20,000 nt of DNA, from IMG/VR virus record IMGVR_UViG_3300009788_000010; one strand, written 5' to 3'. The position numbers and the translations under genes are program-made. A model generated the notes under the pieces. The model was given only the letters and a program-made list of their open reading frames with translations. It ran no database searches and had not been told where the DNA came from. Shown in pieces: positions 1-20,000 of the stretch. The stretch comes from an uncultured virus (IMG/VR IMGVR_UViG_3300009788_000010). Taxonomy: Duplodnaviria > Heunggongvirae > Uroviricota > Caudoviricetes. Numbering within the stretch: the stretch's first letter is position 1; the number at the start of each line of letters is the position of its first letter.

Positions 1-499
1 CGATCTCGATGAGGTCCGGGCAGTCGGAGAGGAGGAGCGACTGCTGGCCGTCCGCCGTGAGCTGCGTGAACGCCGCCAGGTCGTAGGTGGTCTTGATGCC
101 GCTGACCATCACGTCAGTCGCAGAGGTCTCATCCGTGAGCGACTCGGCCGGAGTCACGGCGGCGTCGGAGATGACCGTGTCGATCGTGAAGTGCCCGTTG
201 TTGACTTCCAGATTCATCCCTTTCACGAAGATCACGTCGCCGACCGAGATACCGTCAAATGTGCCAGACGGCCCCAAGAAATTCCCAGAGGCAGCGAGAA
301 GCGCGATGCCCACCTTCGGCGGCACCGCGAGCTTCCCGCGGACCGTCGCGTCCACCGAGGTGCCGACAAAGCCGTCGAGCTTCCACGAGAAGCGCGCGCC
401 CACGACGGCCGGGTTCCTGTCGCCGCCCAGCGTGGACCGCACCCGCGCGGTGGTGCCCGCCGGCAGCCCGCCGATGAAGAAATTGCTCTCGACGTACAT
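1..499 (-). CDS. Putative virion structural protein (partial, runs off window); paralog of 757-1128 with an inserted domain
   Basis: Not in ORF track. ATG at 499 with RBS AGGAGGGG, open to the window edge: MYVESNFFIGGLPAG...KLDGFVGTSVDATVRG...YDLAAFTQLTADGQQSLLLSDCPDLIEI. Shares motifs with 757-1128. Confidence 0.75.
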   Translation of the reverse strand, partial: MYVESNFFIGGLPAGTTARVRSTLGGDRNPAVVGARFSWKLDGFVGTSVDATVRGKLAVPPKVGIALLAASGNFLGPSGTFDGISVGDVIFVKGMNLEVNNGHFTIDTVISDAAVTPAESLTDETSATDVMVSGIKTTYDLAAFTQLTADGQQSLLLSDCPDLIEI

Positions 500-508
500 C
501 TTCCCCTC

Positions 509-772
509 CTAGGTTCCGGCCGGCGTCGTCCTGCTCGTGCACGAGAGGCCGCGTTCCGCCATCACCTGTTGCCGGGCTCGCTGCGTCCTGTCCTCGAACC
601 CCATGCCCCACACCTGGTCCTGCATCTCCCACGCGCACAGCTTCGCGTCCGACCACGACCGATGCTGGGTCAAAAGGTAGGCGTGGGAGCAGCCCGCGAG
701 CGCGGCGGCGGCCGCGAGTGCGACCGCCAACCGCGCAGCCCGGGCAAGGCCGCGGGTCAGTTCCGCCAGCAC
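509..772 (-). CDS. Small lipoprotein
   Basis: Basic N-terminus, hydrophobic stretch and lipobox LAGC; overlaps the end of the upstream gene. Exact start uncertain. Confidence 0.65.
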   Translation of the reverse strand: MLAELTRGLARAARLAVALAAAAALAGCSHAYLLTQHRSWSDAKLCAWEMQDQVWGMGFEDRTQRARQQVMAERGLSCTSRTTPAGT

Positions 773-1128
773 ACGATCTCACAGCCGGTCGCGGCCGGGT
801 CGGTGCCGCCGGTCACCCACTTCACCTGGATCACGCGCGGACAGTTCGCGATCACCTTGATCTCCGAACCGGCCGCGGTCAGCTGGGTGAAGGTGGTGAG
901 CGGCACGAGAAAGGTCGTGCCGTCGAGGTTGGTGAGCACCCCCTCCACGGTGAAGTCGAACGTCGGCGAGGTGCCGGAGACGCCCGTCAGCTTCAGGCCG
1001 ACCGTCACGGTGCCGCTCAGGGCCTCGCCCTTCAGCGAGCCCTCGAACGTGCCGACGACGCCCGAGGCGGCGTCCTCGTCGGCCGGGATCGCGGCGTCGT
1101 AGATCGGAATCTCGATGTAGGTCTGCAT
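757..1128 (-). CDS. Putative virion beta-sandwich (decoration/spike-like) protein
   Basis: RBS GAGGGAGGG; Thr/Gly/Val-rich; motif LKLTGVSGTSPTFDFTVEG...FTQLTAAG resembles small phage structural proteins. Function is inference. Confidence 0.7.
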   Translation of the reverse strand: MQTYIEIPIYDAAIPADEDAASGVVGTFEGSLKGEALSGTVTVGLKLTGVSGTSPTFDFTVEGVLTNLDGTTFLVPLTTFTQLTAAGSEIKVIANCPRVIQVKWVTGGTDPAATGCEIVCWRN

Positions 1129-1168
1129 GGTCCGTTCCCTCCCTCGCGGCGCCGCTCCATTGCGGGCC

Positions 1169-1210
1169 CGTTCGCCCCGAAGGGCGGATGAATCGGTTCA
1201 AGATCTTGAA
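1169..1210. promoter_or_regulatory. UUCG hairpin plus 14-bp palindrome (candidate operator)
   Basis: Minus strand CATCCGCCC-TTCG-GGGCGAACG at 1169-1190; perfect palindrome TTCAAGATCTTGAA at 1197-1210, in the intergenic gap ahead of the structural genes. Confidence 0.4.
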
Positions 1211-1220
1211 GACGCGACAG

Positions 1221-1676
1221 TCAATGAGGCCGCCCTGCGACGGACCCGGCCACCGCGGTCGGGCTCTCGGCCCGCCGCTCGCCCTCGAGCCTCTCGGCCC
1301 GCTCGGCCTCGGCCCTCTCGAGCGCCGCGCGCGCGGCCGAGCCCAGATCCGCCCCGCCGCCGTCGGCGATGTCCTCGAGGATCCTCTGGCGGACGGCCAC
1401 CACCGTTCTTACGTCGTGGTCGCCGGGCCGCAGCGGGCAGACGCCGGCGTTGAGGTCGCGGATCACGAGCGCGACGAGGTTCATCGCCGCGTCCCGCCAC
1501 CTCGACGTCTCCGCGACGGACTCCTTCGCTTCCTGCCACGTCTCGGGCGTGGCGCCGCTCAGCCACCGCTTCGCGCCGTCGCGGACGAAGGAGAACAGCT
1601 GGTTCCCGATCCGGTCGACCGCGGCCACCTGCTCCTTGTTCAGCTTCATCGTCTTGCCGCCGCCGTTGACGGGCAT
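1221..1676 (-). CDS. Hypothetical phage protein
   Basis: TGATG overlap with the upstream gene and GGAGG RBS; MPVNGGGKTMKLNKEQ... (alternative start 1649). Confidence 0.65.
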   Translation of the reverse strand: MPVNGGGKTMKLNKEQVAAVDRIGNQLFSFVRDGAKRWLSGATPETWQEAKESVAETSRWRDAAMNLVALVIRDLNAGVCPLRPGDHDVRTVVAVRQRILEDIADGGGADLGSAARAALERAEAERAERLEGERRAESPTAVAGSVAGRPH

Positions 1677-1969
1677 CAGCCGCCGCCTCCCTCGGTGAAC
1701 TGCCCGCGCAGCACCCGCAGCCGGTTCGCCGCCCACGCCGCGTCGCGCGCCTCGGGCCTCGCGGCGACGTACGCCTCCAACCGGGCCAGGCCGGCGTCGT
1801 CGCCCGCGGTCCAGACGCGTTCCGACGGCTGCCCCTCCGGCGGCGGCTGCGGCGTCGCGTAGTCGAGCGCCCGCTCCCAATCCGCCTCGAGGTTGTCCGT
1901 CGACTCGTGCCGCGACAGGCCGAGCCGGCCCCGAAGCTGCTGCACCATTTCCGACTTGGTGGGCATCAT
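1676..1969 (-). CDS. Hypothetical phage protein
   Basis: MMPTKSEMVQQLRGRLG...; start overlaps the upstream stop (GTGATG). Confidence 0.65.
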   Translation of the reverse strand: MMPTKSEMVQQLRGRLGLSRHESTDNLEADWERALDYATPQPPPEGQPSERVWTAGDDAGLARLEAYVAARPEARDAAWAANRLRVLRGQFTEGGGG

Positions 1970-2367
1970 CACGCGGCGTCCGCGTCGGGGCCGTTCGAGG
2001 CCGCGGCGGGCTTGTCGGCCTCGCGCCCCGCCTCCCGCGCCGCTCTCGCGCCGTCGTACGCGCGCTTCAGCGCCCGCACCTCGTCGAGCGTCACAGTCCA
2101 GCCCCTCACGAGGTCGTACGCGCCCCCGAGCGGCGGCAGCCCCATCGCCTCGCGGACCTTGACCATCACGGTCCTCGGCGACGCGGCCTCGGAGTCCGAC
2201 AAGGCGGGCCTCGTCGCCGCGGCGGCGGCCCCCACGCCGGGCGGCTCGCAGTCGTGGCAGACCGCGGAGCCGGCGTCGATCGTGAAGCCCACGGCCGAGC
2301 GCCCGGCCGTCACGAGCGTCCTGCCGCACCGGCGGCATATCGTCGGGAACGTCATCGCTTCCGTCAC
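1969..2367 (-). CDS. Hypothetical protein with N-terminal C4 zinc ribbon
   Basis: GTGA overlap, RBS GGGGAGG; CRRC...CHDC. Confidence 0.65.
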   Translation of the reverse strand: MTEAMTFPTICRRCGRTLVTAGRSAVGFTIDAGSAVCHDCEPPGVGAAAAATRPALSDSEAASPRTVMVKVREAMGLPPLGGAYDLVRGWTVTLDEVRALKRAYDGARAAREAGREADKPAAASNGPDADAA

Positions 2368-2780
2368 AGAACCTCCCCCGCGGCTCCCCGCGCGGTGCCC
2401 CTCAGTTTGGAACCGCTTCCCACGGCCCCGAAGTCGAACTCGCCGCCCGCGGACACGGCGTCCACCGCCGCGACGGAGGCGTCGAACATGCGGCGGGCCT
2501 CGCGGTCCGCCTCCCGCTCCAGCAGCGCCACGATCTCTCGCGGCGGCAGCCCGCAGTCGCCGGGCGCGTAGCCCGCGAGCCCCACGCCGCCGCCCTCCTG
2601 CGCCGCCGTCCAGCCGAGCATCTTCCTGCGTTTGGACGGGTCGCGCGGGCAGACCTCGCGCACCTCGAACCGCCCCTCGCGCCACTTCACCCGGCAGCGC
2701 CACCTCGCGCCGCCGGACTCCACGAGCAGGCTCAGCGTCACCTCGCTGCGCGCCTTGGTCTCGACTATCCTCGGGCTCAT
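2364..2780 (-). CDS. Hypothetical phage protein
   Basis: ATGA overlap, RBS GGAGGAGG; 138 aa of normal composition. Confidence 0.65.
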   Translation of the reverse strand: MSPRIVETKARSEVTLSLLVESGGARWRCRVKWREGRFEVREVCPRDPSKRRKMLGWTAAQEGGGVGLAGYAPGDCGLPPREIVALLEREADREARRMFDASVAAVDAVSAGGEFDFGAVGSGSKLRGTARGAAGEVL

Positions 2781-3112
2781 CGCCCCTCCTCCGCGCGGCG
2801 GCGGCTGTGCTCTTGACTAACTTGAAGGGCTGCTGCTGACCACTCCAGTTGAAAGAGTAGATTGACGCACTCCCGCTCCACCTCGTCCCGCCACGCGTTC
2901 AGGATCTCCGCCGCACACTTCGGGCACTCGCCCCGGCGGATCTGCTTCTCGTAGATGCCGTGCTCCGGCGTGGCGCACGGGAAGCCGAGGCTCTTGACCG
3001 CCAACGCCTGCGCCGACTCGCGGACGGTCGGGGGCGGCTTCCGGCGCGGAGGGTCGCTTGTCAGCACCCGCTTGCGTCTCTGCGCTTTCCACTTTCGCGA
3101 TTCCTCGCTCAT
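2777..3112 (-). CDS. Hypothetical protein with putative zinc site (C...H...CPKC)
   Basis: ATG at 3112 overlaps the upstream TGA; MSEESRKWKAQRR...CATPEHG...CPKC. Confidence 0.65.
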   Translation of the reverse strand: MSEESRKWKAQRRKRVLTSDPPRRKPPPTVRESAQALAVKSLGFPCATPEHGIYEKQIRRGECPKCAAEILNAWRDEVERECVNLLFQLEWSAAALQVSQEHSRRRAEEGR

Positions 3113-3477
3113 CCCCTTCTTCTCCGCGCCAGCGCCGCCAGCACCAACAGCAGCGGCAGCAACGCCCACTGGCCCGGCTCCGGTAGCGGCACGATCACGA
3201 TTGTATTCGATGGGGTGCTGACGCCCTGCTCGTTGTAGGCGGTGGCCATGACCGCCGTTGTCTCCCAGAAGCGTTCCAGGCAGAACACCTGATAGTACGT
3301 CTCACTGATCGCATCGTAGTCGCCGTAGGGCTGCTCCAGGCTGTAACTCGGCATCCCTACGTCTTCCACCTGTACGGCCCCGCTGGTCTGGCGGCTGAAC
3401 GACAGAACGAAGCCCTCGGCCTCGTCGCCGGGCTCGGAGGGGTCGTTCCAGTGGACGAGGATGGGCTTACACGTCAT
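3109..3477 (-). CDS. PEP-CTERM sorting-domain protein with FN3-like body
   Basis: C-terminus VPLPEPGQWALLPLLLVLAALARRRRG (PEP motif, TM helix, basic tail); TAYNEQGVSTPSN resembles the end of an FN3 domain; ATG at 3477 with GGAGG RBS. Confidence 0.8.
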   Translation of the reverse strand: MTCKPILVHWNDPSEPGDEAEGFVLSFSRQTSGAVQVEDVGMPSYSLEQPYGDYDAISETYYQVFCLERFWETTAVMATAYNEQGVSTPSNTIVIVPLPEPGQWALLPLLLVLAALARRRRG

Positions 3478-3707
3478 CGTTGCCTCCATCCCAACGCCGC
3501 CAGCAAGACCAGGCACGGCGCCAGCCCCACGAGGAGCGAAGGCTCCGGCAGCGGCAGCGGGTCGCCGCTGCACGTGATCCACTCCCGCGGCGTCTCCGTC
3601 CACAGGATCCAGTTGTCGCCGGGCAGGGACTCGCACCGGACCGAGTCCGGGAAGTGCTCCTCGCACGGGCCGGGCGGGCTCACGCGAACGCTCCCGTCCG
3701 AAGTCAC
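3474..3707 (-). CDS. Small PEP-CTERM sorting-domain protein
   Basis: GTGA overlap with the terS stop; C-terminus PLPLPEPSLLVGLAPCLVLLAALGWRQR. Confidence 0.7.
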   Translation of the reverse strand: MTSDGSVRVSPPGPCEEHFPDSVRCESLPGDNWILWTETPREWITCSGDPLPLPEPSLLVGLAPCLVLLAALGWRQR

Positions 3708-4309
3708 CGCGCGCCGTGCTCCCTCACCCAGCCGCCCTCGTCTCGCGTGCCGCCGACGCGGAGCACGCCGCTCGAGGTCGTGTCCGGCTCGCGCCGCCCG
3801 TCGCGGTAGCGGTGCGGCCTGCGCCCGCGCAGCAGCGTCGTCATGAGCCCGTCGCTGTACTCCTGGACGTAGCCCACGCGGGCGCCCTTCTGGTAGACGG
3901 GCTTCCTGACGCCCTTCTCCGCGCGGCGCCCCGCCTCCTCCTCGAGCCGGTCGACGTACGCCTCCTCGGCGCTGTCCCACGCCGCCTTGAACTCCTCGTC
4001 GACGCCGCGCCACGCCCACACCGTGGAGCGCCGCACGCCGCACGCGGCCGCCGCCTGCGCCGGCGAGCCCGTCTCCTCCATCTTCTCGCAGAACTTCGCG
4101 ACGTTGGCCGGCGTGCGCCGCGAGGCCTTGCCCGCGCCGTTCCCGAAGCCGCGGCCCCTCGCGTTCTTCTCCCTCGCGTCCTTCGAGAGGCGCTCGCGGT
4201 CCGCCTTGGAGCCGCGCGCGTTGCCGAGGTCGCGGCCGCGCCGCGACGTGCGGCCGCCCGCGGCCTTCTTCCGCCGCGTCGCCTTCTTCTTGGAACGCCT
4301 GACGGCCAT
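3704..4309 (-). CDS. terS: Terminase small subunit-like protein
   Basis: HTH (AAAACGVRRSTVWAWR) followed by DEEFKAAWDSAEE...LEEEAGRRAEKGVRKPVYQKG...EYSDGLMTTLLRGRRP, typical of phage small terminases; Lys/Arg-rich N-terminal tail. Confidence 0.75.
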   Translation of the reverse strand: MAVRRSKKKATRRKKAAGGRTSRRGRDLGNARGSKADRERLSKDAREKNARGRGFGNGAGKASRRTPANVAKFCEKMEETGSPAQAAAACGVRRSTVWAWRGVDEEFKAAWDSAEEAYVDRLEEEAGRRAEKGVRKPVYQKGARVGYVQEYSDGLMTTLLRGRRPHRYRDGRREPDTTSSGVLRVGGTRDEGGWVREHGAR

Positions 4310-4695
4310 CGCGGCCCTCTCGAGGTTGATTGGGATGCGGGCGCGCACGCCTCATCGATCGGCGGCCGGCCACGCGCCTTCCCAACAAGCCGTTTGGCCT
4401 CCGCGCATCACGCGCGCGCCCGCTTCAAATCCAATGGCGTTGCGGGTGCGCGCGCCGAAAGAGGACGACGCGGCTCATGAGAAAGCGGCGCGCCCACGCG
4501 CGCACCCGCGGCAGGCTGAAGCCTAGCTAGGCGTTCCCGCGGGCGCGCCGCACCCGCGAGGGCCGCGCCAACTCCGCGGACGCGAAGGCGGAACGGGCCG
4601 CGGCGCAGCCCAGGCCGGCCGCCCTCGCCCGGGCGCCGGGCGCCGGGCGCCGGGCACCAGGTGAACGTGCCCCGACCGGGGCGCGCTCGGGGCCC

Positions 4696-4854
4696 GGCCG
4701 GATCGACAAACCCCAACGATTACGCGGGCTTGGCCCCCGGGCGCCGGCGTCCGGCTCGGGACACGTGCACCCGTCCCGGGCGCCCGATGTAACTGCCCGA
4801 GCTTGCGGGCGGGGCCGCAAATGGTTGGAATCGCTCGGCTTTGTCGATCCGGCC
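4696..4854. repeat. 15-bp perfect inverted repeat with degenerate extensions
   Basis: GGCCGGATCGACAAA at 4696-4710 and TTTGTCGATCCGGCC at 4840-4854. Confidence 0.8.
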
Positions 4855-5213
4855 CCGGGCGGCGTTACGTCCGGACGCGTTCCGGACGGGGCACCAGGAG
4901 CCGACCTCGAGCGGCCCGGCCCGGGCGGAAAGCGCAGCGGTTACGCGGGGTTGGGGCGATTCGAGGACGGGGCGCAGCCCGACCCGGTCGGGTTTACGGG
5001 CGACGAGCCAGGGCCGGCCCCCCTGGCCAGAGCGGGCTCTGGCGCGAGCAGCGGCCCCCGCACCGGCGCGGGGCGACGCGGGCGCCCTAGAGGGTTCGCA
5101 CCCACCCCTCGCCGCCTGGCCTCGAGCGCCGGGCGCCCTGTCCGCGTCGGCCCGCGTCGGCTCGCGTCGGCCGCCCGAGCGCGAGCTGCGCGCCCGGCGG
5201 CGATGTGCCTGGT

Positions 5214-5382
5214 CCATGTCGATCCACGTCGATCTTCTAGGCGCGGCAGCCGGCCCTAGGAGCCTCGTTGGATCACGTCGATCCACGTCGATCCACGTCG
5301 CGGCCCCGAACGCGGGCAGCGCGCCCCGGAGCCCGTGTTGGCCCACGTAGATCCATGTCGATCCACGTCGATCGGCGTCGAT
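5214..5382. repeat. Nine copies of 10-mer CCAYGTCGAT in three clusters
   Basis: Copies start at 5214, 5224, 5273, 5283, 5293, 5343, 5353, 5363 and 5373 (some degenerate). Confidence 0.85.
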
Positions 5383-6310
5383 CGGGCGCCCGTCCCTCGC
5401 CGAGCGGCGCTCTTGGGAGAGCAGCGCGCCCCTCGTCGGCGCGGGGGCGGCTGCGCGCCCCGCGGATCGAGCGCCCCCCCCGTGCGTGCGCGCTTCCCGT
5501 CCGATCGTCCGAGGCTCGGCGCGCACACCCACCCCCAAAGGGAACGGGCTCTGGCGCGCCCAGGCCGCCCCGCGCTGGTTTGGGAGGCTCGCGGCGCCCC
5601 GCAGCGCGCACACCCACCCCACGCGCGCTCCATGTACGTCCGGGCCGCGTCGCGGCGCGCGACCCGGGCGCGACGCTCTCGAGAAGATGTGCCTGGCCCC
5701 GCGCGAGCGGCGATCCTAGCGTCCACCTTGGAACTCGGCCCTAGCGCGCCGAGGCGGCCCGGGAGGGCGCGCGCCCGAGGCCGGCCCGAACGGCCTCTGG
5801 GCGCCCGTCCTTGGAGCAGCGTGGCCGGCCATCTCCAAACGGGCCTCACGGCGCGACGCGGCGCCCCGCGGGGACGAATCGAGCCCCGGCGCGGGCGCTC
5901 GGGCAGCTTCGGCCGCCTCGAGCGGCGCGCCCCGGCACCAGAATCGGCGCCCGGCGCCTCGAGCCCAGGCCGCCCGGCCCCGGAAACGCGAGCCCCGCAC
6001 GAGCGCCCCTTCCCAATCCGGCCCCGGGAGGCCTTTGGAAGCGTCGCGGGGCCGAATCGACCGTCGGCGCGAGGGGAGGGGGCTCGACGCTCGAGGCCGG
6101 CCGCGTAACCCGACCAGTCGCGGCAGCGCGCCCTAGGGCCGGGGCGCGACGCCTGGGGCCGACAGCGCCTCCCGCGCCGGGCTCCGGCGCGGCCGCGGCG
6201 CGACCGAGGCCGCGAGAGCGCCCCGGAGCCTCGGCGGGCTCCCAACCGGGACGCGCGCCCGCGGCGGGCCGCCACACGTCCTGCGCGGGCAAGGCGCCGG
6301 GCCCTTCGGG

Positions 6311-6480
6311 CGATGTCGGCACGCGCGCAGCCGCTCCCAAACCTCTTGAAGATGTCAACGCGATGTCAAATCGACGGGGCGATGTCAAGCGACGTCGGGC
6401 GATGTCAAATTCGACGGGCCATGTCGGGGCGATGTCGGGCGATGTCGGATTCGACGGGCGATGTCGATTCGACGGCGGGC
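6311..6480. repeat. GATGTC repeats at 10-bp phase; degenerate 40-bp unit x3
   Basis: About 10 GATGTC-like copies. Segments 6361-6400, 6401-6440 and 6441-6480 align, each with GTC-N5/6-GAC. Confidence 0.8.
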
Positions 6481-6492
6481 GAGCAGGCGCGG

Positions 6493-6609
6493 CTATCCGC
6501 CATCGGGGCCCTCTTCGCCGTACCACCATTCGTCGAGGGCCCGCGCGGACAGGGCGACCACGATCGCGCACGAGAGGAAGCCGCAGGCGAACCAGAAAAG
6601 CCCGCTCAC
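6493..6609 (-). CDS. 38-aa membrane peptide
   Basis: GTGA overlap; MSGLFWFACGFLSCAIVVALSARALDEWWYGEEGPDGG. Confidence 0.5.
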   Translation of the reverse strand: MSGLFWFACGFLSCAIVVALSARALDEWWYGEEGPDGG

Positions 6610-7094
6610 GGCGAGAGCGCCTGCCCGACGCGGGCCCTCGCGGACCTGACGAGGGCGCCGCAGTAGTCGCGGTTCCACTTGCGGGCGTGGCGCGGCCAGC
6701 GGCGGCGGCACTCCGCGGCGACGGCCTCGAGCGGCTCGTCGGGCATCTCGACGACGTACAGCCACCAGACGCGCAGCGGCCAGCGGCCGGCGGAGGCGAT
6801 GGCGCTGGAGAGGTCGGCGAGGGCCGCGAGGGGCTCGCCGCGCGACGAGGGCCTGGGCGCGCTCTGGACGAGGCCGCGGGGCACGGCGCCGCGGTGGAGG
6901 CGCCGGGCGGCGCCGCAGCCGGGGCAGAGGTCGTCGCGGAACTCGAGGGGGGAGAAGCACCTCTCGCACCCGGCGGCGCGCCACTCGCCCTCGTCCTCGA
7001 CGAGGTCGCCGCAGCCGCGGGGCGTTTCCAGCCGCAGGCGGAGGCGCGCGTACCTCTCCAGCGCGCCGTCCGCCGAGTTCGCCCGCCTGCCCAC
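6606..7094 (-). CDS. Zinc-ribbon protein, possible late-gene regulator
   Basis: CERC...CPGC plus a C-terminal helical HTH-like segment; last large gene before the terS region (Q/late-activator position). Start uncertain. Confidence 0.5.
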   Translation of the reverse strand: MGRRANSADGALERYARLRLRLETPRGCGDLVEDEGEWRAAGCERCFSPLEFRDDLCPGCGAARRLHRGAVPRGLVQSAPRPSSRGEPLAALADLSSAIASAGRWPLRVWWLYVVEMPDEPLEAVAAECRRRWPRHARKWNRDYCGALVRSARARVGQALSP

Positions 7095-7117
7095 GCCGGC
7101 GCAGGGTAGCGCGTCCG

Positions 7118-7549
7118 TCAGCGGGCGCAATAGGCGCAGAACCCGCCGTCGTCGGCCGCCCGGTTGGTGCACGGGCCTCTCGGGCCGATCGAGCGGCACA
7201 TCGGGCGCCACGCCTGCTCGTTGGCCTCGTCCTGCTCCAGCGCCTGGTCGATGGCGTTCCGCGAGTACAGCCGCTGCGGGCCTTCGGCGGCCGGTTCCGG
7301 CTCCTGCCTCCGTTTGGCCGCGAACCCGCCGCCCGCCAGCTTGGCCGCTATGTACCTGACCGACGCGGCGATGAGCGCCTTGGACGCCTTTTGGACGCAC
7401 GAGACGCAGAACGCCGGCGGCCCGGGCCCGCCTACGTCCCACTCGACCATCGGCGAGCCCGGCGCGACGGGCATGTCGCACGAATCGCAGTCAAGGTGCA
7501 CCATCCGGCCCGGCGTCCGGTCGTGGGCGCTCACGATCCGCAGCCTCAC
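7118..7549 (-). CDS. Double zinc-finger hypothetical protein
   Basis: CDSC...CVSC and a C-terminal C...C...CAYC; GTGA overlap. Confidence 0.65.
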   Translation of the reverse strand: MRLRIVSAHDRTPGRMVHLDCDSCDMPVAPGSPMVEWDVGGPGPPAFCVSCVQKASKALIAASVRYIAAKLAGGGFAAKRRQEPEPAAEGPQRLYSRNAIDQALEQDEANEQAWRPMCRSIGPRGPCTNRAADDGGFCAYCAR

Positions 7550-7746
7550 AGGAGGATGCCCCGGCGCGCCGCCTCACGCTGCTGGTCGAGCATGGCCCGC
7601 AGCGCGGCCTCCCGCAGCGGCGCCAGCCTCCGCTCGTCCGTCCTCCTCCGCCTCAGTCGGTCGCGTTCGCGCCGCGCCGCGAGCCTCGCCTCGCGTTCCT
7701 CGAGCCTCCGCAGCGCGGTCCTGCACAGTTCTTGGATGTCCTTCAC
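7546..7746 (-). CDS. Small coiled-coil protein
   Basis: GTGA overlap, RBS GGAGG. Confidence 0.55.
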   Translation of the reverse strand: MKDIQELCRTALRRLEEREARLAARRERDRLRRRRTDERRLAPLREAALRAMLDQQREAARRGILL

Positions 7747-7994
7747 TTCTCGCCCTCCTCCTCCGGCCGGTCGTAGATCGGACCGGACTTGCCCTGCGCG
7801 ACGACGCGCCGCGGCCTGCCGCCCGGGAACAGCGCCTTGTTGAGGTCCTCGACGCTCATCTTCGTGCGCTTCGTCGGCGTGCGTATGAACCGCCGCTTGC
7901 TCAGCGACTTCCCGGGGTCGCCTCCGCGTCCGATCAACTTCCGCTTCTTATGCGTCGCGCTGCCCGCGTACTCGTATTTTTGCTCGTCGCTCAC
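7743..7994 (-). CDS. Small basic protein
   Basis: GTGA overlap, RBS AGGAGGAGG; MSDEQKYEYAG...MSVEDLNKALF. Confidence 0.6.
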   Translation of the reverse strand: MSDEQKYEYAGSATHKKRKLIGRGGDPGKSLSKRRFIRTPTKRTKMSVEDLNKALFPGGRPRRVVAQGKSGPIYDRPEEEGEK

Positions 7995-8245
7995 GTGCCC
8001 TCCTCCTTGGCCTGCGTCCGCCCGTTTACGTCCTGCTTCGTCACGATGCGCCCGCCGCGGCACCGCTCGCGGTCGTCTTGATGGCTCGCCCACGTCGCGC
8101 CGCAGCCGCGCCTCATGCACCACAGCGCGGCGCCGAACGTGTGGCCCATCGAGAGCGCCTCTCTGTCCGTCTCGGCGAGGGGCCTGTCCACGCGCCCCTT
8201 CGCCTCGCGGGCCGTCTCCGGTTCGCGCGGGCCGCTCGCCGTCAC
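7991..8245 (-). CDS. Hypothetical protein (H/C metal-binding motif)
   Basis: GTGA overlap; H...CMRRGC...H...C. Confidence 0.55.
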   Translation of the reverse strand: MTASGPREPETAREAKGRVDRPLAETDREALSMGHTFGAALWCMRRGCGATWASHQDDRERCRGGRIVTKQDVNGRTQAKEEGT

Positions 8246-8898
8246 GGCGAGCCTTCCTCGATCTGGCGGCGGAGCTGGACGATCTCGGGCTCAAGCGGGC
8301 CTCGCTCGTATTCAAACAGCTCGATGATCGCCATCGCCCTGTCCCGCTGCGACTCCAGCCCTATCGCCTCCCGTTCCATCCGGCGAATGGTGGCCAGCGC
8401 GCCCTCGGCCACGTTGGATTGGACGAGATCGATGGCGGGCAGCACGACCGCGCCCACCGTCGCGACGAGCAACGACCGCGAGGACGCGGGCAGCTCGTCG
8501 AACGGCACCCGCGAGTCGCCGCGCGTCTCGTAGCCGTGAGACGGCGCGAGCAGTTCGTAGGTCTCGTGGAACCGTTCCGCGAGCGCGATCGCGTCCTCCG
8601 CGTGCCTGTCGGATTGTTCGCCGTCCATGCACCCGCGCGATTGCACGGGCATCTCGGGCGTCGGCGGCTTGAAAGCGGAGATCGCGACCGGCGGCTGCGT
8701 GGACCCGCTCATGACCCGGAGCCAGACCCGGCCCTCCGCGGCTATCCTGTCCGTCTCGTCCTCGTCCAACTGCCAACACGAGACGCAGATGTTCCCGTCT
8801 GTCCATACGGGCAGCGGCAGCACCTCGCCCTCGCGGCCTTTCGGCGCCGTCCGCACTCCGTTCATCTCCTCGAATTCGACCGGAATCGCCATTTCCAT
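8242..8898 (-). CDS. Multi-domain phage hypothetical protein
   Basis: RBS AAAGGGAG; N-domain LPLPVWTDG.CVSCWQL...GRVWL...QPPV; second domain AERFHETYELLAPSHGYETR...VPFDELP. Both resemble widespread phage domains of unknown function. Confidence 0.75.
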   Translation of the reverse strand: MEMAIPVEFEEMNGVRTAPKGREGEVLPLPVWTDGNICVSCWQLDEDETDRIAAEGRVWLRVMSGSTQPPVAISAFKPPTPEMPVQSRGCMDGEQSDRHAEDAIALAERFHETYELLAPSHGYETRGDSRVPFDELPASSRSLLVATVGAVVLPAIDLVQSNVAEGALATIRRMEREAIGLESQRDRAMAIIELFEYERGPLEPEIVQLRRQIEEGSP

Positions 8899-8939
8899 GC
8901 TCCCTTTCGTTTGGTTCGGCCTTTCTTCGCCTTGAAGGG

Positions 8940-9260
8940 TGGCCTCAGGGTGGCCGTCAGCCGGCCTCGAAAAAACCGATTAAACGCCTCCGGACGCGTC
9001 GCCGCGGCCTCTGGACGCGTTCCAAGCCAGGGTGGTGGTGGTGGTGGTCGCAGGCGTGAGCCTTATACGGGCTTTTTCGTCGGAGGAAAACGGGCCCCGG
9101 CGAATAATTCGTAGAGCGGATTATCAACACCACCACCACCACCTTCATTAAAGTGTATATATATATATTGTTTATTCTCTTATGATACGCGGGTTTACGA
9201 CTTTCCAATCCAAGGATTTCAAGCGAAATCAGGGTGGTGGTGCACGGAAAAGTGTCGGGG
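8940..9260. other. AT-rich ori-like region with GGT/ACC repeats
   Basis: (GGT)6 at 9031-9048, inverted (ACC)5 at 9129-9143, AT tract with TATATATATATA at about 9144-9187, (GGT)3 at 9233-9241. Confidence 0.5.
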
Positions 9261-9336
9261 CCGTTCTCCGCATGGGGGAACGCGGCTGCGCCGCTATCTC
9301 CCCAAAACCATACGGGGGTGCGCGAGGGGGCGGGCG

Positions 9337-9603
9337 TCACGCGCGCCTCGTCCCCGGATAGGACAATTCGTCGACGATCGTCGCCGCCTCAAGACCGTTC
9401 CTGCTCGAGAGAAGCAGTTTGGCGATGCGCTTCCGATCCTGCGCCAACGCGGACCGCTTGACGTTGGGAATGGACCGCACCTGGCCGGCGAGCCACTCGA
9501 ATTCCGAATCCGACGTCGCGCACCTTATCCGCCGGCTCGCCTCGACGGCGAGCAGCCTCTCGTTCCGCACGCGGTCGGTCTTGGTCAGTTTCATCTTCTT
9601 CAC
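9337..9603 (-). CDS. Hypothetical protein
   Basis: GTGA overlap; shares an N-terminal module with 11309-11725. Confidence 0.6.
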   Translation of the reverse strand: MKKMKLTKTDRVRNERLLAVEASRRIRCATSDSEFEWLAGQVRSIPNVKRSALAQDRKRIAKLLLSSRNGLEAATIVDELSYPGTRRA

Positions 9604-9806
9604 AGGCCCTTCTCCCTTTGTCGCTGCATCCATTCCCTCCGCCGCGCGGCCTGTTTCCTCGCTTGGCAGACGCGGCACCGCTTCGAGCGCCTGCCCGACT
9701 TCGGCCAGAACGGCGCGTCGCAGTCCTCGCACAGCGCCGTCCGCGGGTCGCCTGAATGGCGCGTGGCGAATAGGAGGAGCTGATTCGCTGCGTGTTTCAA
9801 TCTCAC
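9600..9806 (-). CDS. Small zinc-ribbon protein
   Basis: RBS GGAGGAG; CEDC...CRVC and a basic helix. Confidence 0.65.
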   Translation of the reverse strand: MRLKHAANQLLLFATRHSGDPRTALCEDCDAPFWPKSGRRSKRCRVCQARKQAARRREWMQRQREKGL

Positions 9807-9820
9807 GAATCAGCTCCTCC

Positions 9821-10104
9821 TCACCTTGCCTCGCCTTGCCGCGCCCAACCGGACCAGACCTCACCCCGCCTTGCCGCGCCATGCCAGACCTGGCCTAGCC
9901 ACTTAAAACCTTGATTTGAGCGCCTTGCCATGCCAGACCCAACCACAACATGCCTCGCCTCGCCTCACCCAGCCTCGCCAGACCGCGCCTTGCCTTGCCA
10001 TGCCCTGCCTTGCCCGGCCTTGTTCCATCAAACCAAACCTTGCCTCGCCAAACCTAACCTCGCCTCGCCAGACCCAACCCGGCCTCACCAGACCAAACCT
10101 CGCC
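9821..10104 (-). ncRNA. GGY-NN pentamer array, three blocks (candidate guide RNAs, VIPR-like)
   Basis: Minus strand: 15 pentamers (10104-10030), linker GATGGAACAA, 20 pentamers with one GTT variant (10019-9920), linker TCAAATCAAGGTTTTAAGT, 16 pentamers (9900-9821). GGY is constant and NN varies. The repeat is directly visible; the RNA function is inferred. Confidence 0.85.
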
Positions 10105-10109
10105 TCGAC

Positions 10110-10646
10110 TTACGTCTTCCAGTCAGTCACCATGGAGCGCCCGAACGGGCCTTTGCGTTCCGGCCTGAAGTCGAGCAGCCCGACGCGCGCACCCATGTCG
10201 TCGACTACGCGTCGAAGTTCCGTCTCCTTCAAGAGCAAGTCGTCGTACTCGACCGTGAACGAGATCTTCCATTCGTCGATCCGCGGCCGGTGCCGTACGA
10301 CCCGACCGCCCGTCGCCGGCATCACGACGGCGCGGGAGTCGATCACGTACTCGTTGACGCCGAGCGGGATCCTCTCCGGCGACACCATCACACAGGCGGC
10401 GAAGGGCTTTTGGAGCGACGCGCGGCCCTTGCCCTTCGAGTACGTCGCCGCGCCGATCAGCGCCCTGTGCACCGCGACGCCGGGAACGTAGAGCCCGCCG
10501 CTGTTGGTGAGGTCGCGGTGCGCCCTGATCTCGCACTGCTCCTCGGGCGTCTTTTTGTCGAGTCCCTCCACTGGCACCAGCGGGAACTTATTCATGAGGA
10601 GGGGCGAGATGCCTTTGATGGTCACTTCGACTTTTTTGATTGCCAT
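10110..10646 (-). CDS. Stand-alone RAMP/Cas7-like protein (VIPR-like effector)
   Basis: N-terminal beta strand + SPLLM; LYVPGVAVHRALIGAA (cf. RAMP YIPGSSLKGALR); RVVRHRP; C-terminal Gly-rich loop GARVGLLDFRP..GPFGR; RBS AAAGGAA. Confidence 0.8.
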   Translation of the reverse strand: MAIKKVEVTIKGISPLLMNKFPLVPVEGLDKKTPEEQCEIRAHRDLTNSGGLYVPGVAVHRALIGAATYSKGKGRASLQKPFAACVMVSPERIPLGVNEYVIDSRAVVMPATGGRVVRHRPRIDEWKISFTVEYDDLLLKETELRRVVDDMGARVGLLDFRPERKGPFGRSMVTDWKT

Positions 10647-10665
10647 GGCTTCCTTTTCCTTTCTG

Positions 10666-11070
10666 TTATCGTCGGTCGTTGCATTCGAATGTCTTGAAAA
10701 TCGGCAACACCCATTCGGGCGTATGCGAGCGAGCGAAGACGACGACGCCGCGGGGCTGGACGAGCGACTGGCGCGCCACCCGCTGCCGCAGCGAGATCAT
10801 TGTCCGGCCCGTCGTCCAAACGTCGTCCAACAGGACGGGCACGCCGCCGGGCGCGGAGCCCTCGCCGACGTAGAGCGCGAGGACGTAGAGCGACTGGCAG
10901 GTCGTCGCGGCCGGCAACGTGACCGGCCCGTAGCCCTCGCCGCGCCGCTCCAGTTCGACGCGGATAACCTTCGCGAGGCCGCGAAGGCTCGAGACGGGCA
11001 GGTCGTCGAGTTCGATCTTGAACGGCAGTTCGACGCCCGCGCTCGAGGTGAACGTTCCGTAGCGTATCAT
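10666..11070 (-). CDS. Type I phosphoribosyltransferase (OPRT-like)
   Basis: PRPP-binding loop VLLDDVWTTGRTM; N-terminal GTFTSSAG.ELPFKIE; ATGA overlap. Confidence 0.75.
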   Translation of the reverse strand: MIRYGTFTSSAGVELPFKIELDDLPVSSLRGLAKVIRVELERRGEGYGPVTLPAATTCQSLYVLALYVGEGSAPGGVPVLLDDVWTTGRTMISLRQRVARQSLVQPRGVVVFARSHTPEWVLPIFKTFECNDRR

Positions 11071-11312
11071 CGCCTTAGCCTCCTTATCAGCCTGTCCCGC
11101 TCGCGTTCGAACGAACGGGCCAGCGCCGCCGCCCTGTCCGCGTCCCTGCGGTCGTTTCTTATCCTGAACGGGATGAACGCCGACAGCGCGACGATCAACG
11201 CAGCGTAGAGCAGCGCCGTCGTCCAGTCGCGGAACCAGACGGCGAAGCCCATTCCGATCCCGACGACCGCGACCAAGACATATTCGACCACCATCATCTT
11301 GATCTTCTTCAT
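11067..11312 (-). CDS. Two-TM membrane protein
   Basis: MKKIKMMVVEYVLVAVVGIGMGFAVWF...LLYAALIVALSAFIPF plus a charged tail; ATGA overlap. Confidence 0.65.
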   Translation of the reverse strand: MKKIKMMVVEYVLVAVVGIGMGFAVWFRDWTTALLYAALIVALSAFIPFRIRNDRRDADRAAALARSFERERDRLIRRLRR

Positions 11313-11725
11313 GACAGCGCCTTCTTCCGCCCGACATGGGCCTCGTCCACGAATCCGTCCGTCATCCACGCCTCGACCGCCCGCTCCATCGCCTCCTCGA
11401 GCGTGTCGCCCGTCGCCTGGATGTAGACGCGGCCGCAGTCGGCGCGGTCGTGCTTCTCCTTGTCCTGCGGCAGGTAGTTGGAGATCCGCACGAGCCACGG
11501 CGGCCGCAGCTTCACGCGGTACGTGATCTGCGCCGTGCGCCCGATGTCGGTCAGCCATTCCTCCAACTCCGCCACGGTCTCTGCGAACCGGCCGCTGCGC
11601 GGCCTCGGCTTTGACAGGTCGCGGATTTTCTGCACGAGCCATTCGAACTCGGCCGTCGTCAGCGCGCCCTCGACCTCCCACCAGCTCTCTATCTCCAGGA
11701 GCCTCTTGTCCGTCGCCCTACTCAT
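11309..11725 (-). CDS. Hypothetical protein
   Basis: RBS GAGGGG; normal composition; coupled to its neighbours. Confidence 0.7.
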   Translation of the reverse strand: MSRATDKRLLEIESWWEVEGALTTAEFEWLVQKIRDLSKPRPRSGRFAETVAELEEWLTDIGRTAQITYRVKLRPPWLVRISNYLPQDKEKHDRADCGRVYIQATGDTLEEAMERAVEAWMTDGFVDEAHVGRKKALS

Positions 11726-11930
11726 CGTCCACCCCCTCGCACTCGTCGAGCAGCGACCACCACTGGTCGCATCGTATGGTCACGTCGCCGTGGAATCCCT
11801 TGCCGTCCCACAGGCCGCGCGTTTGAAGGCCCACCATCCAGCCGGCCTGCGAGCCCGAATAGTCCTGCGGCGGTATCGCGGGCGTCGGCTCCGGGCAGCC
11901 CTTCCCCTCGCACTCGTGAGACTTCCTCAT
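11718..11930 (-). CDS. Hypothetical protein
   Basis: ATGA overlap; 70 aa. Confidence 0.55.
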   Translation of the reverse strand: MRKSHECEGKGCPEPTPAIPPQDYSGSQAGWMVGLQTRGLWDGKGFHGDVTIRCDQWWSLLDECEGVDDE

Positions 11931-12154
11931 GCGTGCACCTTCAGCGCGTCGACGCCTTCGAGGATCTCCTTCGCGTCGCCGCCGCGGCGGACCAGGCCGC
12001 GGAACGCGGAGCGGCCCGCCCGCGTCGTCAGGCCGTCGCGTTGAAGGATCTCGAGGAGCGCCGGCTGCGCCGCGTCCTCGCGCTTGGACCGCCGACGCGC
12101 CCGCGCCGCGGCCTTGCTCCTCAGCTTGTTCCTACGGCTTTCCAAGTTCTTCAT
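11927..12154 (-). CDS. Small basic hypothetical protein
   Basis: RBS GGAGGT; 75 aa. Confidence 0.6.
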   Translation of the reverse strand: MKNLESRRNKLRSKAAARARRRSKREDAAQPALLEILQRDGLTTRAGRSAFRGLVRRGGDAKEILEGVDALKVHA

Positions 12155-12416
12155 CGCTTACCTCCATTGGCGCTTTCGACGCCGGTTTCCTGTCGAAGAA
12201 TTGCGTGCCGTCCTTCTTGCGGTGGCCGAGCGTCCGCTCCGCCCATCTGATGTCCGTGCCCTTGACCGCGAGCCGGTGGCGGCGCGTCCGCTCGTGCTTG
12301 TGGATCGCCGCCGGGTCGCGCGCGGGGATCACGGCTTCGCACACCGTACAGTTGAGGGGGCGGTCGAGTCGGCTCGCGCCCCTCTTGCTCTTGCGGTGCT
12401 TCGTCCTTGAGGACAT
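12132..12416 (-). CDS. C2H2 zinc-finger protein (matrin/U1-like spacing)
   Basis: CTVC...HERTRRH; RBS GAGGAG. Confidence 0.65.
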   Translation of the reverse strand: MSSRTKHRKSKRGASRLDRPLNCTVCEAVIPARDPAAIHKHERTRRHRLAVKGTDIRWAERTLGHRKKDGTQFFDRKPASKAPMEVSDEELGKP

Positions 12417-12440
12417 TTTGAAATCTCCTCGAAAAAAAAA

Positions 12441-12497
12441 ATTTTACCCGCCCGCCGCGTCTCGCAAGGTGTCGTTTGGGAGTTCGCGGCGGGCGGG
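12441..12497 (-). promoter_or_regulatory. Candidate promoter overlapped by a 13-bp inverted repeat
   Basis: TTGCGA-N15-TAAAAT on the minus strand (short spacer); IR CCCGCCCGCCGCG at 12447-12459 and 12485-12497, followed on the minus strand by a T-run, so it could also act as a terminator. Confidence 0.45.
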
Positions 12498-12557
12498 CGC
12501 GGAGTCTCGCGTCATGCCTGATCGGCGTCGTGCGGCCCCGCTTTAACTTCGATTTTT

Positions 12558-12731
12558 CTACCTTCGCGAGCCAGTGCCGCCGCAGACACGGCAGCGCCGC
12601 TGCGCTCGCAGGGCGTTGTCGTACGCCCTCTTGAGTTCGGTCAAGCGCGGATTGTTCGAATCCACGACGTCCAGCGACGACAGCGCCTCCAGGCAGCGGT
12701 TCTCGCACTCGCACGCGACGGGCTTAATCAC
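12558..12731 (-). CDS. 57-aa Cys-rich protein
   Basis: Not in ORF track. GTG with RBS AGGAGGAGG; MIKPVACECENRC...CRVCGGTGSRR. Confidence 0.55.
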   Translation of the reverse strand: MIKPVACECENRCLEALSSLDVVDSNNPRLTELKRAYDNALRAQRRCRVCGGTGSRR

Positions 12732-12969
12732 TTGCCTCCTCCTTCTTGACGGTTCTCGGCATCGAGGCGTTGAGGTCCGCGACGGTCATCGGCTTGCGGG
12801 CCCTCTTGACCATCAAGCGATACCTCCAATGGTCGTTCTGCTGCTTCGGCGTCGGCACGTTCGACTCTTGCTGCCAGTTGGCCGGGTTGTTCATCGCGAG
12901 GAATGACGAGTGGTCGCGGGAGGGCTTCATACCGCCTCGCGAATGGCCTTGGCCTTTCATCTTCGCCAT
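12724..12969 (-). CDS. Small basic protein
   Basis: MAKMKGQG...MTVADLNASMP; starts 2 nt after the upstream stop. Confidence 0.6.
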   Translation of the reverse strand: MAKMKGQGHSRGGMKPSRDHSSFLAMNNPANWQQESNVPTPKQQNDHWRYRLMVKRARKPMTVADLNASMPRTVKKEEASD

Positions 12970-12971
12970 TC

Positions 12972-13391
12972 CTAATCCTCTTTCGAGTCCGGCACGTACA
13001 CAGTCAGGTTGAGGATGGCGGGCGTGCCCCTGATCTTGTGGAGCCCGCCGCTGCTCGCGATGATGTCGCTCTTGCCCTTGGTGCTCCGCCCGCGGCGTTG
13101 CGACATGTCCACCACGGCGACGAGGAACTTGCCGTTGCGCGAGTAGCGCACGTTCCGGCCCGCCTCGACCCATGCGACCGCCCGGCCGTGCGCCTCGGGG
13201 AACTCGCAGTGGCCGCACGGGCCGAGGTCGGCTCGCGATGACGCGGGCGAGGACTCCATCGCCATCTCCGCTATCAGGTTGCGGATGGGGATGAGCGCGT
13301 CGAGAAGTTCGCCTATGTCCGGCGGCGGGAAGACCTTGCGGTCTGCGTTCATCATCTCGTTCAAGATCGCGACCGCTTCTTCCGGCGTCAT
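12972..13391 (-). CDS. Hypothetical protein with conserved small C-terminal beta domain
   Basis: RBS GAGGGAG, ATGA overlap; C-terminal VDMSQRRGRSTKGKSDIIASSGG...LNLTVY resembles a widespread family of unknown function. Confidence 0.7.
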   Translation of the reverse strand: MTPEEAVAILNEMMNADRKVFPPPDIGELLDALIPIRNLIAEMAMESSPASSRADLGPCGHCEFPEAHGRAVAWVEAGRNVRYSRNGKFLVAVVDMSQRRGRSTKGKSDIIASSGGLHKIRGTPAILNLTVYVPDSKED

Positions 13392-13807
13392 TGCGTCTCC
13401 CTCTCTCCTTCGGTCGCGCGGCGTGCGTACGCCCTCGCCGAGAGCTGATCCGCCCACTTCACGCATTCGAGAAGCCGGCGGGCGTAATCGCGCTGCCACT
13501 CGTTCCCGTACTTGAGAACATACTCCAGCCCGCTCTCGATCGCCCGTATCGGGAGGAGCGCGTGCGGGTCCGCCTCCGAGGCGGCGTCGCCGTGCATCGC
13601 CATCAAGGCCGCCGTCAGCCCATTCGCCCTATAGGCGGACAGGACGCGCCAGTCGTCCGGCGTCTCCTGCCTCCGTTTCGCGGCGAGCCCCGCGGCCGTG
13701 CTCGAGGGCTCGAGGACGAACTCCTGTTGGACGCGGCCGTTGAAAAGAACGTGGACTAGCACCACGCGGTACAGGTCGCAGTTGAAGTAGCCCGCGTGAT
13801 CGGTCAT
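13388..13807 (-). CDS. Hypothetical protein
   Basis: RBS GGAGGAG, ATGA overlap. Confidence 0.7.
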   Translation of the reverse strand: MTDHAGYFNCDLYRVVLVHVLFNGRVQQEFVLEPSSTAAGLAAKRRQETPDDWRVLSAYRANGLTAALMAMHGDAASEADPHALLPIRAIESGLEYVLKYGNEWQRDYARRLLECVKWADQLSARAYARRATEGERETQ

Positions 13808-14430
13808 GATCGGTTCTCCTCCGCCAGTCTCGCAAGCCGAGGCAACGCACTCGCGTCCACCACGACCGCGCCGTCCTTGTCACGGCGGTTGACGTCGCGG
13901 TTCTTGCCGCGGATGGCGCGCTGGACAGCTTGGTCCAGCTTGTCCGTGTCGAGGCCGAAGTCCGCGAAGCCCCGCATGATGACCTTCAGGTACATGTCGC
14001 CCGGCGGAGCGACGCCGCCGCTGTTCATCTTGTAGAACAGCACGGGCTCGACCTTGCCGCCGCCCGTCTTGACGAGGAAGAACTCCTTGCGGTACAGCGT
14101 CGGCCAGCCCTCATACAGATCCAGCATTCGCTCGCACTGCGGCGTGATCGCGAAGAGGCCGCCCTCCACGCGGTCGCGATGGCAGACCTCGATGTCCGCG
14201 ACGCCGCGAAACGCCAGCCGCCAGTTCGGCAGCACGAGCCGTCCGACCGGCTCGGCGAGCGGGCAGCGTTGGCTCATGTGGTCCTTGTGGAGGTTGGAGC
14301 CGTACGCGAAGTAGAGCGCCCGCGGCAGTCCGTCCTCGCCGCGCAGCGTGTACCGCGGCTCGATGCCGCGCTCCGCGCTCGCCTTCGCGCGCATCCTCTT
14401 GAGGTGCGCCTTCCTGTTCTTCTTGCTCAT
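13804..14430 (-). CDS. Gamma-glutamylcyclotransferase (AIG2-like)
   Basis: LYFAYGSNL...MSQRCP, LAFRGVADI, LDLYEGWPTLY; TAATG overlap. Confidence 0.9.
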   Translation of the reverse strand: MSKKNRKAHLKRMRAKASAERGIEPRYTLRGEDGLPRALYFAYGSNLHKDHMSQRCPLAEPVGRLVLPNWRLAFRGVADIEVCHRDRVEGGLFAITPQCERMLDLYEGWPTLYRKEFFLVKTGGGKVEPVLFYKMNSGGVAPPGDMYLKVIMRGFADFGLDTDKLDQAVQRAIRGKNRDVNRRDKDGAVVVDASALPRLARLAEENRS

Positions 14431-14729
14431 TACGCCTTGTCCCCTTCCGCGTCGCCGCGGTGTTCGGCCAGTTGCATCAGAATCTCGACGAGCGACGCGC
14501 CCGTCCAGCACTCTTCGTCCTCCGCCCAGAGATCGCCCGCCTCCCAGACCGCGAGCGTCTGCTCGACCGTCAGGGGCTCGCTCGCGACGAGCCAAACGAT
14601 CGAGTCCACTTCGTCCTGCGGCACCGCGTGGATGTGCGTGCCCGCGGCGCTGACGGCGTTCTGCACGTCGCGCGCGTCCATGCAGCCCTTCCAGTCGCAG
14701 CTTACCATCGCGATCTTGAGTTCGCTCAT
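14430..14729 (-). CDS. Acidic hypothetical protein
   Basis: RBS AAGGAG before MSELKIAMVSCDWK. Confidence 0.65.
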   Translation of the reverse strand: MSELKIAMVSCDWKGCMDARDVQNAVSAAGTHIHAVPQDEVDSIVWLVASEPLTVEQTLAVWEAGDLWAEDEECWTGASLVEILMQLAEHRGDAEGDKA

Positions 14730-14810
14730 CTCATTCTCCTTGCTCAAGCGATCATCGCTTCCCGCCGCCATCCGCGCACGGCGGGAAGAGTCATCGCGCG
14801 AACGCGGCGA

Positions 14811-15086
14811 CTAGCTGATGGCGGGCGGCCCGCCGGCGATCGGCACGCGGAAGCCGTCCTCCTCCAGCTCTGCGACGGGCTCCTGCCCCTCGACGCGCAC
14901 GCGGCCGACGCACGTCACGCGGTCGCCCTCGACCACGGTCAGGCCGGTGACGGGCAGCTCGCAGAGGACGCCCGTCTCCGTGTCCATCAGGACCGCGTGG
15001 CAGGAGTCGCCGACCACGCACGTGCGGATGATGACCGCCTCGCCGCCGCTCGGCGAGACCACCTTGATTCCCTTGAGTCCGATCAT
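14811..15086 (-). CDS. Hypothetical protein
   Basis: RBS AAGGAG before MIGLKGIKVV (alternative start 15101). Confidence 0.65.
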   Translation of the reverse strand: MIGLKGIKVVSPSGGEAVIIRTCVVGDSCHAVLMDTETGVLCELPVTGLTVVEGDRVTCVGRVRVEGQEPVAELEEDGFRVPIAGGPPAIS

Positions 15087-15107
15087 CTCGTTCTCCTTCA
15101 TCAGGCT

Positions 15108-15193
15108 GTCTCATCAGGAGTTGGGAACCTAACCCAACTCTACCGAGGATCGCGGGCTGCGCTTCTACCACACGTCCTCGGTTTCGACTTAGG
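15108..15193 (-). ncRNA. Type II hammerhead ribozyme
   Basis: Minus strand: GUC-GAAA-CCGAGGA...UCCUCGG-UA-GAGUUGGG-UUAGGUU-CCCAACUC-CUGAUGA-GAC. All core nucleotides and three stems are present; upstream CCUAA is complementary to loop I UUAGG. Confidence 0.9.
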
Positions 15194-15216
15194 GCATTGT
15201 GCCTTCAGTCCTCCTT

Positions 15217-15510
15217 TCAGTCTTCGAAGGAGACGCGGAACACGAAGGCCGTGATGCCCGTCTCCTCGTGCGTGGCGCTGTCGACGAAGGGCGCGGTCTT
15301 CTCCCACTTCAGCTCGCCCTCGGCGAACTCCAGGATCTCCGCGCTCTCGTCCTGCTCCGCCATCGCCTTCTCCATCGCAACTTGGGCGGCGTCCTTCGCC
15401 GCCTCCCGCGTGACGAACGCGCGCTCCGGCAGGATGGACGCGATCGTTCTCACGTCATCCTCCAGCGCGGCCCAGTCCGCGAGCATGTAGACGTATGTCG
15501 TCCTCTCCAT
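15217..15510 (-). CDS. Acidic hypothetical protein
   Basis: RBS GAGGAGG; 97 aa. Confidence 0.7.
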   Translation of the reverse strand: MERTTYVYMLADWAALEDDVRTIASILPERAFVTREAAKDAAQVAMEKAMAEQDESAEILEFAEGELKWEKTAPFVDSATHEETGITAFVFRVSFED

Positions 15511-15522
15511 CTCCGTTCCTCC

Positions 15523-16602
15523 TCACATCGCCGACGCTGCCGCCGCGCGCGTGCGGGCGGAAGCGGTCTGCGTGACAAAGTGCTCCGAGCGAAGCACGAA
15601 ATAGTCGCGCGTATCGGCGTCCAAGCCTGTCCATTCCAGCAAGCCTTCCAGCGTGTAGTTCGTGGGCGCCACTTCCGCGACGCACTTCTCAAAGAGCGCC
15701 ATCAGCAGCTTGACCCAATTAACAACCTTCGTCTCGTTGACCGTGCCGGCGTGATGCCGGAACTCGATCGTGCCGTGCCGCATGAACGACTGCACGTTGA
15801 CTTTGACGAAGCGGTTCGTGAGCCGCTGCCGCAGCCCGGAAATCGTGTCCACGCCGGCGAGCCGGCTTTCAAGGTTGGAACCCGCTCCGCGGCAGTAGGT
15901 GTTCTCGCTTCCGCGGCGGCTGCGGGGCATAAAACCGTCGATCGTCCTCTCGTACTTCGCGTACTCGACCACAATCCGCTTGAAGGCGGCGGCGCTGATG
16001 TCGCGCGCTCCGATGTGGACATGGATTCCGCAGGAGCGGTTGACTTGCGCTCCCGCGTCTTCGAGAGCGCGGAGCGCCTTCGCCAACTCCAGCATACCGG
16101 CGTCGCCGCTAAGGATGGGCGACACGACTTCGCACGAACCGCCCGCTCCGCTTACGCTTGAGTCCGTCACGACCTTCCAGTGGTTCCGCTGCCGGTGGTT
16201 GTAGCCTTCATAAATGGCTTGGACGCCGGCGGTCGAGAGAACGTCGGCGGCACGCTGCCCGCGCATCCCGACGATTTCGATCTCGACGCCGAACGTACGG
16301 CCCTGCCGTGCGCGCGCGGTCGCGGCGCGGGCCGTTGCCCGCCGCACCCTCGCCCGCGCCGGCTGCGCGATGCCGTGGCAAGTCATTGCCGCGGCTGCGC
16401 CGACGCCCATAAGCTGGATGCGCCAAACCGCACGACATTGCGTGCACGTGCGGCGGCTGCGGCCGTGCTGGTACTGAACGTAGAGCGGGTATCCGCAGGA
16501 GCAGCGAAGCCGGAATGAATTCTGAGCGTGGCCTTCGCGCGCGATCAAAGTCGCTTCGCGCTGCGTCCCATGCGGGGGAGCGGAAGCGGTTCCAGTCGGC
16601 AT
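15523..16602 (-). CDS. Amidoligase family (COOH-NH2 ligase) with N-terminal zinc ribbon
   Basis: TFGVEIE, WKVVTDSSV, EVVSPIL, NRSCGIHVHIG, HGTIEFRHHAGT; ATG at 16602 with RBS GGGAGG; N-terminal CSC...CTQC. Confidence 0.9.
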   Translation of the reverse strand: MPTGTASAPPHGTQREATLIAREGHAQNSFRLRCSCGYPLYVQYQHGRSRRTCTQCRAVWRIQLMGVGAAAAMTCHGIAQPARARVRRATARAATARARQGRTFGVEIEIVGMRGQRAADVLSTAGVQAIYEGYNHRQRNHWKVVTDSSVSGAGGSCEVVSPILSGDAGMLELAKALRALEDAGAQVNRSCGIHVHIGARDISAAAFKRIVVEYAKYERTIDGFMPRSRRGSENTYCRGAGSNLESRLAGVDTISGLRQRLTNRFVKVNVQSFMRHGTIEFRHHAGTVNETKVVNWVKLLMALFEKCVAEVAPTNYTLEGLLEWTGLDADTRDYFVLRSEHFVTQTASARTRAAAASAM

Positions 16603-16627
16603 TCTCTTTCCTCCCAAACGACAATGG

Positions 16628-16988
16628 AAGCATACCCCACTTATCGGCGCGCCGACACCCTTAGTTGAGAAAAAAATGCGCGCTGGGAGAAAAAAGTTGG
16701 GGCCCCAGAACGCGCTGTGCGGCCTTTTCTCCGGCTCCCGGATGGCAGCGCCAAGGCCTTGAGGAGAAGTCGCGGCACAGGCCGTCCTTGGATTGGGCCA
16801 CTTCCCCTTTGGATCCAAATACTTGGGGCCGGAGTTGCGAGTACGTCCAGCGCGGCGCGCTGTGGGGGCGCCTCTTGGGCCGCGCGGGCGCCCCGCTGGG
16901 GCTCCGCGCGACGCGGCTGCGCCCCCAACTTTTTTCCAAAAAAAAGGCTAAGTTTTGGGTGGCGAAAGGCCGATATTGGGGTATGCTT
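16628..16988. promoter_or_regulatory. Mirror-symmetric divergent promoters
   Basis: TGGGGTATGCTT on both strands (16628-16639 minus, 16977-16988 plus); CCCCAACTTTTTTC on both strands (16689-16702 minus, 16923-16936 plus). Confidence 0.7.
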
Positions 16989-16993
16989 AAGAC

Positions 16994-17545
16994 ATGGCAA
17001 GGGAGAAAAAAGATGGGACGCGCAGCGGCGATGTTGACCTTCGGCGGCGTGATGATTTGGGGGCTGTGGGCGGCGGCGTCGGGACTAGGACTGTAGTGGA
17101 GGGCGTGATGTCAGCCAACATTCTCAAGAACGGAAACGCGGCGGACTGGGAAAGCAAGGTCCGCGCGGAAGCGACGAGCCGCAGCAAACCGGCCGGCGCG
17201 AAGTGCGGCCACTGCGGGTCCACGCAAGTGGACGCCGCCAAGCACCCGCCGAACGAGCCCGCGACGCGGGTGTGGTGCGCGATCTGCGGCGAGCCGACCG
17301 ACTTGGACGGCGGCGAGCGGGGCGACGAGACGGAGATCACCAGCGAAGGTCTCCGAGCCTTGATGGCGGAAGACGAAGAACGAAAACGCGATCGGCTGCG
17401 CGAACGGATTGAAACGCTGGAATGGGAGATCGCAGAATTGGAGCGCGGGCCGGAGAATGCGCGTTCCGACTTTCAGCTTCGCGACAAAGATAACCGGCTT
17501 CGCCGCTTGCGGGCGAGGCTAACGCGAGAGGGGACAGGACAATGA
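16994..17545 (+). CDS. Zinc-ribbon / coiled-coil protein
   Basis: CGHC...CAIC and a C-terminal coiled coil; start either 16994 (leaderless) or 17108 (RBS GGAGG). Confidence 0.7.
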   Translation: MAREKKDGTRSGDVDLRRRDDLGAVGGGVGTRTVVEGVMSANILKNGNAADWESKVRAEATSRSKPAGAKCGHCGSTQVDAAKHPPNEPATRVWCAICGEPTDLDGGERGDETEITSEGLRALMAEDEERKRDRLRERIETLEWEIAELERGPENARSDFQLRDKDNRLRRLRARLTREGTGQ

Positions 17546-17673
17546 CCGAGATTCACATCGAGGAGCCGCAGCCGCGGCCGGAGCCGACGCCGGTACTGAT
17601 CGTTCGCGAGCCGCTGCCGGAGGAGGACATCTACCTCTTCATGATGGAGACGGCCGAGCGCCGCCCGCGCTAG
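17542..17673 (+). CDS. 43-aa acidic/Pro-rich peptide
   Basis: Not in ORF track. ATGA overlap; MTEIHIEEPQPRPEPTPVLIVREPLPEEDIYLFMMETAERRPR. Confidence 0.5.
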   Translation: MTEIHIEEPQPRPEPTPVLIVREPLPEEDIYLFMMETAERRPR

Positions 17674-17760
17674 TCGGCGGGATTGGGAGTTCGCGCCGTC
17701 GGGGGCGACGCGAACCGCTAATCCCGCGGGCGGACGCCCGCACTTGAGGAGGATGAGACA

Positions 17761-18171
17761 ATGGCACGAATCGACCGCGCACTTCTGAAGGCGATGCGGC
17801 CCGAGCTGGACCGCGCCGTCGCGGAGATCGCCGAGCGCCACGGCGTGAAGATCAAGGTCGCGAAGGGCGTCTACGGCGACACGACCGGCAAGTTCACGCT
17901 CGAGATCGCGGCCGTCGACAAGGACGGCACGGTGCACACGCGCGAGGCTTTCAACTTCGAGAACATGTGCTACCGCTTCGGGCTCGCCCGCTCCGATCTC
18001 GGACGCGAGTTCAAGAGCGCCGGCGTCACGTTCGTCGTCAAGGGGCTGAAAGGGCAGGGCCGTGCGCGCAAGCCGATCCTCTGCGAGCGGAAGCGGGACG
18101 GGAAGATGTTCGTGTTCGGCGCGGACGCGATCCGCTACGCGTTCGCCGCGGACGCGCGGGCGCCGCGATGA
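17761..18171 (+). CDS. Conserved-looking phage hypothetical protein
   Basis: RBS GAGGAGG; 136 aa, globular composition. Confidence 0.8.
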   Translation: MARIDRALLKAMRPELDRAVAEIAERHGVKIKVAKGVYGDTTGKFTLEIAAVDKDGTVHTREAFNFENMCYRFGLARSDLGREFKSAGVTFVVKGLKGQGRARKPILCERKRDGKMFVFGADAIRYAFAADARAPR

Positions 18172-18548
18172 GGGCCTACACGTGCGTGTCCAACCTCCAA
18201 TGGGTGCACGACGTCGCGGGCAGCCGCCCCGGCGTGAGCTACGACGTCCGATTCGGCGCGCTTGAAGAAGGCGAGGCCACGCGGCAGGGCCGCAAGAGCG
18301 GTTGGACGTGCTCCTGCCCCGCGTTCCGCTACCGCAAGGGGCGCGCGGAAATGGGCCAGGATCCGGGCGAATGCAAACACATCCGCGTGCTGCGCGAACG
18401 GCGCTGTGGTTGGAACGTCGCGCTCGACCCCAGCGCCACGGCGGCGGTCGCGCGCAGCGGCGAGCCCCGCTGCCCGCGCTGCGGCGAGGTCGTCGCGCTC
18501 GTCTCCACGGACGCCGGCGGGCTCCGCGAGGTCCTGATTGGCCTTTGA
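18168..18548 (+). CDS. SWIM zinc-finger protein
   Basis: WTCSCPAF...CKHI and C-terminal CPRCG; ATGA overlap. Confidence 0.8.
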   Translation: MRAYTCVSNLQWVHDVAGSRPGVSYDVRFGALEEGEATRQGRKSGWTCSCPAFRYRKGRAEMGQDPGECKHIRVLRERRCGWNVALDPSATAAVARSGEPRCPRCGEVVALVSTDAGGLREVLIGL

Positions 18549-18625
18549 ATCCAACCGTTTGAGGCGAGGTTGGGCGGGGCTGGCGCGCACGCGCTAGTCT
18601 CCGCTCGCTTTGGGAAGGAGCATTG

Positions 18626-18700
18626 ATGAGCGATAGCGAGAAGCTACTACTAACGGCAATCGGGCTCGGCATGGTGGCGCTGTTGATCCGCATCCTGTGA
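18626..18700 (+). CDS. 24-aa hydrophobic peptide
   Basis: Not in ORF track. RBS GGAAGGAG; MSDSEKLLLTAIGLGMVALLIRIL; stop overlaps the next GTG (GTGA). Confidence 0.55.
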   Translation: MSDSEKLLLTAIGLGMVALLIRIL

Positions 18701-19491
18701 GGCGGCGAAAGGCTGCCAAGGTCGTCGCGAAGGTCGTGGGCAAGGTCCGCGCGAGGAAGAAGTCGGGCGGGCGCCGCGTCTTGAAGAAGACGAAGCGATC
18801 CGCGGCGCCGCCCGCGCCTGATCTGCCGCCGCCGGGCGCGATGAAGGCTGTGAACGAGTTTTTGGACGCACTCCGCGACGATCTGACGGGCGCAGCCCGC
18901 CGCATCTACCTCGAGCGGCGTCACGTCGAGATCTTCGGGACGTCGCTGCCGGAGGCCGCCGACCAGGATTTGGTCGAGAAGAGGATCGCGTACGAGTTGC
19001 AGTGGCTCGGCTTCAAGAAGGCGGGCTGCCTCGAGATGTTGTCGGAACGGTTCAAGGAAAACAGGCTGGCGTCCACTCTTCTGGAGTTGGACGCGTATCC
19101 TCCCGGGCTGCTCCGCGACTGCATGACAGTGAGACGAAACGCAAAGGACAAGAGGAACGAAGACATGGCAAAGCGAAAGGGCAAGGGCGCGTCCAAGTCG
19201 GGCGCGCCGAGGAAGACGACCGGCGCGTTCATGAAGGAGTACATCGATCGCGTCGGAATCGACGGCGTGGACGCGGACAAGTGCGAGGCCGCTGTCCGCA
19301 AGGCTTTCCCGGACGGCCGCTTCTCGCGGGGCCAGGTCAGCTGGTACAAGACCGCCTACAAGAACGGCGAACTGCCGGGGCAGACGCCCAAGAAGAAGAC
19401 CTCGGGCCGCAAGAAGGCCGGCGCGAAGAAGAAGGCCGGCGCGAAGAAGGCCGGCCGGAAGAAGATGCGCCGCAAGAAGAAGTCCGCCTAG
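18697..19491 (+). CDS. Basic DNA-binding protein with histone H1-like tail
   Basis: C-terminal KKAGAKKKAGAKKAGRKKMRRKKK; possible internal start at 19165 (RBS GAGG). Confidence 0.75.
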   Translation: MRRRKAAKVVAKVVGKVRARKKSGGRRVLKKTKRSAAPPAPDLPPPGAMKAVNEFLDALRDDLTGAARRIYLERRHVEIFGTSLPEAADQDLVEKRIAYELQWLGFKKAGCLEMLSERFKENRLASTLLELDAYPPGLLRDCMTVRRNAKDKRNEDMAKRKGKGASKSGAPRKTTGAFMKEYIDRVGIDGVDADKCEAAVRKAFPDGRFSRGQVSWYKTAYKNGELPGQTPKKKTSGRKKAGAKKKAGAKKAGRKKMRRKKKSA

Positions 19492-19520
19492 CGATCCTCC
19501 CCCCCTCGCTGGCGCGGCAC

Positions 19521-19560
19521 GGGGCCGGTCCGACACTTTCGCGGGCCGGCCCCTTTCGTT
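19521..19560 (+). terminator. Intrinsic terminator-like hairpin
   Basis: GGGGCCGGTCCG...CGGGCCGGCCCC followed by TTTCGTT. Confidence 0.65.
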
Positions 19561-19571
19561 ATGCTGCCCTC

Positions 19572-20000
19572 ATGAAGAAGATGCCCGTCATTCTGATCGA
19601 CACCCGCGAGCAGACGCCGCTACCGTTCGTCACGAGCCGCGGCGTCCGGATCAAACGGGTGACGCTCAAGGTCGGCGACTACAGCTTGCAAGGCCACAGC
19701 ACCCGCGGCGTCGTGATCGAACGGAAGTCGCTCGCGGATTTCTTCAGCAGCTTCGCGGGCAGGCACCGACCCGCGATGATGCGGAAGCTGGAAAGGATGG
19801 GCGCGTTCCACTCCGCCATGCTGCTCGTGGAGGCGGACGTCGACGAGGTGCTGAACGGCTCGCGCTTCCTCGAGGTGAGCGGCCCTTCGCTGTTCGGCTC
19901 CGTCGTGGGCGCGTGCGTCGACGCCGGCGTCCAGGCGCTGTTCGTCCACGACCGCGACGCCGCCGCGGTGGCCGCTCACCGCTTTCTGGCCAACTACCTC
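19572..20000 (+). CDS. ERCC4-domain nuclease (partial)
   Basis: Not in ORF track. MKKMPVILIDTREQ...LKVGDYSL...VIERKSLADF...LLVE, the XPF/ERCC4 motifs; open to the window end. Confidence 0.9.
   Translation, partial: MKKMPVILIDTREQTPLPFVTSRGVRIKRVTLKVGDYSLQGHSTRGVVIERKSLADFFSSFAGRHRPAMMRKLERMGAFHSAMLLVEADVDEVLNGSRFLEVSGPSLFGSVVGACVDAGVQALFVHDRDAAAVAAHRFLANYL

What the first reader, a model, noticed from the sequence alone, without database searches (positions are those of the whole stretch)
10030..10104. Block 1 NN string reads as a tyrosine-integrase-like peptide when every third base is skipped
Seen: NN = GA TT CT GA CG TG CT GA GA TA TT GA AA TT TT. As codon positions 1-2, the first ten give [ED][FL]L[ED]R[WC]L[ED][ED]Y, compatible with EFLERWLEDY, which resembles the start of the core-binding domain of many phage integrases. 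Inference: the guide targets another element's integrase gene in codon register, ignoring wobble positions and resisting synonymous escape. The decoding is degenerate and was recognised by eye.
Basis: inference. Interest (0 to 1): 0.85.

Follow-up and report, generated by a model that had tools for sequence, protein, structure and literature searches.

The report
VIPR guide RNA aimed at integrases
This stretch is one guide of a phage-borne VIPR system, a recently described relative of CRISPR, and its first ten two-base "letters" spell, in codon register, a motif found at the start of the DNA-binding domain of phage integrases, so the phage probably uses it to silence a rival element's integrase gene.

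Summary
They belong to about 50 pentamers (9821-10104) directly after a 178-aa gene (10110-10646).

That gene is a Vipr protein: a RAMP/Cas7-like fold and a sequence match to the solved SUSP1 Vipr protein. GGYNN arrays flank its homologues in 39 of 39 viral loci. The locus is therefore a VIPR system, described in 2026 preprints, whose vrRNAs read DNA as NNxNNx with the skipped base usually at the wobble position.

The integrase reading holds for units 1-10. Three of 5 exact database matches lie in frame at the start of the Phage_int_SAM_3 domain of tyrosine integrases. In 80 integrase loci chosen by their catalytic domain alone, 10 match at 16 or more of 20 bases. Shuffled guides gave a mean of 0.2, and 0 of 300 reached 10. 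Only the 1-nt skip gives this signal.

Units 11-15 match at chance level. No full-length target of 80% or more was found. Expression and binding are untested.

Verdict: a real feature and a new member of a known kind.

The parts
10110..10646 (-). vipr gene (178 aa, protein P0121): a RAMP/Cas7-like protein that binds the GGY part of each repeat
   Evidence: ORF and translation. phrog_4652, full length, E 4.3e-17. A profile of 30 homologues hits PDB 36pp_D 'SUSP1 Vipr protein' at E 4.9e-8; the single sequence gives E 0.002. AF2 model has pLDDT 86.9. Top Foldseek matches are Csm3/Cas7 of type III and type VII CRISPR complexes. R120, D159, F160 and R161 align with SUSP1 R138, D177, W178 and R179.
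10030..10104 (-). vrRNA repeat block 1 (the finding): 15 GGYNN units. Units 1-10 (10055-10104) read as [DE]FL[DE]RWL[DE][DE]Y. Units 11-15 (10030-10054) have no matching target.
   Evidence: sequence; target tests.
10020..10029 (-). Two degenerate in-register units (GATGG AACAA). With the two GGTTT units before them they form an A+T-rich stretch of about 20 nt that may separate two vrRNAs.
   Evidence: register kept across the gap. The role as separator is inference, by analogy with the A+T-rich spacers seen in related loci.
9950..10019 (-). vrRNA repeat block 2: 14 GGYNN units
   Evidence: No target found.
9920..9949 (-). One degenerate unit (GTTGT) followed by 5 GGYNN units, in register with block 2
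9901..9919 (-). A+T-rich 19-nt separator between repeat blocks; the register shifts here
9821..9900 (-). vrRNA repeat block 3: 16 GGYNN units. The last five NN are GC AA GA AA GA, the purine-rich ending typical of this clade.
   Evidence: No target found.
9772..9821 (-). 17-bp hairpin closing the array. It is either a 3' structure of the last vrRNA or a terminator without a U-tract.
   Evidence: -40.7 kcal/mol, z -6.48, 0 of 200 shuffles fold as well. One search found no canonical terminator here.
9600..9806 (-). Small zinc-ribbon-like ORF (68 aa, two CxxC) just after the array. It may be an accessory gene, but it is not shown to belong to the system.
   Evidence: weak DksA-like / zinc-binding hits only; a comparable CxxC ORF follows the array in 5 of 33 loci with an ORF there; no sequence homologue in 0 of 39 related loci.

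Best explanation
The window holds a phage-borne VIPR (Viral Interference Programmable Repeat) module. It consists of a vipr gene (10110-10646, minus strand) followed on the same strand by an array of GGYNN repeats (9821-10104) that ends in a hairpin.

From the published work on SUSP1 VIPR, the array is transcribed into vrRNAs. One Vipr protomer binds each repeat and sequesters the GGY. The NN pairs are then presented to base-pair with double-stranded DNA that reads NNxNNx. Binding blocks transcription.

Block 1 is one such guide. Its units 1-10 read GAxTTxCTxGAxCGxTGxCTxGAxGAxTA. This is the codon-position-1-and-2 spelling of [DE]FL[DE]RWL[DE][DE]Y at the start of the core-binding (SAM-like) domain of a subfamily of tyrosine integrases. 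The most likely function is to silence the integrase of a competing temperate phage, prophage or satellite, in a way that synonymous changes cannot escape.

Shown here: the anatomy, family membership, the conserved gene-array association, the in-frame integrase matches, their excess over controls, and the 1-nt skip. Taken from the literature: filament assembly, triplex/R-loop binding and silencing. Inferred: that this guide is expressed, that 10 matched units suffice, and that the 3' units 11-15 act as a handle or spacer rather than as guide.
For: Family membership:
- A profile of 30 homologues matches PDB 36pp_D 'SUSP1 Vipr protein' (E 4.9e-8).
- The alignment puts R120, D159, F160 and R161 opposite SUSP1 R138, D177, W178 and R179. 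These are the residues the cryo-EM preprint names as reading G2, G1, G2 and Y3 (10.64898/2026.04.26.720927, section 5 read).
- R120, F160 and R161 are invariant and D159 nearly invariant in 30 homologues.
- The AF2 model (pLDDT 86.9) matches Csm3/Cas7 subunits first.

Gene-array association:
- 39 of 39 viral loci with a homologue carry GGYNN runs next to the gene on its strand, at G+C from 37% to 70%.
- 34 of 39 have a run of 9 or more units, against none of 6 or more in 271 kb of control DNA.

Target:
- The 20-base pattern of units 1-10 has 3 exact matches in metagenome contigs and 2 in genome contigs.
- L042, L043 and L045 are tyrosine integrases hit in frame 1-3 residues into Phage_int_SAM_3 (EFLERWLEDY, DFLERWLEDY, DFLDRWLEDY).
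- In 401 genomes at 2 or fewer mismatches there were 10 hits, including the seed genome, against 5 for the built-in reversed control. Of the 9 new hits, 2 are confirmed integrases in frame (L050, L051) and 1 looks like one but has no Pfam hit (L048).
- In 80 integrase loci selected only through catalytic-domain peptides, 10 loci score 16 or more of 20. Shuffled unit orders gave a mean of 0.20 and a maximum of 3, and 0 of 300 reached 10.
- 14 of the 15 loci scoring 15 or more are hit at the same in-frame site.
- Sites scoring 16 or more of 20 numbered 0, 11, 0 and 1 for skips of 0, 1, 2 and 3 bases.
- None of 591 ten-unit windows from other VIPR arrays reaches more than 5 loci, and 472 reach none.

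Self-targeting: none in the window. The full guide's best score is 18 of 30 and 114 of 200 shuffles do as well. Units 1-10 score at best 13 of 20.
Against: - Units 11-15 match only 1-4 of 10 bases in every hit, which is chance level.
- Full-length NN match is therefore 20-23 of 30 (67-77%), below the 80% cut-off the discovery preprint used for natural targets.
- IMG/VR viral contigs hold no exact match to units 1-10.
- Two of the 5 exact matches are unrelated genes: a beta-eliminating lyase on the other strand and a TPP enzyme in frame.
- Two near matches fall in frame in TsaE, so acidic/leucine-rich motifs of other families come close.
- The other guides of this array (blocks 2 and 3) do not hit the contigs that carry the matching integrases. 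There is no convergence on one element of the kind reported for SUSP1.
- The targeted ten residues are not an especially conserved part of the integrase (rank 111 of 196 N-terminal windows).
- No conserved accessory gene was found.
- vrRNA boundaries are unknown. The host and the rest of the phage genome were not available.
Confidence: 0.72

Rival explanations
1. The integrase reading is a coincidence. The array is a VIPR guide, but the resemblance of ten degenerate codons to an integrase motif is pareidolia and the real target is something else or unknown.
For: The decoding is degenerate. Units 11-15 do not match. Total exact hits (5) are near the number expected by chance for 20 fixed bases in databases of this size (my estimate, not computed by a tool). 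TsaE and a TPP enzyme are also hit in frame. There was no hit in IMG/VR.
Against: Three of 5 exact hits fall at the same in-frame position of homologous integrase domains. 0 of 300 shuffled guides and 0 of 591 natural guide windows from other VIPR loci reach the observed 10 of 80 integrase loci. Only the published 1-nt skip gives the signal.
Confidence: 0.07
2. The guide acts on the phage's own integrase or lysogeny module, as autoregulation of its own life cycle rather than attack on a rival.
For: Some related VIPR phages appear temperate: integrase-like ORFs lie just downstream of the module in L013 and L019 (judged by eye, not tested with Pfam). Only 20 kb of a contig that may be about 65 kb long (P0001) could be examined.
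Against: No site in the window scores above 13 of 20 for units 1-10 or above shuffles for the full guide. No integrase was found among the 36 minus-strand ORFs scanned; plus-strand ORFs were not scanned. The discovery preprint reports no self-targeting at 80% or more in the clades it analysed (section 27 read).
Confidence: 0.08
3. Block 1 is a guide whose true target matches all 15 units and is absent from the searched collections. The ten-unit integrase match would then be a relic or a relative of that target, for example a diverged integrase whose following residues read [FL][DE][KN][FL][FL].
For: Collection scans accept exact matches only, so any target with a mismatch inside units 1-10 was invisible. 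Published vrRNAs carry 9-16 repeats, so 15 guide units are possible.
Against: The residues after WL[DE]DY in 79 aligned integrases are A-K-x-N, not [FL][DE][KN]. In this clade the last 3-4 units of arrays are compositionally constrained: AA, AG or GA in 39 to 45 of 67 runs at each of the last three units, against 35% overall. This suggests 3' units are not free guide positions. A published SUSP1 guide footprint on its recombinase is only six units (10.64898/2026.10.15.759431, section 6 read).
Confidence: 0.1
4. The repeats are not guides at all. They could instead be a periodic protein-binding RNA or DNA scaffold, a decoy that titrates another phage's Vipr, or G-rich structural DNA.
For: Expression is untested: no RNA run is listed. 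Satellites are reported to carry decoy vrRNAs (10.64898/2026.10.15.759431, abstract and discussion read).
Against: The array sits beside its own vipr gene in 39 of 39 loci, on the same strand. The NN are highly variable (3.83 bits of a possible 4) while GGY is fixed, as expected for programmable positions. The in-frame integrase signal has no explanation under a pure scaffold model.
Confidence: 0.03

Closest known systems
SUSP1 / Pseudomonas fulva prophage VIPR systems (type II VIPR; bioRxiv 10.64898/2026.04.26.720920 and 10.64898/2026.04.26.720927)
   Same: A Vipr RAMP protein with the same GGY-reading residues (R, D, aromatic, R). Tandem GGYNN repeats beside the gene on its strand. Variable NN. 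A 1-nt skip with the skipped base at the wobble position. Phage-borne. No self-target.
   Different: Sequence similarity to SUSP1 Vipr is detectable only over the C-terminal half (E 4.9e-8 with a profile), and the protein is 178 aa against 202 aa. W178 is replaced by F160. No conserved accessory (vap) gene was found next to it in 39 loci. No ~40-nt conserved tail follows each block: the blocks are joined in register by one or two degenerate units or by short A+T-rich spacers, and only the last block ends in a hairpin.
SUSP1 vrRNA4 targeting the excision recombinase of F5 satellites (bioRxiv 10.64898/2026.10.15.759431)
   Same: A guide that reads codon positions 1-2 of a recombinase gene of another mobile element and skips the wobble base, so synonymous escape is blocked. 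In both cases only part of the repeat tract matches the target: six units there, ten here.
   Different: There the target was shown experimentally and lies at active-site residues 79-84. Here the target is predicted only, and it lies at the start of the core-binding (SAM-like) domain of tyrosine integrases, a region of average conservation. The targeted element and the host are unknown.
Class 1 CRISPR backbone subunits (Cas7/Csm3/Cmr4) with crRNA
   Same: An RRM/RAMP fold with thumb and glycine-rich loop. One protomer per fixed number of guide nucleotides, forming a helical filament. Best structural matches are Csm3 of type III-A and Cas7 of type VII.
   Different: The period is 5 nt with 3 sequestered bases, instead of 6 nt with 1 flipped base. 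There is no repeat-spacer CRISPR array and no cas genes nearby. The guide is non-contiguous. This is not a CRISPR-Cas system.

Membership tests
VIPR system | Vipr protein: a minimal RAMP (RRM core, G-loop, thumb) homologous to characterised Vipr | tested here: met
   Profile hit to PDB 36pp_D 'SUSP1 Vipr protein' at E 4.9e-8; single sequence E 0.002. AF2 model pLDDT 86.9. Top Foldseek hits are Csm3/Cas7.
VIPR system | Residues that read GGY (SUSP1 R138, D177, W178, R179) | tested here: met
   One search aligns R120, D159, F160 and R161 to them, with W replaced by the aromatic F. R120, F160 and R161 are invariant and D159 nearly invariant in 30 homologues. The N-terminal residue H17 is not covered by the alignment. 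The window protein has N where the family consensus has H19.
VIPR system | Tandem GG[C/T]NN repeats (4 or more units) flanking vipr on the same strand | tested here: met
   50 perfect units in 4 runs directly after the stop codon. 39 of 39 related loci carry such runs. Background control.
VIPR system | GGY conserved, NN hypervariable | tested here: met
   NN entropy is 3.83 bits over 67 runs of 9 or more units from related loci. The last 3-4 units are less variable, at 2.8-3.25 bits.
VIPR system | Invariable structured 3' tail after each repeat tract (type II: about 40 nt, pseudoknot) | tested here: inconclusive
   Block 1 is followed by two degenerate units only. A 19-nt A+T-rich spacer precedes block 3. 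A 17-bp hairpin follows block 3. Some relatives (L005) have a repeated ~37-nt tail. The preprint describes staggered arrays without long tails (legend of fig. S18 read). Rfam gave no hammerhead or other family here.
VIPR system | Accessory vap gene next to vipr | tested here: not met
   None of nine neighbouring window ORFs has a homologue in any of 39 related loci (tblastn E <= 1e-3). A small CxxC ORF follows the array in 5 of 33 loci. The preprint says loci 'typically' have a vap, so this is not an absolute requirement.
VIPR system | Target recognised by the 1-nt skip rule, skipped base mostly at the wobble position | tested here: met
   Sites scoring 16 or more of 20 in 80 integrase loci: 0, 11, 0 and 1 for skips of 0, 1, 2 and 3. 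Hits are in frame with NN at codon positions 1-2.
VIPR system | Natural target with at least 80% NN match over the whole guide (criterion of the discovery preprint) | tested here: not met
   The best hits reach 23 of 30 (77%) over 15 units, but 20 of 20 over units 1-10. The collection scans could find exact seed matches only.
VIPR system | No self-targeting | tested here: met
   Within the 20-kb window only. The rest of the genome was not available.
VIPR system | vrRNA is expressed and co-purifies with Vipr; NN reprogramming redirects silencing | not testable with these tools
   Only one DNA run holds the stretch and no RNA holder is listed.
CRISPR-Cas (type III/VII backbone) | Repeat-spacer CRISPR array and cas operon | tested here: not met
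   There are no direct repeats with spacers: the period is 5 nt. No cas families appear among 36 ORFs. The fold similarity to Csm3 reflects shared RAMP ancestry, not membership.

The most novel reading that the evidence does not exclude
In this clade VIPR is a bare two-part module: vipr plus in-register, tail-less repeat tracts, with no accessory gene. Block 1 would then be a family-level guide. By spelling codon positions 1-2 of a core-binding-domain motif, one ten-unit guide could silence the integrases of many unrelated temperate elements at once. About 1 in 8 of the sampled subfamily match at 80% or more. The purine-rich 3' units would serve as a built-in handle. That would make it a broad anti-lysogeny or anti-satellite weapon rather than a guide against one specific rival.
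Probability: 0.3. Interest if true: 0.6.

Novelty: new member of a known kind. Interest (0 to 1): 0.45.

Why it matters
VIPR was described only in 2026, and its biology rests on Escherichia and Pseudomonas phages. This locus comes from a distant Vipr clade, with more than 1,200 homologues in metagenomes, in a 69% G+C environmental phage.

It shows on independent data that the 1-nt skip rule and codon-register targeting of a recombinase gene also hold there. This supports the view that immobilising rivals through their integrases is a general use of VIPR.

It also points to variations worth testing: no accessory gene, in-register arrays without long tails, constrained 3' units, and a match that covers only ten of fifteen units.

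It does not reveal a new kind of system.

Tried and rejected
- Rfam (E-value mode) on 9000-11000 gave only sub-threshold microRNA-like hits on the hairpin and no hammerhead.
- blastn of 9000-12000 against phage records gave no match.
- Before finding the literature I considered several other readings: a TRAP-like ring-binding RNA, a G-quadruplex, a packaging or terminal repeat, a centromere-like protein array, and a translated pentapeptide repeat. I dropped them once the protein proved to be a Vipr homologue.
- Exact scans of viral contigs found nothing for units 1-10 of block 1, block 3 or block 2.
- Blocks 2, 2b and 3 were scanned against the integrase-bearing loci and contigs and scored no better than shuffles.
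- A search of the 'class' of the matching genome covered only 11 genomes and added nothing.
- Guides of other VIPR loci do not hit the integrase set above shuffles.
- The idea that the guide sits on the most conserved integrase motif was tested and not supported (rank 111 of 196).
- The search for a conserved accessory gene was negative.
- Sequencing runs: no RNA holder is listed and only one DNA run holds the stretch. No reads were laid.
- Complex prediction, the Atlas search and the representative-protein search were not used.

Full report
**1. What is in the sequence**

Read on the minus strand, the stop codon of a 178-aa ORF (10110-10646) is followed at once by GG[C/T]NN pentamers. Two degenerate in-register units follow, then 14 units (10019..9950), one degenerate unit, 5 units (9944..9920), a 19-nt A+T-rich spacer, and 16 units (9900..9821).

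A 17-bp hairpin closes the array at 9772-9821 (-40.7 kcal/mol, z -6.5).

The NN string of Block 1 is exactly the one reported: GA TT CT GA CG TG CT GA GA TA TT GA AA TT TT.

The rest of the 20 kb (68.8% G+C) holds a single other run of four units.

**2. What the neighbouring gene is**

- The ORF matches phrog_4652 (function unknown) over its full length and has no Pfam family.
- It has 1,201 homologues at E <= 1e-3 among 1,289 candidates, mostly 175-180 aa and about 65% identical.
- A profile of 30 of them hits one solved structure, 36pp_D 'SUSP1 Vipr protein' (E 4.9e-8). The single sequence gives E 0.002.
- The AlphaFold model (pLDDT 86.9, pTM 0.81) matches Csm3/Cas7 backbone subunits of type III and type VII CRISPR complexes first (E about 1e-6 to 1e-5, TM about 0.5-0.65).

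**3. The literature**

A full-text search found three 2026 preprints on VIPR systems. I read the following parts:

- Discovery paper (10.64898/2026.04.26.720920): outline, Results, and Methods sections 20, 26 and 27, plus passages.
- Cryo-EM paper (10.64898/2026.04.26.720927): outline and section 5.
- Satellite paper (10.64898/2026.10.15.759431): outline and sections 6, 9 and 17.

They report the following:

- Phage-encoded Vipr, a minimal RAMP, polymerises one protomer per GGYNN repeat of a vrRNA.
- It sequesters GGY and presents the NN pairs.
- The NN pairs recognise double-stranded DNA of the form NNxNNx (the 1-nt skip rule), and the skipped base usually falls on the codon wobble position.
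- Targets are rival phages, prophages and satellites.
- SUSP1 silences a satellite's excision recombinase in codon register.

The residues named as reading GGY in SUSP1 (R138, D177, W178, R179) align with R120, D159, F160 and R161 of the window protein. These are invariant or nearly invariant in the family.

**4. The gene-array association is conserved**

In 39 of 39 IMG/VR loci that encode a homologue (55-70% identity for most, G+C 37-70%), GGYNN runs lie directly upstream and/or downstream of the gene, on its strand. 34 of 39 loci have a run of 9 or more units.

Control DNA of 271 kb had 4 runs of 4 or more units and none of 6 or more.

Nothing else is conserved around the gene. Nine neighbouring window ORFs have no homologue in any of the 39 loci. 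A small CxxC ORF follows the array in only 5 of 33 loci.

**5. The integrase claim: database matches**

| Collection | Exact matches |
|---|---|
| Viral contigs | 0 |
| Metagenome contigs | 3 |
| Genome contigs | 2 |

Three of the five (L042, L043, L045) are tyrosine integrases. They carry Phage_integrase plus Phage_int_SAM_3, and two also have an Arm DNA-binding domain. Each is hit in frame 1-3 residues into the SAM-like core-binding domain, reading EFLERWLEDY, DFLERWLEDY and DFLDRWLEDY.

The other two look like chance hits: a beta-eliminating lyase on the opposite strand and a TPP enzyme.

A sample of 401 genomes from the phylum of the L045 genome was searched at 2 or fewer mismatches. The pattern hit 10 genomes including the seed, and the built-in reversed control hit 5. 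The nine new hits break down as follows:

- 2 are confirmed integrases in frame (L050, L051).
- 1 is integrase-like but has no Pfam hit (L048).
- 2 are TsaE in frame.
- 4 are other sequences.

**6. The integrase claim: controls**

I collected 80 integrase loci from viral contigs using only catalytic-domain peptides, so the selection is blind to the N-terminal motif.

- Units 1-10 score 16 or more of 20 in 10 loci and 15 or more in 15 loci.
- 14 of those 15 are hit at the same in-frame position.
- 300 shuffles of unit order gave means of 0.20 and 1.88 loci, and none reached the observed counts.
- With skips of 0, 1, 2 and 3 bases, sites scoring 16 or more of 20 number 0, 11, 0 and 1. This independently recovers the 1-nt skip rule in this distant clade.
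- Among 591 ten-unit windows cut from 62 arrays of other VIPR loci, none reaches more than 5 loci and 472 reach none.

**7. What does not fit**

- Units 11-15 (TT GA AA TT TT) match 1-4 of 10 bases in every hit, which is chance level.
- The whole 15-unit guide therefore reaches at most 23 of 30. This is under the 80% threshold the preprint used.
- Blocks 2 and 3 hit neither the integrase contigs nor viral contigs.
- The targeted ten residues are only averagely conserved in the integrase family.

There is a partial explanation from comparative anatomy. In this clade the last three or four units of arrays are compositionally constrained. NN is AA, AG or GA in 39 to 45 of 67 runs at each of the last three positions, against 35% overall, and entropy is 2.8-3.25 bits against 3.83. 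Blocks are separated by A+T-rich stretches.

Units 12-13 of Block 1 are GA AA. The following GGTTT GGTTT GATGG AACAA is an A+T-rich 20-mer in a 69% G+C genome. I infer that the free guide is about units 1-11 and the rest is handle or spacer. This is not shown. A published SUSP1 guide footprint on its recombinase is likewise only six units.

**8. Verdict**

The feature is real and functional-looking, and it belongs to a known, very recently described kind of system.

Open points are the guide's 3' boundary, the identity of the rival element, expression and binding.

Supplementary data S3/S4 of the discovery preprint (targets, type assignment) could not be read and may already cover this clade.

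Noticed in passing
window 5213-5397 and 6360-6482: Two other intergenic-looking tandem repeat arrays with a 10-nt sub-period: consensus CCACGTCGAT inside a 70-nt unit, and GGGCGATGTCG inside 19/40-nt units. They are unrelated to GGYNN. Their function is unknown.
   Followed up: no
window 15523-16818 (-) and 13804-14595 (-): An Amidoligase_2 protein (E 9e-38) and a gamma-glutamyl cyclotransferase-like protein (GGACT, E 1.3e-7) lie close together. From recall, this is a pairing known from phage genomes. Most other ORFs have no family.
   Followed up: no
related loci L002-L040, 3' ends of arrays: The last 3-4 repeat units of arrays in this Vipr clade are biased to NN = AA, AG or GA, and many arrays end in ...GGCAA GGCAG GGA. 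This suggests a built-in handle made of repeat units.
   Followed up: partly
related loci, e.g. L002, L014, L017, L036; window 9945-9949 and 10020-10029: Arrays are punctuated every 5-12 units by single in-register units with one mismatch to GGY (AGYNN, TGYNN, GTYNN). These may be vrRNA boundaries of the 'staggered array' kind mentioned in the preprint.
   Followed up: no
L005 3044-3296: Three repeat tracts are separated by a nearly identical ~37-nt A+T-rich tail. This is a tail-bearing architecture within the same Vipr clade as the tail-less window array.
   Followed up: no
L034 array at 3173, units 11-20: A guide window of another VIPR phage matches 17 of 20 in frame on KGEILALKWK, in the catalytic-domain box of an integrase (L094). 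It scores 15 of 20 on the same motif in L101 and L103. The score alone is within the range of shuffles.
   Followed up: partly
L013 from 2594 and L019 from 3246: The ORFs directly downstream of the VIPR module look like integrases by eye. This was not tested with Pfam. It suggests that some VIPR phages of this clade are temperate.
   Followed up: no
L049 1501-1529 and L054 (minus strand): Units 1-10 come within two mismatches, in frame, of a conserved TsaE motif ([ED]FLELGLEEY) in two genomes. I read this as near-miss noise, but it is the only other family hit twice.
   Followed up: partly
window 10647-10665: Unlike most related loci, the window has no repeat array upstream of vipr. The upstream ORF (10666-11337) ends 19 nt before the vipr start, so vipr is probably co-transcribed with it.
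   Followed up: no
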